NCBI GenBank assembly: GCA_910579465.1
Contig: CAJTUB010000007.1
Coordinates: 15,714-79,713, forward strand
From: an uncultured Lachnospiraceae bacterium
Lineage (GTDB): Bacteria > Bacillota > Clostridia > Lachnospirales > Lachnospiraceae
DNA length: 64,000 bases
Direction of reading: 5' to 3'
Shown here: one piece after another, positions 1 to 64,000 of the stretch
How the letters are laid out: each line of letters opens with the position of its first letter
How positions within the stretch are numbered: the stretch's first letter is position 1
The notes under the pieces: model-generated
The model's input: the letters and a program-made list of their open reading frames with translations, nothing else
Database searches by the model: none
What the model was told of the DNA's origin: nothing
Position numbers and translations under genes: made by a program

Positions 1-800
1 AGCGCTCCAGAAGGCCGGAGGATATCCTTGCCGAGATAACAAAGCTGGCAGGGGAGGGCATTGTCGAGGTCATGCTGTTGGGGCAGAATGTGAACTCCTA
101 CGGAAAGACGCTTGATGACCCGGTTAGCTTTGCGGAGCTGCTGAAAAGGGTAGAAGAGGTGGAGGGAATCCGCAGAATCCGTTTTATGACGTCCCATCCG
201 AAGGATTTGTCGGACGAATTGATTGAGGTGATGCGGCAGTCCCGGAAGGTCTGCAGGCATCTGCATCTTCCGATGCAGTCCGGCAGTACGGAAATCCTTT
301 CCCGGATGAACCGGAGATATGGCAAGGAAGACTATCTGGCGTTAGTGGACCGGATAAGGACCGCCATGCCGGATATTTCACTGACGACGGACATTATCGT
401 GGGGTTTCCGGGCGAAACCGAGGAGGATTTCCTTGATACGCTTGATGTAGTAAGACGTGCGGGCTTTGATTCTGCCTATACGTTTTTATATTCCAGACGG
501 ACCGGGACGCCTGCGGCGGCAATGGAGGACCAGGTGCCGGAGGCTGTGGCAAAGGAGCGGTTCAACCGGCTTCTGGCGCTTCTGTCGGAGCAGTCGGCAG
601 GACAGGCCGGGAAGCACACCGGAACGACGGCAGAGGTGTTGGTGGAGGAGCAGAACGAGCAGGAGCCGTCGCTTCTGACCGGGCGCCTCGGAAATAACCT
701 TCTCGTGCATTTTCCGGGCGACGCTTCCCTGGTCGGGCAGTTCGTGCAGGTAAAGCTCTGTGAGTGCAAGGGCTTTTATTATATCGGAAAACAGGTATAG
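1..800 (+). CDS. miaB: tRNA-i6A37 methylthiotransferase MiaB, C-terminal part (5' end outside window)
   Basis: The frame is open from base 3 (RSRRPEDILAEITKLAGEG...), upstream of the tracked ORF. It has LLGQNVNSYGK, RFMTSHPKD and FPGETEEDF core motifs and a C-terminal TRAM-like domain. Confidence 0.85.
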   Translation, partial: RSRRPEDILAEITKLAGEGIVEVMLLGQNVNSYGKTLDDPVSFAELLKRVEEVEGIRRIRFMTSHPKDLSDELIEVMRQSRKVCRHLHLPMQSGSTEILSRMNRRYGKEDYLALVDRIRTAMPDISLTTDIIVGFPGETEEDFLDTLDVVRRAGFDSAYTFLYSRRTGTPAAAMEDQVPEAVAKERFNRLLALLSEQSAGQAGKHTGTTAEVLVEEQNEQEPSLLTGRLGNNLLVHFPGDASLVGQFVQVKLCECKGFYYIGKQV

Positions 801-867
801 CTGCCGGGACGTTCCGAATCGTTAAAAAATGGCTGAAGTGGAATTAAACTTTTCACTTCAGCCAAAA

Positions 868-885
868 AAAATGCGGAAACTCGGT
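868..885 (+). repeat. 18-nt box copy (AAAATGCGGAAACTCGGT) upstream of the rny promoter
   Basis: It lies 9 nt upstream of TTGACA (895-900), a 17-nt spacer, then TAAAAT. Confidence 0.7.
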
Positions 886-972
886 CGGTTATACTTGACA
901 TAAGTTTTAAAAAAGTATAAAATTATTATGTTGTGTTATGTACAATGAAAATTGAATAAAGGAGGTGTTTCC

Positions 973-2532
973 GTGCAAGTAGATTTGGTTGTGCTTATTA
1001 TTGCAATCGTTCTGACTGCGGTTGTAGTTGGACTTGCCTGCTGGTTTCTCGCGATCGGTTACCGCAAGAAATTCGTGGAATCGAAAATCGGTTCTGCAGA
1101 GAGCATGGCAAGGGACATAAAAAATGAGGCATTAAAAGCGGCAGAAGCCATGAAGAAGGAAGCACTGCTCGAAATCAAGGAAGAGAAGCTGAAAACCCAG
1201 AACGAACTGGAGAAGGAAGCGAAAGAGCAGCGTTCTGATTTGCACCGCTACGAGCAGCGTGTCTTATCAAAGGAAGAAGCCATTGATAAGAAAGCCAGTG
1301 CATTGGAAAAAAGGGAAGGCAGGCTGAATGCAAAGGAAGCTGAGCTGGAGAAACTCAGAAACGAAGTAGAAGAGTTTCATCAGAAGCAGTTGCATGAGCT
1401 TGAGAAAATTTCCGGATTAACCTCCGAACAAGCAAAGGAATATCTTATTAAATCTGTTGAGGACGATGTAAAGCATGAAACTGCCATTCTGATTAAGGAG
1501 ATGGACAACCGTGCAAGGGAGGAAGCGGAGAAAAAGGCAAAAGAGTATGTCGTTACCGCTATTCAGAAATGCGCGGCGGACCATGTGGCAGAGTCTACCA
1601 TTTCGGTTGTTCCGCTGCCGAATGACGAAATGAAGGGACGTATTATCGGACGTGAAGGCCGTAATATCCGTACACTCGAAACCTTGACAGGCGTAGAACT
1701 TATCATTGACGACACGCCGGAAGCCGTAGTGCTTTCCGGATTCGATCCGATCCGGAGAGAGGTTGCAAGAATCGCACTGGAGAAGCTGATTATTGACGGC
1801 CGCATTCATCCGGCACGGATAGAAGAAATGGTAGAGAAAGCGCAAAAGGAAGTGGATACCCTGATCCGCGAGGAAGGCGAATCGGCAGCCCTGGAAGTAG
1901 GCGTGCATGGTATCCATCCGGAGCTGATTAAGCTCCTTGGTCGTATGAAGTTCCGTACAAGCTACGGTCAAAATGCATTAAAGCATTCCATTGAAGTTGC
2001 GATTTTATCCGGGCTTCTTGCCGGAGAAATCGGCGTAGACACAAGGCTTGCAAAGCGTGCGGGCCTGCTGCATGATATCGGAAAGTCCGTGGATCATGAA
2101 ATGGAGGGGACCCATGTACAGATTGGCGTTGATTTGTGCCGTAAGTACAAGGAGTCCGCAAATGTAATCAATGCGGTAGAGGCGCACCACGGTGATGTCG
2201 AGCCGCAGACTCTGGTTGCCTGCATTGTACAGGCTGCCGATACGATTTCCGCTGCCCGTCCGGGCGCAAGACGTGAGACGCTTGACGCGTACACCAACAG
2301 ATTGAAACAGTTAGAAGATATTGCCAACAGCTTTAAGGGGGTAGATAAGTCCTTTGCAATCCAGGCAGGAAGAGAAGTACGAGTTATGGTCGTACCGGAA
2401 CAGGTTTCCGACGACGATCTGGTACTGCTTGCCCGTGACTTATCGAAAAAGATTGAATCTGAGCTGGAGTATCCGGGTCAGATTAAGATTAACGTAGTGC
2501 GTGAAACAAGAGTCACAGACTACGCGAAGTAA
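973..2532 (+). CDS. rny: Ribonuclease Y
   Basis: GTG at 973 lies 7 nt after AAAGGAGG (958-965). The protein has an N-terminal TM helix, a coiled coil, a KH motif ([12 protein letters not shown]) and an HD motif (LLHDIGK). Confidence 0.93.
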
Positions 2533-2540
2533 GAAGGAAA

Positions 2541-2583
2541 AGAAGCCGTTACATAGAAAAGACTGTGTGACGGCTTCTTTTTG
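2541..2583 (+). terminator. Intrinsic terminator after rny
   Basis: AGAAGCCGT, a loop, then ACGGCTTCT followed by TTTTT. Confidence 0.75.
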
Positions 2584-2595
2584 CAGAAAAACAGG
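2578..2595 (+). repeat. Degenerate 18-nt box copy (TTTTTGCAGAAAAACAGG)
   Basis: It lies 10 nt upstream of TTGCAT (2606-2611), a 17-nt spacer, then TACAAT. It matches about 12 of 18 consensus positions. Confidence 0.4.
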
Positions 2596-2706
2596 GAAAA
2601 AAAGCTTGCATTTTTATATATGATATATTACAATAGGAAAGAAATCTCTGTTCGGTTGTATACAATAATACATTATGGACGGTTGAAAGAAGGAGAGGAA
2701 GAAACT

Positions 2707-3915
2707 ATGTCGCTTACGTTATCAAAGAAAGCACAGGCAGTAAAGCCTTCGTCCACGCTTGCCATCACCGCAAAGGCAAACGAGCTGAGGGCAAAAGGAC
2801 TTGATGTAGTCGGTTTTGGCGCAGGAGAGCCGGATTTTAATACGCCGGACAACATTTGCGAAGCAGCCGTCAATGCAATTCATGCCGGCTTTACAAAATA
2901 TACCCCGGCCTCCGGGACAATGGAGTTAAAGCAGGCAATCTGCAAAAAGTTTGAGCAGTTTAACAGACTGCATTACGAGCCGGCGCAGATTGTGGTAAGT
3001 AACGGAGGAAAGCATTCCTTAACCAATGTATTTTCTGCAATCCTGAATCCGGGAGATGAGGTTATTATTCCGTCTCCGTACTGGCTCAGCTATCCGGAAA
3101 TCGTTCGTCTTGCGGACGGCGTGCCGGTGATTGTACGCTGCGGCAAGGAGCAGAGCTATAAGATAACCGCAGAGCAGCTTGCAGCTGCCTGCACGGAAAA
3201 GACGAAAGCATTTGTACTGAATACGCCGAACAATCCGACCGGCATGATTTATACCAGGGAAGAGCTGGAGGCTCTGGCAAAGGTGATTGTGGAAAAGGAT
3301 ATCTACTGTGTTGCGGACGAGATGTATGAGAACCTGATTTATGAAGGAAATGAGGCGGTCAGCATTGCGTCGCTTAACGAGGAGATTTATAAGAGAACGA
3401 TTACCTGCAGCGGCGTGGCAAAGAGCTATGCCATGACCGGCTGGAGAATCGGCTATACGGGCTCTTCTGCTGAGATTGCAAAGCTGATGGGCAGTGTACA
3501 GAGCCATCAGACCTCCAATCCGAATTCCATTGCGCAGAAGGCGACCGTAGAGGCGCTTTTAGGTCCGCAGGATACGGTAGTTGCAATGAACAAGGAGTTT
3601 GACAGACGCCGGGACTATATGTATGAGCGTATCAGCAAGATGGAGCTGGTAGATGCAATAAGGCCGTTGGGGGCATTTTATATCTTTGTCGATGTCAGCA
3701 GTCTTCTTCCGAGGACCTATAAGGGGGAGAAAATCGGAAGTGTTGGCAGGCTGGCGGAGGTTTTAATCGAGGATTATATGACCGCGGTAATCCCGTGTGC
3801 GGACTTCGGCTTTGACGACCATATCCGTCTGTCCTATGCGATTTCCATGGAGCAGATTAAAAAGGGTCTAGACCGCATTGAGCGCTTTATTAAGGATACA
3901 GAGGAAAGCAAATAG
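2707..3915 (+). CDS. Class I PLP-dependent aminotransferase (aspartate aminotransferase-like)
   Basis: ATG at 2707 follows GAAGGAGAGG. Motifs include GAGEPDFNTP, the NPTG motif and SKSYAMTGWRIGY (PLP lysine). The tracked start at 2581 lies inside the promoter region. Confidence 0.88.
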   Translation: MSLTLSKKAQAVKPSSTLAITAKANELRAKGLDVVGFGAGEPDFNTPDNICEAAVNAIHAGFTKYTPASGTMELKQAICKKFEQFNRLHYEPAQIVVSNGGKHSLTNVFSAILNPGDEVIIPSPYWLSYPEIVRLADGVPVIVRCGKEQSYKITAEQLAAACTEKTKAFVLNTPNNPTGMIYTREELEALAKVIVEKDIYCVADEMYENLIYEGNEAVSIASLNEEIYKRTITCSGVAKSYAMTGWRIGYTGSSAEIAKLMGSVQSHQTSNPNSIAQKATVEALLGPQDTVVAMNKEFDRRRDYMYERISKMELVDAIRPLGAFYIFVDVSSLLPRTYKGEKIGSVGRLAEVLIEDYMTAVIPCADFGFDDHIRLSYAISMEQIKKGLDRIERFIKDTEESK

Positions 3916-3940
3916 AAACAAAAAGAAGGAAACCCGGGTT

Positions 3941-3978
3941 CCCGGAGCTTTGTAAAAGAGGCTCCGGGACTTTTTATT
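3941..3978 (+). terminator. Intrinsic terminator after the aminotransferase gene
   Basis: CCCGGAGC, a 12-nt loop, then GCTCCGGG followed by ACTTTTTATTT. Confidence 0.75.
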
Positions 3979-4039
3979 TCATTTTTTGGGGCAGCAGGAA
4001 GAGCGTGAAATTAGTATATAAAAACTTTTGTAAAGATAG

Positions 4040-4087
4040 TTGACAAATGTGTCTACATAATGTAAACTAAAGATAATCTACATGTAG
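4040..4087 (+). promoter_or_regulatory. blaI-blaR1-like operon promoter with two TACA/TGTA operators
   Basis: TTGACA (4040-4045), a 17-nt spacer, then TAAACT (4063-4068). The palindromes are TACATAATGTA (4054-4064) and CTACATGTAG (4078-4087). Confidence 0.6.
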
Positions 4088-4132
4088 TAAACCAACGTAG
4101 GGGAGTAAGGAATAAGAAAAAGGAGTAATGTC

Positions 4133-4501
4133 ATGTCAGAAATCCAATTAGGTACGGTAGAGTCGCAGTTTGCGGATATTATCTGGGAGCATGAGCCGGT
4201 GCATTCGCGCGAAGTCGTAAGGCTTGCGGAGGAAAGGCTGAACTGGAAGAAGTCAACTACCTATACGGTGCTGCGGCGGCTTTGTGAGAAGGGGATTTTT
4301 AAAAATGATAACAGCATTGTTTCCGCTGTGATGTCAAGGGCGGAGTTTTATTCGATGCAGAGCGAGATGTTTGTACAGGAGACCTTTGACGGCTCCCTTC
4401 CGGCATTTCTTGCCGCATTTACCGCGAGGAAGGGAAGATTATCGCCGGAGGAGGTTAAGGAGCTGCGCCGCATGGTGGCAGAGTATGAGGAGGAAGTATG
4501 A
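4133..4501 (+). CDS. BlaI/MecI/CopY-family winged-helix repressor
   Basis: 122 aa. WKKSTTYTVLRRLCEKG is typical of the family. The gene overlaps the downstream M56 gene by 4 nt. Confidence 0.88.
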   Translation: MSEIQLGTVESQFADIIWEHEPVHSREVVRLAEERLNWKKSTTYTVLRRLCEKGIFKNDNSIVSAVMSRAEFYSMQSEMFVQETFDGSLPAFLAAFTARKGRLSPEEVKELRRMVAEYEEEV

Positions 4502-6897
4502 CAGGAGAACTTTTTTTAACGCTTCTCAACAGGAGCATTAACGCAGGCTGGCTTGTCCTGGCGGTCCTGGCGCTGCGCCTGCTGTTCCGCAGGGCGCCGA
4601 AGGCTTTCTTTACCGCACTGTGGCTGTTAGTCGGTATCCGGCTGCTGTGTCCGTTTTCCTTTGAAAGCAGGTTCAGCCTGCTCCGGACCGCGGAGCCGGT
4701 AGCGCCGGAGCTGTTTTCTTCCGGGTTCCCTGCCGGGAAGGAAACGCTGCCCGGGGGCTCCGGCAGCTTTACGGAGCAGCCCCCGGCGTCAGAAGTGCCG
4801 GACGCTTTTGGGAAAACAGACGGGGTGCAGGGGACGCCTGCGCAAAGCGGCGGGAATGCAGCGGGCGCGGACGGGAGTAGTGCCGCAGGGAAGGACGGCA
4901 ATAGGACGCATTCGTTTTCCGTTCTGGAAGCGGTGTCCGTCGTCTGGCTTGCCGGTCTGGCAGGAATGCTGCTTTACGGCGCCCTCAGCTACCGGAGGAT
5001 TGCCCGCAGGGTAAAGGAGTCCGTCCCGCTTACGGGGAATGTCCGGCTTTGTGACGGTATCGGAAGCCCGTTTATCCTCGGCATTTTCCGGCCGCGGATT
5101 TATCTGCCCTCCGATTTAAACGAAGCGGACAGGGTTTATGTACTGGCACATGAGACGGCGCATCTGAAGTGCGGCGACCATATCTGGAAGCCGCTCGGCT
5201 TTCTGCTGCTTTCCGTGTACTGGTTCCATCCGCTTTTGTGGGTTTCCTATTCTCTGCTCTGCCGCGATATCGAGCTCGCCTGCGACGAAAGGGTGATAAA
5301 GGAGCTTGGGACAGAAAGCAGGAAATCCTATTCCACGGCACTGATTAACTGCAGTATCCCGCGCAGGATGCTGGCGGTATGCCCGTTAGCGTTCGGCGAG
5401 GTGAGTGTGAAAAGGAGGATAACATCGGTGTTACATTACAAAAAACCAGCCTTTTGGATTATTATCGCCGCCGCAGTCGTCTTTCTTGGTGTGGGGATTG
5501 GTTTCTTAAGCAATCCAAAGAAGGAAACGTCCGTTCAGGATATCATCGACTGGAAGGATAGCGCGCTGGAGGAGGCAATGCGGCATATAACCGGAATTAC
5601 GGACCGTCCGCTTACCTGGGAAGATGTGAAGCATATTACGGAGCTGGATTTGTCCGGCGCCGGGATTACGGATGTCAGTGCATTGGCAGGGCTTACAGGG
5701 CTTACGACACTGAAGCTTTCCGATAACGGGGCGTCCGTGTTCCGGAAATTGGAGCTTGGTACGTTGGAGGGACTTACCTCCCTTACTACCCTTGATTTAA
5801 GCAACAACGGGCTTACGACTGCCGATCTCGGAGCCCTCCCGCCGCTTGAAAACCTTACATCGTTGAATCTGAGCGGGAATCTGCTTACGGATGTCAAAAG
5901 CCTTGCAGTATCGCATTTTCCGGCGCTTACGACCTTAGATGTAAGTGAAAATGAGCTTACCGGCGCGGGCGGCTTAGGGCAGCTTCTTGGCCTTACTTCA
6001 TTGGATGTCAGCCAGAACCAACTCTTTACCGCAGACGGGGTTTCCAGCCTTAAAAATCTTAAGGAGCTGAAGCTTAGCGGGAACCGGGGGCTTGATTTGA
6101 AAGAGCTGTCCGGTCTTACGGAGCTTACCCTGCTGGATTTGAGCAGGAACAAGGAGCTTAAGCTTTCGGGGCTGCCGGAGCTTACAAAGCTTACGACACT
6201 GGACCTGAGCTTTAACGGGCTGACGGATATCAGCAGCCTTTCAAGGCTTCCGGCGCTTACAAGTCTGGAGCTGAGCTATAATAAGCCGGCGGACCTTTCC
6301 GTGCTGTCCGGTCTTACGAAGCTTAACGAGCTGCATTTAAGCGGGAACGGAATGACCGATACCAATGCGCTTTCCGGTTTTACGAGCCTTACCGTACTGG
6401 ATCTTAATGATAATGCACTGACGGATATCAGCGGCCTTTCAAAGCTTACGAATCTGAAAAGGCTGCTTCTCAGCCATAACGAACAGGCGGATTTCAGCAG
6501 TCTTTCCGGTCTTACGAATCTTACCTGTCTGTATCTGATGGGAAACGGGCTGACCGACATCAGCTTCCTGTCAGGGCTTACCGGGCTTACGGAATTAAGC
6601 TTATGCGATAACGGGCTGACCGACATTGAAAGCCTGTCGGAGCTGAAAAAGCTCCAGGTGCTGCTGTTAGCCGGTAATCAGCTGACGGATATCAGCGTCC
6701 TTTCGGGGCTCACGAGGCTTAACTGGCTGTCCCTGAGCGACAATGAAATTACGGAGGTTGACAGTCTCGCGGGACTTACGGAGCTTACCACGCTGGCATT
6801 GGAGCGGAACCGGATTGAGGATGTCAGTGCCCTTTCCGGGCTTACTCGCACCAGCAAGTGGCTGGACGGGAATGACATTAAGGTATGGCAGAAATAG
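4498..6897 (+). CDS. BlaR1/MecR1-type M56 metalloprotease homolog with a C-terminal leucine-rich-repeat ectodomain
   Basis: N-terminal TM helices, an HEXXH motif (LAHETAHLKCGDH), a further TM helix, then about 19-20 units of about 22 aa of the LxxLxLxxNxLTDISxLSGLT type. Confidence 0.85.
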   Translation: MTGELFLTLLNRSINAGWLVLAVLALRLLFRRAPKAFFTALWLLVGIRLLCPFSFESRFSLLRTAEPVAPELFSSGFPAGKETLPGGSGSFTEQPPASEVPDAFGKTDGVQGTPAQSGGNAAGADGSSAAGKDGNRTHSFSVLEAVSVVWLAGLAGMLLYGALSYRRIARRVKESVPLTGNVRLCDGIGSPFILGIFRPRIYLPSDLNEADRVYVLAHETAHLKCGDHIWKPLGFLLLSVYWFHPLLWVSYSLLCRDIELACDERVIKELGTESRKSYSTALINCSIPRRMLAVCPLAFGEVSVKRRITSVLHYKKPAFWIIIAAAVVFLGVGIGFLSNPKKETSVQDIIDWKDSALEEAMRHITGITDRPLTWEDVKHITELDLSGAGITDVSALAGLTGLTTLKLSDNGASVFRKLELGTLEGLTSLTTLDLSNNGLTTADLGALPPLENLTSLNLSGNLLTDVKSLAVSHFPALTTLDVSENELTGAGGLGQLLGLTSLDVSQNQLFTADGVSSLKNLKELKLSGNRGLDLKELSGLTELTLLDLSRNKELKLSGLPELTKLTTLDLSFNGLTDISSLSRLPALTSLELSYNKPADLSVLSGLTKLNELHLSGNGMTDTNALSGFTSLTVLDLNDNALTDISGLSKLTNLKRLLLSHNEQADFSSLSGLTNLTCLYLMGNGLTDISFLSGLTGLTELSLCDNGLTDIESLSELKKLQVLLLAGNQLTDISVLSGLTRLNWLSLSDNEITEVDSLAGLTELTTLALERNRIEDVSALSGLTRTSKWLDGNDIKVWQK
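5638..6870 (+). repeat. Coding tandem array of about 66-bp LRR units
   Basis: GCTTAC/GGGCTTAC...CTGAGC strings recur periodically, translating to LSGLTxLTxLDLSxN. Confidence 0.75.
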
Positions 6898-7173
6898 TCT
6901 GCCGCGGTAACAGGGAAACGTTGACAAAGGCGCGTCCCAATCTTCATAAATAGATATTCCGGGGGTGCCGCCCGATGGAGAAACGTTCTCTGTCGGAGTG
7001 GCAGCCCTGTTTTTATACGCGCGGTTTTGCATTTTGTATGCCGTATTCCGGGACATTTAAGACCGCTGGAAAAATAGTCTGAAATTATCACTGCGGGGAT
7101 TGACGGCATAAAAACCTCATGTTACGATAAAGGGAGCAGGGGAGAATGCCCTGCTAAAGAGAGAGGAGACACC

Positions 7174-8685
7174 ATGAAATACAACAGGAAAAAGCAGCAG
7201 GATATCATCAAAAGGCGGCAGCTTCGCATAGCTTTGCTGATTATGGCAATGCTTTTTACCGTCATGGCGGCAGGCTGCTCAGAAAAGCCGTCGGAGGAGG
7301 ACGGAGTACCGACCGGTACGGCATTTACCCCGTCCGGCACTGGCGGGTATGTGACCTTTACCGGAAACATAGTAGAAATTTCCGAAGCCGGGGTAGGCGA
7401 TACGGTACGGTTCGGAAGCTATGAGCAGGATAACGATACAAGCAACGGCGCGGAAGCCATCGAGTGGCTCATACTGGATAAGCAGGACGGAAAGCTTTTG
7501 TTGCTCAGTAAGAATGCGCTGGAATGTAAAAAGTACAATGAAGAATCTGTAAAAGTGACCTGGGAGACGTGTACCTTAAGGGACTGGCTGAACAGTACGT
7601 TCTACACGACTGCCTTCAGCACGGTGGAGCAGGAAAGAATCGAGACGACGAAGGTAAGGAACGAGGATAACACGAAATATTGGAGAACCAGAGGTGGAAA
7701 CGATACGGAGGACAAGGTGTTCCTTCTTAGTATCAGGGAAGCAAAGAGTTACTTTGATTCATTCTCTGCGCGCTGTACCAAGGTAACGGCGTATGCCAAG
7801 GCGCAGGGCGCATCTGCCAACAACGAAGGGAACGGGTGGTGGTGGCTCCGGTCGCCTGGTATTTCTGGTCGCAATGCCGCGTTCATCAACATCAACAGCA
7901 GCTACGTCGTGAGTGGTAGCAGAATCGACCGTGAAGGTGGCAGTGTCCGCCCCGCTTTCTGGTTGAATCCGGAATCCGCGTCGCCTGTCTCTACCCCGGA
8001 GCCGACCCCGTCTGGTACGGCATTTACCCCGTCCGGTACCGGCGGGAGCGTGACCTTTACCGGAAACACGGTAGAAATCTCCAAAGCCAACGTCGGCGAT
8101 ACGGTAAGGTTCGGAAGCTATGAGCAGGACAACGATACAAGCAACGGCGCGGAAGCCATCGAGTGGCTCGTACTGGATAAGCAGGACGGGAAGCTCCTGC
8201 TGTTAAGTAAATATGTGTTGGATGCAAAGCCTTACAATGAAGAATGGGTAGATGTGACCTGGGAGACGTGTACGCTGCGGAGCTGGCTGAACAGTACGTT
8301 CTGCACGACCGTGTTCAGCAAGGCTGAACAGGGACGTATCGCGACGGCGAAGGTAAAGAACGGGGATAACCCGGAATACGGCACGGAGGGGGAAACTACG
8401 GAGGATAAGGTATTCCTGCTTAGTATCGGGGAAGCAATGCGTTATTTCGACCCAGACCTGGAGATAGATGACCCTGCGCGCCGCGCCAAGGTGACGGCAT
8501 ATGCCGAGGCACAGGACGCATATGTCAACAGTGCCGGGATCGGGTGGTGGTGGCTCCGGTCGCCGGGTCGTGATAACCGTGCCGCGGGCGTCTACGGCGA
8601 CGGCTACCTCCGCATGAGTGGCTACGGTGTCGGCAATGGAGATGGGGGCGTCCGCCCCGCTTTCTGGTTGAATCCGGAATCTTAG
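7174..8685 (+). CDS. Lipoprotein with two tandem copies of a GWWWLRSPG-type (DUF6273-like) domain
   Basis: Lipobox MAAGC. There are two units of about 233 aa, each containing FGSYEQDNDTSNGAEAIEWL, WWWLRSPG and VRPAFWLNPES. Confidence 0.8.
   Translation: MKYNRKKQQDIIKRRQLRIALLIMAMLFTVMAAGCSEKPSEEDGVPTGTAFTPSGTGGYVTFTGNIVEISEAGVGDTVRFGSYEQDNDTSNGAEAIEWLILDKQDGKLLLLSKNALECKKYNEESVKVTWETCTLRDWLNSTFYTTAFSTVEQERIETTKVRNEDNTKYWRTRGGNDTEDKVFLLSIREAKSYFDSFSARCTKVTAYAKAQGASANNEGNGWWWLRSPGISGRNAAFININSSYVVSGSRIDREGGSVRPAFWLNPESASPVSTPEPTPSGTAFTPSGTGGSVTFTGNTVEISKANVGDTVRFGSYEQDNDTSNGAEAIEWLVLDKQDGKLLLLSKYVLDAKPYNEEWVDVTWETCTLRSWLNSTFCTTVFSKAEQGRIATAKVKNGDNPEYGTEGETTEDKVFLLSIGEAMRYFDPDLEIDDPARRAKVTAYAEAQDAYVNSAGIGWWWLRSPGRDNRAAGVYGDGYLRMSGYGVGNGDGGVRPAFWLNPES
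7315..8682 (+). repeat. In-frame tandem duplication, period 699 bp
   Basis: GGTACGGCATTTACCCCGTCCGG at 7315 recurs at 8014. The first ~185 nt of each unit are near-identical and later parts are more diverged. Confidence 0.85.
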
Positions 8686-8803
8686 CTCTTCGCCGTGTTT
8701 CCTGTACTTCAGTTTCCTGTATCCTTGACACGGTTTTATGATACCGATATAATAGGGGTAAGAGAACGCCGCCGGACAGGCGGCAGAGGAAAGGACGAGT
8801 GTG

Positions 8804-9601
8804 ATGAGAATCGGTGTGATTGGCGCAGGTAATATGGGGTATCCGATGTTGTGTGGTGCGGTTAAGGTCTTTGGCGAGGAGAATGTATGCTTTACCTGTA
8901 TGGGTGAGGCAGAGAAGGCGCGTGCCGCCGCCACGGGAGCTGTTTACCAGCCGGGGAACGCGGAGCTTGTAATGGCTTCGGATATGATTGTGCTTGCCAT
9001 AAAGCCGTATGTTTATGATACGGTGCTGGCAGAGATAAAAGGAAAGCTGAAGGACGGCGCGATTGTGATTACGATTGCCGCCGGGATTACAATTTCTTAC
9101 ATAAAAGAGGTGCTTGGCGGGCAGATTAAGGTTATCCGCGTTATGCCGAATACCCCTGCGATGGTAGGGGAGGGGATGTCCGCGGTTACTTTTGATGAGG
9201 AGGCGGGCTTTACGGCAGAGGAAAGGTCTGCTATCGGAGACTTTTTTGATTCCTTCGGAAGCTATGTGGAGCTTCCGGAGTCCTTGCAGGATGCGGCAAT
9301 TCCGGCTTCCGGCAGCTCCTCGGCATTTGTCTATGTGTTTATTGAGGCAATGGCGGACGCTGCGGTCCTTTGCGGAATTCCGCGGGAGACTGCCTATAAA
9401 ATGACTGCACAGACCGTACTTGGTGCGGCAAAGATGGTGCTAGAGACAGGGGAGCATCCGGGAAAGCTAAAGGACAATGTCTGTACGCCGGGCGGGACGA
9501 CGATCGAGGGTATCCGTGCATTAGAGGAGAGCGGCTTCCGCAGTGCGGTAATGGAAGCCTGTATTGCGACGTTTGACAAGGTGAAGTCCATGAAAAAATA
9601 G
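8804..9601 (+). CDS. proC: Pyrroline-5-carboxylate reductase
   Basis: MRIGVIGAGNMG Rossmann start and a MPNTPAMVGEG motif. Confidence 0.9.
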   Translation: MRIGVIGAGNMGYPMLCGAVKVFGEENVCFTCMGEAEKARAAATGAVYQPGNAELVMASDMIVLAIKPYVYDTVLAEIKGKLKDGAIVITIAAGITISYIKEVLGGQIKVIRVMPNTPAMVGEGMSAVTFDEEAGFTAEERSAIGDFFDSFGSYVELPESLQDAAIPASGSSSAFVYVFIEAMADAAVLCGIPRETAYKMTAQTVLGAAKMVLETGEHPGKLKDNVCTPGGTTIEGIRALEESGFRSAVMEACIATFDKVKSMKK

Positions 9602-9680
9602 ATGGAATAGGCGGTCAGGAAAAGAAGGAAGCCGGACGAAGGGAACCGGACGGGTTCAGAAAGGCAGAGAGGAGTATGAG

Positions 9681-10220
9681 ATGGAAAAAATAAAACGACA
9701 GGAGCGGACGCTTATGTGCAAGGGAACCTGGATTTCCCTGTACCGGGACACGATGTCTTTTGCAAACGGCAATACGGCTTACTGGGATTTTATTGCCCAT
9801 AACGGAGCCGCCGCGATGGTAGCGGAAGACGCAGACGGCAGCATTGTGATGATACGGCAGTGGCGTCCCGGCGCAGAGGCGGAGATTTTAGAGCTGCCGG
9901 CAGGCGGCATCAATCCGGGAGAGAAGCCGGAGGCTGCGGCAGTCCGGGAGCTTAAGGAGGAAACCGGCGCGCTTTGCGGGAAAGCAGAGCCTCTTTTGGT
10001 GATTCAGCCGTCTCCTGCGTATAATAACGAGAGGGTCAGTATTTTTTACTGTACGATTACAGGCTATGCCAACATAGAATTGGATGAGAATGAATACATT
10101 ACGATAGAGCGTTTTTCCTTGGAGGAACTGGTCCGTATGGTGATGGAAGGAAAAATCACGGACGGCAAAACGGTTGCCGGGATTTTTGCCTATCAGGAGC
10201 TGAAAAGGAAGCCGCAATAA
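9681..10220 (+). CDS. NUDIX hydrolase (ADP-ribose pyrophosphatase-like)
   Basis: Nudix box GGINPGEKPEAAAVRELKEETG. Confidence 0.85.
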   Translation: MEKIKRQERTLMCKGTWISLYRDTMSFANGNTAYWDFIAHNGAAAMVAEDADGSIVMIRQWRPGAEAEILELPAGGINPGEKPEAAAVRELKEETGALCGKAEPLLVIQPSPAYNNERVSIFYCTITGYANIELDENEYITIERFSLEELVRMVMEGKITDGKTVAGIFAYQELKRKPQ

Positions 10221-10242
10221 AAGAACGAAAGGGGATGCATGT

Positions 10243-11124
10243 ATGGAAACCATAATTGACGAGTTTTGCAATTACCGCAGGGAAAAAAAGCAGGTTTCGG
10301 AAAATACGCTGTTAGCGTACCGTTCGGATTTGCAGCGGCTTGTTTCCTACATGCGTGAAAACGGAATCCCGTCTTTTGCGCAGGTGACGGAAACGCAGTT
10401 AAATTCCTTTATTCTGCAGACAGAACGCAGAGGTTTAAAGGCGGCTTCTGTTGTACGCCTGGTATCGAGCATCCATACCTTTTTTGACTATCTGGCAAAG
10501 CGCGGCTATATTAAGGAAGACCCGGCGGAGCGTCTGAAGGCGCCGAAGGCAGAGCAGGCGGTACAGGAGATTATTTCGGTGGAAGAGCTGGAGCGCCTGT
10601 TTGAGATGCCGGATTTGTCCGGGCCGAAGGGGATGCGTGACCGTGCGATGCTGGAGGTTTTGTATGCAACCGGAATCCGGCTGAATTCTCTTTTAAAGCT
10701 TACGATGTCGCAGCTGCAGCTTCAGTACCGGCTCCTTTGCGTCCGGGAACAGGGGGAGGAGCGGGTGCTTCCTTTAGGGAAGACCGCCTGCGAAAGACTG
10801 GAAGCATATCTGAAGGATGCGAGACCGGTGCTTGCCGTGCCGGACTCCGACCCGGAGCTTGTTTTTTATAACAGGGCGGGAGGAATGATGACCAGACAGG
10901 GATTTTTCAAGCGGATTACCATGTATGCCGAAAAAGCGGGACTCCCGAACATTACGCCCCGCGTTCTGCGCAATTCCATGATTACGCATTTAATGAGCAA
11001 CGGGGCGTCCTATGCGGGAGTCCATCAGTTACTTGGCACGAAGCGCCTGTCTGCGGCAATGAACTACCAGAAGCAGACGCAGAGTATACCGGAGCTGTAC
11101 CGGCAGGCACATCCGAGAGCATGA
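10243..11124 (+). CDS. XerD-like tyrosine recombinase homolog with substituted catalytic residues
   Basis: Collinear with XerD through the C-terminal HPRA. ATGIR (Arg I) and the terminal NY (Tyr) are kept, but REQGEER replaces GKGNKER, TPRVLR replaces PHxLR, and LLGT replaces LLGH. Confidence 0.8.
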   Translation: METIIDEFCNYRREKKQVSENTLLAYRSDLQRLVSYMRENGIPSFAQVTETQLNSFILQTERRGLKAASVVRLVSSIHTFFDYLAKRGYIKEDPAERLKAPKAEQAVQEIISVEELERLFEMPDLSGPKGMRDRAMLEVLYATGIRLNSLLKLTMSQLQLQYRLLCVREQGEERVLPLGKTACERLEAYLKDARPVLAVPDSDPELVFYNRAGGMMTRQGFFKRITMYAEKAGLPNITPRVLRNSMITHLMSNGASYAGVHQLLGTKRLSAAMNYQKQTQSIPELYRQAHPRA

Positions 11125-11134
11125 TGCCTTGCGG

Positions 11135-12166
11135 CTATACCCGTCCGGCAATCTCATAGAGCAGTTGCTCTGTATCGTTCCAGCCGAGACACGGGTCAGT
11201 AATGGATTTGCCGTAAATATGCTCGCCGATTTTCTGGCAGCCCTCTTCAATATAGCTTTCAATCATAACGCCCTTGACAAAGGCGGCAATGTCCGGATTT
11301 ACCTTCCGGCTGTGCAGAATCTCGGAGACAATGCGCGGCTGCTCCGCAAACTGCTTATTGGAATTGTTGTGGTTTGCGTCTACGATAACCGCAGGATTTT
11401 TTAAATGCGGGCGCTCCGCATACATCGAAAGAAGACGGATTAAGTCCTCATAATGATAATTCGGAAGGCTCTGCCCGTGCTTGTTTACGGCGCCGCGTAA
11501 AATCGTGTGCGCGTACGGGTTGCCGGTTGTTTCCACCTCCCACTGGCGGAAGAGGAAGGTATGGGCATGCTGTGCCGCGGTAACGGAGTTCAACATCACC
11601 GAGAAGTCGCCGCTGGTCGGGTTTTTCATTCCTGCCGGGACGTCCATGCCGCTGATGGTAAGACGGTGCTGCTGGTCCTCTACGGAGCGTGCGCCGACGG
11701 CAACGTAGGAGAGAAGGTCGTCCAGATACGGCCAGTTTTCCGGATAGAGCATTTCATCTGCCGGGGTCAGATGGGTCTGCTCGATGGCATGCAGATGCAT
11801 TTTCCGCACCGCAATCAGCCCCTCCTGCATATCCGGCGCCTTTTCCGGATTCGGCTGGTGGGCAATCCCCTTATAGCCCTCGCCGGTGGTACGCGGCTTG
11901 TTGGTATAGATACGCGGTACTAAAAAAAGCTTATCCGCTACCTTTTCCTGAACATTTGCAAGGCGGCTGATATAGTCTAACACCGCAGGTTCGTTATCGG
12001 CGGAGCATGGTCCCACGATAACCATAAATTTATCGGACTCTCCCGCAATAATCCGTTTCATCTCGGCATCGCGGTCAGCCTTTGCTTTTGCCGCCTCTTT
12101 GGAAAGCGGATACAAGTCTTTTAATTCTTCCGGTGAAATCACCTCTCTGATACGTGTAAAGCTCAT
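11135..12166 (-). CDS. 3-deoxy-7-phosphoheptulonate (DAHP) synthase, class I
   Basis: Start MSFTRIRE at 12166 follows GGAAAGGA. Motifs IVGPCS and PRIYTNKPRTTGEGYKG. The longer tracked start runs through the promoter. Confidence 0.88.
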   Translation of the reverse strand: MSFTRIREVISPEELKDLYPLSKEAAKAKADRDAEMKRIIAGESDKFMVIVGPCSADNEPAVLDYISRLANVQEKVADKLFLVPRIYTNKPRTTGEGYKGIAHQPNPEKAPDMQEGLIAVRKMHLHAIEQTHLTPADEMLYPENWPYLDDLLSYVAVGARSVEDQQHRLTISGMDVPAGMKNPTSGDFSVMLNSVTAAQHAHTFLFRQWEVETTGNPYAHTILRGAVNKHGQSLPNYHYEDLIRLLSMYAERPHLKNPAVIVDANHNNSNKQFAEQPRIVSEILHSRKVNPDIAAFVKGVMIESYIEEGCQKIGEHIYGKSITDPCLGWNDTEQLLYEIAGRV

Positions 12167-12218
12167 ATACAATCCTTTCCGGACATCCCAAAGGGATTGT
12201 CCTTTGCATTCAAAGAAC

Positions 12219-12247
12219 ATTATAGAACTTGTGCGGGGGAGTGTCAA
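12219..12247 (-). promoter_or_regulatory. DAHP synthase promoter
   Basis: Minus strand reads TTGACA, a 17-nt spacer, then TATAAT. Confidence 0.6.
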
Positions 12248-12257
12248 TACTCGCTTC

Positions 12258-12509
12258 CTTAAGTTTCCGCATTTTACATAATCTTTTGTGTTCTGCAGGC
12301 TGTGCAGCAGCTTAGTTTTGCATGCGCAACACTGCACTGGACTTCCTCCAAGAGCTGTTAAGCCGCTCGGTAGCGTCCTCGCGCCTAATCAGCTCTATGA
12401 GGTGATTCCGGTTCCGTTAAGGAGGCGGTCCTTCGGACAAATGCAAAAATAAGATACCGTACAATCCATGGAACTTCTTAAAGCGGTTTAAAAAATGCGA
12501 AAACTCAAG
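12258..12509. repeat. Inverted pair of 18-nt boxes enclosing about 216 bp, each facing an outward promoter
   Basis: 12258-12275 reads AAAATGCGGAAACTTAAG on the minus strand. 12492-12509 reads AAAATGCGAAAACTCAAG on the plus strand. Confidence 0.7.
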
Positions 12510-12523
12510 AAGGGAAGTGCAGG

Positions 12524-12552
12524 TTGAAATTTCCGGGGAAATTAAATATAAT
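12524..12552 (+). promoter_or_regulatory. pdp promoter
   Basis: TTGAAA, a 17-nt spacer, then TATAAT. Confidence 0.6.
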
Positions 12553-12627
12553 AAAGACAAGAGAAAGATGGTGCCACTATGAAAGGAAAGGAAGTGAAGA
12601 GCCGGGACAGAGTCTGCCCGGCGGTAA

Positions 12628-13941
12628 ATGATGCGGATGTACGATTTGATTATGAAAAAGAAGCACGGGCTTGCCCTGTCGGATGAGGAAATCCGTTTTT
12701 TGGTCGCAGGCTATACAAACGGCGAGATTCCGGATTATCAGATGTCTGCGTTTTTAATGGCGGTCTGCTTTTGCGGAATGGACGAAAAGGAGACGCTTTC
12801 GCTTACGATGGCGATGGCAGAGAGCGGGGAGATGCTGGATTTGTCGGCAATCCACGGAAAGACTGCCGACAAGCACAGTACCGGCGGCGTGGGGGACAAG
12901 ACCTCGCTGGTTCTCGGACCGATGGTGGCGTCCCTCGGCGTCCCGGTGGCAAAGATGTCCGGCAGGGGACTCGGTCATACCGGAGGCACGATTGACAAGC
13001 TGGAGAGCTTTCCGGGCTTTTCCGTTTCCATATCGAATGAGCAGTTTATTTCCAACGTGAACCGGATGAAGCTTGCTATTATCGGGCAGACGGCGGAGCT
13101 CGCCCCGGCGGATAAGAAGCTTTATGCGCTACGCGACGTGACCGCGACGGTTGACGAGCTTTCCCTGATTGCTGCAAGCATTATGAGCAAGAAGCTGGCG
13201 GCAGGCTCGGATGTCATTGTGCTGGACGTAAAGGCAGGGAGCGGCGCGTTTATGAAGACCTATGAGGATGCAAGGCGGCTGGCGGAACGGATGGTGGACA
13301 TCGGGAACGGCGCCGGGCGGAAGACCTATGCCGTGATTTCCGATATGAACCAGCCGCTCGGGCTTGCGGTCGGCAATATTCTCGAGGTTAAGGAGGCAAT
13401 CGCGGCGTTAAACGGCAGGGCGCCAGAGGATGTAAACGAAGCCTGCATGACGCTTGCCTCCTATATGCTGCTTGGCACAGGGCGTGTTAAGGAGCTTCCG
13501 GAGGCGGAGGAGCTTTTGCGTAAGAGTATCGAAACCGGAGCGGCACTAAATAAGTTTGCAGAGTTTATCAAGGCGCAGGGAGGCGACGAGCGCTATGTAT
13601 ACGAGCCGGACCGCTTCCCGGAGGCGGCGTATTCCTGTGAGCTCACGGCGGAGACGGACGGCTATGTGTCGGAGATGCTTACCGAGGAAATCGGTCTTGC
13701 CTCGTTTATGCTCGGCGGCGGACGGGAGACGAAGGAGAGTGAAATCGACCTGACCGCCGGTATCGTATTCCGGAAGAAAACCGGGGCAAGGGTTTCTTCC
13801 GGGGACACGCTTGCCGTGCTGTATTCGGGCGATGCCGGAAAGCTTAAGGCAGGAGCCGCGCGGCTAAAAGGCGCAGTCCGTATCAGTACGGAAGCCTGCG
13901 CGCCGTTGCCGCATATTTTAGGTGTGGTAGATAAGTCATAG
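12628..13941 (+). CDS. pdp: Pyrimidine-nucleoside (thymidine) phosphorylase
   Basis: MRMYDLIMKKK..., HSTGGVGDKTSLVL and SGRGLGHTGGTIDKLE. The exact start is uncertain among ATGs at 12628, 12631 and 12637. Confidence 0.9.
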   Translation: MMRMYDLIMKKKHGLALSDEEIRFLVAGYTNGEIPDYQMSAFLMAVCFCGMDEKETLSLTMAMAESGEMLDLSAIHGKTADKHSTGGVGDKTSLVLGPMVASLGVPVAKMSGRGLGHTGGTIDKLESFPGFSVSISNEQFISNVNRMKLAIIGQTAELAPADKKLYALRDVTATVDELSLIAASIMSKKLAAGSDVIVLDVKAGSGAFMKTYEDARRLAERMVDIGNGAGRKTYAVISDMNQPLGLAVGNILEVKEAIAALNGRAPEDVNEACMTLASYMLLGTGRVKELPEAEELLRKSIETGAALNKFAEFIKAQGGDERYVYEPDRFPEAAYSCELTAETDGYVSEMLTEEIGLASFMLGGGRETKESEIDLTAGIVFRKKTGARVSSGDTLAVLYSGDAGKLKAGAARLKGAVRISTEACAPLPHILGVVDKS

Positions 13942-13994
13942 TTTTAAAACAGGTGAATATGCTGTTATAAAACATGCTATTCCGGAGAAACCAT

Positions 13995-15368
13995 ATGAAA
14001 GAGCGATTCTTCGCAAAACGAAAGAAAACGGGAAGAGGGATACCGGTATACCGTGCGGCGGCCGGGGCGCTTGCCGTTTTCCTTTTTGCAGAGGCAGTCC
14101 TGCTTTCTGCATTCCGTCCGTATACCGCACTTGCAGAGGAGATTTCCGTAAGCTCGGAGTCCGTTATCTTAATGGAAATCGAGAGCGGCGCAGTCATTGC
14201 AGAAAAAAACGCAGATATGTCACGTCCGATTGCCAGCGTAACGAAAATTATGACGCTGCTTTTAATTTTTGAAGCGTTAGATTCCGGGAAAATCAAGCTG
14301 ACCGATTCCGTGACCGTGAGCGAGCATGCGGCGTCGATGGGAGGCTCCCAGGTATATCTGGAGCCTTACGAAACACAGGACGTGGATACCATGATAAAGT
14401 GTATCAGCATTGCCAGTGCAAATGACGCCAGTGTTGCGATGGCAGAGCATCTTGCAGGCTCAGAGACTGCGTTTGTGGAGATGATGAACAAGCGTGCCGC
14501 GGAGCTCGGCATGAAAAACACGACTTTTTTAAACTGCTGCGGTCTGGATGTGGACGGCCATGTCTCCAGTGCAAGGGATGTTGCGCTGATGTCCCGCGAG
14601 CTGATGAAGCACCATCCTTCGGTAACAAAGTATACGACGACCTGGATGGATACGATTATACATACAACCAAGCGCGGTTCGAGTGAGTTCGGGCTTTCCA
14701 ACACGAATAAGCTGATTAAACAGTACAGCGGGATTACCGGGCTGAAGACAGGCTCGACGGACGCTGCCAAATACTGCCTGTCCGCGACGGCAGAGCGGAA
14801 CGGGATTAAGCTTGTCGCGGTTGTGCTTGCTGCGCCGGATACCAAGACCAGATTCCGTGAGGCGGCAGCGCTGTTGGATTACGGCTTTGCAAAATGCACG
14901 GTATACCATGACGACGGGGCAGACTTTTCGCCGACGGAGATTAAGGTAGCACAGGGACAGAAAGAAACGGTGCCGGTGCGCTTACAGGAGCCGTTTTATC
15001 ATGTCTTTACCGGCGGGGAGGACCTGAGTGCCGTGGAACGGAGCGCCGAGTTTATCAAGGGTATCAAGGCGCCGTTAAAGGCGGGAGACGTCGTAGGGGA
15101 ATACTGCTACCGCTTAAACGGGAAAAAGCTTGGCAGTGTGCCGATTGTCTGTACGGAGGATGTAGAAAAGGTTACGTTTTTCTCAAGCCTCCTGCGCTGT
15201 AAGGACCTGTTCTTCCGTGATGACGGAAACGGCTTCCGGACGCCGGAGACGGAGGAGAAGGGCGGACAGGAGCAGGGAAAGGAGCCGGAACAGCAGAAGG
15301 AGCCGGACGGGAAAAAAGCAGATGAAAAAAAGGCGGACGGGACAGAATCAAAGCAGAACGGGGATTGA
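13995..15368 (+). CDS. D-alanyl-D-alanine carboxypeptidase (PBP5 class) with a Lys/Glu-rich tail
   Basis: Motifs SVTK, SAND and KTGST. It has an N-terminal signal/anchor and a low-complexity C-terminus. Confidence 0.88.
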   Translation: MKERFFAKRKKTGRGIPVYRAAAGALAVFLFAEAVLLSAFRPYTALAEEISVSSESVILMEIESGAVIAEKNADMSRPIASVTKIMTLLLIFEALDSGKIKLTDSVTVSEHAASMGGSQVYLEPYETQDVDTMIKCISIASANDASVAMAEHLAGSETAFVEMMNKRAAELGMKNTTFLNCCGLDVDGHVSSARDVALMSRELMKHHPSVTKYTTTWMDTIIHTTKRGSSEFGLSNTNKLIKQYSGITGLKTGSTDAAKYCLSATAERNGIKLVAVVLAAPDTKTRFREAAALLDYGFAKCTVYHDDGADFSPTEIKVAQGQKETVPVRLQEPFYHVFTGGEDLSAVERSAEFIKGIKAPLKAGDVVGEYCYRLNGKKLGSVPIVCTEDVEKVTFFSSLLRCKDLFFRDDGNGFRTPETEEKGGQEQGKEPEQQKEPDGKKADEKKADGTESKQNGD

Positions 15369-15438
15369 CAGCAGAACGAAAACAAAGTATGATGATAAAG
15401 GTAATGACAGAAAAAGTACGGCAAAAGAGGTGATGCGG

Positions 15439-16293
15439 ATGAAGATAAGCAGTAAGGTAGTGTCAGGGCTGGCGGCTTCTGCCTGTTTGGCGGCGGTATA
15501 TGAATGCTTCGAGCACGGTGTACCGGTGCGGCGGGACTACGAGGTCACGGTGCCGGAGGAGCTTTCGGGACTGCGGTTCCTGCTTCTTTCTGATTTGCAC
15601 TGCAATCCGTTCATCTGCAGCAATGAGAGGGTATTCCGGAGGCTTGCGGGAGAACGCCCGGACGTGATTCTGCTGGCGGGAGATATGATAAGCAAGTACG
15701 GGAAAAGGGGCAACGACCGTGTACCGGCTTTTTTAAAGCGGCTGCGGAGTATCGCGCCGGTCGTATATTCGCTCGGGAATCACGAGGAGATATTGCGTGC
15801 AGGATTTCCGGAGCAGTATAATGCTTATGCGGAAGAAATCAGGGAAGCCGGGATTCTGTTTCCCGATAACGAGGTCGTTTCCCTTGTTCTACAGGGGAAG
15901 AATGTCGATTTTGCAGGTCTGACATTGAAGCCGGAGTATCTGTGCAAAAGGGTACGGCGGAGGCTGCCCGGGGAAGCGTTCCGGGAGCTCGGGCTCAGAA
16001 GACCGGAGCAGACCGTGCTTCTGGCGCATATCCCGGACTTCTTTCCGGACTATGCAGGGCATGCCGCCCTTACGGTATCCGGGCACAATCACGGCGGGAT
16101 TATCCGGCTGCCCTTTGTCGGGGGGATTATTTCACCGCAGCTTTATTTTCCGGACTACACGAGGGGTTGTTATCAGATTAATAATTCGACACTTGTCGTA
16201 AGTGCGGGAATCGGCTCGCATTTTCTGCCGGCACGCCTGTTTAACCGGATTGAATACTGTGTGATTACTACGAAATCGAGGAACCCGCTATGA
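15439..16293 (+). CDS. Membrane-anchored calcineurin-like metallophosphoesterase
   Basis: ATG at 15439 lies 8 nt after AGAGG. Motifs LSDLHCN, GDMIS, GNHE and SGHNHGG. The tracked 5' extension overlaps the upstream PBP tail. Confidence 0.85.
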   Translation: MKISSKVVSGLAASACLAAVYECFEHGVPVRRDYEVTVPEELSGLRFLLLSDLHCNPFICSNERVFRRLAGERPDVILLAGDMISKYGKRGNDRVPAFLKRLRSIAPVVYSLGNHEEILRAGFPEQYNAYAEEIREAGILFPDNEVVSLVLQGKNVDFAGLTLKPEYLCKRVRRRLPGEAFRELGLRRPEQTVLLAHIPDFFPDYAGHAALTVSGHNHGGIIRLPFVGGIISPQLYFPDYTRGCYQINNSTLVVSAGIGSHFLPARLFNRIEYCVITTKSRNPL

Positions 16294-17069
16294 GTCTGTC
16301 CGTTACGTTAGAAAAGTTCGAGGGGCCGCTGGATTTGCTGTTGCACCTTATTGAGAAAAATAAAATTAACATCTATGATATTCCGATTGCGGAGATTACG
16401 GAGCAGTATATGGACTATATCCGCCAGATGAAAGAGCAGGACATGGAGGTTATGAGCGAGTTTCTGGTGATGGCGGCAACCCTGCTTAACATCAAGTCAA
16501 AGATGCTTCTGCCGCAGGAGGAGCCAGAGACGGAGGAGGCGGCGGCAGACCCGCGGTTAGAGTTAGTCGAACGGCTGTTAGAGTATAAGATGTATAAATA
16601 CGCCTCCTTGGAGCTTTCCGACCGTCAGCTTGACGCGGGAAGGGTGCTTTTTAAGGCAGGCACGCTGCCGCCGGAGATTGCGGAGTATAAGGAGCCGGTC
16701 GATACGAAGGAGCTGTTGTCCGACCTGACGCTCCAGAAGCTCCATTCGATTTTTGAGTCGGTGATGAAAAAGCAGGAGGATAAAATCGACCCGGTGCGGA
16801 GCCGGTTTGGCAGGATTGAGCGGGAAGAGGTCAGTATGTCCGGGAAAATGCATGAGATTCAGGAATACGCGCTGCGCGAGCGCCGTTTTCCGTTCCGGGC
16901 GCTTTTACTGAAGCAGCATGACAAGATGGATGTTGTCGTAACTTTTTTATGTATACTTGAGCTGATGAAGCTCGGAAGAATGCATGTAGTACAGGAAGAA
17001 ATTTTTGACGATATTGAAATCGAGTATCTTGCAGACGATATTATCGATTTTGAGGATTCGGATTTTTAA
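16290..17069 (+). CDS. scpA: Segregation and condensation protein A
   Basis: FEGPLDLLLHLIEKNKINIYDIPIAEIT N-terminus, with scpB immediately downstream. Confidence 0.92.
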   Translation: MSLSVTLEKFEGPLDLLLHLIEKNKINIYDIPIAEITEQYMDYIRQMKEQDMEVMSEFLVMAATLLNIKSKMLLPQEEPETEEAAADPRLELVERLLEYKMYKYASLELSDRQLDAGRVLFKAGTLPPEIAEYKEPVDTKELLSDLTLQKLHSIFESVMKKQEDKIDPVRSRFGRIEREEVSMSGKMHEIQEYALRERRFPFRALLLKQHDKMDVVVTFLCILELMKLGRMHVVQEEIFDDIEIEYLADDIIDFEDSDF

Positions 17070-17084
17070 GCCGGAGGAGAAGCA

Positions 17085-17654
17085 ATGGAGCTACAGGAGT
17101 TAGAAGCACAGCTGGAGGCAATTTTATTTACGCTTGGCGAGGCAGTCGAGGCAGACCGCCTTGCGGCGGCATTGGAGCATGATGTGGATACGGTGCGTAG
17201 GGTGCTCCGGAATATGATGGACCGTTACGAGGCGGACGACCGCGGAATCCAGATTATCGAGCTGGACGGTTCGTTCCAGATGTGTACAAAGGCGTCTATG
17301 TACGAGTCCATTATTAAGATTGCGCATGTCCCGAAGAAGCATGTTCTGACGGAGGTATTGTTAGAGACACTTTCGATTGTCGCCTATAAGCAGCCGATTA
17401 CGAGGCAGGAAATTGAGGCAATCCGCGGTGTTTCCTGCGACCATGCGGTCAATAAGCTGGTAGAGTATAATTTGATTCAGGAGGTGGGGCGTATGGAGGC
17501 GCCGGGACGCCCGATTCTGTTCGGGACGACGGAGGAGTTTCTGCGGAGCTTCGGTCTGGTTTCTCTGGATGACCTGCCGGTCATCAATCCGGAAAAGGTA
17601 GAGGATTTTAAGCTGGAGGCAGAGGAGGAAATGCAGCTCTCCCTTCAAATTTAG
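17085..17654 (+). CDS. scpB: Segregation and condensation protein B
   Basis: LEAILFTLGEAV, YKQPITRQEIEAIRGV and GRPILFGTT motifs. Confidence 0.92.
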   Translation: MELQELEAQLEAILFTLGEAVEADRLAAALEHDVDTVRRVLRNMMDRYEADDRGIQIIELDGSFQMCTKASMYESIIKIAHVPKKHVLTEVLLETLSIVAYKQPITRQEIEAIRGVSCDHAVNKLVEYNLIQEVGRMEAPGRPILFGTTEEFLRSFGLVSLDDLPVINPEKVEDFKLEAEEEMQLSLQI

Positions 17655-17720
17655 TCCTTTTAGTCCTATTTGCCGCGGGCACGGCATATTCTTTCTTGAG
17701 AATGCTTTGCGGTGGCGGCC

Positions 17721-19052
17721 ATGAAAGACGTTATCATAACCCTGAAAACAAAAGGAACGCATCTTCTGATGTGTTTCTTTTTTCTGCTTTCCTGTCTGTA
17801 TCCCTGTCAGGGAGCGGCGGCAGAGGAAATCTCCATAGAAAGCCTGACAGAGACGGAGGCGGCAGCAGAAGAGGAAAATGAAGATGAGGTAGTATTGACC
17901 GTAGGGGACGGCAGTCTCCCAGAGCCCTATGAGCTGCATGCCTATTCGGCGCTGCTTTATGACGCGGAAGCCGGCAGGGTTCTTTATGAAAAGAACGGCT
18001 ACGAGGTGCTTCCGATGGCAAGCACGACAAAAATCATGACGCTGCTTGTCATACTGGAAAACAGCGAGCCGGACGAAATCGTTACCGTGTCTAAGAATGC
18101 GGCGATGCAGCCGGATGTGCAGCTGAATATGAACACAGGTGAACAGTATTATGTAAAGGATTTGTGCTATTCCCTGATGTTAGAGTCCCATAACGATACG
18201 GCAGTGGCGCTCGCGGAGCATGTCGGCGGAAGCGTGGAGGGGTTCGCTGCCATGATGAACGCAAAGGCAAAGGCGCTCGGCGCGTATTCCGCGAACTTTG
18301 TGACGCCGAACGGACTGGATGCTGACGGACACGGCACTAACGCGGCAGATCTGGCGAAAATTGCCGCCTATGCGGTAAAGCAGGAGGAGTTTATCGAGAT
18401 TACTAATACGGCGTCCTATTCCTTTACGGAGCTGACGAAGGGGCGTGGGTTTACCGTTTCCAATAAGAACCGGTTCCTGACGATGATGGACGGGGCAATC
18501 GGCGTAAAGACCGGCTTTACCGGAAAGGCAGGGTATTGCTTTGTCGGTGCGGTAAAAAGGGACGACCGGCTGTTAGTCAGCGTCGTGCTGGCGTGCGGCT
18601 GGCCCCCGAACAAAAATTATAAATGGAGCGATACGGGAAAGCTGATGGAATACGGCATCAAGGGCTTTGAGAAAAAGCCGCTGCTTACGGAGAAAAGTCG
18701 TCTGCCGGAGCTTCCGGAGCTTCCGGTCATAGAGGGACAGAAGGAGAGCGTGGCGCTCTGCTACGGGGAAGAGGAGCTTGCGGAGCTTCTCGAAACCAGA
18801 CTGTTACTGTCCGGGGAGGAGCAGATTTCCTTTGTCCCGGAGCTTACCAAATCGTCCCTTCCGGCGCCGGTCGAACAGGGAACCGAGGTCGGGAGGCTTC
18901 TGGTAAAGGTCGGAAAGGACTGCATCAAAACAATACCGGTACGGACAGCAGAAGCGGTCGTACCGGTAGACTATAAATTCTATTTTTCCCGCGCGCTCCG
19001 GGACTTCTTCTCGGGAGCCGCGGTAAAGCGGCTGCTTTTTCCGCAGGAATAA
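17721..19052 (+). CDS. D-alanyl-D-alanine carboxypeptidase (DacB-like)
   Basis: Motifs STTK, SHND and KTGFT, with a signal peptide. It lies downstream of scpAB, as in Bacillus. Confidence 0.88.
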   Translation: MKDVIITLKTKGTHLLMCFFFLLSCLYPCQGAAAEEISIESLTETEAAAEEENEDEVVLTVGDGSLPEPYELHAYSALLYDAEAGRVLYEKNGYEVLPMASTTKIMTLLVILENSEPDEIVTVSKNAAMQPDVQLNMNTGEQYYVKDLCYSLMLESHNDTAVALAEHVGGSVEGFAAMMNAKAKALGAYSANFVTPNGLDADGHGTNAADLAKIAAYAVKQEEFIEITNTASYSFTELTKGRGFTVSNKNRFLTMMDGAIGVKTGFTGKAGYCFVGAVKRDDRLLVSVVLACGWPPNKNYKWSDTGKLMEYGIKGFEKKPLLTEKSRLPELPELPVIEGQKESVALCYGEEELAELLETRLLLSGEEQISFVPELTKSSLPAPVEQGTEVGRLLVKVGKDCIKTIPVRTAEAVVPVDYKFYFSRALRDFFSGAAVKRLLFPQE

Positions 19053-19087
19053 ATCAGAATTGTTGTAAGAAGGGGACGCGCTTCATA

Positions 19088-20740
19088 TTAGTCAGCGTTT
19101 CCCAGTTGTCTGGCGCGCTCTAAGGCGGCGTCAATGTTTTCGCAGAAGTTTTCTTTCCCCACCATGTCAAGAAAGCCGTTTTTCTCCATCAGGGAGCGCG
19201 GCTGTGAAAGGACGTGGGAGAAAATAACCGAGATATCCGAGTTCATCAGGTCCTTCGTGACGTCGCGCAGCGTGTTCATGGCGGTCGCATCGATAGCGGG
19301 AACGCTCCGCATCCGGATTACCACGACGCGTGTCTCGGCTTTCATTGCCCGGTGCTTTAAACGGAGAAGCTTATCGACGGCACCGAAGAACATCGGGCCG
19401 CTTACCTCAAAGACCTCCGTGCCTTCCGGCACAACCTTCAGAGCGAGGCGCTCCGGGTCGTTTTCCTCCTCCGGAAGAGCGTCCTGTAAGTATCTCCAGC
19501 TGGAAACATTTGTAACGTCGGACATACGCTTCATAAACAGAACGCAGGAAAGCACGATGCCTGCCTCGATGGCAAGCACCAGGTCAAAGGCAAAGGTCAG
19601 GACGCAGGAGGTAATCAGGACGGCTGCGTCGGACTTCGGCGCCTTGCGGTAGGCAAGGAATGCCTTTACATTAAACATGTTGTAGGATACCGTTAAAAGA
19701 ATCGCCGCAAGGACACAGCGCGGCACCAGACGGATGAGCGGCATTCCGAACAGCAGCATGGCGAGCAGCGTCGCGCTGTGGAACAGGAGCGCGACCGGGG
19801 TCCTGCCGCCGTTTTTGGCATTGGCAATGGAACGTGCCACGCCGCCGGTTGCCGGAATACAGCCGAACAGTCCGAGTACAAAATTGGCGGTTCCCTGGGC
19901 AACCAGCTCCGCGTTCGGATTGTGCTTGCTATGTATGATATCGTCGGTCACGACCGCGGACAGCAGCGCCTGCATCGCAACCAGAACTGCAATCGTAAAT
20001 GCCGGGGACATCAGCGAGAAAATCATATCAAAGGAAAGACCTTCAATTTTGGCAAGCGAAAGCGTCTTCGGGATATCACCAAGTAATGCTACGTCAAGCT
20101 TCAGGAAATAGGCTGCCGCGGTGCCTGCCACCAGTACCACAAAGGAGCCCGGGATGGTCTTACTGAGCTTCGGCCAGACAATCAGCACCGCGATGCTGCA
20201 AAGACCGAGGACAAGCGCCGTCGGATTGAGCTCGCCGATGTGCTGGAAGTAGGTCTGCCATTTCCCCAGAAAGGAGGTCGGCATGGACGCAATCTGGAAC
20301 CCGAAAAAGTCCTTGATTTCAAGGGTGGCAATCGTGATTGCAATACCGCCCGTAAAGCCGATGGTAATCGGGGACGGGATAAATTTAATCAGCCTTCCGA
20401 GCCGGAAGATGCCCATAAGAACCAGGAGAATCCCTGCCATCATGGTAGAAACAATCAGTCCCTGGGTGCCATAGCCGGCAATCACCGACTGCGTGATTAC
20501 GATAAATGCTCCGGTCGGTCCGGTAATCTGGACGCGGCTGCCGCCGAGCAGCGCTACGAAAAGTCCGGAGATTACGGCGGAGTAGATTCCCTTTTCCGCG
20601 GAAACCCCGCAGCCGAGCGCAAAGGCAATCGAGAGCGGAAGCGCAATGACCGCGACGATAATGCCTGCCTTCATGTCCAGGAAAAACTGTTTTCCGGAGT
20701 AATTCTTTAATGCACTAAATATCTTTGGTTTAAGATTCAT
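19088..20740 (-). CDS. SulP-family anion transporter with a C-terminal STAS domain
   Basis: Start MNLKPKIF at 20740 follows GGAGGC. It is a polytopic membrane protein with a STAS tail (VVVIRMRSVPAIDATA). Confidence 0.88.
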   Translation of the reverse strand: MNLKPKIFSALKNYSGKQFFLDMKAGIIVAVIALPLSIAFALGCGVSAEKGIYSAVISGLFVALLGGSRVQITGPTGAFIVITQSVIAGYGTQGLIVSTMMAGILLVLMGIFRLGRLIKFIPSPITIGFTGGIAITIATLEIKDFFGFQIASMPTSFLGKWQTYFQHIGELNPTALVLGLCSIAVLIVWPKLSKTIPGSFVVLVAGTAAAYFLKLDVALLGDIPKTLSLAKIEGLSFDMIFSLMSPAFTIAVLVAMQALLSAVVTDDIIHSKHNPNAELVAQGTANFVLGLFGCIPATGGVARSIANAKNGGRTPVALLFHSATLLAMLLFGMPLIRLVPRCVLAAILLTVSYNMFNVKAFLAYRKAPKSDAAVLITSCVLTFAFDLVLAIEAGIVLSCVLFMKRMSDVTNVSSWRYLQDALPEEENDPERLALKVVPEGTEVFEVSGPMFFGAVDKLLRLKHRAMKAETRVVVIRMRSVPAIDATAMNTLRDVTKDLMNSDISVIFSHVLSQPRSLMEKNGFLDMVGKENFCENIDAALERARQLGNAD

Positions 20741-20761
20741 ATGTTCTGCCTCCTTATATGC

Positions 20762-20838
20762 CTTGAATTTCCGCATTTTGTATGTATCTCTATGTCCCGG
20801 CGGCTGTACGGCCGGGACGTTCAATGTGGAAACTCAAG
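20762..20838. repeat. 77-bp inverted pair of 18-nt boxes around a GC hairpin, inside the sulP 5' UTR
   Basis: 20762-20779 reads AAAATGCGGAAATTCAAG on the minus strand. 20821-20838 reads TCAATGTGGAAACTCAAG on the plus strand. The central hairpin is GTCCCGGC...GCCGGGAC (20794-20818). Confidence 0.7.
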
Positions 20839-20851
20839 TACATGCCGCTTT

Positions 20852-20880
20852 ATTCTAATACGATTTCAGGGAAAATTCAA
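20852..20880 (-). promoter_or_regulatory. sulP promoter
   Basis: Minus strand reads TTGAAT, a 17-nt spacer, then TAGAAT. It lies upstream of the inverted-repeat element. Confidence 0.5.
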
Positions 20881-20970
20881 GAGGTTTTTGTTTTTTTGCC
20901 TGTGCCGTGATATAATAAAAAAAGGCAGCGCAGGTGTATCATGTGCTAAGACATATTTGGAGGTGATGGA

Positions 20971-21201
20971 ATGGAACGTAAAGCTAAGAGGAAACGGATT
21001 CTGCTTCTTGTTATTCTTGTAATGCTCGTGGTTTCCTGTATTCCTGTTAAGTTCGTATATAAGGATGGCGGCACGGTTGCATATAGGGCGGTTCTGTATT
21101 CCTATACAAAATACCACAGGCTCACGGAGGACGGGAGCGGGAATGCCAGCTATTACGAAGCCGATGTATTCCGTTTTTTCCCATTCAATTACTTTGATTA
21201 G
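20971..21201 (+). CDS. Small membrane-anchored hypothetical protein
   Basis: RBS GGAGGTGA. 76 aa with one TM helix. No family recognised. Confidence 0.5.
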   Translation: MERKAKRKRILLLVILVMLVVSCIPVKFVYKDGGTVAYRAVLYSYTKYHRLTEDGSGNASYYEADVFRFFPFNYFD

Positions 21202-21253
21202 GCGGGGCTGACAGGATGAAGTCAGCTTATAATTATCATTTCCACGGCATCTG

Positions 21254-21408
21254 CCTTTGGTTTCCGTTAAATTGTTCCTCTTTTTATCCAAACAGACCAT
21301 TCTGATGATGTGACAATAAGCTCTGCAAATGTCAGACAGGATGCGTCTGTTTTGGCATAAATGGGAGGGACTTTTAAGATTGATTAAAAATGCCGAAACT
21401 TTTTTAGG
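21254..21408. repeat. Degenerate inverted pair of box-like sequences upstream of the ECF sigma gene
   Basis: CCTTTGGTTTCCGTTAAATT (21254-21273) and AAAAATGCCGAAACTTTTTTAGG (21386-21408). Confidence 0.4.
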
Positions 21409-21476
21409 ATTTTTTGCAACCGGAGGGGTTGCTTTGCGAGTAGATGGGTGAACGACAAATTTACGGAGGGATAACG

Positions 21477-22031
21477 ATGGAGGATGAACAAATCGTGGCG
21501 CTGTACTGGGAGCGTTCCGAGACGGCAATCAGGGAAACTGCGGCAAAGTATGAAAATTACTGCTATTCGATTGCATTCGGGATTTTAAAGAACCGCGAGG
21601 ACGCAAATGAAAGCGTGAACGATACCTGGCTCGATGCCTGGAACAGCATGCCGCCGCACAGGCCCTTTGCCCTCTCTACATTTCTGGGGAAGCTTACAAG
21701 GCGGGTATCCATTGACCGGTGGCGGCGCTATACGGCAAAAAAGCGGGGCGGCGGCGAAATGGCATATCTGCTTTCGGAGCTTACGGAATGCGTTCCGGCG
21801 GAGCGTACCGTGGAGCGGGACTGGGAGCTTTCCGAGCTTGCCCGCACGGTAAATGACTTTCTTCTGTCGCTGCCGGAAGAAAAGCAGAGGGTATTTTTAT
21901 GCCGCTACTGGTATGCCGATTCCGTTTCTTCGATTGCAAAACGGACAGGCTTCAGCCAAAGCAAGGTAAAATCCATGCTGTATCATAGCAGGAAGGCGTT
22001 GCGGGAGCATCTGGACAAGGAGGGATTTTAA
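21477..22031 (+). CDS. ECF-type sigma-70 family RNA polymerase sigma factor
   Basis: ATG at 21477 follows GGAGGG. It has region 2 (ESVNDTWLDAW) and a region 4 HTH (SIAKRTGFSQSKVKSMLYHSRKAL). Confidence 0.85.
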   Translation: MEDEQIVALYWERSETAIRETAAKYENYCYSIAFGILKNREDANESVNDTWLDAWNSMPPHRPFALSTFLGKLTRRVSIDRWRRYTAKKRGGGEMAYLLSELTECVPAERTVERDWELSELARTVNDFLLSLPEEKQRVFLCRYWYADSVSSIAKRTGFSQSKVKSMLYHSRKALREHLDKEGF

Positions 22032-23452
22032 TGAAACGGGTAAAGCCGGAGGATATTTTAGATGCGGTGGGGATGGTGGACGACAAACTGATAGGCCGGG
22101 CAAGGGAAGGGAAAAAGAAGCCGTTTTTCAAAAGGAGGGCGTTCCTTCCGGCAGTGGCTGCCGTGCTGGTGCTTTCTCTCGGCATCGGTCTGTTCTTTGG
22201 GAGAGGGCGGCTTTTGTTACATGCGTATGCAATCGCGGAGGCGGAGTATCCGACGATGTGTCCGTATCCGGAGAGCCAGTCTTATTCTAAGGAGTTGGAG
22301 GATTGGCTGGACAGCAGGGAGGCACAGCTGTCCGGGTACGATGAAGGCATGGCGCCGGATGGATTTTTTGCGGAGAGTATCCGGGAGTTTCTTTCGGAAA
22401 GACCGGGAGAGAACTGCGCCTATTCCCCGGTTAATGTCTATATGGCGCTCAGTATGCTGGCAGAGCTTACGGATGGAACAAGCCGTGCGCAGATACTGGG
22501 GCTGCTTGGCATACCCGATATCGAAACGCTGCGCGAAAACGCATCGGCGGTCTGGAATGCGTGCTACTGCGACGACGGGTGGATGACCAGCGTGCTTGCC
22601 AATTCCCTGTGGCTGAACCGGGACATCCGCTTTCATAAGGAAACACTGGAGACACTGGCAGAGACTTATTATGCGTCCTCTTATTGCGGCAGAATGGGCT
22701 CCGAAAGCATTGACAAGGCGTTAAGGGAATGGATGAACCAGCAGACCGGCGGACTGCTCCGTGACAGTATTGACGGGCTGCATCTGGACCAGCCAACCTT
22801 GCTTTCCCTGGTTTCCACGGTCTTTTTTCAGGCGGAATGGTGGAGCGGTTTCCCGAAAGAGAAAACGGAGCAGGGAACCTTTTATGCGCCTGCCGGAGAG
22901 GTTACCTGTGATTTTATGGGCCAGAAGGAAGATGATACCTATTACTGGGGAGATACCTTTTCTGCGGTACAGAAGGGGTTACGGGGCGGCTGCAAAATGT
23001 GGTTTATCCTGCCGGATGAGGGTATGACGCCGGAGGAGCTGCTTTCGGAGCCGGAGGCAATGGAGTTTTTGCTTTCCGACGGCGTATGGGAGAACCAGAA
23101 ACGACTTTCGGTTCGGTTTGTCGTGCCGAAGTTTGATATCAGTTCGGAAACGGATCTGATCGAAGGTCTGAAAAAGCTCGGCGTAACGGAAATCTTTGAT
23201 GGCAGGGCGGCAGATTTTTCCCCTCTTATAAGAGATACAGGGGAAGAACGGATTTCCGGTGCGCAGCATGCGGTAAGGGTGCAAATCGATGAGAAGGGCT
23301 GCTCGGCGGCGGCTTATACAAAGCTGGATCTGACGAAGGACGGTATGCCGTTAACAGATAATATTGACTTTATCGTAAACCGGCCGTTTTTGTTTGTCAT
23401 TACTTCGGAGGTGGGACTGCCGTTATTTACCGGCATCGTAAATACGCCGTAG
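22031..23452 (+). CDS. Membrane-anchored serpin (N-terminal anti-sigma-like segment, TM helix and serpin domain)
   Basis: The start overlaps the sigma stop (TAATG). TM helix FLPAVAAVLVLSLGIGLFFG. Serpin motifs are YSPVNVYMALSMLAELT, hinge EKGCSAAAYT and NRPFLFVI. Confidence 0.85.
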   Translation: MKRVKPEDILDAVGMVDDKLIGRAREGKKKPFFKRRAFLPAVAAVLVLSLGIGLFFGRGRLLLHAYAIAEAEYPTMCPYPESQSYSKELEDWLDSREAQLSGYDEGMAPDGFFAESIREFLSERPGENCAYSPVNVYMALSMLAELTDGTSRAQILGLLGIPDIETLRENASAVWNACYCDDGWMTSVLANSLWLNRDIRFHKETLETLAETYYASSYCGRMGSESIDKALREWMNQQTGGLLRDSIDGLHLDQPTLLSLVSTVFFQAEWWSGFPKEKTEQGTFYAPAGEVTCDFMGQKEDDTYYWGDTFSAVQKGLRGGCKMWFILPDEGMTPEELLSEPEAMEFLLSDGVWENQKRLSVRFVVPKFDISSETDLIEGLKKLGVTEIFDGRAADFSPLIRDTGEERISGAQHAVRVQIDEKGCSAAAYTKLDLTKDGMPLTDNIDFIVNRPFLFVITSEVGLPLFTGIVNTP

Positions 23453-23515
23453 CAGGCGCAGCGGTCCTTCAGACTTCCAGAATGTCAGATGCACAAAATG
23501 CGGAGCTCAAGGAGA
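23378..23515 (+). repeat. Left direct repeat (functional 3' end of the serpin gene plus downstream DNA)
   Basis: 23378-23474 aligns without gaps to 32614-32710, with 8 mismatches in 97 nt by hand count. Similarity resumes at the 17-nt box. Confidence 0.85.
23495..23511 (+). repeat. 17-nt box variant (AAAATGCGGAGCTCAAG) at the end of the left direct repeat
   Basis: It is one nt shorter than the consensus, the same variant as at 32763-32779. Confidence 0.6.
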
Positions 23516-23534
23516 TATTATTGGTAGAAATAAA

Positions 23535-23567
23535 GGGGACTGTCACTCAAAGTGTGGTCCCTTTTTA
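23535..23567 (+). terminator. Intrinsic terminator downstream of the serpin gene
   Basis: GGGGACTGTCAC-loop-GTGTGGTCCC followed by TTTTT. Confidence 0.6.
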
Positions 23568-23655
23568 CAAGTGGAGGATTGGTAAATAGAATTGTGTGGT
23601 CAGAGATATTCCATGAATATGAGTAGATATGTTTAAAAATGTAGAAATTTAGGAC

Positions 23656-23684
23656 TTGACATTATTTTACATTTATGTAATAAT
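23656..23684 (+). promoter_or_regulatory. Candidate sigma-A promoter of the island operon
   Basis: TTGACA, a 17-nt spacer, then AATAAT with TG at the extended -10 position. It lies about 85 nt upstream of the rSAM start. Confidence 0.5.
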
Positions 23685-23770
23685 AAGGCAATAAACATTA
23701 TATGCATTTTTGGGAAAGAGTGAGATAGCGCATTTGTATATTGAAACTTGATGTAAAAGGGAGGAGTAAA

Positions 23771-25099
23771 ATGAATTATAAGTATTCAATGTTTAACTAC
23801 TTTTTTACAGTAAATGACCGAAGGTATATATATAATACTATGCAAGGCACGAGAAGCATTTGTGAGATTACAAAAGAACACAACGTAATTTTTGATATAC
23901 TTCAAAGTGAGGATGTTTCAGGGATTAATCCTGAATTTCGTGAAATATTGATTGATAAAGGAATTCTTGTACAAGACGAAATTGATGAAATAAGCAAAAG
24001 AAATGTTTTATGTGCTAAAACAGTAAATGATGGGGTTCTACGTTTGGTAATTCATACGACAAAGCGATGTAACTTTAGGTGTAAATATTGTTGTTTAGAC
24101 TTTGAAGATGAAGACTTATCTATTGAAATGCAAGACAACATCTTTAGGTTTATTAAACATAATATTATAAATTATCAGGTTGTAGATGTTAATTGGTTTG
24201 GTGGAGAACCATTAATGAATGTAGATGCAATTATTAATTTATCATCTAAAATAAAGGATATTTGTAAAAACGTTGGTAAGATATATAAAAGCTCAATAAC
24301 AACTAATGGATACCTTTTATCAGAAAAAGTGGTAAACAGGCTGGTTAATGTCGGAGTTACTATTTTTTTTGTTACTTTGGATGGTTTGCCTGAATATCAT
24401 GATAAATTAAGGGTGTTGACAAATGGGGAGGGTACATATAACAAAATATATCAAAATCTTCTCAATATAAAAAAATTTCATTCCGCTAAGATAAAGGTTA
24501 ATATAAGAACTAATTTCACACGTGATATGATGGGAAATTATCAGAAAATATATAGAAACTTATCGAATGCCTTTGGAGATGACAGGAGATTTGCCTTATA
24601 CTTCAGAAGCGTTGTAGATTCAGGTGGAGAGCGAATTAATCAGATGAAAAACCAGATTTTAAATGGAAGACAAATTAATGAACTTGAAAATAATCTTGCC
24701 AGTATTAATGATGGGACAATAAATTATGATACAAATTATTATTCACTTGAACCAGGCGGATTTATTTGTCCTGCTATGAAATGTGGTAAATATACAATAG
24801 ATACTTGTGGAAAAGTATATAAATGTGATGTATTATCTGAAGAAACGGAACTTGGTTATTTGAATAGTTATGGGAAGATTGTTTATTGCAATTCTTGTGA
24901 AGAAAACTGGGTTGGAATAGCATTTAAATTTTTTGAAAGATGTGAGAATTGTCCGGTTAGTCCACTTTGCTTTAAAGGGGTATGTCCTATGCAAGAATTG
25001 ATAAATGGAGAAAAATTGTGTATTTTAGATTCCAGAGATAATAAATTAGATGGATTACTTGCTATGTTTGTTGCATCAAATAAGATTGAGGTGATTTAA
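23771..25099 (+). CDS. Radical SAM/SPASM-domain peptide-modifying enzyme (candidate RiPP maturase)
   Basis: ATG at 23771 follows AAGGGAGGAG. Motifs are CNFRCKYC (CX3CX2C) and WFGGEPL, plus C-terminal Cys clusters CPAMKC, CGKVYKC and CENCPVSPLCFKGVC. An N-terminal extension of about 90 aa precedes the core. Confidence 0.88.
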   Translation: MNYKYSMFNYFFTVNDRRYIYNTMQGTRSICEITKEHNVIFDILQSEDVSGINPEFREILIDKGILVQDEIDEISKRNVLCAKTVNDGVLRLVIHTTKRCNFRCKYCCLDFEDEDLSIEMQDNIFRFIKHNIINYQVVDVNWFGGEPLMNVDAIINLSSKIKDICKNVGKIYKSSITTNGYLLSEKVVNRLVNVGVTIFFVTLDGLPEYHDKLRVLTNGEGTYNKIYQNLLNIKKFHSAKIKVNIRTNFTRDMMGNYQKIYRNLSNAFGDDRRFALYFRSVVDSGGERINQMKNQILNGRQINELENNLASINDGTINYDTNYYSLEPGGFICPAMKCGKYTIDTCGKVYKCDVLSEETELGYLNSYGKIVYCNSCEENWVGIAFKFFERCENCPVSPLCFKGVCPMQELINGEKLCILDSRDNKLDGLLAMFVASNKIEVI

Positions 25100-25102
25100 T
25101 AA

Positions 25103-25330
25103 GTGGATATAAAACAGATTGTAATTGAGTGCTTAAAGGAATATGGAATTATTATTCAAGATGAAATTGATGAAAATACACCTTTTACTGATTATGGAAT
25201 GGATTCATTGATTTATATGATGCTTATATGTGATTTGGAAGAAAATCTTTCGAAGGAGTTTCTGGATTATTCATTATTAAGTCTGGAGAATATGTCAGTT
25301 AGTAAATTAGTATCTCTTATTGAAAACTGA
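25103..25330 (+). CDS. Acyl/peptidyl carrier protein-like small acidic protein
   Basis: GTG at 25103 follows GAGGTGA, 4 nt after the rSAM stop. 75 aa with FTDYGMDSLIYMMLICDLEE, matching ACP helix II (GxDSL). Confidence 0.75.
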   Translation: MDIKQIVIECLKEYGIIIQDEIDENTPFTDYGMDSLIYMMLICDLEENLSKEFLDYSLLSLENMSVSKLVSLIEN

Positions 25331-25399
25331 ATGGACTGTATTGATATCCTGTAATTGTGGGATATTTTTATGGTTAATTTATATGAGGAGGTGAATATT

Positions 25400-25513
25400 A
25401 TGAGGAAGATTAGTATTAAGAAGAACCAGAAGACAAAAGTTAATAAGGTTGTTTTTGCTGGTCCGAGACCATGTAATGGTTACAAAGATGAATGCACGCC
25501 ATCATCAAAATAA
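25400..25513 (+). CDS. Candidate precursor peptide, 37 aa (MRKISIKKNQKTKVNKVVFAGPRPCNGYKDECTPSSK)
   Basis: This ORF is below the track's size cutoff. GAGGAGGTGA lies 6 nt upstream of the ATG. The peptide is Lys-rich at the N-terminus with two Cys at the C-terminus, and a perfect hairpin follows. Confidence 0.65.
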   Translation: MRKISIKKNQKTKVNKVVFAGPRPCNGYKDECTPSSK

Positions 25514-25562
25514 TTTGTATTGCAGAATCCTTAGAGAATACTTATGTTTTAGGTATGGTGTG

Positions 25563-25602
25563 CAATTCTGCCCTTTGGACTTTCATCCAAAGGGCAGAAT
25601 TG
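25563..25602 (+). terminator. Perfect 17-bp stem-loop after the peptide gene (attenuator or RNA stabiliser; no U tract)
   Basis: CAATTCTGCCCTTTGGA, loop cttcca-sized (cttt ca, 6 nt), then TCCAAAGGGCAGAATTG. It is followed by TCAACAAAT rather than a T run. Confidence 0.55.
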
Positions 25603-25673
25603 TCAACAAATAAAATAAGTCAATTCCGTAATTAATAGTGAAATAGATATGTTGCAGGATTTAGGAGATAGTA

Positions 25674-27392
25674 ATGGGAAATATAGTTCATCTTTTTCAC
25701 CGGGTATGCAGAATCAATCGGTTTTATTTCATTCCATTTTTTGTGACGGAGATAGTTTCTTTGGGAATTAAAGTAATTCAGATTCTTTTTCCTAAAAGGT
25801 TATTTGTCGGATTAAATGAAGGTGCTACCCACGTATTGATTCTGAATATTGTTCTTTATCTCGGGGTTCTCGGAATCTTGAATTGTGCCCGAATTATATC
25901 AGAGCATTATAAAGAAAAGAATAGCTTATTAGTAAAAACTTGCTTAAGTGCAGATTTATATGAAGCAAACTGTGTTTCTAAATTTGCTGATTTTGAGAAG
26001 TACGAGGCACGTAAGAAATTTGAGCTTGCGAAAGAAGGCTTGCAAAAGGGAAACATTGCTATGATGATTGATAATGTAGTAATGTGTTTCTCTAATATTG
26101 TTTTTATCATTTCTGTTTCCTATGTATTCCACTATCTGAGCTGGTGGATTTCAATAGTAATGCTTATTTCGGTGCTGATTAATACGGCATGCGAGTATTT
26201 TCGTGTGAAATATGATTATGATTGCTATGAAAAATACAAAGAAGTAAATATGAAGATGGTGTATTCCAGGGATAAACTGACATGGAAGCAATTTGGAAAA
26301 GAAATTCGTTTATTTGGATTGTACGACTATGTATCGAATATAGCGGAAAAATATATAAATGAACTGTCGGCGATACAGAAAAATAAAAGCAAAAGAATAT
26401 TTTTAGTTTACTTTTTACTCGGATTATATGATATGTTACAACGCTTTTTGCTGATTGCTTATATTGTATGGTTGTGTTCGGTCGGCAGGGTTTCCATAGA
26501 AGATTTTACATCGTTGATTGTTGCTGTAATTGCATGTTTTTCTGCCGTAAACGATAACGCAAAGCTTATTGTAAAACTTGGTGAATCCGTAAAATATGTA
26601 AATTGCTATTTTGAGCTGATGAATGCTTCAATATGCAATAAGTTTGAGATGAAAGAACAGATTACCCGTTTTCAGAAGATAAAAATCAGTAATATGAAAT
26701 TTACATATCCAAACTCGCAGAGTGAAACCTTGAGGGGGATTTCTGTGACATTTGATGCAGGGAAAAAATATGGTATTGTTGGAAAAAATGGTAGCGGAAA
26801 AACCACATTTATTAAGCTTCTTTTAGGTTTATATGAGGTTCCTGAAGGAGTAATAACCTTGGATTGCCGTGATAAAACAGAATATCATTGTGATGAATGG
26901 TATTCAATGTTTTCAGCGGTATTGCAGGACTTCAATGTGTATGCATATACACTGGGAGATAATATTTCCATGTTATCAGAAATGAATAAGGACATTTCTT
27001 TTGATGGATTAGAGATAGATGGCGTTTCTTTGGATGATTATTTATCTGCAGAATACGGAGAGGGACATGACGTTTCTGGCGGGGAAGCGCAAAAAATAGC
27101 AATTATGCGTGTGCTCTTTCATAAGGCACCGGTTGTTATACTTGACGAACCTACGGCTGCATTATCTCCAGACGGGGAAATCAGGTTTTATGAAGAAGTA
27201 AAAACGAGATTTTGTGACAGGACGCTTTTTTTGGTGTCTCACAGGCTGGCAAGTTGTAAACTGTGTGATAATATACTTGTTTTTGACAAAGGACAAATCG
27301 TCGAAAATGGAACCCATGATGATTTGATGAAAAAGAAAGGTTTGTATTATGAGATGTATTCTTCCCAAAAAGATTTGTATGCGTGTAAATGA
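25674..27392 (+). CDS. ABC exporter half-transporter (TMD-NBD)
   Basis: Six predicted N-terminal helices. Walker A GKNGSGKTT, signature VSGGEAQK, Walker B VVILDEPT. No C39 peptidase domain. Confidence 0.88.
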   Translation: MGNIVHLFHRVCRINRFYFIPFFVTEIVSLGIKVIQILFPKRLFVGLNEGATHVLILNIVLYLGVLGILNCARIISEHYKEKNSLLVKTCLSADLYEANCVSKFADFEKYEARKKFELAKEGLQKGNIAMMIDNVVMCFSNIVFIISVSYVFHYLSWWISIVMLISVLINTACEYFRVKYDYDCYEKYKEVNMKMVYSRDKLTWKQFGKEIRLFGLYDYVSNIAEKYINELSAIQKNKSKRIFLVYFLLGLYDMLQRFLLIAYIVWLCSVGRVSIEDFTSLIVAVIACFSAVNDNAKLIVKLGESVKYVNCYFELMNASICNKFEMKEQITRFQKIKISNMKFTYPNSQSETLRGISVTFDAGKKYGIVGKNGSGKTTFIKLLLGLYEVPEGVITLDCRDKTEYHCDEWYSMFSAVLQDFNVYAYTLGDNISMLSEMNKDISFDGLEIDGVSLDDYLSAEYGEGHDVSGGEAQKIAIMRVLFHKAPVVILDEPTAALSPDGEIRFYEEVKTRFCDRTLFLVSHRLASCKLCDNILVFDKGQIVENGTHDDLMKKKGLYYEMYSSQKDLYACK

Positions 27393-27465
27393 TAATTTAA
27401 AGCTTTTAAAAGGTAGTGTATAAACTTTTTGATGTATGGTTATACACTTAATAAGGAGGAAAGGA

Positions 27466-29241
27466 ATGAAAAGGAGAAGATTACTTAGTAGTCTGCTGAA
27501 AGAAAGCATAAGGGTAGCTCCGGGTAATTTTATTGCTATTTCTGTTTCTACTGTTTTATCCGGACTTGCAACTGTGCTTTCTACCTTTTTTCCTGCGTTG
27601 CTCATTGATTGTCTGGTGTCGGCGAAGGGAAATAGGATAATTTTGTTTTATATTCTTGCCTATTCTGTTATCTTATGTCTTGTGGAAATCAGTCATAAGG
27701 CAGCCTCTTTGTATAGTACGGCAACCGGATATAGGGCAAATAACATTGCAACATTGAGAATACAACAAAAGGCTATGCGTATCTCATATGATAGCTGGGA
27801 TTCGCCTGAACATTTTCAAAAAATCAAACAGGCTGTAAATTCTTCCTGGGTATTTCAGACAATAACAGATGCTGTTTGCGGAAGTCTGCTTTCTGCAGTT
27901 ATAATATTGCTGCCAGCAATCTATATTGTTAGTAGAATTCACATATTGCTTTTTGTTTTTTTGTTGCTTCTTATTTTGATAGAAATGCGTATTGAAGAGA
28001 AATTTGATGAAAAGAAGTATGCGATTGAGGATCAGGTTATAGCACTTCAGAAGAAATCTGACTATGACGAGAAAGTGTTAACTGAAATGAAATACGGAAA
28101 AGAAGTCCGGCTTTTTAAGATGAAAGATGGTCTGATTCATCGTTATCTGGCAGACAGGAAAAAAGAAAATAACAGGAGGATAGATCAAGGCAGGGTATCG
28201 GTTCAATTTACTCTTATTTCATTACTTTTTTCTACTATTGAAGCAATCATTGTTTATCTCTTTGCAATTATCAAATACAATTGCGGGGAGGTCAATATTG
28301 CAGACTTTTTTGCATATGTAGGTGCAGTCATGCTTTTGGTTGAAGCTGTCAAGCAAATCGGATGGGCAAAAAACTGGATAAAAGATATATTGAATTACTA
28401 TGTATTTTATTATGAGTTTATGCAGACAAAAGAGGAAGAGAAAGAAAAAAGACTGAAAGAGAAGATTCAGGAAGGAGAAGACTCAGGAGAGGAAGAGCCA
28501 TTACTTCAAATGAATCATGTAAGCTATCAATATGAAAATGCTGTCGGATATGCGCTGGATGATATCTGCTTGAAAATAAACAAGGGAGAAAAGGTTGCCA
28601 TTGTCGGTGAAAATGGAGCCGGAAAATCGACTTTGGTAAAAACAATGCTTCATTTGTATGATAATTATTCGGGAGATATCTGTTATAAGGGAAAGAATAT
28701 CAGAGATATACCTGTAAAAGATTACTACACGAGATTATCGTCGGTATTTCAGGATTATTTTCTTCATGCCTTTTCTATAAGGGAGAATATAACTTTTGAT
28801 AAAGAGACTGACAAGGAAAGACTGCATAAATTATTCTTACAATATGATCTGGTTCATGTTTTAGAACCTTTGGAAAAAGGAATTGATACATGGTATTCCA
28901 AAGAATTGTGTGAAGATGGAATAGAACTGTCAGGAGGAGAGTGCCAAAAACTAGCTACCGTGCGTGGCTTATATAAAGATGCGGATATTCTCGTATTAGA
29001 TGAATCAACTGCGGCTCTTGATCCGATAGCAGAAAAGAAGTATTACGATACTCTTTTTGAAAATGTTGAACAAACAACTATTTTTATTACACATCGAATG
29101 GCAAGTACTAGGAAAGCTAATAAAATTATAGTAATTGACAAAGGAAAGATTGCTGAAACCGGTACATTTGATGAGTTATATTCGAGGCATGAATTGTTTT
29201 ATTCTTTTTTTTCTAAGCAGGCAGAGTTATACGAGGAGTAA
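27466..29241 (+). CDS. ABC exporter half-transporter (TMD-NBD), probable heterodimer partner
   Basis: ATG at 27466 follows AAGGAGGA. Walker A GENGAGKST, signature LSGGECQK, Walker B ILVLDEST. Confidence 0.88.
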   Translation: MKRRRLLSSLLKESIRVAPGNFIAISVSTVLSGLATVLSTFFPALLIDCLVSAKGNRIILFYILAYSVILCLVEISHKAASLYSTATGYRANNIATLRIQQKAMRISYDSWDSPEHFQKIKQAVNSSWVFQTITDAVCGSLLSAVIILLPAIYIVSRIHILLFVFLLLLILIEMRIEEKFDEKKYAIEDQVIALQKKSDYDEKVLTEMKYGKEVRLFKMKDGLIHRYLADRKKENNRRIDQGRVSVQFTLISLLFSTIEAIIVYLFAIIKYNCGEVNIADFFAYVGAVMLLVEAVKQIGWAKNWIKDILNYYVFYYEFMQTKEEEKEKRLKEKIQEGEDSGEEEPLLQMNHVSYQYENAVGYALDDICLKINKGEKVAIVGENGAGKSTLVKTMLHLYDNYSGDICYKGKNIRDIPVKDYYTRLSSVFQDYFLHAFSIRENITFDKETDKERLHKLFLQYDLVHVLEPLEKGIDTWYSKELCEDGIELSGGECQKLATVRGLYKDADILVLDESTAALDPIAEKKYYDTLFENVEQTTIFITHRMASTRKANKIIVIDKGKIAETGTFDELYSRHELFYSFFSKQAELYEE

Positions 29242-29247
29242 AAAATA

Positions 29248-31035
29248 ATGTATTTAGTTGATGTTGTGGTCGTAGATACCGGATTTACCAATCAAACAAA
29301 CAGTAATATTTGCTACAAAATTGAAGGATTGGGTATTGTAAGAAGGGGAAAATCATATTCCATAGTTTCGGATTATTTCGATGAAAAGAATCATGGTACA
29401 GGGGTAGTAGGCATTATATTTCAGCATGTTCCTAATGTGTCGTGTCTGGTTATAAAACTTGCAAATCCAGATGTTATTATTGAAGATATACTGTTTGCGC
29501 TTCAGTATATAATTGATAATGTGTCTTGTAAGTTTGTTAATCTTAGTTTTGGGATTTCTTTAGTTGATGATTATAGAAAAATTGACCAACTTGATGAATT
29601 ATGTAAAAAAATTGATGAAAAAGGAACTGTTATTGTTTCAGCATATAGCAATAATGGTGGAATTACTTATCCTGCTGCGTTTGAATCGGTAATAGGAGTT
29701 ACAACAGGAGAAGAATGTCATCGCATTGATGATATTCGGTATGTGTCACATAATGTAGTTAATTTTTGTGCGAAAGGAAATAATCAGCCAGTATTATCAG
29801 CAGAAGGTAATGGAAGAATTGTCAGAAGTGGCGATAGTTATGCTTGTGCACATGTGACAGGTATATTTTTAACAAAATATCAGCCATTAAAAAAACGGCA
29901 GGATTATTTAAATGATTTTGGGGATAAAAAGGGTTGTAAAGAAAAAGTTATTGATCAAGAGTATTTGATGATGGAAGAATGGAAAAATAAGTTGACAGGG
30001 AAGAAGTGTGCACTTCTATTTTGGGGAAAAGAAATGCATTCAATTGTACGTTTTTCCGAAGAGGCGATAGTTAATTTGATTGCGGTATATGATATGCGGC
30101 AACAGGGCAATATAGGCAGGGATGTATTTGAACTGATCAGAAATGAGAAGCGAGGTATTGTGATTGAAGATTATTTGAAAATGGATTTTTCCAAATTCGA
30201 AGTTCTTGTGATTGGTCATATTATTTCAGAATATTTGAGTGTCAATGTACTTAATTCATTAAAGAAAATTTACGCTCAATGTGTAGAAAATAATATTATA
30301 ATTTATTCTTTTGAGGAGATAGATAAATATATTGATGTTGATAAAAATACTTATTTTTGTCCAACAAGAATTAGAATATTGAGCCCTTATGAGAATTATG
30401 GTAAATTATTCCCTATTTCAACGCCAATTGTAGGAGTATTTGGTACAAGTTCGTCACAAGGTAAATTTTTTATTCAATTATCAATGAGACGCTTATTACG
30501 TAAAAAAGGATATGATGTTGGGTTTTTAGGAACAGAGCCAACATCACTTTTGTTTGGTGCAGATGATTTGTTCTCGTTTGGTTTTCATTCGAATTTGGGA
30601 GAAGATGGGTATTCCACAATTGTTACCTTAAATGAGATGCTTCATAGAATTGATGTGAAGAACAAAGATATAATAATTGTAGGATGCCAATCTGTAATTT
30701 TGCAAAATGTATATGAAAATATAAAAAACTACACAATAAAGCAAATAAATTTTTTGTTGGGAACGTTGCCTGATGTGTTTGTATTATGTGTAAACTATTA
30801 TGATACTACAGAATATGTAAAGAGGACAATAATGTTTTTAGAGTCGATGACAAATAATAAAGTTAAGAGTATTGTAATTTCTCCAGTAAATCGATCTGCG
30901 AAGGATTGCCCGTTAAGTCAAGGTAAGAAAGGGAAATATATATATCAAGTTACAAAGATATGTAATATTCCAGTAATTGATTCGCTAAAGGATAACTGGT
31001 GCAAAAATTTATTATTACAAATTGGTGTAGTTTGA
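29248..31035 (+). CDS. Subtilisin-like S8 peptidase domain fused to a C-terminal domain of about 370 aa and unknown family
   Basis: The catalytic triad motifs are VVVDTGF (Asp), NHGTGVVG (His) and GDSYACAHVTG (Ser). There is no signal peptide or prodomain. The C-terminal part contains VGVFGTSSSQGKFF (P-loop-like). Confidence 0.8.
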   Translation: MYLVDVVVVDTGFTNQTNSNICYKIEGLGIVRRGKSYSIVSDYFDEKNHGTGVVGIIFQHVPNVSCLVIKLANPDVIIEDILFALQYIIDNVSCKFVNLSFGISLVDDYRKIDQLDELCKKIDEKGTVIVSAYSNNGGITYPAAFESVIGVTTGEECHRIDDIRYVSHNVVNFCAKGNNQPVLSAEGNGRIVRSGDSYACAHVTGIFLTKYQPLKKRQDYLNDFGDKKGCKEKVIDQEYLMMEEWKNKLTGKKCALLFWGKEMHSIVRFSEEAIVNLIAVYDMRQQGNIGRDVFELIRNEKRGIVIEDYLKMDFSKFEVLVIGHIISEYLSVNVLNSLKKIYAQCVENNIIIYSFEEIDKYIDVDKNTYFCPTRIRILSPYENYGKLFPISTPIVGVFGTSSSQGKFFIQLSMRRLLRKKGYDVGFLGTEPTSLLFGADDLFSFGFHSNLGEDGYSTIVTLNEMLHRIDVKNKDIIIVGCQSVILQNVYENIKNYTIKQINFLLGTLPDVFVLCVNYYDTTEYVKRTIMFLESMTNNKVKSIVISPVNRSAKDCPLSQGKKGKYIYQVTKICNIPVIDSLKDNWCKNLLLQIGVV

Positions 31036-31108
31036 TAGGAATTTGTTGTATATGAAAGATAAACAGTAGTATTTGAATTTGAAATTGTTCTTAAGGAGGA
31101 GAATCATT

Positions 31109-32614
31109 TTGAGAAAAGAAGAAATGATGGAATTGCCGTTATCATCAAAACCAAGTATTATAACGTGCATTCATCAAGCATATCCGTGTGCAATTATTGA
31201 AAGCAAAGAATTGGCGTCGATTATAATTATAGACAAAAATAAAGACAAATGGTGTCAAACTACCCAAAATACAATAGTAGAAGAAAAAAATAATAGAATA
31301 CTAATTTCTCAAAAGGAGGAGATGGATGATTCTGCCACAGTTTTATGGAAGTCTTGTAAGTGTGAAGAAGAAATTGAGATTTACATTGAATATTTTAAAG
31401 AAATGGATAATAATCGATACATGGACATTTTTTTGTTTGATGATTTGCAAGAAGAATGTTTGTTGCAAGATAAAAACTTCGGGATTCGTTGGAATCAATA
31501 TGGATTGTTTGTGAAAAAAGAGATGTATGGATATAATACTAAAATTTTTAGATATATTAAATTTTATCGTAAAAATAATAGTATAAGTTGCTTTGTTTCG
31601 ATGGACGGAAAAGAATGGATTAATTTTACAAATAGAAAGATACCAAAAGAATGGGAAGATTTTGATTTAAAAATAGGGATTCATTTTGATTTTGGGTTTA
31701 ATACATTTTATATTTGGAAAAAAATGAATTTGATTCAATTAGCATATAATACAAGTGATCCATGCAAGGGAATTTTGTTAGATTATTTTGTGATTCCAAG
31801 GAAAAATTATGACAATAGCTACAATTGGTTTTCTAATTATCTTGAAACTATTTATGATACAATATATGAAATATCTGATCTTTTTACTAATATTCATGAG
31901 TATATACAGTGGAATATAAGTCATGGTTATTATGTTAATATTGCATTAGATGAGTTTTTCGTTCCTGAAAGATCAAGTTATAAAAAAGAACATTATCAAC
32001 ACTATAATTTATTTTTTGGATATGATAATTATGCCAAAAAGTATAAAATTATGGGATATGGAAAGCAAAGCAAACCGTTTATAAGCGAATTGTCTTATGA
32101 AGAACTGTCAGAAGAAATAGTTACAAGTGATAAAATAGTTCGTTATAAGTATGTAATTAATAATAATGTTAATATGAAATTTTGTATCTCTATAATAATT
32201 TCCGGGTTAAGAGAGTTTATTATGGGAGAAAATACAAGTTACAAATATGCGAATCTGCTCACTGAAAAGCCGATGATATATGGTATTTCAATTTTTCCAT
32301 ATTTGATTGAGAATGAACAAGGAAGGAAAGAAATTCGTATTGATACTAGAATTTCTTTTTGTATCTTGGAGCATAGTAAGTTAATGAAAGAACGAATTGA
32401 CTATTTATTTAAGAAAAAGTACATTTCTCAGGAACAATATCCAAGATTTGATTTTTTAATAATGGAAATCAATAAATTAGCAGAAGGTTTATTGAAAATA
32501 ATTATAAAAAATAAAGTGAAACCAATATATGATGATAGGATAGATGAAATGTTGAAAAAGTTATATAATGAGTATAATACTTTTTGTAAGGAATTAATAT
32601 CGACGTTATCCTGA
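31109..32614 (+). CDS. Hypothetical protein of about 500 aa, family not recognised
   Basis: AAGGAGGA (31093-31100) precedes an in-frame TTG at 31109 and an ATG at 31124. The ORF is long and AT-rich. It has no catalytic motif I can name. Confidence 0.7.
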   Translation: MRKEEMMELPLSSKPSIITCIHQAYPCAIIESKELASIIIIDKNKDKWCQTTQNTIVEEKNNRILISQKEEMDDSATVLWKSCKCEEEIEIYIEYFKEMDNNRYMDIFLFDDLQEECLLQDKNFGIRWNQYGLFVKKEMYGYNTKIFRYIKFYRKNNSISCFVSMDGKEWINFTNRKIPKEWEDFDLKIGIHFDFGFNTFYIWKKMNLIQLAYNTSDPCKGILLDYFVIPRKNYDNSYNWFSNYLETIYDTIYEISDLFTNIHEYIQWNISHGYYVNIALDEFFVPERSSYKKEHYQHYNLFFGYDNYAKKYKIMGYGKQSKPFISELSYEELSEEIVTSDKIVRYKYVINNNVNMKFCISIIISGLREFIMGENTSYKYANLLTEKPMIYGISIFPYLIENEQGRKEIRIDTRISFCILEHSKLMKERIDYLFKKKYISQEQYPRFDFLIMEINKLAEGLLKIIIKNKVKPIYDDRIDEMLKKLYNEYNTFCKELISTLS

Positions 32615-32688
32615 ACCGGCCGTTTTTGTTTGTCATTACTTCGGAGGTGGGACTGCCGTTATTTATCGGCATTGTAAATACACCGTAG
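32614..32688 (+). pseudogene. Orphan 3' fragment of the serpin gene (last 24 codons plus stop)
   Basis: It translates as NRPFLFVITSEVGLPLFIGIVNTP*. It has 3 nt differences from 23378-23452, one of them non-synonymous (T to I). Confidence 0.85.
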
Positions 32689-32762
32689 CAGGCACAGCAC
32701 TCCTTTGGACAAATGCAAAATAAGATGCGATACCGCCGGCGGAACTTTTTTCGGGTGACTCA

Positions 32763-32779
32763 AAAATGCAGAGCTCAGG
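32763..32779 (+). repeat. 17-nt box variant (AAAATGCAGAGCTCAGG) at the end of the right direct repeat
   Basis: It lies 11 nt upstream of the -35 of the SNF2 promoter. Confidence 0.6.
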
Positions 32780-32790
32780 GAGAAATCCAG

Positions 32791-32819
32791 TAGAAAAAAT
32801 CCCGGAAATATGGTATACT
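32791..32819 (+). promoter_or_regulatory. Candidate promoter of the SNF2 helicase gene
   Basis: TAGAAA, a 17-nt spacer, then TATACT with TG at the extended -10 position. The 17-nt box lies 11 nt upstream. Confidence 0.5.
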
Positions 32820-32909
32820 TTGGGGGAAGGCGTTTGACTTTGCCGGAAGGCAGAGTCATCTGCCTTCCTGGATACTACATGGTTACTGTGTTTTTGAGAG
32901 GGGCTGCCG

Positions 32910-35900
32910 ATGATACGATTAAGCAGAAGAAAAATTCAGATTCTTGCCGCCGACGAAGCGGTGTTTCAGCGCGGGCTTGCCTATTTCAAGGAAAAACGCG
33001 TGCTTCATGCCGCCTGCTCCAAAGACCGGAAGATTTACAGCTTTACCGTCCAGGGAAAGCAGAAGTACCATGTTACGATAGAAGAAACGAAGGAACACGA
33101 TATTGAATTTTCCTGCAACTGTCCTGTGCTGTATATGCAGAAGGGCGCCTGTAAGCATACGGTAGCGGCGCTGCTGCATTTGCTGCAGTATCAGGAGCAG
33201 GAAGAACAGGGGATTCATCTTGTGATGCCGAAGGACATGCGCGTCCACAAGATAGTCCGGTATTTTATCAACGCCCAGGAACAGCAGTATAAGAAGGAAA
33301 TATACCGCGTGGAGCCCTGCATCGAGGTTCCGGCGCTTTTGCGGGAAGAAAACGACCCGGTGTATCTGTCGCTTCGTGTCGGAAGCACGAAACTATACCG
33401 TGTACAAAGATTAAAGCGTTTTCTTACGGAATATAAGAAAAACGAAACGATTGCGCTTGGAAAGGAGTTTTGCTATGTTCCGGAGGAAAGTGAGTTTGAC
33501 CATGCCTCCGTGCAGCTTCTGCAGGAGCTGGTTTCTTATGCCGAGGTTCTGGAGCTTGTCGACGGAAAAAATAGTATGAAGCTGTTCCAGAAGTCTAAAA
33601 TTGTTTTAAACCGGAATCTTCTGACCAGGGTTCTGAAGCTGTGCCGGAATCTCCCGTTTATCCTGAAGCTGTCGGAAACGGAACTGGACAATGTACGTTT
33701 TGTGCAGGGAAATCCACCGATTGAGTATGATATTTTTATGCAGGAAGGCTCTGTCAGCATGAATTATAAGGAGCAGGAGCATGTCATCCCGATTGCGGCA
33801 GACGGTTCTCTTTTACTGCGGGATAATGTGCTGTATCTGCCGGAAGAGCGCTTTATGAAAACATATCTGCCGTTTTATTCTACTCTGGGCGATGACAAGG
33901 CGCCGCTTGTCTTTGAAGACGACTATGAGAATGCCTTTCTGGAGTATGTGCTTCCGGTGATACATGAAACGCTTCAGGTAGAAGTGCCGGAGGAGGTACA
34001 TGCAAGATATGTCACCCTTCCGTTTTCTGCAAAGGTGTATTTTGATTTGTTTCATTCCGCAGTGCGGGCGACGGTGTATTATGTCTATGGTGAATATGAG
34101 TTCAATTCCTTTGAGACCCCGGCGCTTGGCGGAACGATTCTGGTGCGCGAAAAGGAGCAGGAAGCACAGTTGGATGCTCTTTTGGAACGCTATGGGTTTG
34201 AGCCGCACAACGGCTTTTATCTTATGAAAAATGAGGAAGACATTTATGCACTGATTACCGAAGGAATTTCGCTTCTGGCGGAGCATGCCGTGCTTTATTC
34301 CTCTGACGACTTTACGAGAATGCGGACAAAGAGGCATACGAACGTGCAGCTCGGGATAGAAATTCCCTCCGGAGAGGATTTACTTAAGATTGAATTTCAA
34401 TATGATAGCGTTTCTAAGGAAGAGCTGCGCGCGGTTTTTTATTCCTACCGCCAGAAAAAGAAGTACCACCGTTTATCGGACGGCAGTTTTCTTGACCTGA
34501 CGGACGAGTCCTTTATGAAAACCGCTGATTTACTGGAAAGCATGAATCTTTCCTATCGTGATTTTGACAAAAACGGAGATTTGAAGGTGCCGAAAAACTT
34601 TGCGGCTTATCTGGATTTTCTGCCGCAGGAGATGGGGTTTGAGGTTAAAAAGGACAAAAATTTCCAGGCACTTACCAGGCGTCTGCTTTCTCCCGGAAAG
34701 CAGGAGTATGCGGTGCCGGATACGATACATGCCGAACTGAGGGAGTATCAGAAAACCGGATTTTCCTGGCTCAGAATGCTGTCGGATAACGGGTTCGGCG
34801 GAGTGCTTGCGGACGATATGGGACTTGGAAAGACGCTGCAGGCAATTACCTATATGGCTTCCGTATTGAAGGAGGAAAGCTTTTCCGAGGTGCCGTTCCT
34901 GGTGGTCTGCCCGACCTCTCTGCTTTATAACTGGCTTGACGAGGTGGAAACCTATGCGCCGCAGTTCCGTGTCAGGGTAGTCCAGGGAGCGCCGGAAGAG
35001 CGCAGGGAGCTTCTCCGGCATTCGGCGGAATGGGATCTTTGTATTACCTCGTATCCGCTGCTCCGCAGGGATTTGGAGATATACAGAAGAAAACGGTTTC
35101 ATACGGTTTTTATTGACGAGGCGCAGTATATTAAGAATGCCATGACAGGAAATGCCCGTTCGGTAAAGGAGCTTTTCGCTAAGACACGGTTTGCCATGAC
35201 CGGTACGCCGATTGAAAATTCCTTATCCGAGCTCTGGTCGATTTTTGATTTTATTATGCCGGGCTATCTGTTCAGCTATGCGCGCTTTGCCAAACGCTAT
35301 GAACGTCCGGCAATGATGGGGCATACGGAACAGCTGCAGCAGCTGAACCGCCGGATTAAGCCGTTTTTGCTGCGGCGCATGAAAGAGGATGTGCTGTCCG
35401 AGCTTTCGGAAAAAATTGAAACCAAGCTGGTCACCGACCTGACGGAAGAGCAGAGGCTTTTGTATCTTTCTTATGTAAGACAGGCGAGACAGGATATTGC
35501 CGAGGATATCCTGCGTCTTGGCACAGAAAAGAGCCGGATGCAGATTCTTGCGGCTTTGACGAGGCTCCGTCAGATTTGTTGCCATCCGGGGATGTTTTTG
35601 GAAAATTACGGAGGCGGCAGCGGAAAGGCGTCGCTTTTCTTACAGATTATGGATGAGCTTAAAAAAAACGGCCACCGTGTCCTTGTATTTTCCCAGTTTA
35701 CCTCGATGCTGGAAATATTAAAGGACTCTCTGACGGAAGCAGAGTTTTCTTACTTTTATTTGAACGGTGCGACAAAGCCTGCCGACCGGCAGGAGTATGT
35801 AAAGCGGTTTAATGCGGGAGAAGGGGATTTGTTCCTGATTTCCTTAAAAGCAGGCGGCACCGGACTGAACCTGACCGGCGCCGATACGGTGATTCATTTT

Positions 35901-36134
35901 GACCCGTGGTGGAATCCTGCCGTGGAGGAGCAGGCGTCGGACCGCGCGCACCGCATCGGGCAGGAAAAGACAGTCCACATTATAAGACTTCTGACGAAGG
36001 GAACGATTGAGGAAAAAATATTCCGTCTGCAGAAAAAGAAGCAGGATTTGTTCCATGCAGTTATCGAGGAAGGAGAAACCTTCCTCAATAAGCTGTCACC
36101 GGATGAAATCAAAGAGCTGTTCGAGGATATCTGA
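32910..36134 (+). CDS. SNF2-family helicase with an N-terminal SWIM zinc finger
   Basis: SWIM finger CNCPVLYMQKGACKHTVAAL. Helicase motifs LADDMGLGKTLQ, DEAQYIKN and QASDRAHRIGQ. Confidence 0.9.
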   Translation: MIRLSRRKIQILAADEAVFQRGLAYFKEKRVLHAACSKDRKIYSFTVQGKQKYHVTIEETKEHDIEFSCNCPVLYMQKGACKHTVAALLHLLQYQEQEEQGIHLVMPKDMRVHKIVRYFINAQEQQYKKEIYRVEPCIEVPALLREENDPVYLSLRVGSTKLYRVQRLKRFLTEYKKNETIALGKEFCYVPEESEFDHASVQLLQELVSYAEVLELVDGKNSMKLFQKSKIVLNRNLLTRVLKLCRNLPFILKLSETELDNVRFVQGNPPIEYDIFMQEGSVSMNYKEQEHVIPIAADGSLLLRDNVLYLPEERFMKTYLPFYSTLGDDKAPLVFEDDYENAFLEYVLPVIHETLQVEVPEEVHARYVTLPFSAKVYFDLFHSAVRATVYYVYGEYEFNSFETPALGGTILVREKEQEAQLDALLERYGFEPHNGFYLMKNEEDIYALITEGISLLAEHAVLYSSDDFTRMRTKRHTNVQLGIEIPSGEDLLKIEFQYDSVSKEELRAVFYSYRQKKKYHRLSDGSFLDLTDESFMKTADLLESMNLSYRDFDKNGDLKVPKNFAAYLDFLPQEMGFEVKKDKNFQALTRRLLSPGKQEYAVPDTIHAELREYQKTGFSWLRMLSDNGFGGVLADDMGLGKTLQAITYMASVLKEESFSEVPFLVVCPTSLLYNWLDEVETYAPQFRVRVVQGAPEERRELLRHSAEWDLCITSYPLLRRDLEIYRRKRFHTVFIDEAQYIKNAMTGNARSVKELFAKTRFAMTGTPIENSLSELWSIFDFIMPGYLFSYARFAKRYERPAMMGHTEQLQQLNRRIKPFLLRRMKEDVLSELSEKIETKLVTDLTEEQRLLYLSYVRQARQDIAEDILRLGTEKSRMQILAALTRLRQICCHPGMFLENYGGGSGKASLFLQIMDELKKNGHRVLVFSQFTSMLEILKDSLTEAEFSYFYLNGATKPADRQEYVKRFNAGEGDLFLISLKAGGTGLNLTGADTVIHFDPWWNPAVEEQASDRAHRIGQEKTVHIIRLLTKGTIEEKIFRLQKKKQDLFHAVIEEGETFLNKLSPDEIKELFEDI

Positions 36135-36157
36135 GGCTTTCTGGGAGGGCAAAAGCA

Positions 36158-36185
36158 ACGCACTTTGACGTTAATCAAAGTGCGT
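36158..36185. terminator. Hairpin between convergent genes
   Basis: ACGCACTTT, a 10-nt loop, then AAAGTGCGT. A T-rich stretch is present only on the minus-strand side, and the hairpin overlaps the last codons of the minus-strand gene. Confidence 0.4.
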
Positions 36186-37061
36186 GCTGTAAAAGTCTTC
36201 AATCAGCTGTTCGGCAAACGAAGAGTTCAGGTCCGGAAATTCCGCAAGCATCGTCTCACGGATACGGTCGAGGCGGTTTAAATAGAGCAGCTCTTCGCTT
36301 TTGCCATCGGTACCCGTTTTGGTATCGTAGGTGTGCAGGGTATCCTCGGAGATGTTTTCCTCAAGCCACTTCTTTACCTCTGTGGTGAGCGCCTTTTCCT
36401 TTACTGCGTCTTCTTTCAGCTTGCCTGCCTTTGCAAAAGAGAAGATGCCCATGACAAGGAATGCCGTAAACATGACAAAAATAACTGCGGCAGAGAATAC
36501 ATTAAACAGAGGCACGATATCAAGCAGGTTCAGCAAGGCAAAGCCCGTACCCAAAATACCAAAGCTGATAAAGGTAAAGCCCGAGGAACGGTAGTCATCG
36601 TAGCGGGAGACTGCGCTGACATAGCTTTTTTCATGGCGGAATACGTCCTTTTCCTCTGGAAGCTCTTCGGTATCTTCTCCTGCATCCGCCTCTTCTTCCT
36701 CTGCAAAGAGCTCCTGCTCCGGTGTTTCCTCACCGGAAAGGAACGCGTTCTCTGCCTCTACAGAATAGAATGCCTGAAAATGACGCTTTGCGTCCCGGTA
36801 AGCTTCCGGTGTAGTATATACGGCAATCAGACCTTCCTCATCCGGCTCCGCAACGTTTACCGGAACACCGGAATATTCCAGAAAGTCGGCCAGCTTTTTT
36901 GCAAACTCCGGCTGACTGCCGTCAATCTTAGCCAGTAAAGCGGTCGCCTCACTGCTGTCTACCTTTACGGCACTTAAATCAGCAACCAGCTCCGCCTTAC
37001 AATCCGCACAATGCGTAATTCCTTCCCGATATTCCGTTTTACAATTCGGACACCACGGCAT
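36171..37061 (-). CDS. Zinc-ribbon membrane protein, hypothetical
   Basis: Start MPWCPNCK at 37061 follows AAAGGAGGAAAGG. It has a CxxC...CxxC ribbon, an acidic linker and two TM helices. Confidence 0.7.
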   Translation of the reverse strand: MPWCPNCKTEYREGITHCADCKAELVADLSAVKVDSSEATALLAKIDGSQPEFAKKLADFLEYSGVPVNVAEPDEEGLIAVYTTPEAYRDAKRHFQAFYSVEAENAFLSGEETPEQELFAEEEEADAGEDTEELPEEKDVFRHEKSYVSAVSRYDDYRSSGFTFISFGILGTGFALLNLLDIVPLFNVFSAAVIFVMFTAFLVMGIFSFAKAGKLKEDAVKEKALTTEVKKWLEENISEDTLHTYDTKTGTDGKSEELLYLNRLDRIRETMLAEFPDLNSSFAEQLIEDFYSTHFD

Positions 37062-37117
37062 ATCCTTTCCTCCTTTTGGTTCAAGATAGAATAACACTGT
37101 CATAATACTATGGTTCC

Positions 37118-37146
37118 AGTATAGCCCAAGCGGCAGATAATTTCAA
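37118..37146 (-). promoter_or_regulatory. Candidate promoter of the zinc-ribbon gene
   Basis: Minus strand reads TTGAAA, a 17-nt spacer, then TATACT. Confidence 0.5.
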
Positions 37147-37193
37147 CTATAATGTTTGACTGCCTGCACTTACTTGAGAGACAATTCAGATTA

Positions 37194-37222
37194 TTGTATA
37201 TTTTCATTGTATGTGATATAAT
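37194..37222 (+). promoter_or_regulatory. Candidate promoter of a small-RNA or leader transcript
   Basis: TTGTAT, a 17-nt spacer, then TATAAT with TG at the extended -10 position. Confidence 0.5.
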
Positions 37223-37228
37223 AGATCC

Positions 37229-37416
37229 AAGTGATACAATATATGAGAACGGAAAGCCAGTCGCCTCTATGAATACAGGAGCTGGTGTTTGTAGGAATCA
37301 GAGCAGCCAGGCGGGATACAGTAACTAAAAGACGATTCGTCAAGCTTGCAGACCGCATATCAAGGTGTCGGGTGCGCCCGGTTATTACGTTAAGGTAGTA
37401 GCCGGGCTGTTTTTTT
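37229..37416 (+). ncRNA. Candidate small RNA or structured leader of about 185 nt, class unknown
   Basis: The span has no ORF or RBS. It has its own promoter and ends in GCCCGG, 20 nt, CCGGGC, then TGTTTTTTT. An alternative CGGG-tgcg-CCCG hairpin shares the 5' arm of the terminator. Confidence 0.4.
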
Positions 37417-37440
37417 GTTTCAGGAGGTTTTTATGGATTC

Positions 37441-37469
37441 TTTACGGAACCGGTAAAATATGTTATACT
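37441..37469 (+). promoter_or_regulatory. Candidate promoter of the rSAM-DUF2344-rng operon
   Basis: TTTACG, a 17-nt spacer, then TATACT with an upstream TG. Confidence 0.45.
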
Positions 37470-37507
37470 GGTAAGCGTTTAGTAAGCTGTTTTTAAGGAG
37501 GCTGTTT

Positions 37508-39442
37508 ATGTCAGGGAAACAGACGTTTGTGCGTAAGCTGGCGCTTTCCGATGAAATCCTGCTTTCGGTGGACAAGCCGGCGCGGTATATCGGCGGGGAA
37601 GTGAATATGGTGATGAAAAATCCGAGGGAGGTCGATATCCGCTTTTGTATGTGTTTTCCGGATGTGTACGAGGTCGGGATGTCGCACCTCGGAATCCAGA
37701 TATTATATGATATGTTTAACCGGAGGGAGGATACGTATTGTGAACGGGTGTATTCCCCGTGGCCGGATTTGGACAAGATTCTGCGGGAAAAGAAGATTCC
37801 GCTGTTTGCCTTGGAGAGCCAGGAGCCATTAAAGGAGTTTGATTTCCTCGGGATTACCTTGCAGTATGAAATGTGCTATACGAACGTACTGCAGATTCTT
37901 GACCTTGCCGGGATTCCGCTTCACGCCGCAGAGCGCGGGGAGGAGGACCCGATTGTCGTCGGCGGGGGGCCCTGCGCCTACAATCCGGAGCCGCTTGCGG
38001 AGTTTTTTGACTTTTTCTATCTGGGCGAGGGCGAGACCGTCTATTATGAAATTCTGGACAAATACAAGGAGCATAAAAGGCGCGGCGGCAGCCGGAAGGA
38101 GTTTTTAGAGGAGATTGCAGGGATAGAGGGGATGTATGTGCCGCAGTTCTATGAGGTTTCCTACCATGAGGATGGGACGCTTGCTTCCTTTGAGCCGGTC
38201 AATCCCCATGCAAAGCGTATCATCCGTAAGCAGGTCGAGATGTCGCTTTCCGATACCTTTTATCAGGAAAAGCCGCTTGTGCCGTACCTGCGTGTGATTC
38301 AGGACCGCGTTGTCCTTGAAATCCAGCGTGGCTGTATCCGGGGCTGCCGGTTCTGTCAGGCGGGGATGCTCTACCGTCCGATCAGGGAGCGTGATGTGGA
38401 GTATCTGAAGCGTCTTGCAGTAACGATGCTCCGTTCGACCGGACAGGAGGAGATTTCGCTTTCCTCGCTGAGCTCGAGCGACTATTCCTGCCTGAAGGAG
38501 CTGGTCTATTTCCTGATTGATACGTTCCAGAAGGAGGGCGTGAACATTTCCCTGCCTTCCCTGCGGATTGATGCGTTTGCGCTGGATGTGATGAGTAAGG
38601 TACAGGATATTACAAAGTCCAGCCTTACCTTTGCGCCGGAGGCAGGAAGCCAGCGGATGCGCAACGTCATCAATAAGGGGCTGACAAAGGAGGATATTTT
38701 AAGCGGGGCAGCGGAGGCGTTCCGGGGCGGCTGGAACAAGGTAAAGCTGTATTTCATGCTCGGGCTTCCGACGGAGGGAGAGGAAGATATCCGCCAGATA
38801 GCAGAGCTTTCCAACGAGATTGCAAAGGTATACTATGATACCATACCAAAGTCCGAACGCCACGGAAAGGTACAGATTACGACGAGTACGTCATTTTTTG
38901 TGCCGAAGCCGTTTACGCCGTTCCAGTGGGTCCGCATGGATACCGCAGAAGAGTTTACGGCAAAGCGGAAGCTTTTGTCCGCAGCAATGAAGGAGCAGTT
39001 AAATGCAAAGAGCATGAAATATAACTGGCACGATACGGATGTGACTATGTTAGAGGGTGTATTTGCCAGAGGAGACAGGCGCTGTGCCGCGCTGCTCGAG
39101 GGAGCCTACCGGGACGGCTGTATGTTCGATTCGTGGTCGGAGTTTTTCCGCGGGGATATCTGGCAGAAGCAGTTTGAAAAGACCGGGCTTTCCCTGGAGT
39201 TTTATACCTCCAGGGAGCGTGCAAAGGACGAGCTGTTTCCGTGGGATTTTATCGATGCCGGAATTACAAAGAATTTTCTATACCGTGAGTACGAAAAGAG
39301 CAGGCGGGAGGAGATTACGCCGAACTGCAGGAAGGGCTGTGCCGGCTGTGGGGCAAAGCAGTTCCACGGCGGCGTATGCTATGAACCGCGCAACGAATCA
39401 GGGGAAGTGGCGTCAAAGGAGTGTCTGCTTGCCGACTGTTAA
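37508..39442 (+). CDS. B12-binding-domain radical SAM protein (TIGR03960-like)
   Basis: KPARYIGGEVN N-terminus and CIRGCRFC (CX3CX2C). It is followed by its usual DUF2344 partner. Confidence 0.85.
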   Translation: MSGKQTFVRKLALSDEILLSVDKPARYIGGEVNMVMKNPREVDIRFCMCFPDVYEVGMSHLGIQILYDMFNRREDTYCERVYSPWPDLDKILREKKIPLFALESQEPLKEFDFLGITLQYEMCYTNVLQILDLAGIPLHAAERGEEDPIVVGGGPCAYNPEPLAEFFDFFYLGEGETVYYEILDKYKEHKRRGGSRKEFLEEIAGIEGMYVPQFYEVSYHEDGTLASFEPVNPHAKRIIRKQVEMSLSDTFYQEKPLVPYLRVIQDRVVLEIQRGCIRGCRFCQAGMLYRPIRERDVEYLKRLAVTMLRSTGQEEISLSSLSSSDYSCLKELVYFLIDTFQKEGVNISLPSLRIDAFALDVMSKVQDITKSSLTFAPEAGSQRMRNVINKGLTKEDILSGAAEAFRGGWNKVKLYFMLGLPTEGEEDIRQIAELSNEIAKVYYDTIPKSERHGKVQITTSTSFFVPKPFTPFQWVRMDTAEEFTAKRKLLSAAMKEQLNAKSMKYNWHDTDVTMLEGVFARGDRRCAALLEGAYRDGCMFDSWSEFFRGDIWQKQFEKTGLSLEFYTSRERAKDELFPWDFIDAGITKNFLYREYEKSRREEITPNCRKGCAGCGAKQFHGGVCYEPRNESGEVASKECLLADC

Positions 39443-39457
39443 GGAGGAAATAAAACG

Positions 39458-40258
39458 ATGAATGTCAGGGTACGCTTTGCAAAATACGGAGCGGTCAAGT
39501 TTGTAGGGCATCTGGATGTGCTGCGGTATTTCCAGAAGGCGGTTCGCCGTGCGGAGTTGGATATCGTATATTCGAAAGGGTATCATCCGCACCAGATTAT
39601 GTCGTTTGCGCTGCCGCTTGGCGTCGGGCTTACAAGCGATTCCGAATATATGGATATGGAGCTGTATGGAGCCTTTACACCAAAGGAGGTTACAGAACGT
39701 CTGGACGCGGCAATGACGGAGGGCTTTTCCGTAACGGGCTGCCGGGTGCTTCCGGAACCGGAAAACGGCAGGAAGCGGGAAGCCGCAATGTCCCTGATTG
39801 CAGCAGCCGACTATCTTGTTTCACTGAAGGACGGTTATGCGTTTCCGCTTGACGGGGAGGCGTTTTACAGGGAATTTCAGGCTTTCTGCGGGCAGGAGCG
39901 CATTCCGGTGTTAAAAAAGATGAAAAAGTCCGGAGAGGAGCAGGAGATGGACGTGAAACAGTTCCTTTACGGCATCGGCCGGGACAGGGAGGAGCTTCTT
40001 TCCAATACAGGGGCAGTGCGTCCGCCGGATGTGGTGACAGAGAGCTATCAGACGGAGGTGCGTTCCCGTGCGGAGCGGTATGAAAACGGAAGGACGCTTG
40101 CCATGCGGCTTTCCGCCGGCAGTGCCAATAATATCCGGCCGGAGCTTCTGACAGAGGCGTTCTGCCACGCCTGCGACACGGAATATAACCCGTATGCATG
40201 GCAGATTCACCGCTTTGACCTGTATGGGGGGACGGCGCCGGATTTTGAGAGGCTGTAG
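39458..40258 (+). CDS. Radical SAM-associated DUF2344 (TIGR03936-like) protein
   Basis: RFAKYGAVKFVGHLDVLRYFQKAVRRA N-terminus and the conserved partnership with the upstream gene. Confidence 0.8.
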   Translation: MNVRVRFAKYGAVKFVGHLDVLRYFQKAVRRAELDIVYSKGYHPHQIMSFALPLGVGLTSDSEYMDMELYGAFTPKEVTERLDAAMTEGFSVTGCRVLPEPENGRKREAAMSLIAAADYLVSLKDGYAFPLDGEAFYREFQAFCGQERIPVLKKMKKSGEEQEMDVKQFLYGIGRDREELLSNTGAVRPPDVVTESYQTEVRSRAERYENGRTLAMRLSAGSANNIRPELLTEAFCHACDTEYNPYAWQIHRFDLYGGTAPDFERL

Positions 40259-40285
40259 CCAGAAACAGGGGAGGAATGAAGAAAG

Positions 40286-41470
40286 ATGTACAGGTTAGTG
40301 ATTACGAAGCGGGATTCGTTTGTGTTTTCGGTCGTGTTTAACGGGGAGGGCAAGCCGGTGGAGCTGTATGCCGAGCCGGAGGGTACGCCGTCCCGGCTCG
40401 GCAATATTTATCTCGGTCATGTAATGAATGTGGTGCCAAATATCGAGGCGGCATTTATTGAAATTGAAGGCGGCTGTATGTGCTATTGCTCGCTAAGGGA
40501 GAAGACCTCCTATTTGTTCGGGCCGCATGCAAACCAGAACAGGCTCTGTCAGGGAGATTATGTTCTGGTACAGGTACAGCGTGAGGGAATTAAGACAAAA
40601 CAGCCCTCCGTCAGCGGAAAGCTGCAGTTTACAGGGAAATATCTGGTGCTGCTGCATGATACCAGAGGTGTGAAGATTTCACATAAAATTACGAAGCCGG
40701 AGGATGTCAGTCGGCTGAAAACACTGTTTTCTAATTGTGAAAATGAGAATTACGGACTAATCGTGCGCACAAACGCTCTACAAGTGTCGGATTTTCAGTT
40801 AAAAGCAGAGGAAGAGCGGCTGGTATCGTTTTACCGGACCGTCTGTGAAACCGGCATTCATAAGCAGAGAGGGAGCCTGGTGTACCAAAGCTTTCCGTGG
40901 TATATCGATTTGCTGCGGGACCTTCCGGAGCAGGAGCTTTCCGAGGTAGTGACCGACGACGCGGAGGTGTTTGCAAGGCTTGCCGAATATACAGAGCTGT
41001 TCCAGCCGGAGGATGTGAAAAAGCTCAGACTGTATACAGATGAAACGCTGTCCCTCGGGGCGCTGTATTCCCTGCAGAAGATAAAGGAGGAGGCGCTTTC
41101 GAAAACCGTCTGGCTGAAGTCCGGTGCTTCGATTGTCATCGAACCGACCGAAACGCTTACGGTAATTGATGTCAATACCGGTAAGGCGATTAACGGTAAA
41201 AAAACAGGCGATGAGATGTTTTACAAAATTAATGAGGAGGCGGCAAGAGCATGTATGCAGCAAATCCGCCTCCGGAATCTGTCAGGAATGATTCTGATTG
41301 ACTTTATCAATATGGAAAAGGAAGCTTATAACGAGCGGCTGTTACAGCTTCTGCGGGAGCTTGCCACAGAGGACCGGGTGCCGGTAACGGTCGTTGACAT
41401 GACTGGTTTAAAGCTTGTGGAGCTGACGAGAAAAAAGGTAAAAAAGCCACTGCATGAAATATTTTCCTGA
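40286..41470 (+). CDS. rng: Ribonuclease E/G family protein
   Basis: S1-like GNIYLGHVMNVVPNIEAAFIEI, and the catalytic region TVIDVNTGK. Confidence 0.85.
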   Translation: MYRLVITKRDSFVFSVVFNGEGKPVELYAEPEGTPSRLGNIYLGHVMNVVPNIEAAFIEIEGGCMCYCSLREKTSYLFGPHANQNRLCQGDYVLVQVQREGIKTKQPSVSGKLQFTGKYLVLLHDTRGVKISHKITKPEDVSRLKTLFSNCENENYGLIVRTNALQVSDFQLKAEEERLVSFYRTVCETGIHKQRGSLVYQSFPWYIDLLRDLPEQELSEVVTDDAEVFARLAEYTELFQPEDVKKLRLYTDETLSLGALYSLQKIKEEALSKTVWLKSGASIVIEPTETLTVIDVNTGKAINGKKTGDEMFYKINEEAARACMQQIRLRNLSGMILIDFINMEKEAYNERLLQLLRELATEDRVPVTVVDMTGLKLVELTRKKVKKPLHEIFS

Positions 41471-41478
41471 TTCAAGGA

Positions 41479-42684
41479 CTACTTTGGTATGGCTTTGAAA
41501 AATTCCTTGTCCCAGGAATATCCGCCGCAGGCGTCCAGTTCTTCTTCCGTCAGCATGAAGTGTCTGTTCATGCCGCCGCGGTCTGCCGTTGCGTCACAGT
41601 AATAGCCGGTTCCGTCCAGCACCAGATAGTTCCACATATGATGCTCTCCGTTGTATGTACCGGAAACCGTATAGTTTTCGATACCGGACATCGTTAAAAG
41701 CATTTCAAAGGCATGGCTGTATCCGCCGCAGATGGCGGTACCGTTTTGCAGCGCGCCCAGAGCTACCGTGGATTCATATGGCATGCTGCTGCGGTCGGTA
41801 TAATAGCGGAAGTCATAGGATACATTTTTGGTAATATAGGAATAGAGGGCTTCTACTTTTTCCCGCGTCGTCATCGTGCTTTTAGTCAGCTCCGGAAGCA
41901 GACTGCTGCACAATGCAAAGCTTTCATTGATGGCGTCCGTGCATTCGGACAGGGTTTTTCCGAGGGCTGGCGAAGCGATGAGTTCCGTTCCGTCCGCATT
42001 GAGCGTAAAGACAATCCAGCCATAGCCTGCCTGCAGCAATGCCCTGCTGACATCGTTAATATTTAATGCCGACTCTGTAATTGCAACCGGAAGTCGTTCA
42101 ATCCCGTTTATCATACTTTGTGCCATAACCTTTGCATCATACAGGGAGGCGATGGTATGGCTCCCGGCAGGAGTACCGGACGCATAGGCGCCTGTTTTGT
42201 ACGGCATATAGGAAAACCGGCACACAGCCGTAGTGTCTTCCACTGATACCGCAACGTCATAGGTATATTTTAGCTCCGGATATTTCGCTAAAACCGCATG
42301 ATAAATGTTTTTCAGGTCAATTTCGATTCCCCAGGTCCAGGTCATCCCGTCGACGTTAAGAACCACCTCCGGCTCCAGGCCGGTCATTGCTTCAAGGAAA
42401 CGGTTCTGAATATCTTCTGTTGTAAGGACTTCCGGAAGGTCCGGCAGCTTTGTGGGAGCTTCGGCAGAAGGCTCCGGAAGCTCCGGGATGGGTGTTGCGG
42501 ACGGCAGGGGCGTAACCTCATCCGGCGTTTCCGACGGCAGAGGGGGAACGCTTCCCGGCATCCCGGACGGCGTTATAGCATCGTTTGCAGGCAGCGTGGT
42601 ATCTTTGCCTGAGCAGGCGGCAAAAAGAAGTATTCCGGTGAATACCAGAAGGGAGCAGTGACGCAGTATCGTTTTTTTGTTCAT
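41479..42684 (-). CDS. Lipoprotein with a transglutaminase-like cysteine protease core
   Basis: Lipobox LFAAC, a Pro/Thr-rich linker, and CGGYSHAFEML...HMWN...D (Cys-His-Asp). Confidence 0.8.
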   Translation of the reverse strand: MNKKTILRHCSLLVFTGILLFAACSGKDTTLPANDAITPSGMPGSVPPLPSETPDEVTPLPSATPIPELPEPSAEAPTKLPDLPEVLTTEDIQNRFLEAMTGLEPEVVLNVDGMTWTWGIEIDLKNIYHAVLAKYPELKYTYDVAVSVEDTTAVCRFSYMPYKTGAYASGTPAGSHTIASLYDAKVMAQSMINGIERLPVAITESALNINDVSRALLQAGYGWIVFTLNADGTELIASPALGKTLSECTDAINESFALCSSLLPELTKSTMTTREKVEALYSYITKNVSYDFRYYTDRSSMPYESTVALGALQNGTAICGGYSHAFEMLLTMSGIENYTVSGTYNGEHHMWNYLVLDGTGYYCDATADRGGMNRHFMLTEEELDACGGYSWDKEFFKAIPK

Positions 42685-42745
42685 GGCAGATATCCTTTCT
42701 TTATGTAATAGAATACAGTTTTACAGACCGTCATAATGCGGCTCC

Positions 42746-43369
42746 TTATGGCTTTTCCAATACGCCGTGCAGAAGGATTTCCAGCTGGCGGCGGCACATT
42801 TCTTCATGCCTGCAAAGAAGCTCTTTGGTCGGTTTTTCTCCCCCGGACATAACGGGAAAACGTGTATTAAAAAAGTCCATGTAAAGCTTAAAATCCTCTA
42901 CAATCACGGCAACCGTCAGCCCTTTGCGCAGCTTCTGTCCGCTTAACAGTCCGGTCAGGATAGAGAGATTTAGCGCATCGAAGTCGTTGCGGCAGGCTGC
43001 AATTTCATTGCGGAGGGAGGACGGAGGCGTAAGGGCGGCATCCGTGAAAATCCCCTGATAAAGCGGATTTTCCGCAAAGAACAGAAGCCTTGCGTCAAAA
43101 TAGCGCTTCAGCTGCTGCTCCGGTGTCCCGGAGATGGGCTCTGAGGCATCTTTTAAACAGGAGGCTAATGCGTCGAAGCATTCCTTGACACATAGGAGGT
43201 AAAGCTCCTTCTTATCCTTGAAATAGTGATAAAGCATCCCTTTTGAAATGGAATGCTTTGCGCAAACCACATTGAGTGACGCATTTTCATAGCCGTTTTC
43301 TGAAAACTCCTCCATAGCTGCGGTAAGAATCCGCTGTCGTGCCAGCCTGTTTTTTTCTTCCTGTTTCAT
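42746..43369 (-). CDS. TetR/AcrR-family transcriptional regulator
   Basis: Start MKQEEKNR at 43369 follows GGAGGT. N-terminal HTH RILTAAMEEFSENGYENASLNVVCAKHSISKGMLYHYF. Confidence 0.88.
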   Translation of the reverse strand: MKQEEKNRLARQRILTAAMEEFSENGYENASLNVVCAKHSISKGMLYHYFKDKKELYLLCVKECFDALASCLKDASEPISGTPEQQLKRYFDARLLFFAENPLYQGIFTDAALTPPSSLRNEIAACRNDFDALNLSILTGLLSGQKLRKGLTVAVIVEDFKLYMDFFNTRFPVMSGGEKPTKELLCRHEEMCRRQLEILLHGVLEKP

Positions 43370-43391
43370 TGGTGTACCTCCAAACAAAAAC

Positions 43392-43405
43392 AGACCACAT
43401 GGTCT
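43392..43405. promoter_or_regulatory. Candidate TetR operator
   Basis: Inverted repeat AGACCA-CA-TGGTCT, just downstream of the tetR -10 element. Confidence 0.5.
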
Positions 43406-43413
43406 ATAATTGG

Positions 43414-43442
43414 ATTATAGCACGGGCGGCGGAGCATGTCAA
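43414..43442 (-). promoter_or_regulatory. tetR promoter
   Basis: Minus strand reads TTGACA, a 17-nt spacer, then TATAAT. The 18-nt box lies 11 nt upstream. Confidence 0.6.
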
Positions 43443-43453
43443 CCGGCTAAGAA

Positions 43454-43602
43454 CCTGAGTTTCCGTATTTTATTGTTACTATTCACAGCACCCCACCCCA
43501 TGCGCACTCGTCGCCCTTACGGGCTCCAGTCCCGCTCCTTGCGGAGCTAAGACTGCTTATGTGGGTGGGTAACATTTTATTCACAAAATGCAGAAACTCA
43601 GG
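43454..43602. repeat. 149-bp MITE-like element: inverted 18-nt boxes enclosing a structured core
   Basis: CCTGAGTTTCCGTATTTT (43454-43471) matches the reverse complement of AAAATGCAGAAACTCAGG (43585-43602) at 16 of 18 positions. Inner pairings are ACCCCACCCCA/TGTGGGTGGGT, GCCC-ttac-GGGC and GCTCC-ttgc-GGAGC. Confidence 0.7.
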
Positions 43603-43611
43603 CAAAAAGGA

Positions 43612-43640
43612 TTGACAATCATTTTTCGCAGGAATATAAT
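43612..43640 (+). promoter_or_regulatory. ddh promoter
   Basis: TTGACA, a 17-nt spacer, then TATAAT. The 18-nt box lies 9 nt upstream. Confidence 0.6.
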
Positions 43641-43671
43641 TAGTTCATCTTTTTTTCGGAGGAATACAGAC

Positions 43672-44655
43672 ATGAGTATCAGAATAGCAATTGCAGGCTA
43701 CGGCAATCTTGGCCGCGGAGTGGAAAACGCAGTAAGTGCAGCAGGGGACTGTGAGCTGACGGCTCTTTTTACGAGACGCAATCCGGCAGATGTAAAGACG
43801 CGTACCGGGGTTCCGGTGTACGCCATGGAGGATGCGGTAAAAATGAAGGAGCAGATTGACGTTATGATTCTGTGCGGCGGAAGCGCAAACGACCTGCCGG
43901 TACAGACGCCGGAGCTTGCCAGACATTTTAATGTCATTGACAGCTTTGATACGCATGCCCGCATTCCGGAGCATTTTGCCGCAGTCGATGCGGCAAGCAG
44001 GGAGGCAAAGAAGGTCAGCATGATTTCGGTCGGCTGGGACCCTGGAATGTTTTCGTTAAACCGCTGCTACGGACAGGCAATTCTTCCGAACGGCAAGGAT
44101 TACACCTTCTGGGGCAAGGGTGTGAGCCAGGGGCATTCCGACGCAGTCAGGAGGATTCCGGGCGTAAAGGACGCAAAGCAGTACACGATTCCGGTGGAGA
44201 GCGCCCTTGCGAGTGTCCGCGCCGGGGAGAATCCGGAGCTTTCCACGAGGGAAAAGCATCTGCGGGAATGCTTTGTCGTAGCCGAAGAGGGGGCAGACCT
44301 TGCAGCCATTGAACAGGCAATTGTGACAATGCCGAATTATTTCGCAGATTACGATACAACGGTGCATTTTATTACAGAGGAAGAGTTAAAGCGCGACCAC
44401 AGCGGCATTCCGCACGGCGGCATGGTATTCCGCTGCGGGACGACCGGGAAGGATGGGGAAAACCGTCATGTCATCGAGTACCGGCTGCAGCTGGATTCCA
44501 ATCCGGAATTTACCGCAAGCGTACTGACCGCTTATGCAAGGGCGGTATACCGTCTGGCAAAGGAAGGGCAGTATGGCTGCAAGACCGTATTGGATATTGC
44601 GCCTGCTTATCTGCACCCGCAGAGTCCGGAGGAGCTCCGGAGGACGCTCCTGTAA
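43672..44655 (+). CDS. ddh: meso-Diaminopimelate D-dehydrogenase
   Basis: Start MSIRIAIAGYGNLGRG at 43672, plus VGWDPGMFS and FWGKGVSQGHSDA motifs. Confidence 0.88.
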   Translation: MSIRIAIAGYGNLGRGVENAVSAAGDCELTALFTRRNPADVKTRTGVPVYAMEDAVKMKEQIDVMILCGGSANDLPVQTPELARHFNVIDSFDTHARIPEHFAAVDAASREAKKVSMISVGWDPGMFSLNRCYGQAILPNGKDYTFWGKGVSQGHSDAVRRIPGVKDAKQYTIPVESALASVRAGENPELSTREKHLRECFVVAEEGADLAAIEQAIVTMPNYFADYDTTVHFITEEELKRDHSGIPHGGMVFRCGTTGKDGENRHVIEYRLQLDSNPEFTASVLTAYARAVYRLAKEGQYGCKTVLDIAPAYLHPQSPEELRRTLL

Positions 44656-44779
44656 GAGAGCATCCGGGTCTGCAAAAACGCCGTAAATTACAGGATTACA
44701 GGAACAACGGGGTTGCGCTTTCTGCGTCAGCCCCGCTGGCTTTCTTATCTATAGGTTGTTTCTGGTTTCAGGGAACAGG

Positions 44780-45232
44780 CTAATTTGCCGGAAGATTCTT
44801 GTAGATATCGGCAATCCGCACAGCCTTTTCCGGGAAATTAGCCTGCAGATACATCAGATATTGCAGCGCGCTTCCCTCATAAGGATGTAAATCTCCGAAT
44901 AAACCGACCTCATAGCAGTTACGGATTATGTTGATGATACAGTTTTCTGTATGGTCTTCCTTGCAGTCCTTACATTCCTTCAGAATGTGTGCGATAGCAA
45001 TTTCCAGCTCTTCTTCTTCAAAAACTTTGAAATCGGAAATCGGAATATGCTCCATACCGTCCGGAACTTCTTTTTTGGGCTCTTTCCGGTAGTTTTCAAT
45101 ACATTGTTTCGCAAAGCCTATGGTACAGGCTTCTCCCTGACATTGACCACAGAGCGCCTCGCTTCTGCAGCAGTTCCCCAAATCCTCCCAGACCAAATCG
45201 GCATTCAACCCTTTCTTATGTACGTCTGCCAT
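44780..45232 (-). CDS. Cys-rich hypothetical protein
   Basis: 150 aa with GNCCRSEALCGQCQGEAC and ECKDCKEDHTENC clusters. RBS ACGGAGGTG. Confidence 0.65.
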   Translation of the reverse strand: MADVHKKGLNADLVWEDLGNCCRSEALCGQCQGEACTIGFAKQCIENYRKEPKKEVPDGMEHIPISDFKVFEEEELEIAIAHILKECKDCKEDHTENCIINIIRNCYEVGLFGDLHPYEGSALQYLMYLQANFPEKAVRIADIYKNLPAN

Positions 45233-45355
45233 AAGACACCTCCGTTTTTAATTTTTGGTTTAGAAAAATATGTTGTGATATAGTATAACATAAGGGAGCC
45301 ACCATTTGCAATATGGGATATGACCTCGTAAAATGAAAATTTTGTAAGAAACGGC

Positions 45356-45384
45356 TTGACATCCTATAAAAACCATGCTAAACT
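45356..45384 (+). promoter_or_regulatory. rplU operon promoter
   Basis: TTGACA, a 17-nt spacer, then TAAACT. Confidence 0.55.
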
Positions 45385-45390
45385 ATTTTA

Positions 45391-45476
45391 GTGTGCCGCA
45401 CAGCGAGGTTCAAGCTCTGCCCGTTTTCCGGAAGCAGACACCAAAGCTGGCGAGTATTGTAAACAGGAGGTGCCAT
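45391..45476 (+). promoter_or_regulatory. Candidate ribosomal protein L21 leader
   Basis: A 5' UTR of about 90 nt with CUGC/GCAG and CCG/CGG stems precedes rplU. Firmicute rplU operons commonly carry such a leader. This one was not matched to a covariance model. Confidence 0.4.
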
Positions 45477-45785
45477 ATGTACGCAATCATTGCAACAGGT
45501 GGTAAACAGTACAAAGTTGCCGAGGGCGACGTGATTAAGGTTGAGAAACTCGGTGTTGAGGCTGGCAATGCAGTAACGTTTGACCGTGTGCTTGCCGTAA
45601 ATAACGGTTCTTTGTCGGTAGGAAATCCTACCGTTGCCGGAGCTACCGTTTCCGCTACCGTAGTAGAGGAAGGAAAGGCAAAGAAGGTTATTGTTTACCG
45701 GTATAAGAGAAAGTCCGGATACCATAAGAAGAACGGTCACAGACAGCCTTATACCAAGGTTAAGATTGAAAAAATCAACGCTTAG
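45477..45785 (+). CDS. rplU: 50S ribosomal protein L21
   Basis: [18 protein letters not shown] follows AGGAGGTG. Confidence 0.95.
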
Positions 45786-45797
45786 TTTTTATATCGT

Positions 45798-46145
45798 ATG
45801 ATTACCGTTACATTTTATACGAAAGAAACCGGGCCAAAGGCCAGTGAAGCGTCCATTACCGGTTTTCGTTCCGAGGGACATGCAGGCTATGCAAAGCATG
45901 GCAGGGATATTATCTGTGCCGCAGTATCGGCTCTGGTGATTAACACTATGAATTCGGTGCATGCGCTTACCACGGATGTATTTGCTTATGATACGGACGA
46001 GAAAAAGGGAATGGTCGAATTTAAGATTACTTCCGCAGTCAGTCCTGAAGCGTCGCTTTTGCTTCGCTCCCTTTTCTTAGGGCTTAAGAATATTCAGGAG
46101 GAGTACGGAGAGAAGTATTTATGTATTGTAGTTCAGAATTCATAA
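45798..46145 (+). CDS. prp: Ribosomal-processing cysteine protease Prp
   Basis: GHAGYAKHGRDIICAAVSAL motif. It lies between rplU and rpmA. Confidence 0.9.
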   Translation: MITVTFYTKETGPKASEASITGFRSEGHAGYAKHGRDIICAAVSALVINTMNSVHALTTDVFAYDTDEKKGMVEFKITSAVSPEASLLLRSLFLGLKNIQEEYGEKYLCIVVQNS

Positions 46146-46158
46146 GGAGGTATAGGTC

Positions 46159-46446
46159 ATGTTTAAGATGAACCTTCAGTTTTTCGCTCATAAAAAGGGT
46201 GTAGGTTCCACGAAGAACGGCAGAGATTCCGAATCGAAGCGTCTTGGCGCAAAGCGTGCGGATGGTCAGTTTGTTCTTGCCGGTAATATTCTTTACAGAC
46301 AGCGTGGCACCAAGATTCATCCGGGCATTAATGTCGGCCGCGGCGGCGATGACACATTATATGCACTGGTGGACGGTGTTTTAAGATTTGAGAGAAAGGG
46401 ACGCGACAAGAAGCAGGCTTCCGTATATCCGGTTGATGCAAAGTAG
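46159..46446 (+). CDS. rpmA: 50S ribosomal protein L27 with a cleavable N-terminal extension
   Basis: [24 protein letters not shown]. Confidence 0.95.
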
Positions 46447-46472
46447 GTTCCGATTTATTTGAATGAAACACG

Positions 46473-46516
46473 ATAAACCCTGAATTCTTTTTGTAATGAA
46501 TTTAGGGTTTATTTTG
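46473..46516 (+). terminator. Intrinsic terminator after rpmA
   Basis: ATAAACCCTGAATT, a loop, then AATTTAGGGTTTAT followed by TTTG. Confidence 0.7.
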
Positions 46517-46534
46517 TCATAGGAGGTGAAAACG

Positions 46535-47815
46535 ATGTTTGCAGACAGAGCAGAAATTTATATCCGTTCCGGAAAAGGCGGAGATGGAAGCGTATCCTTC
46601 CGGCGTGAGCTTTTTGTTGCGGCAGGCGGTCCGAACGGCGGCGACGGCGGAAAGGGCGGCGATATTATTTTTGAAGTGGACGACGGGTTAAATACGTTGT
46701 CGGATTACCGCTTTATCCGGAAGCATTGTGCGGAAGACGGTCAGAACGGAGGCACGAACCACTGTACCGGACGCAACGGGGCGGACAAGATATTAAAGGT
46801 GCCGGAGGGTACCGTAATCCGGGAAAAGGAATCCGGGAAGGTGATTACCGATATGTCGCACGGAAACCGCCGCGAGGTGATTTTAAAGGGCGGCAGGGGT
46901 GGCAAAGGAAACCAGCATTACGCCACTGCGACCATGCAGGTGCCGAAGTACGCGCAGCCGGGGCAGGATGCGCAGGAGCTGAACGTCATTCTGGAGCTGA
47001 AGGTCATTGCGGATGTCGGTCTGATTGGCTTCCCGAATGTCGGGAAATCGACCTTTTTGTCCCGTGTAACCAATGCAAAGCCGAAGATTGCAAACTATCA
47101 TTTCACTACGTTGAATCCGAATCTTGGCGTTGTGGATATGGTGGATGGAAACGGCTTCGTAATTGCAGATATTCCGGGACTGATTGAGGGCGCCTCGGAA
47201 GGAATCGGACTCGGCCACGAGTTTTTACGCCATGTGGAGCGTACCCGTGTGATGATTCATATTGTCGATGCAGCTTCCACCGAAGGGCGGGATCCGGTAG
47301 AGGATATCCGGACCATCAACGCGGAGCTTGCTGCCTACAATGAGGCACTTGCAAAGAAGCCGCAGATTATTGCGGCAAATAAAACCGATGTCATGCTTCC
47401 GGAGGAAGCAGAAGATGTAGTTTCGCGTCTGCGTGAGGCGTTTGATATTCCGGTTTATTCCATTTCAGCCGTCAGCGGCAAGGGCGTGAAGGAGCTTTTG
47501 TACGCGGTTTCCGGGCTACTGCAGGAGACGAAAGAGGAGCCGGTTGTATTTGAACGGGAGTTTTCACTGGATACGCTGACCCTTCCGGACGAGCCGTTTA
47601 CCGTGGAATATTCCGAAGAGGAAAAGCTTTATATTGTAGAGGGCCCGCGGATTGAAAAGATGCTTGGCTATACGAATATCGATTCCGAAAAAGGGTTTGA
47701 GTTTTTCCAGAACTTTTTAAAAAACAACGGCATTCTGGACGAGCTGGAAGCACTTGGCATACAGGACGGCGATACGGTGCGTATGTACGGACTGCAATTT
47801 GATTATTATAAGTAA
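46535..47815 (+). CDS. obg: GTPase Obg
   Basis: ATG at 46535 follows AGGAGG. MFADRAEIYIRSGKGGDG, G1 motif GFPNVGKST, and a C-terminal OCT domain. Confidence 0.95.
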   Translation: MFADRAEIYIRSGKGGDGSVSFRRELFVAAGGPNGGDGGKGGDIIFEVDDGLNTLSDYRFIRKHCAEDGQNGGTNHCTGRNGADKILKVPEGTVIREKESGKVITDMSHGNRREVILKGGRGGKGNQHYATATMQVPKYAQPGQDAQELNVILELKVIADVGLIGFPNVGKSTFLSRVTNAKPKIANYHFTTLNPNLGVVDMVDGNGFVIADIPGLIEGASEGIGLGHEFLRHVERTRVMIHIVDAASTEGRDPVEDIRTINAELAAYNEALAKKPQIIAANKTDVMLPEEAEDVVSRLREAFDIPVYSISAVSGKGVKELLYAVSGLLQETKEEPVVFEREFSLDTLTLPDEPFTVEYSEEEKLYIVEGPRIEKMLGYTNIDSEKGFEFFQNFLKNNGILDELEALGIQDGDTVRMYGLQFDYYK

Positions 47816-47826
47816 GTGAGGATACT

Positions 47827-48120
47827 ATGACGACAAAACAAAGAGCATATTTAAAGGGACTTGCCATGAACCTTGACCCGGTGTTCCAGATCGGGAAGGG
47901 CGGACTGACCACGGAGTATTTTGAAAGCGTGGAGGAGGCCTTAGAGGCAAGGGAACTGATTAAGATTTCCGTGTTAAAAAACTGTATGGAGGACCCGAAG
48001 GAGCTTGCTTTTACGATTGCCGGACATACCGATGCGGAGGTCGTGCAGGTAATCGGAAAGAAGCTTGTGCTTTACCGTGAGGCAAGACAGCCGGAAAAGA
48101 GAAAAATAGTTCTTCCATAG
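47827..48120 (+). CDS. yhbY: YhbY-family (CRM domain) RNA-binding protein
   Basis: KQRAYLKGLAMNLDPVFQIGKGGLT. Confidence 0.88.
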   Translation: MTTKQRAYLKGLAMNLDPVFQIGKGGLTTEYFESVEEALEARELIKISVLKNCMEDPKELAFTIAGHTDAEVVQVIGKKLVLYREARQPEKRKIVLP

Positions 48121-48221
48121 TCAGATACCCCGCAGCGAAAGCTACGGGGCCATGACTTAGCCTTCGCGCGAATAAATCTTGCAGGATGCATGCCGCCTCT
48201 GACGGCAGAACGGAGTATGAA

Positions 48222-49415
48222 ATGAAGAAAATCGGCATTCTCGGCGGGACGTTTAACCCGGTCCATAACGGGCATCTGGCGCTTGGCGAGGCAGCAATGG
48301 AGCAGTACGGGCTTACGGAGGTATGGCTGATGCCATCAAAGCTCCCGCCTCATAAGCCGCATTTTGCCATCCTTCCGGAGAAGCACCGTCTTGCCATGGT
48401 AAAGCTTGCGGCAAAAACAAACGAAAGGTTTGTCGTTTCCGATTTTGAGCTTCTGCGGGAGGGACTTACCTATACGGCAGATACACTGGAGCTTCTGACA
48501 AAGGAGTATCCGGACTGCCGGTTTTACTTTATCGTCGGCGGCGATTCCCTGGTGAATTTTTTGAACTGGAGGCAGCCGGAGCGGATTCTTGAGCTGGCGG
48601 CGCTTTTGGGTGCAGGGCGTGCAGGAATCGGGAAAGAAACGATAAACCAGGCGGCAGAGGCGCTGCGGAAGGCGGTTCCGGGAGCCGAGGTCGGTATCGT
48701 ACAGCTTTCTGATTATCCGGTTTCCTCAAAGGAAATCCGCAAGGCGTTTTTTACCGGAAAGGCAGAGCGCATAAGATCCTTTTTGCCGGAAGAGGTCTAC
48801 CGGTATCTGATGGAGAACCAGCTGTTTTCAAAAGTTACTTACGATGAGCTTGATGCAGAGATGCAGCGGATTCTTCCGAGAAAGAGGTATCTTCATACTG
48901 TCGCGGTAGCACACCTTGCGGCAGCCTATGCCGCCGCGCGCGGTCTTGCTCCGGAGAAGGCGCTTCTTGCGGGGATTCTGCATGACTGTGCCAAGGCCTA
49001 TACCGATGAGGCGCTGCTTGCCGAATGTGAACGGTGTTCTCTTCTGGTAACGGAGGTCGAACGAAGAAACGGCTTTTTGCTGCATGCAAAGCTGGGAGCA
49101 TATTATGCAAAGGAACGCTATTTTATTACTGACGGAGAAATACTTTCCGCTATCCGTTACCATACGACAGGCCGTCCGGGCATGACAGACTATGAAAAGA
49201 TAGTGTTTCTTGCGGATTATCTGGAACCGTTCCGGACCCAGCCGACGACGCCGGTTCTGGACGAAATACGGAAAATTGCCTTTTCCGACCTTGACAGGGC
49301 AGTGTTTCTTGCCTTGGAAAACACGGTAAGCTATTTGTCTGCAAAGGGGCAGGAAATCGATTTTACTACGGTAGAGACCTATGAAGAATATAAGAAAAAA
49401 ATGAGGAGGCAGTAA
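48222..49415 (+). CDS. nadD: Fusion of nicotinate-nucleotide adenylyltransferase (NadD) and a YqeK-type HD hydrolase
   Basis: N-terminal half has GGTFNPVHNGH and VSSKEIR. C-terminal half has RYLHTVAVAH, ILHDCAK and RYHTTGRPGM. It is one uninterrupted frame. Confidence 0.88.
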   Translation: MKKIGILGGTFNPVHNGHLALGEAAMEQYGLTEVWLMPSKLPPHKPHFAILPEKHRLAMVKLAAKTNERFVVSDFELLREGLTYTADTLELLTKEYPDCRFYFIVGGDSLVNFLNWRQPERILELAALLGAGRAGIGKETINQAAEALRKAVPGAEVGIVQLSDYPVSSKEIRKAFFTGKAERIRSFLPEEVYRYLMENQLFSKVTYDELDAEMQRILPRKRYLHTVAVAHLAAAYAAARGLAPEKALLAGILHDCAKAYTDEALLAECERCSLLVTEVERRNGFLLHAKLGAYYAKERYFITDGEILSAIRYHTTGRPGMTDYEKIVFLADYLEPFRTQPTTPVLDEIRKIAFSDLDRAVFLALENTVSYLSAKGQEIDFTTVETYEEYKKKMRRQ

Positions 49416-49417
49416 AG

Positions 49418-49771
49418 ATGGCAAAACGGGCAGATGAGATTGTAAAAATTGCTTATAAGGCACTGGACGATAAGAAGGCAGAGGATATCAAAATCATTGA
49501 TATCGGGGATATTTCCGTAATTGCAGACTATTTCGTAATTGCAAACGGCACCAATTCCTCACAGGTGGAGGCGATGGTAGACCAGGTGACGGACGAACTT
49601 GCAAAGCAGGACATTCATCCTGCGCGGGTGGAGGGAATCCGCTCCTCGGGCTGGATTCTGATGGACTTCAACGATGTCGTGATACACATTTTCTCCAAGG
49701 AGGACCGTCTGTTTTATGATTTAGAGCGTATCTGGAGAGACGGAAAAATTGTGGAGCCGGAGAGCCTGTAA
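49418..49771 (+). CDS. rsfS: Ribosome silencing factor RsfS
   Basis: DIKIIDIGDISVIADYFVIANGTNSSQVEAM. Confidence 0.92.
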   Translation: MAKRADEIVKIAYKALDDKKAEDIKIIDIGDISVIADYFVIANGTNSSQVEAMVDQVTDELAKQDIHPARVEGIRSSGWILMDFNDVVIHIFSKEDRLFYDLERIWRDGKIVEPESL

Positions 49772-49857
49772 GGGATATGGAATAACGAATAAGCGCTGTC
49801 TGTGTTTACTTGGAGCAGGCGGCGCTTTGGTTTTATAAAAAGGAAGGGGAGGTTCCT

Positions 49858-50586
49858 ATGAAAAATGCTTTTTTCGTTTCTGCTCTGTTTCTTATCGCAA
49901 TGTTATGCGGCTGCAAAGGCTATGAACCGGCAATGACAGGCGAAGCCGCAATCGAAGCCGTATTGGCGGAAGGACAGCAGTATTTCGCGGAGGGGTTTGA
50001 TGAATGGCAGTCCTGGAGTGTCCGTAGGGCGGAGTTTCAGACGATTGAGCTGGAAACGCTATTGGACAAGAAATACAACGGAACAAAGTACATATGGCAT
50101 GTAGTTTTTCAGAATGATGACGGGACGCGCTCGGTGCAGTTTGTTGTAAAGGATGATAATCAGAAGGTATTACGCGGCTGGGACAGTATGGATGCGGTCG
50201 TGGATTATAAGGAGAAGCCGGAAGCGGAGTACGGATATACGGCAGAGGATGTGATTATCCGGGCAGTTTTATATGAGGAATTGCAGATAGAACGACAGCG
50301 CTATAGCCGTGACTTTGAGAATAAACATGTTTATGTATATTTAGATCATTATGGTGCGTATAACGAGGAAAGGCTCAGGGATCTGGACGGGAAAAGAAAC
50401 GGGGAATTTGTGATTCCTGTTTTGGAATGGACAATGTTTTTGGGAAAGAAAAACATTCCTTTAGGAAAACAGGCGTGGAGAGTAACCTTTTGTAATCAGG
50501 AGGAACATGAAGACTGGTGTGTAGACCGCAGGGTAATTATCGGGTATGACCTGAAGGCGTACGGATATGAGGATACCAGCTGGTAA
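49858..50586 (+). CDS. Hypothetical lipoprotein
   Basis: ATG at 49858 follows GGGGAGG. Lipobox MLCGC. Confidence 0.65.
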   Translation: MKNAFFVSALFLIAMLCGCKGYEPAMTGEAAIEAVLAEGQQYFAEGFDEWQSWSVRRAEFQTIELETLLDKKYNGTKYIWHVVFQNDDGTRSVQFVVKDDNQKVLRGWDSMDAVVDYKEKPEAEYGYTAEDVIIRAVLYEELQIERQRYSRDFENKHVYVYLDHYGAYNEERLRDLDGKRNGEFVIPVLEWTMFLGKKNIPLGKQAWRVTFCNQEEHEDWCVDRRVIIGYDLKAYGYEDTSW

Positions 50587-50684
50587 TGCAGGAAAATAGT
50601 ACGGAATCAACGGGGCTGTGCTTTTTGCAACAGCCCTGTCGTGTATTATCCGGAAAAGGCTCCTGGCTCTTTTCGTTTTTCAAA

Positions 50685-51299
50685 TCAGAATATCCGGAAC
50701 AGTCCGATTACCTTCCCGAGAATCTCGACTTCGTTTACGATAATCGGGTTCATCGTGTCATTTTCCGGCTGCAGGCGGTAGTAGCCGTCCTCTTTATAAA
50801 AGGTCTTTACCGTAACGGAATCCTCAATCAGAGCAACGACAAAATCCCCGTTTTTGGCATAATTCTGCTTCTTGACAAGAATCTGGTCGCCGTCAAAAAT
50901 GCCGGCATTTACCATACTTTCTCCTTTTACATGCAGCATAAAGGTCTCAGCATTCGGAAGATAGTCTACCGGGATAGGGAAGTAGGACTCTATATTTTCT
51001 ACTGCAAGAATCGGCTGTCCTGCGGTAACGGTGCCGATGACCGGGATGTAGGACATCTCGCGGCGCGTAATATTAAAATTATCGTCTACAATCTCGATGG
51101 CACGCGGCTTTGCAGGGTCGCGGCGGATGTATCCGTTCTTTTCCAGACTTTCCAGATGGGCATGAACGGAAGAGGTAGACTTCAGCTTTACTGCCTCACA
51201 AATTTCCCGTACTGCCGGGGGATATCCCTTATTTAAAATCTGTTCCTTCATAAAATCTAATATTTCCTGCTGCTTTCCTGTGATTTTCCCGTAGCTCAT
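50685..51299 (-). CDS. lexA: LexA repressor
   Basis: An N-terminal wHTH (GYPPAVREICEAV) and an S24 domain (GESMVNAGI...VKK). Confidence 0.95.
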   Translation of the reverse strand: MSYGKITGKQQEILDFMKEQILNKGYPPAVREICEAVKLKSTSSVHAHLESLEKNGYIRRDPAKPRAIEIVDDNFNITRREMSYIPVIGTVTAGQPILAVENIESYFPIPVDYLPNAETFMLHVKGESMVNAGIFDGDQILVKKQNYAKNGDFVVALIEDSVTVKTFYKEDGYYRLQPENDTMNPIIVNEVEILGKVIGLFRIF

Positions 51300-51339
51300 A
51301 AAATACCTCCTCAGAGTGTAATATCATATTTTCAGATTC

Positions 51340-51369
51340 AGTATAGCATACAGAACGCCCGTTTGTCAA
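51340..51369 (-). promoter_or_regulatory. lexA promoter with an embedded LexA (Cheo-type) box
   Basis: Minus strand reads TTGACA, an 18-nt spacer, then TATACT. The box GAACGCCCGTTT (51353-51364) has one mismatch to GAAC-N4-GTTC. Confidence 0.6.
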
Positions 51370-51399
51370 ACTTTTGTTCGAAAAAACTTGTTTTATCTA

Positions 51400-51455
51400 T
51401 TGACAAACGAATGTTCGCATGGTATATTGTAAACAGATGTTCGGAATGTATGTTC
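51400..51455 (+). promoter_or_regulatory. Promoter of the yneA-like gene with two LexA-type boxes
   Basis: TTGACA, a 17-nt spacer, then TATATT. AACGAATGTTCG (51406-51417) lies in the spacer and GAATGTATGTTC (51444-51455) lies downstream. Each box has one mismatch. Confidence 0.6.
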
Positions 51456-51483
51456 TGTTTTTTGAAATCAGGAGGTAGATGTT

Positions 51484-51876
51484 ATGGAAAGAGAGTACGA
51501 AAGAAAGTATGATATGGAGTACCGTTCGTTCAGGGAAATTTCTGCCGCAAGACGTAAGAGAAGAAACAGGCTTCGTTTACAGCGCCTGTTTGCAGTCATA
51601 CTGTTTGCATCATTAGTGTCGCCATGTCTTTATCTGGTTGTGCCTTCGGTAAAAGCAAAGGCAGAGAGCGGCATTTCCTACGAGCGGCGGATAGTTTCCG
51701 TCCGTGTAGCGGAGAATGATTCGCTTTGGAAAATTGCGGAACGCTTTTACTGCAAAGAAAAAGAAAGTATTCCTGACTTTATAGACGACATCCGGCGGAT
51801 TAACCACCTGGAAAGCGATACGATTTATCCGGATACTTATCTTATTATTCAATATTACGTAAAGAAAGCGCCGTAG
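51484..51876 (+). CDS. LysM-domain membrane protein, YneA-like SOS cell-division inhibitor candidate
   Basis: It is divergent from lexA, as yneA is in B. subtilis. It has a TM helix and a LysM domain (VAENDSLWKIAERF...IYPDTYLII). Confidence 0.75.
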   Translation: MEREYERKYDMEYRSFREISAARRKRRNRLRLQRLFAVILFASLVSPCLYLVVPSVKAKAESGISYERRIVSVRVAENDSLWKIAERFYCKEKESIPDFIDDIRRINHLESDTIYPDTYLIIQYYVKKAP

Positions 51877-52612
51877 CCTGTTTGGAACTCCCGTCCGCTT
51901 TCCGCCATGCCGGGAGAGTCCCGTCGGTTATGGCATGGAACAGCCGTTCTTTTGCTCCTTTGTTTTCTTTGTTCAGACGTGTTACCAGTTCTTTTGCATA
52001 GGCACGTCTGGTATAGCCGTCAGCCGGACATGGGTTCTTCTGGACCGGCAGGTCGTATTTCTTCTGGAATCCGACGATATCTGCTTCCTCCACATAGATC
52101 AGCGGACGTATCAGTGTAATATCCGAACGGTCCAGATAGGTGACAGGAGAGAAGCAGCTATAACGGCCTTCGTAGAGTAGGGACAGAAGCATGGTTTCCA
52201 CTACGTCGTCCTTATGGTGGGCATAGGCGGATTTGTTGCAGCCTAACTCCTTTGCCTTATCGTTAAATGCCCCTTTTCTCAGCTTTGCACAAAGAGAGCA
52301 GGGATTGCTTTCTTTCCGGATGTTGAAAATCACATCTCCGATTTCAGTCTTCTGTATATAATATGGAACCTCCAGTTCCGCACAAAGTTTCTCAATTCCG
52401 CTTAAGTCAAATGTACCAAAGCCAAGGTCCACCGTAATTGCATAAAGTGTAAAAGGCTTCGGATAAAAGCGGCGGAGACCAGCAAGCGCATAAAGCAGTG
52501 CAAGGGAGTCTTTTCCCCCGGAAATACCGACTGCAATTTTATCTCCCGGCTGTATCATCTGGTAATCATCCACGGCTTTCCGTGTGTAGCTTAATAATTG
52601 CTGTAGTTTCAT
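51845..52612 (-). CDS. PP-loop ATPase, tRNA 2-thiocytidine synthase TtcA-like
   Basis: SGGKDS PP-loop and a CSLCAKLRKG motif. Its 3' end overlaps the convergent LysM gene by 32 nt. Confidence 0.82.
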   Translation of the reverse strand: MKLQQLLSYTRKAVDDYQMIQPGDKIAVGISGGKDSLALLYALAGLRRFYPKPFTLYAITVDLGFGTFDLSGIEKLCAELEVPYYIQKTEIGDVIFNIRKESNPCSLCAKLRKGAFNDKAKELGCNKSAYAHHKDDVVETMLLSLLYEGRYSCFSPVTYLDRSDITLIRPLIYVEEADIVGFQKKYDLPVQKNPCPADGYTRRAYAKELVTRLNKENKGAKERLFHAITDGTLPAWRKADGSSKQATALSLRNIE

Positions 52613-52780
52613 GTCTGCAGTCCTTTCCAGTGTTTTCCGTATATACGGGAGTATAGGGCAAAATGCATACTAACTATACCATATCCTGCGTTTTTTGACA
52701 AGTTTTTTACCCTTTTTCCCATTTGACACACTTATAACACTTTTCTTTTTTACAATAAAGTCCGTACGAATGAACTGTCA

Positions 52781-55198
52781 ATGGTTTTTTTGGGAAAGGT
52801 GGTCGTTTTTTTGACACGGAAAACAAAAGAGTTGCATAGAAACAGGGTCTTTCGCAGGACGGTTTTCGGGGCGGCAATATCGTTCTGCTTCTTTATGGGT
52901 GCTTCCCTTTTCAGGGAATTGTCTGCCGCAGAGGCTGCCGCATTGCGGGTACATAATTATGTAACAAAGGATACTTATGATTATACCGGTACACAGGTAA
53001 TCTATTATGTAGACGGGAAGAAGGTACCGATGTCTTATCCGGGTCTGGTATTAAGTGACGGTTCTGCGCTTGGTCCCTGCAAGGAAATATTTGAAGAGGG
53101 GCTTGGCGTTTCGTCCGATTATACCGATGGAGCAACGGAGTTTTCCCTTCGGTATGGTCCTTATACAATTCGTATGACATTAGGAGATAAAAAGGCGTAT
53201 GTAAACGGGGTACAGAAGCTCCTGCCAAATGCACCGGTACTGTATTCGTTTCAGGGCGGTACGGAGAAGTACCTGTATGTTCCGACACGTTTTGTTGCGG
53301 AGTCGTTCGGGTTTTCCTACACATGGGATAGCGTTGCCTGTACTTCTTCTATCCAGCGTCCGAATGTAATTTACGATGGGAACCGTCAGGTAAACTATCA
53401 GGGGCTCACACCTTCCTTTTCATTAAATGGCCGTATTGTAACCAGCAGTGAGGCGCCCGGGTATGTATTTGACGGATGTGCGCTGTTTGCGGCAGAGGAT
53501 TTCTTTGAAGAAACCGGTCTGGCTTCTTATTCCTACAGCGAAGGAAGCGGATTGATTTTGTTAAAAAGAGGAGATACGCTTCTTCGTTTTGTGCTGGAAA
53601 GTCCTGTAGCCTATATTAATGAAACGCCGTATCTGCTCAGTACGGTTCCACGTCTGATTACACCGCAGGGTTCGTCAAAGGCAAAGGTATATCTGCCGGC
53701 GCAGTTTGCCGCAGACGCGCTTGGTTTTGAGACTTCTTATGACGGACAGACGGGCGTGCTGCAGATAAGCGGTACAGGGAATGGCAGTGTAGAGAATGTT
53801 CCGGGAGGAACCGGAGTGTCCGGTACAGTGATTCCGGATACTGCATCTTATGGGGAAGAGCTGTTTTCGTATCAGACCTATCCGCAGGTAATCGAGCATT
53901 TTACAGCCCTCGGGTATAAGGTTCCGGAGTCGGTGGTTGCTTATTCCTGCCTGCATTCTGATGCACTTTATCTGCGTGGCATTGACCTGCGCGATGTCAG
54001 AATAACAGATAAGTATGACGTGATTGAAATTGAAATTCCGAAATGCAGGAACCCTTTCGGAGAAAAAGCTTATTATAATACGGAAAATGCCTATTTGAAC
54101 TATTGCTACCTGTTTGGTGAAAATAATTTCAAAATAACCATTTTCAAAACGACGGATTTACAGTATTATTCTTATGATGCACCGGACGGCTGTGTGATTC
54201 ATTTTACGGATACGCTCGGGATGTATGAGGATTATATAAAGTTTAACAATGTGATACCAGCACCGGACTGGACTGATATCATGGCAGGAGAAAATACGTC
54301 GGCGGCATTGTTGCCTGCAGCAGTATTTTCAAGGGAGCATTTTGTAATCCGTCTGCCGGAGGGGGTTACGGAGCAGGAGCTGACCGACAATGATGAGTAT
54401 ACTAACCGGCGCTTTACCATCCGTATTCCAGGGAACCATACCGCGTTCTTAAAGGAGCAGCAGGTATACAATCCGGTATCTGCATTAAAGAATTATACCG
54501 TTTCTTACCGGGCGTCGGACGACAGTACCATCCTTACCTTTTACACGACAAAGATACAGGGGTATTCCTACGTTGTCTGTGGCGGCTACCTTGCGGTAAA
54601 GATTGCAGACCCGCCGGAAATTTACGATAAAATCATCGTACTCGATGCAGGGCACGGAGGAATCGACCCGGGGACGCTGCGGGGAAGTGTGTACGAGAAA
54701 AATGTTAATTTTAATGTGGTAAACGTATATGCGCCGGAATATTTTAAAAATTCCGACATAAAGGTATATTATACCCGTACGACGGATACCAAGATTTCAC
54801 TGGAGAACCGTGCAGCATTTGCAAAGTCGGTCGGAGCGGATTTCTTTATCAGCTTTCATGTAAACGCGCATTCCAATGCGTCGGTGGCAGGGACAAGCGT
54901 GTATTATTCTACCTCGAACAACCAGCCGAATTCTGCCGGGCTGAAAAGCTCCATACTGGCGAATACCGTGCTGAAGCAGCTGGTTTCGGAATGGGGGACC
55001 AGAAACCGTGGTCTTGCGACGGCAAAGTTCGTCGTGATACATGAAAATACGGTTCCTGCCGTGTTGATTGAGTGTGGCTTTATCACCAATGACAGTGATT
55101 TTCAGAAAATCAGGGATACCGCATACCAGAAGAAGGCGGCAAAGGCTATTTTCGATGCGGTGAATGAGATTTTCAGGCAGTATCCGACCAGACGATAA
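52781..55198 (+). CDS. N-acetylmuramoyl-L-alanine amidase (Amidase_3) with N-terminal copper-amine-oxidase-like stalk repeats
   Basis: Repeated YVPTRFVAESFGF and YLPAQFAADALGF motifs. The C-terminus has LDAGHGGIDPG and ISFHVNAH. The start is uncertain. Confidence 0.82.
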   Translation: MVFLGKVVVFLTRKTKELHRNRVFRRTVFGAAISFCFFMGASLFRELSAAEAAALRVHNYVTKDTYDYTGTQVIYYVDGKKVPMSYPGLVLSDGSALGPCKEIFEEGLGVSSDYTDGATEFSLRYGPYTIRMTLGDKKAYVNGVQKLLPNAPVLYSFQGGTEKYLYVPTRFVAESFGFSYTWDSVACTSSIQRPNVIYDGNRQVNYQGLTPSFSLNGRIVTSSEAPGYVFDGCALFAAEDFFEETGLASYSYSEGSGLILLKRGDTLLRFVLESPVAYINETPYLLSTVPRLITPQGSSKAKVYLPAQFAADALGFETSYDGQTGVLQISGTGNGSVENVPGGTGVSGTVIPDTASYGEELFSYQTYPQVIEHFTALGYKVPESVVAYSCLHSDALYLRGIDLRDVRITDKYDVIEIEIPKCRNPFGEKAYYNTENAYLNYCYLFGENNFKITIFKTTDLQYYSYDAPDGCVIHFTDTLGMYEDYIKFNNVIPAPDWTDIMAGENTSAALLPAAVFSREHFVIRLPEGVTEQELTDNDEYTNRRFTIRIPGNHTAFLKEQQVYNPVSALKNYTVSYRASDDSTILTFYTTKIQGYSYVVCGGYLAVKIADPPEIYDKIIVLDAGHGGIDPGTLRGSVYEKNVNFNVVNVYAPEYFKNSDIKVYYTRTTDTKISLENRAAFAKSVGADFFISFHVNAHSNASVAGTSVYYSTSNNQPNSAGLKSSILANTVLKQLVSEWGTRNRGLATAKFVVIHENTVPAVLIECGFITNDSDFQKIRDTAYQKKAAKAIFDAVNEIFRQYPTRR

Positions 55199-55252
55199 AG
55201 AATTTGAATGTGGTCTATTCAGAAAAATGTTAAGATGATAGGAGAATGTTTT

Positions 55253-57022
55253 ATGAAGAAAAATCAAATAAAAAGAATGCTTTCCTTTTGTGCATTCATG
55301 TTTTTCGCCGGACTGTTCTTTTTCGGAAACAGGGCAGAGCAGGCAAATGCAGCCTCTCTCCATATCAAGGCAGAGTATGACGCGGAAACGCAGGTTTCCT
55401 CCATGCCTGTTACGCTGTCCGTGACAAGCTCTTCGGAGATAACCGTGTTAAAGTATACGTATGCAAGAGTAGCAAAGAGCTCTTACTTCACAAAATACGA
55501 AGAAAATACGTTTGATGCCAAAAAGAATGCCGACGGAACCTATTCGTTTTCGGTCGTACAAAACGGTTATGTTTCCGTTCTGGCTGTCAACGAGGACGGA
55601 GAGGAAGCGCTTCTTGTTTTCAAGGTAGCCAATGTTGATACAGAGGCTCCGGTGATTACAGTGACCTCAAAGAAGGTAAATGATTCGTATCAGGTATTCG
55701 TTCAGGCAAAGGATGACCAGTGTGACAGCATCAGCCTCCGCTATGTGGAGGGGGCATATGCATCGCCTTCCGACCCGGTCTGGAAGAAAGCACAGGCCTT
55801 TACGAACCAGAAGGAGCTTCTCCTTTCAGAAGGAAAATATACCTTTATGGCAACAGATGCCGCAGGAAATAATCATGTGATTATCCGGCGCTTCGGCGAG
55901 GTAAAGGAAACAGAAGAGTTCCGTGCAGTCTGGATTGCATATCTGGATTTTAAGACGACAGGCTACACGAAAAAGGAGTTTCAGGCACAGGTAGAAACGA
56001 TGTTTAATGAAGCCAGTGCTATGAATATGAATGCAGTAGTCGTTCATGTACGCCCGTTTGGCGATGCAATGTACGAGTCCGCTTATTTTCCGTGGTCGCG
56101 TTACATTTCCGGTACGCAGGGAAAGGACCCGGGATTTGACCCGTTGGAAATCATGGTAGAAGAGGCGCATGTGCGTGGTCTTGAGTTCCATGCATGGCTG
56201 AATCCTTACCGGATTACTTCTTCATCTACGAATGTTAATGATTTAAGTAAGGATAATCCGGCAAGAATTTACCGGACCGACAGCGACAAGAGCAATGACC
56301 GCAATGTGCTGACGTATGACGGGAAGCTGTATTATAATCCGTCGTCCAAGGAGGTACAGACGCTTTTGGTCAACGGTATCCGGGAAATTGTGAAAAACTA
56401 TGATGTTGACGGTATTCACTTTGACGATTATTTCTATCCGGCGCTTGGTAAAAATTTCACAAAGAATTTTGATGCACCGGAATATGAAGCATATAAAAAG
56501 GCTCAGATTGCAAAAAAGGAAACCTACCTTTCCATTGCTGACTGGAGACGCGAGAATGTCAACTGCCTGGTACGCGATGTTTATGCCGCAGTAAAGCAAA
56601 TCAATCCTGACGTCGTATTCGGCATCAGTCCTGGTGGCTTTATGGACGCTTTAAAGGCGGACGACAAATATTACGTGGACTTTGAAACCTGGCTTGGCTA
56701 TGATGGTTATATCGATTATCTGTGTCCGCAGCTTTATTGGAGCAATGACCATACTGTGTATCCTTATAATGATATTTTAAATCGTTTTATTAAAGCGGCC
56801 GTGAATCCGGATGTAAAACTGTATGTAGGCATCGGCGCTTATAAGGCAGGAATCAAGACCGAAGGCGACGCATGGTATAAAGACGCTAATGTGTTACGCA
56901 ATATGATTCAGTATGCAAGAAAAACAGATCAGGTAGACGGTTTTATTATTTACAGTTACAAGTATCTGATATCAAAGCGTGATTACGCGGCAATTAAGAA
57001 TATGTTGAAGGAATTTAAGTAA
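55253..57022 (+). CDS. Secreted glycoside-hydrolase-like family 10 (GHL10/YngK-like) protein
   Basis: ATG at 55253 follows TAGGAGA. It has a signal peptide and FRAVWIAYLDF...NAVVVHVRPFGDAMY...WLNPYR. Confidence 0.8.
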   Translation: MKKNQIKRMLSFCAFMFFAGLFFFGNRAEQANAASLHIKAEYDAETQVSSMPVTLSVTSSSEITVLKYTYARVAKSSYFTKYEENTFDAKKNADGTYSFSVVQNGYVSVLAVNEDGEEALLVFKVANVDTEAPVITVTSKKVNDSYQVFVQAKDDQCDSISLRYVEGAYASPSDPVWKKAQAFTNQKELLLSEGKYTFMATDAAGNNHVIIRRFGEVKETEEFRAVWIAYLDFKTTGYTKKEFQAQVETMFNEASAMNMNAVVVHVRPFGDAMYESAYFPWSRYISGTQGKDPGFDPLEIMVEEAHVRGLEFHAWLNPYRITSSSTNVNDLSKDNPARIYRTDSDKSNDRNVLTYDGKLYYNPSSKEVQTLLVNGIREIVKNYDVDGIHFDDYFYPALGKNFTKNFDAPEYEAYKKAQIAKKETYLSIADWRRENVNCLVRDVYAAVKQINPDVVFGISPGGFMDALKADDKYYVDFETWLGYDGYIDYLCPQLYWSNDHTVYPYNDILNRFIKAAVNPDVKLYVGIGAYKAGIKTEGDAWYKDANVLRNMIQYARKTDQVDGFIIYSYKYLISKRDYAAIKNMLKEFK

Positions 57023-57048
57023 TCCGCAGTTTTTCTGATAATCCATTA

Positions 57049-57086
57049 CGCAAATTGCGTTAAACTATGGTTTAGCGCAATTTGCG
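57049..57086. repeat. 17-bp inverted repeat with a 4-nt loop
   Basis: CGCAAATTGCGTTAAAC, loop tatg, then GTTTAGCGCAATTTGCG (16 of 17 pairs). It lies between the GHL10 stop and the recombinase start. No U tract. Confidence 0.8.
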
Positions 57087-57122
57087 ATATCGGCTAATCT
57101 ACTATCCCGGAGGTGTTTCCCT

Positions 57123-58181
57123 ATGGAACAACGTACCTATCACGAGCAAATGAATATCCAGAATACAAAGCGTCTTCGGGAACTGATTTCCGATTTGCCG
57201 CCATATGTAGCAACCTTTTTCCGCGGCATCGAGCAGGTGACCGCATCGCGTACACGAATTGCGTATGCGTTTGACCTGCATGTGTTTTTTGAGTATATTT
57301 CTGCGACAAATCCGATGTATCAGGGAAAACCGTTAAAGGAAATTGAGTTTGACTTATTGACAAAGCTGCAGCCGATGGATATTGAAGAATATCTGGAGTA
57401 TCTGAAGCTTTACATCAACAAAGAGGGAAAAGAAATTACGAACAATGAGCGCGGAATCAAACGAAAGCTGGCGTCTCTGCGGACGTTTTACCGGTACTTT
57501 CATTCCAACCGTATGATTGCGGAAAATCCGACCTTGCAGGTAACGATGCCGAAAATCCATGAGAAAAATATTATCCGCTTTGAGCCGAACGAGGCCGCCG
57601 ACTTTTTGGATGTCGTGGAAAGCGGCGCACGTCTTACCAAGCAGCAGCAGGTACGCCATGAGGCAAGCAAAGTACGGGATCTGGCAATTACCACTCTCTT
57701 ACTGGGCACAGGAATCCGTGTTTCAGAGTGTGTCGGTATTGATATCAAGGATATCGATTTTTCCAGCGACCGTATCAATATTGTCCGCAAAGGCGGCTAT
57801 GAATCGTTCGTTTATTTCGGGGATGAGGTACGGGAGGCACTGCTTTCCTATTCTGAGGAACGGAAAAACCTGATTCCGAAGGAAGGCCATGAAAATGCCT
57901 TTTTCCTTTCCAACCGGATGCAGCGGATTAGTGTAAGAAATGTGGAAGTTTTAGTGAAGAAATACGCAAAGACTGTTACAACAGCAAAAAAAATTACTCC
58001 CCACAAGTTGCGAAGTACTTACGGTACAGAACTTTACAAAGAAACCGGTGACATATATTTAGTAGCCGATGTCCTCGGTCACAAGGATGTAAATACTACC
58101 CGTAAGCACTACGCAGATATTGAGGAAGAAAGACGACGCAGTGCAAAAAATGCAGTTACACTGCGTGAAAAAGGTAATTAG
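57123..58181 (+). CDS. Tyrosine recombinase (XerC/integrase family), catalytic residues intact
   Basis: GTGIRVSE (Arg), HKLRSTYGT (HxxR) and LGHKDVNTTRKHY (His and Tyr). Confidence 0.85.
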   Translation: MEQRTYHEQMNIQNTKRLRELISDLPPYVATFFRGIEQVTASRTRIAYAFDLHVFFEYISATNPMYQGKPLKEIEFDLLTKLQPMDIEEYLEYLKLYINKEGKEITNNERGIKRKLASLRTFYRYFHSNRMIAENPTLQVTMPKIHEKNIIRFEPNEAADFLDVVESGARLTKQQQVRHEASKVRDLAITTLLLGTGIRVSECVGIDIKDIDFSSDRINIVRKGGYESFVYFGDEVREALLSYSEERKNLIPKEGHENAFFLSNRMQRISVRNVEVLVKKYAKTVTTAKKITPHKLRSTYGTELYKETGDIYLVADVLGHKDVNTTRKHYADIEEERRRSAKNAVTLREKGN

Positions 58182-58215
58182 CATAATTCATAAAAGTAAC
58201 AGAATCAGTCACATC

Positions 58216-58581
58216 TTATATCTTATAATCACTTACGATGCGCTCCAATTCCATGACATCGGACGGTGACAGCAGCTGATTTTTCAAATATTCCACCAGG
58301 AAATTGTTTAAGGAGCCGTTGTATACCTTATCCAGCAATGCTTTGGTTTCAATATTTTGTACGGTTCGTTTGGAAATCAGTGCCCGGCAGATAAAGCCCG
58401 GGTCTTCTCTGCGTACCGCCCCCTTCTCAATCAGACGGTTAATCACAGTATATGTAGTATTTTTTTCCCAACCGACGTATTCTTTAATTATTTTTGAAAT
58501 ATCCTTGGCGGCTAACACCTTATTGGACCAAAGCAGTTCCATGATGTTTAATTCGCCTTCATGTAATCGAATATCACTCAT
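58216..58581 (-). CDS. BlaI/MecI/CopY-family repressor (no adjacent M56 sensor)
   Basis: WEKNTTYTVINRLIEKGAV. TACACTTGTA (58606-58615) and two TCTACAC repeats lie just upstream. Confidence 0.85.
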   Translation of the reverse strand: MSDIRLHEGELNIMELLWSNKVLAAKDISKIIKEYVGWEKNTTYTVINRLIEKGAVRREDPGFICRALISKRTVQNIETKALLDKVYNGSLNNFLVEYLKNQLLSPSDVMELERIVSDYKI

Positions 58582-58733
58582 GAATTCAACCCCTCTACAC
58601 CTTTCTACACTTGTAAGGGATGTCGGATTCTCTCACAAGGTCCGTACAATCTGTTCTAGGATTGCGGTGTAAGTTAATTCTACCATATTAGAATTGAAAA
58701 TGCAAGCATTAATTTCATTATTTGACAAAAAAA

Positions 58734-59960
58734 TTATTTTATACAAAAAACTGCGTAATATGGAAGCTGCTTTATGACAGACGTAGAATGAAAGTTTTCA
58801 AAGCCGAATCGGTAATAGCTATCCTCCTCTTTACAGTGATGTGAGGTACGGTAGGAAGCAATGCTCTTCCCTCTCCCACCCTTGGAAATTCTAAGCTCTA
58901 CAGGAGTCTCATAGCCTTCTCCTTTCAGAATAAAATCCACTTTTGCCTGTGCCTCCGATTCCCAGAAGCTGAGCTGAAACGTCCCGCTGACGGATAAGGT
59001 CTGCATAACATAGTTTTCCAACAGTGCTTTCCGGATTTCTTCCGTGTCCTCTCCGGCAAATGCCGAGGAAAGCATCCCGACATCGGGCAGATATAGCTTA
59101 AAGTGTGTTTCATGGTTCTGCTCGTTCAGACGCAGTACCATACCGCCCTGCTCCAGATCGAAAAGGCTGTCACGGTAAAGGGAATAGGTAACGCCCTTCC
59201 GAATCGAATTAAAGCGGAATTTCTTGTTTTCCCGTTTTAACTGCTCCGGCACTACATCGATGACCTGGGCTGCCTTTCCTGCCTCCTTTTCGTCATAAGT
59301 CGTCTCGATTACCGAGCGCATCCGGTTTTTTATCATACAATGTACCTCGCCGACATTATAAATGGATTTGGAGGAAATGTATTCGTTGACCGCTGCAGGC
59401 ATCCCGCCGACGACCAGATATTCTTCAAAAAGAGCGAGCAGCTCCTGATGTACGATATCCGGAACCGGTTCAAAGGTCAGAAAATGCCCTTGAATCATGT
59501 CGACATACCAGTCGTTTCCGACCGCATCCAGGAATTCGTCAAAACGCAACGGAAACAGCCGGCATACATGAAAATGCTCCTGCATTTCCTGTGCCGGCAA
59601 AAGTCCGGAAATTGCTATGACCGGAAGAAAGCTGCAGTGTGTCAGGGATTTGAAAAGAGGCGGACAAAAAGAAATCTCGTCTAAAATAACAACGAGACCG
59701 GAAAGAAATACCTCCTCGAGCTGGAAATAATCTGAAATCGTTTCTGTAGCAGAACGCCCGGAAAGAATTTTATCACAAAAAAACTGCGCCGCTGCAGTAT
59801 TCAGTTCAAAGTTTACATACAGGTACTGCGGATAATATGCCGTCGCAAACTCAATGGCAAGATAGGTTTTCCCGGTCCCTTTTGTACCCGTAATCAAAAA
59901 CGGAAGCGGACAATTCTGCTCCCTCCATTGCATCAGCTCCATTACTGCGTTTCGTTTCAT
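58734..59960 (-). CDS. AAA-type ATPase (DUF4143-like)
   Basis: Walker A GTKGTGKT and Walker B VVILDE. Confidence 0.75.
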   Translation of the reverse strand: MKRNAVMELMQWREQNCPLPFLITGTKGTGKTYLAIEFATAYYPQYLYVNFELNTAAAQFFCDKILSGRSATETISDYFQLEEVFLSGLVVILDEISFCPPLFKSLTHCSFLPVIAISGLLPAQEMQEHFHVCRLFPLRFDEFLDAVGNDWYVDMIQGHFLTFEPVPDIVHQELLALFEEYLVVGGMPAAVNEYISSKSIYNVGEVHCMIKNRMRSVIETTYDEKEAGKAAQVIDVVPEQLKRENKKFRFNSIRKGVTYSLYRDSLFDLEQGGMVLRLNEQNHETHFKLYLPDVGMLSSAFAGEDTEEIRKALLENYVMQTLSVSGTFQLSFWESEAQAKVDFILKGEGYETPVELRISKGGRGKSIASYRTSHHCKEEDSYYRFGFENFHSTSVIKQLPYYAVFCIK

Positions 59961-60037
59961 GCCGTACTACCACTCCCTTTTCTGATTCCGGAACGGAGCT
60001 CCGGTTTTGTTTCCATGCTCCTGTGTTATCTGGTTTT

Positions 60038-60964
60038 CTAGCCGCAGGTTGCCCGGAGCTTCCTGATTAACTCAGTAAAATACTCCGGCAGCTCCGAAGA
60101 AAACTCCATATACTCGCCCTTCGTCGGATGAATAAAGCCAAGCACTCCGGCATGCAGGGTCTGACCGGTTAAATGGAACGGGTCCTTTTTCGGTCCGTAC
60201 ATGGTATCTCCTAACAGCGGATGTCCGATACTGGACATATGCACACGAATCTGGTGTGTCCTTCCTGTTTCGAGCCTGCATGCAATATGCGAGTATTTCG
60301 TCCCGAACTGTTCGAGTACCCGGTAATTCGTTGCCGCAAACTTCCCTTTCACCGGATTGACTGCCATTTTCATCCGTTCCTCAGGATGTCGGCTGATCAG
60401 TGTTTCAATCCTGCCCTCCGGCTCCTCAAACGTACCGTAAACAAGCGCATTGTACTGTCTTGTAATGGAATGCTCCTTAAACTGCTCTGCAAGGCTCCGG
60501 TGCGCGATATCATTTTTACAGGCAACGATAATTCCCGTCGTATTCTTGTCAATCCGGTGTACAATCCCGGGTCTTAAAATCCCGTTGATTCCGGAAAGTG
60601 AGCCGTTGCAGTGATAAAGCAGACCGTTGACAAGGGTTCCCGCATCATGGCCTGCTGCCGGATGGATCACAAGTCCCTTTGGCTTGTCCACGACAATAAT
60701 ATCCTCATCCTCATAAACAATGTTTAACGGAATGTCTTCTGCATCTACCGCAAGTCCCTCAGGTGACGGAATCAGGACCTCAATTAAGTCCCCCTCCTTT
60801 ACCATATCCTTACAGCGGCCGGTATTGTGGTTCAGCCATGCCCCGCCGCTTTCAATAATCTTCTGCACATAAGAGCGCGATACTTTTGGGTAATTCACAG
60901 CGATTGCTTTATCAAGGCGAAGTCCGGCATCCTGTTCCTGTGCTATGAATTTGATTTCTTCCAT
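60038..60964 (-). CDS. rluD: RluA/RluD-family 23S rRNA pseudouridine synthase
   Basis: An S4 domain at the N-terminus and the HRIDKNTTGIIV catalytic motif. Confidence 0.9.
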   Translation of the reverse strand: MEEIKFIAQEQDAGLRLDKAIAVNYPKVSRSYVQKIIESGGAWLNHNTGRCKDMVKEGDLIEVLIPSPEGLAVDAEDIPLNIVYEDEDIIVVDKPKGLVIHPAAGHDAGTLVNGLLYHCNGSLSGINGILRPGIVHRIDKNTTGIIVACKNDIAHRSLAEQFKEHSITRQYNALVYGTFEEPEGRIETLISRHPEERMKMAVNPVKGKFAATNYRVLEQFGTKYSHIACRLETGRTHQIRVHMSSIGHPLLGDTMYGPKKDPFHLTGQTLHAGVLGFIHPTKGEYMEFSSELPEYFTELIRKLRATCG

Positions 60965-61452
60965 TTGCTAAAATCCTCGTCCTTATAATAAAAAATCAGT
61001 AGAAAGCAGGCAAAAATACAGCCGCAGACGACACAGATATCTGCCACATTAAAGACAGGAAACTGAATCAGGTCAAACGAAAACAAATCCGTAACCCTGC
61101 CGGCTACAATGCGGTCAATCATATTCCCGAAAGCTCCTGCCGTGATAAGAAGAATACAAATACGCAACAGGCGCATCCGCGGCACACGCGGCAGCTTAAG
61201 ATACGCCAGGATGACAACGGCAAGAATAACAAAGGAAAGGATTGTCAAAAGAATTGTATGCTTTCCAAGTAAGCCCCACGGGCCGCCTGTATTGTAGACA
61301 AGCCGGAAGGAAAACACGTTTTTCCATAAAATCAACGGGGCGTCCTTGAGTGCGGTTCTTGCCCATAGCTTTGTCAGCTGGTCTGCCACAAGCAGGACTA
61401 CCAGTAATGCAAGATGCAGCAGACTGTTTCGTAAAAATATCTTTCGCTCCAT
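60943..61452 (-). CDS. lspA: Lipoprotein signal peptidase II
   Basis: Start MERKIFLR at 61452 follows GGGGAG. Motifs NTGGPWG and FNVADICV. Confidence 0.9.
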   Translation of the reverse strand: MERKIFLRNSLLHLALLVVLLVADQLTKLWARTALKDAPLILWKNVFSFRLVYNTGGPWGLLGKHTILLTILSFVILAVVILAYLKLPRVPRMRLLRICILLITAGAFGNMIDRIVAGRVTDLFSFDLIQFPVFNVADICVVCGCIFACFLLIFYYKDEDFSKWKKSNS

Positions 61453-61471
61453 AGTAAAAAGCTCCCCTGTC

Positions 61472-62557
61472 TTATAGAATTGCCTGAACGGCTGCCCAGA
61501 TCTCTTCGTCGGACACCCCGGAGTCAATTAGTGCATTGCCGATTGCGTCCAGAAGGACAAACTTAATTCTGGAACCGTCCGCTTTCTTGTCCCGGTGGCA
61601 TACGGAAAGAAACTCTTCTTTTTCCGGCACAGGAACCTTTGTCTGCATTCCGTAAGCAGTCAATAACTCCCGTACCTTACGGGAATCCTCTGCAGAAAGT
61701 GTCCCGCGCAGCACGGAAACCTCTGCTGCGGCAATCATACCCGCAGAAACACACTCTCCATGCAGCAGGGAAAAGTCAGACAGCTTCTCCACCGCATGAC
61801 CGACGGTATGGCCGAAGTTCAACAGGGCACGCTCTCCCTTCTCCTTCGGGTCACGCTCTACGACTGCCTTTTTAATGCAGAGGCTTTGATAAATCATCGA
61901 ACAAAGCAGCTCTGCATTTTTTCCAAGGATTGCTTCCCTGTGTTCTTTTAAAAACGTATAATAGCCTGCGTCCCGGATAAACGCATGCTTTACCACTTCT
62001 CCCATTCCGGCAAGGAACTCACGCGGCGGAAGTGTTTTTAATGCGTTTACATTGATATAGACCGCAGACGGCTGATAAAATGCACCGACCATATTCTTAT
62101 AGGCTTTAAAATCGACACCGGTCTTTCCTCCGATGGAGGAATCTACCATGGAAAGAAGCGAGGTAGGGATGCCGACAAAACGGATGCCGCGTAAATAGGT
62201 GGCGGCTGCAAACCCGGTCAGGTCCCCGGTCACGCCTCCGCCAAGTGCCAATAAAACATCATTCCGGTCAAACGAATGTGTAATCAGAAAATCGTAAAGC
62301 TGTTCCACTGTGGTAAGGTTCTTGGAGGCTTCCCCTGCAGGAAAGGCAAAGGAAACAACGGAAAAGCCCGCGTTCTTCAAAAGATTACTTACTTCATTTC
62401 CATAAAGCTCTCCTACGGTGGAATCACTGACAAGGCAGAGCTTTCTTCCTGAAACGTCCAGTGAATGTAAAAGCGGCACAAGACCGTCAAACGTCTCTTC
62501 CAATAAAATCCGGTAAAGCGGTGCATTCCCCGCATCATGTACAATGAGTTCCTTCAT
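61472..62557 (-). CDS. aroB: 3-Dehydroquinate synthase
   Basis: GGGVTGDLTGFAAATYLRGI and NFGHTVGHAVE motifs. Confidence 0.92.
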   Translation of the reverse strand: MKELIVHDAGNAPLYRILLEETFDGLVPLLHSLDVSGRKLCLVSDSTVGELYGNEVSNLLKNAGFSVVSFAFPAGEASKNLTTVEQLYDFLITHSFDRNDVLLALGGGVTGDLTGFAAATYLRGIRFVGIPTSLLSMVDSSIGGKTGVDFKAYKNMVGAFYQPSAVYINVNALKTLPPREFLAGMGEVVKHAFIRDAGYYTFLKEHREAILGKNAELLCSMIYQSLCIKKAVVERDPKEKGERALLNFGHTVGHAVEKLSDFSLLHGECVSAGMIAAAEVSVLRGTLSAEDSRKVRELLTAYGMQTKVPVPEKEEFLSVCHRDKKADGSRIKFVLLDAIGNALIDSGVSDEEIWAAVQAIL

Positions 62558-62571
62558 ATGAAATCCTCTGG

Positions 62572-63171
62572 TTACTCCTCTAAATTTATAATTTCAATCT
62601 CTTCATCCTCTAACGCGTTCAGCGGGTTCTCCTTCAGCTTCTCCTCGCTGGCATCGTGATAGACGCCTGCCGGTATCTCAACGGAGTCCGTGGAGGCCTC
62701 GAACATGGAAAGCTCCTCTAACCGGATAGAAAAGCTCTGGCTGTCTAACAGCTCGGTCTGTGCCGCCGCAAGGCTTTTAAACTTTGCTTTATACATATCG
62801 TACTGGCGGACCAGCTCGGTTGCCTGCCTGCGGATCTGCTCCAGCTCCCTTCTGGCATCCTGTAAAATGACATTTGCCTTGGAAACTGCCTCCTGCTCAA
62901 TAATCTGGGCATTCTTTACGGCATTCCCTTTCGTCTCCTCCGCGGTACGCTCTGCCAGTACCAGTGCCTTCTGCAATGTCTTTTCAATTGTTTTATAATA
63001 CTGCAGTCCCTCATTTAACACGTTGATGCGGTCCTTCATCTCCATTTTCTCACGGTAGAGCTCTTCATAGTTCTCAAGAATCTGCTGCATGAAATTGTCA
63101 ACGTCCCTTTTGTCATAGCCAAGACCGCCTGACTTAAATACTTTATTTTGAATTTCAACCGGTGTAATCAT
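62572..63171 (-). CDS. divIVA: DivIVA-domain cell-division protein
   Basis: MITPVEIQNKVFKSGGLGYDKRDVDNFM, then a coiled coil. Confidence 0.9.
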   Translation of the reverse strand: MITPVEIQNKVFKSGGLGYDKRDVDNFMQQILENYEELYREKMEMKDRINVLNEGLQYYKTIEKTLQKALVLAERTAEETKGNAVKNAQIIEQEAVSKANVILQDARRELEQIRRQATELVRQYDMYKAKFKSLAAAQTELLDSQSFSIRLEELSMFEASTDSVEIPAGVYHDASEEKLKENPLNALEDEEIEIINLEE

Positions 63172-63185
63172 AGTTATTCCTTTCT

Positions 63186-63938
63186 CTATTGGTACCGTTC
63201 CAACGCAACCTGGATGCGTCCCTTTTTTGTCAGTCCGCCGATTTCCTTCAACCGTGCCTTGCCAAGTCCGCGGAATGAAATCACATCGCCCTCTTTTACT
63301 GCTGTGGAAGGCGACGTTGTCTCACGTCCGTTAATGAACACCCTGCCACTGGAAACGGCTGAGGCACTGCTGCTTCTTGAGATGCCGAACGCTGCTGCTG
63401 CAACCGCATCAATCCGGTTTGCCGCAACTGTTTTTGTCACAAGCCGGAAATCATGCCCGAACTCCTCTGCCTCTGCTGTGGAAATCCGGCAGATAACACC
63501 GGTATGACGGATCTGCACCAGATGTTCGGACAAAAAGGGGGCAATCCGTTCTGCACAGAGCAGATATGCTTCCTTCTCCTTCAGATAGATGTCCCCGATG
63601 ACGGAGCGCTCCAGACCGAGCCCGAGTACACTCCCCAGCACATCACGATGAGTCAGCTCCTCGGCAAACCGGATACTTTTGGGCGTAATCCGCATCCCGC
63701 AGACCGGAAACAGCTCCGGCGTAATTTCCATGGTGTCCGGCGCAATGCACAGCATCTGACGTTCTGCACCGGCAAAACCGCCATAAAACAGGTGGTTTGT
63801 ACCGCTTAATACGGACTTTGCAGTCTCTGCCTCACTCAGCGTCAGAAAATCCGTAAACTCGGCAGTATACGTAAATTCAGCCCGCTTTTTCAGCTCGGCA
63901 ATTCTCTTTTTTAACAGAAGCTCATCCATGCCTGCCAC
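63186..63938 (-). CDS. ylmH: YlmH-like S4-domain RNA-binding protein
   Basis: A C-terminal S4 motif (RIDAVAAAAFGISRSSSASAVSSGRVFINGRE). It lies upstream of divIVA, as in Bacillus. Confidence 0.85.
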   Translation of the reverse strand: MAGMDELLLKKRIAELKKRAEFTYTAEFTDFLTLSEAETAKSVLSGTNHLFYGGFAGAERQMLCIAPDTMEITPELFPVCGMRITPKSIRFAEELTHRDVLGSVLGLGLERSVIGDIYLKEKEAYLLCAERIAPFLSEHLVQIRHTGVICRISTAEAEEFGHDFRLVTKTVAANRIDAVAAAAFGISRSSSASAVSSGRVFINGRETTSPSTAVKEGDVISFRGLGKARLKEIGGLTKKGRIQVALERYQ

Positions 63939-63940
63939 AC

Positions 63941-64000
63941 TTACTGGTTTAACGTAGGTACTTCAAAACCGTTCTGTTCCACATAAGAGAGATAATCTCC
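63941..64000 (-). CDS. 3' end of an unidentified gene (rest outside window)
   Basis: The minus-strand frame is open to the window edge and ends ...GDYLSYVEQNGFEVPTLNQ*. Confidence 0.4.
   Translation of the reverse strand, partial: GDYLSYVEQNGFEVPTLNQ

Follow-up and report, generated by a model that had tools for sequence, protein, structure and literature searches.

The small protein encoded just downstream of a radical SAM (rSAM) gene in an uncultured Lachnospiraceae genome is an acyl-carrier-type protein, with a predicted ACP fold that places a serine, Ser35, at the N-terminus of helix II. It is best explained as a core, dedicated part of a recurrent and unnamed radical-SAM RiPP cassette, and the cassette itself as an rSAM/SPASM enzyme, the carrier, a short precursor, one or more ABC exporters, a cytoplasmic S8::DUF1611 leader protease and, in most cases, a papain-fold protein of BtrH/CtaG-like type. 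The rSAM gene, the S8::DUF1611 fusion and the BtrH-like gene accompany the carrier gene. Carrier proteins typify assembly-line (NRPS/PKS/FAS) chemistry and are normally absent from RiPP pathways; here the neighbouring genes suggest that the rSAM-modified peptide also receives a group from the carrier, which would combine ribosomal with assembly-line chemistry in a way that is rare. Table 1 lists the features found in the window, by which we mean the whole 64,000-nt stretch of DNA analysed.

Table 1. Features of the carrier-bearing island; positions are those of the window.
Feature	Position	Strand	Remarks
Promoter-like site TTGACA-17-AATAAT with TG	23656..23684	+	11/12 matches, best in 23400-25800; consensus match alone
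Radical SAM/SPASM peptide maturase	23741..25099	+	ORF from TTG 23741; likely start ATG 23771, giving 442 aa
Shine-Dalgarno GAGGTGA	25088..25094	+	inside 3′ end of rSAM gene; 8 nt ahead of carrier GTG
Carrier protein gene	25103..25330	+	stand-alone, predicted ACP/PCP fold, 75 aa, GTG start; Ser35 codon TCA 25205-25207
Precursor peptide	25400..25513	+	37 aa; Lys-rich leader, core PRPCNGYKDECTPSSK
ABC exporter permease/ATPase subunit 1	25674..27392	+	ABC_tran 85 bits, MsbA/CydC-like; conserved in related loci
ABC exporter permease/ATPase subunit 2	27436..29241	+	ABC_tran 94.5 bits
S8 subtilase (QhpE-like) fused to DUF1611/TIGR04066-like P-loop domain	29248..31035	+	without signal peptide or prodomain; Walker-A-like GTSSSQGK at residues 399-406 (30442-30465)
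BtrH/CtaG-like (papain-clan) candidate carrier-protein-dependent transferase	31073..32614	+	513 aa; last gene of island; inserted beta-sandwich; His310 codon 32000-32002

The carrier has the sequence MDIKQIVIECLKEYGIIIQDEIDENTPFTDYGMDSLIYMMLICDLEENLSKEFLDYSLLSLENMSVSKLVSLIEN, in which residues 28-47 form the motif FTDYGMDSLIYMMLICDLEE quoted in an earlier, sequence-only reading of this DNA. That reading called an acidic ORF with a GTG start, lying just after the rSAM stop and preceded by GAGGTGA; sequence, coordinates and computed properties (pI 4.05; charge about -12.5 at pH 7) bear it out. The rSAM stop codon TAA (25097-25099) is followed by three bases (TAA) and then by the GTG at 25103. 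This start is supported by ATG-starting homologues (L002, L010, P0002), since they have the same N-terminus, MDI. Translational coupling of the carrier to the rSAM gene is possible, and a 1:1 stoichiometry of the two proteins is suggested by gene spacing alone.

Pfam PP-binding (PF00550) matches residues 18-71 of the carrier with 30.2 bits (gathering score, 20.8; E 5.5e-7), and a genome-wide scan recovers it at 29.2 bits as one of only three PP-binding proteins in its own genome. Because of the Pfam score and the syntenic homologues in about 13 other distinct loci, a chance ORF is ruled out. A housekeeping AcpP is ruled out too; two other ACPs with better scores lie elsewhere in the genome. 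The AF2 model (pLDDT 88.9, pTM 0.78) predicts a four-helix ACP fold (helices 3-12, 35-49, 55-58 and 66-74) with Ser35 as the first residue, in the first turn, of helix II. The best 50 Foldseek matches of the model in the PDB are all ACPs (TMq mostly 0.6-0.79; maximum, 0.79), as are the PDB sequences nearest to the carrier.

An alignment of 14 carrier homologues, reaching down to 17% identity, leaves S35, E46 and L58 as the only invariant columns, with D34 at least 90% conserved. The attachment serine is also kept in seven further stand-alone relatives from a representatives search. The resemblance to ACP and PCP domains claimed from the sequence, and the two checks proposed with it (a four-helix fold with the serine at the start of helix II, and conservation of that serine), thus came out in its favour, the fold as a prediction. 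An exhaustive search with the carrier returned mostly PKS ACP domains and about a dozen stand-alone relatives, whereas a word-index protein search matched only the carrier itself and one 95% copy. Its helix II is more hydrophobic than those of FAS ACPs and its closest sequence relatives are PKS ACP domains, so acceptance by an AcpS-type enzyme is uncertain.

A homologous carrier gene adjoins the rSAM gene or lies near it in each close relative looked at (30-47% identity, about 13 distinct loci), and in the six rSAM homologues whose loci were looked up (33-47% identity) the gene immediately 3′ always encodes a PP-binding protein; linkage of the two genes is tight in all close relatives examined. 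Among 80 loci from genome contigs, the carrier was found only in L023-L026, L035, L039 and L042. The S8::DUF1611 fusion has the same distribution, apart from its absence in L026; the remaining ~67 loci, which are without a carrier, have no fusion either. Homologues of the 513-aa BtrH-like protein are present in L002, L004, L007/8, L010 and L023-L026, and in L009 a BtrH_N protein recognised by Pfam can be aligned with them at the His motif. In the Treponema locus L026 the cassette is reduced: it has no protease and no exporter, and consists of the rSAM, carrier and BtrH-like genes alone. Most occurrences of the cassette are in Clostridia metagenomes from gut and rumen, and its product may accordingly be a microbiome peptide that has gone unrecognised. 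The island of the window was gained by horizontal transfer (GC of 29-37% vs 46-55% in the flanks).

The maturase matches the radical SAM family (PF04055) with 65.6 bits, and a 96% identical homologue is annotated at 442 aa. Since its best NCBIfam match, TIGR04463, is far below cut-off (184.6 bits vs 525), it has no named family; its best matches (TIGR04463, CefB, Clo7bot, PapB, QhpD) are all RiPP maturases. The same holds more widely: no island protein, nor any of ten rSAM relatives, reaches a curated NCBIfam cut-off, and for named equivalogs of the thioether-type rSAM/SPASM enzymes the maturase and these ten relatives are all far below. The CxxxCxxC motif (C110/C114/C117) and seven C-terminal Cys residues are invariant in 26 homologues, and the SPASM-type Cys set is present. 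No terminator-like site was found between the promoter-like site and the ABC genes. The precursors of L002 and L004 retain RPCNG(Y/H)(K/R)DECTP, and that of L108 is identical to the window's; L007, L009 and L010 have short Lys-rich, Cys-bearing ORFs at its position. We take the C-x4-DEC of the core to resemble the Cys-to-Asp/Glu thioether targets of QhpC.

The S8 part of the fusion matches QhpE (86 bits, E 2.2e-24) and Peptidase_S8 (35 bits). Its residues ~390-520 match DUF1611 (PF07755) with 40-42 bits (cut-off, 25) and the PDB entry 2G0T with E 5.5e-4; TIGR04066 gives 72-73 bits, below its cut-off of 200. The Walker-A-like motif is conserved in 12/12 members of the window family, with the consensus GT(S/G)(S/P)x(Q/A)GK. 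A possible link of DUF1611 to the N-acetyltransferase DgcN comes from an NCBIfam name and a 12-bit match. The DgcN literature confirmed a D-Glu pathway gene and yielded no fold link to DUF1611, and a search for functional literature on DUF1611 found none.

In the BtrH-like family an H-x5-G-x-D motif is formed by the invariant His310 and Gly316 together with Asp318, which is conserved to at least 90%. Pfam BtrH_N (PF14399) matches three of ten family members (L009:6811 with 29.9 bits vs 29.7; L010 with E 0.09), and the window's protein is below the gathering score, its only Pfam match being DUF1839 (E 0.04). A Cys near the N-terminus is found in 7/10 members; L025 and L008 have Tyr there, the window's Cys32 is one register off, and the putative catalytic Cys is not conserved in the subgroup nearest the window. 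The AF2 model is poor (pLDDT 53), with a C-terminal helical part at 70-92 and an N-terminal part that is not confident; fold matches, with CcbD (7YN2) at the top (E 7.8e-3, TM 0.19-0.26), are therefore a weak lead only. A PDB profile search with the family gave noise only (BRIC1, E 0.46) and no sequence-level match to a solved structure.

The island had been described as encoding no loading enzymes. For the canonical ones this stands: in Pfam and NCBIfam scans none of the seven island proteins matches a PPTase, adenylation, ketosynthase or condensation domain, these four domain types are likewise missing from the gene tables of seven related loci, and none of the cassettes looked at has an ATP-grasp or acyl-ACP ligase. 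It does not stand for enzymes at large, as the S8::DUF1611 fusion and the BtrH/CtaG-like protein are candidate partners. In the window's own genome one AcpS-type PPTase was detected, an AcpS-Nnr fusion on contig C9 whose AcpS domain makes up the N-terminal ~125 aa; the count of PPTase matches in five other host genomes (0-2 each) is uninformative. A literature search found no characterised carrier protein in an rSAM RiPP cluster, and carrier proteins go unmentioned in the flm/ohk paper.

Both readings offered from the sequence, a carrier loaded by the host and a non-pantetheinylated scaffold, are live hypotheses. We lean slightly towards the first, in which the host AcpS converts the carrier to its holo form and the carrier then hands an acyl or aminoacyl group on to the cross-linked peptide. 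Ser35 would be phosphopantetheinylated in trans by the AcpS-Nnr fusion, the only PPTase detectable in the host, and the carrier thiol would then take up a small acyl or aminoacyl unit, a loading step for which there is no conserved candidate other than the DUF1611 P-loop domain. The rSAM enzyme would cross-link the core, by analogy with QhpD and the ranthipeptide enzymes most likely through Cys-to-Asp/Glu-type thioethers, and the S8 domain would cleave off the leader. The BtrH-like enzyme would transfer the carrier-bound group to an amine of the peptide, at its new N-terminus or a Lys, and the ABC pair would export the product.

A fuller version of this pathway is a possibility that we hold tentatively, as rather less than even. 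The product would be a hybrid, a ribosomal peptide cross-linked by the rSAM enzyme and then (amino)acylated from the carrier with no adenylation, condensation, ketosynthase or GNAT enzyme; DUF1611 would charge the carrier, a BtrH/CtaG-like ligase would discharge it, and the Ser-less CcpM cassettes (see below) would be a degenerate descendant or offshoot in which carrier and P-loop protein serve as scaffolds. If carrier, protease-P-loop fusion and papain-like ligase homologue do cooperate, they make up a compact new route to decorate ribosomal peptides; the small number of RiPP hybrids known so far, the lipolanthines, come with complete FAS/PKS sets and a GNAT. Such cooperation would also give a function to DUF1611/TIGR04066 and TIGR04069, both of them widespread and uncharacterised.

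The carrier could instead be a non-pantetheinylated adaptor or chaperone, its acidic ACP fold serving as a protein-protein or leader-binding module and its serine only as a helix N-cap; one such task would be to bring the very basic leader, rich in Lys, to the rSAM enzyme, another to link that enzyme with the S8::DUF1611 protein. In its favour, the CcpM cassette keeps its TIGR04069 proteins alongside rSAM, TIGR04066 and subtilase genes although they are Ser-less in 7/7 cases, and because this sister carrier works without the serine a non-pantetheinylated role exists in the lineage. The absence of PPTases and loading enzymes from the cassettes, the adjoining and possibly coupled rSAM gene, and the rSAM N-terminus, where Pfam gave noise only for an RRE/PqqD-like domain, fit an adaptor as well. 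The charges of carrier and leader (computed as about +6.5 for the latter) are complementary, but all ACPs are acidic, so this does not discriminate between the readings. An N-cap, moreover, could equally be Thr, Asp or Asn, and none of these ever replaces Ser35, one of just three columns to stay invariant in so divergent an alignment; the serine also covaries with the intact P-loop and the BtrH-like gene. We regard the adaptor as less likely than the holo carrier, and as its main rival.

It is improbable that the carrier holds a small molecule or amino acid that the rSAM enzyme modifies while tethered and that is then attached to the peptide, the enzyme not being primarily a peptide cross-linker. 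Such a role can be likened to the ACP-dependent radical SAM chemistry of polyketide pathways, and it would suit both the adjacency of rSAM and carrier genes in nearly all loci and the reduced Treponema cassette; the maturase, however, is of the SPASM peptide-maturase type, with RiPP maturases as best matches, and a conserved Cys-bearing precursor lies 3′ of the carrier gene. That the gene is an evolutionary relic without present function in this horizontally acquired, low-GC island is very improbable: its differences from the 97% identical L108 copy (two synonymous and four non-synonymous; dN/dS 0.46) are uninformative with only six changes, whereas its reading frame is intact behind a good Shine-Dalgarno sequence, synteny and motif are conserved in the ~13 loci down to 30% rSAM identity, and the adjoining genes are under purifying selection (dN/dS 0.12-0.21).

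The family of the 513-aa protein has affinities to BtrH and the papain clan, and BtrH, CtaG and AsbE are carrier-protein-dependent acyl transferases (PMC12865890, PMC10318531). The papain-like CtaG, AsbE, BtrH and CcbD use acyl donors tethered to carrier proteins (PMC12865890, PMC12945683, PMC10318531). CtaG is paired with CtaE/CtaH (closthioamide), BtrH with BtrI (butirosin) and AsbE with AsbD (petrobactin) (PMC12865890), and CcbD/LmbD with the carrier proteins CcbZ/LmbN (PMC12945683). Common to these systems and the window family is a stand-alone carrier that is encoded with a protein of about 350 aa, and the resemblance may extend to a Cys region near the N-terminus of that protein, the His...G-x-D motif and a C-terminal half rich in predicted helices. 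The BtrH_N and papain-clan Pfam matches of the BtrH-like family are weak but recurrent, with CcbD as top fold match. The catalytic Cys of the CtaG/BtrH/AsbE type, however, is not conserved in the window's subgroup, and those pathways are non-ribosomal with dedicated loaders (an ANL ligase or ATP-grasp), whereas the window has a ribosomal precursor, an rSAM enzyme and no such loader.

The Qhp system shares a different part of the logic, namely cytoplasmic cross-linking followed by leader removal by a prodomain-less subtilase and export. QhpE is the best NCBIfam match of the S8 domain, and the maturase matches QhpD (75.7 bits), both below cut-offs. Qhp, however, lacks the carrier protein, the DUF1611 domain and the BtrH-like gene, and its product is an enzyme subunit, where that of the window cassette is predicted to be a small exported peptide. 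For a ribosomal peptide given a carrier-delivered acyl group the precedent is the lipolanthines: in these PKS/FAS-RiPP hybrids (microvionin, goadvionin) a GNAT puts an ACP-bound acyl chain on the peptide N-terminus, and the same paper calls RiPP hybrids rare (PMC8842026). Lipolanthine clusters have a full FAS/PKS machinery with the GNAT and are lanthipeptide-based; the window has a single carrier, no KS, AT or GNAT, and an rSAM maturase.

A sister cassette that is already catalogued is the CcpM (CLI_3235) 'Cys-rich peptide' cassette, which consists of a TIGR04065 precursor, the rSAM enzyme CcpM (TIGR04068), TIGR04066, the 'acyl carrier-related protein' TIGR04069, a subtilase and an ABC transporter. 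It has been seen in silico in Roseburia (PMC4573289) and in Paenibacillus SacP23 (PMC10731318). There is therefore precedent for a carrier-like protein encoded with an rSAM-modified peptide, contrary to the earlier view that it would be unusual for rSAM-type RiPP pathways. The two cassettes have in common an rSAM/SPASM enzyme, a small ACP-fold protein, a DUF1611-like protein, an S8 protease, an ABC exporter and a Cys-bearing precursor. Against the CcpM profiles the window's proteins score far below the curated cut-offs throughout (TIGR04068, 89.7 bits of 500; TIGR04066 as given above). The carrier has no match to TIGR04069 (cut-off, 70 bits) in hmmscan even at E up to 10, the sole match of TIGR04069 in the whole genome is another ACP (contig C5), and a word-index search with the TIGR04069 seed returned the query only; hhalign nevertheless finds the window carrier and TIGR04069 families homologous (93.7% probability, E 2e-7).

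The differences between the two cassettes are consistent ones. Helix II starts with the Ser-less G-L-x-(P/A)-R-D-L-L in TIGR04069 and with G-M-D-S-L-I-Y in the window carrier; the serine column holds Pro or Ala in all seven CcpM carriers, as opposed to the DS(L/I) serine of the window family, and TIGR04069 proteins fail PP-binding where the window family passes. In the P-loop, H/N-K replaces G-K in all seven TIGR04066 partners, whereas the motif is intact in all members of the window family. The S8 and DUF1611-like parts, fused in the window family, are separate in CcpM, and the carrier gene follows the rSAM gene in the former and TIGR04066 in the latter. A BtrH-like gene, present in the window cassette, is found in 0/7 CcpM loci within ~10 kb. 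Serine, intact P-loop and BtrH-like gene thus covary three ways, in a comparison of 12 with 7 loci.

The gene downstream of the radical SAM (rSAM) maturase gene is genuine and conserved: it encodes a protein of ACP fold whose attachment Ser never varies, and it is a constant member of an rSAM peptide cassette that recurs in other loci. It reads as the sequence-only reading described it, with the GTG-started frame present and the quoted attachment motif, FTDYGMDSLIYMMLICDLEE, forming residues 28-47 of the carrier (Ser35 codon, 25205-25207). Three bases, TAA, separate the rSAM stop codon (25097-25099) from the GTG. The carrier start is well placed, since homologues that open with ATG have the same MDI N-terminus. 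The rSAM frame opens at TTG 23741 (452 aa) and a 96%-identical homologue is called from an ATG equivalent to 23771 (442 aa, MNYKYSMFNYF...); ATG 23771 is more likely than the TTG to be the start.

Features of the carrier island
Feature	Coordinates	Strand	Remark
rSAM/SPASM maturase	23741/23771-25099
GAGGTGA	25088-25094		8 nt upstream of carrier start
Carrier ORF	25103-25330	+	GTG start
37-aa precursor peptide	25400-25513		MRKISIKKNQKTKVNKVVFAGPRPCNGYKDECTPSSK
ABC exporter genes, two			within island, between precursor and S8 protease
S8 protease, signal-less	29248-31035		fused to DUF1611 P-loop domain
513-aa BtrH-like protein	31073-32614	+

The carrier sits in a 9.1-kb island of 29-37% GC, while the surrounding DNA has 46-55%. 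A single strong promoter-like site lies upstream of the rSAM gene, and no terminator-like site was found between the island's first genes. Another assembly has an island copy of 96-97% identity, with an identical precursor, at the same place in the chromosome, the SulP-sigma-serpin / SNF2 site, as in the window. The island is bounded by a duplicate of the serpin 3′ end (23314-23474 and 32502-32710), between whose copies GC drops from ~51-54% to ~29-37%; minus-strand ORFs at both island ends have MP(V/I)NNGSPTSEVMTNKNGRF in common, and no integrase was seen at the island.

Several lines of evidence are consistent with a carrier-protein identity. Pfam PP-binding scores 30.2 bits (gathering score, 20.8), and the closest sequences of solved structure belong to ACPs of PKS and FAS systems, whose attachment Ser aligns with that of the carrier. 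When 1.8 billion representatives were searched exhaustively with HMMER, the matches were PKS ACP domains and ~12 stand-alone proteins of 75-95 aa. An AlphaFold2 model built on a 14-sequence family alignment (pLDDT, 88.9; pTM, 0.78) has helices at 3-12, 35-49, 55-58 and 66-74, so that helix II opens at Ser35, and Foldseek's 50 best PDB matches were all ACPs (TM up to 0.79); as far as prediction can show, the ACP fold on which the sequence-only reading depended is there. It had likewise depended on conservation of the Ser. The 14 aligned proteins come from loci whose rSAM genes are syntenic, and their identity to the window carrier goes down to 17%; among them only S35, E46 and L58 are invariant (D34 is conserved in at least 90%), and the Ser is also retained in seven further stand-alone relatives. 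No feature of the family is thus better conserved than the attachment motif.

We looked up six rSAM relatives (33-47% identity). In each of them a PP-binding gene comes directly after the rSAM gene, and beyond it lie a short ORF rich in Lys and bearing Cys, one or more ABC exporter genes and the gene for an S8/DUF1611 protein. In another 80 loci (rSAM identity, 24-34%), taken from contigs of one genome per species, the family HMM detected carriers only at L023-L026, L035, L039 and L042 (L-numbers denote related loci in other genomes or metagenomes). The carrier strictly co-occurs with the S8::DUF1611 fusion wherever the contig is long enough, the sole exception being the reduced Treponema locus L026, and frequently with the BtrH-like protein; none of the ~67 scanned loci without a carrier has the fusion. 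Since the rSAM proteins of these cassettes all fall below NCBIfam cut-offs, the cassette family is unnamed.

At L026 (10606-11808; Treponema sp. MAG, JAISAE010000098.1) the cassette is a reduced one, consisting of the genes for the rSAM, the carrier and the BtrH-like protein; neither an S8::DUF1611 nor an ABC gene follows within 5 kb. Its BtrH-like ORF has a 60-residue N-terminal extension, beginning MKVALYKPE..., similar to the precursor leader of L010 (..KKVALYHSEG..); it could be a precursor fused to the enzyme, or an uncalled small ORF. In metagenome copy L007 (8591-10398) the S8::DUF1611 gene is broken into ORFs of 166 and 424 aa, and in a near-identical copy from another sample (L008:8591-10399) it is intact at 602 aa; the split is a frameshift or assembly error.

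The earlier claim that loading enzymes are missing stands for canonical domains: neither the island nor its relatives' gene tables yielded a domain of the PPTase, adenylation, ketosynthase, condensation or acyl-ACP-ligase type. Two conserved neighbours, the DUF1611 domain and the 513-aa protein, are nonetheless plausible carrier partners. The DUF1611 P-loop domain forms the C-terminal half of the S8 protein (40-42 bits; cut-off, 25), matches PDB 2G0T (E 5.5e-4) and is related to TIGR04066; a Walker-A-like GT(S/G)(S/P)x(Q/A)GK is kept in 12 of 12 family members. There is also a weak P-loop match to the family that NCBIfam names 'N-acetyltransferase DgcN', which we take to be a DUF1611 protein using acetyl-CoA.

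The BtrH-like family was found in the window, L002, L004, L007/8, L010 and L023-L026. Its H-x5-G-x-D motif has invariant His and Gly and near-invariant Asp. Three of ten members match Pfam BtrH_N, the best being L009:6811 (29.9 bits versus 29.7), which also matches Peptidase_C39_2; the window protein weakly matches DUF1839, another papain-clan family. Seven of the ten have an N-terminal Cys, but the members closest to the window protein, those of L025 and L008, have Tyr in its place; the window protein itself has Cys32, one register off. Its AlphaFold2 model is poor, with a confident helical C-terminal part, and the top PDB fold match, CcbD, reaches a TM of only 0.19-0.26. BtrH, CtaG, AsbE and CcbD are papain-/protease-like enzymes that use carrier proteins as their source of acyl groups (PMC12865890, PMC10318531, PMC12945683). 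Residues ~66-206 form a beta-rich domain inserted between the N-terminal segment and the His motif, found otherwise only in L025; in a low-confidence model it matches galectin and GH43 C-terminal beta-sandwiches. The L009 protein carries a C-terminal F5/8 type C domain instead.

We lean towards a carrier that acts in holo form and would supply the peptide with an acyl or aminoacyl unit; its loader would be the P-loop domain and its off-loader the BtrH-like protein. The only PF01648 PPTase detectable in the window's genome is an AcpS domain on contig C9 (L001:1462-3282), in one frame of >600 aa with a part resembling NAD(P)HX epimerase/dehydratase (YjeF/Nnr); the genome has three PP-binding proteins including the carrier, and no NRPS or PKS. 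The host enzyme could phosphopantetheinylate the carrier in trans. Helix II of the carrier is less acidic than that of FAS ACPs. The main rival, an apo adaptor, seems to us less likely. Opposite charges would fit it (leader, +6.5; carrier, about -12.5, pI 4.05), but acidity is common to all ACPs and so does not discriminate. The TIGR04069 proteins of the sister cassette CcpM, which lack the Ser, must be apo adaptors of this kind.

CcpM/CLI_3235, known by bioinformatics alone (PMC4573289, PMC10731318), has the same component list as the island, made up there of a TIGR04068 rSAM, TIGR04066, the TIGR04069 'acyl carrier-related protein', a subtilase and ABC genes; the island's counterparts do not reach the curated cut-offs. 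Its carrier homologues are related to ours over helices II-IV (hhalign probability, 93.7%; E 2e-7), and both of the two tested fail Pfam PP-binding. In seven CcpM loci (within L109-L120) the Ser column holds Pro or Ala in 7/7, whereas the window family has Ser; the Walker A of the TIGR04066 partners reads (G/S)xxxxx(H/N)K in 7/7, in contrast to G-K; and no BtrH-like gene lies within ~10 kb (0/7). Ser, intact P-loop and BtrH-like gene are therefore present together in the window family and jointly missing in CcpM, whose TIGR04069 and TIGR04066 proteins look like catalytically disabled versions of their window-family counterparts. With so few loci (12 versus 7), which moreover lack phylogenetic independence, this covariation is suggestive and not a test. 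The arrangement had been called unusual for rSAM RiPP pathways, which holds against characterised RiPP classes but no further, since TIGR04069 is already catalogued in an rSAM peptide cluster. What is new is a family in which the PP-binding protein is bona fide and its Ser invariant, which falls outside every curated model, and whose cassette also contains non-canonical candidate partners for the carrier.
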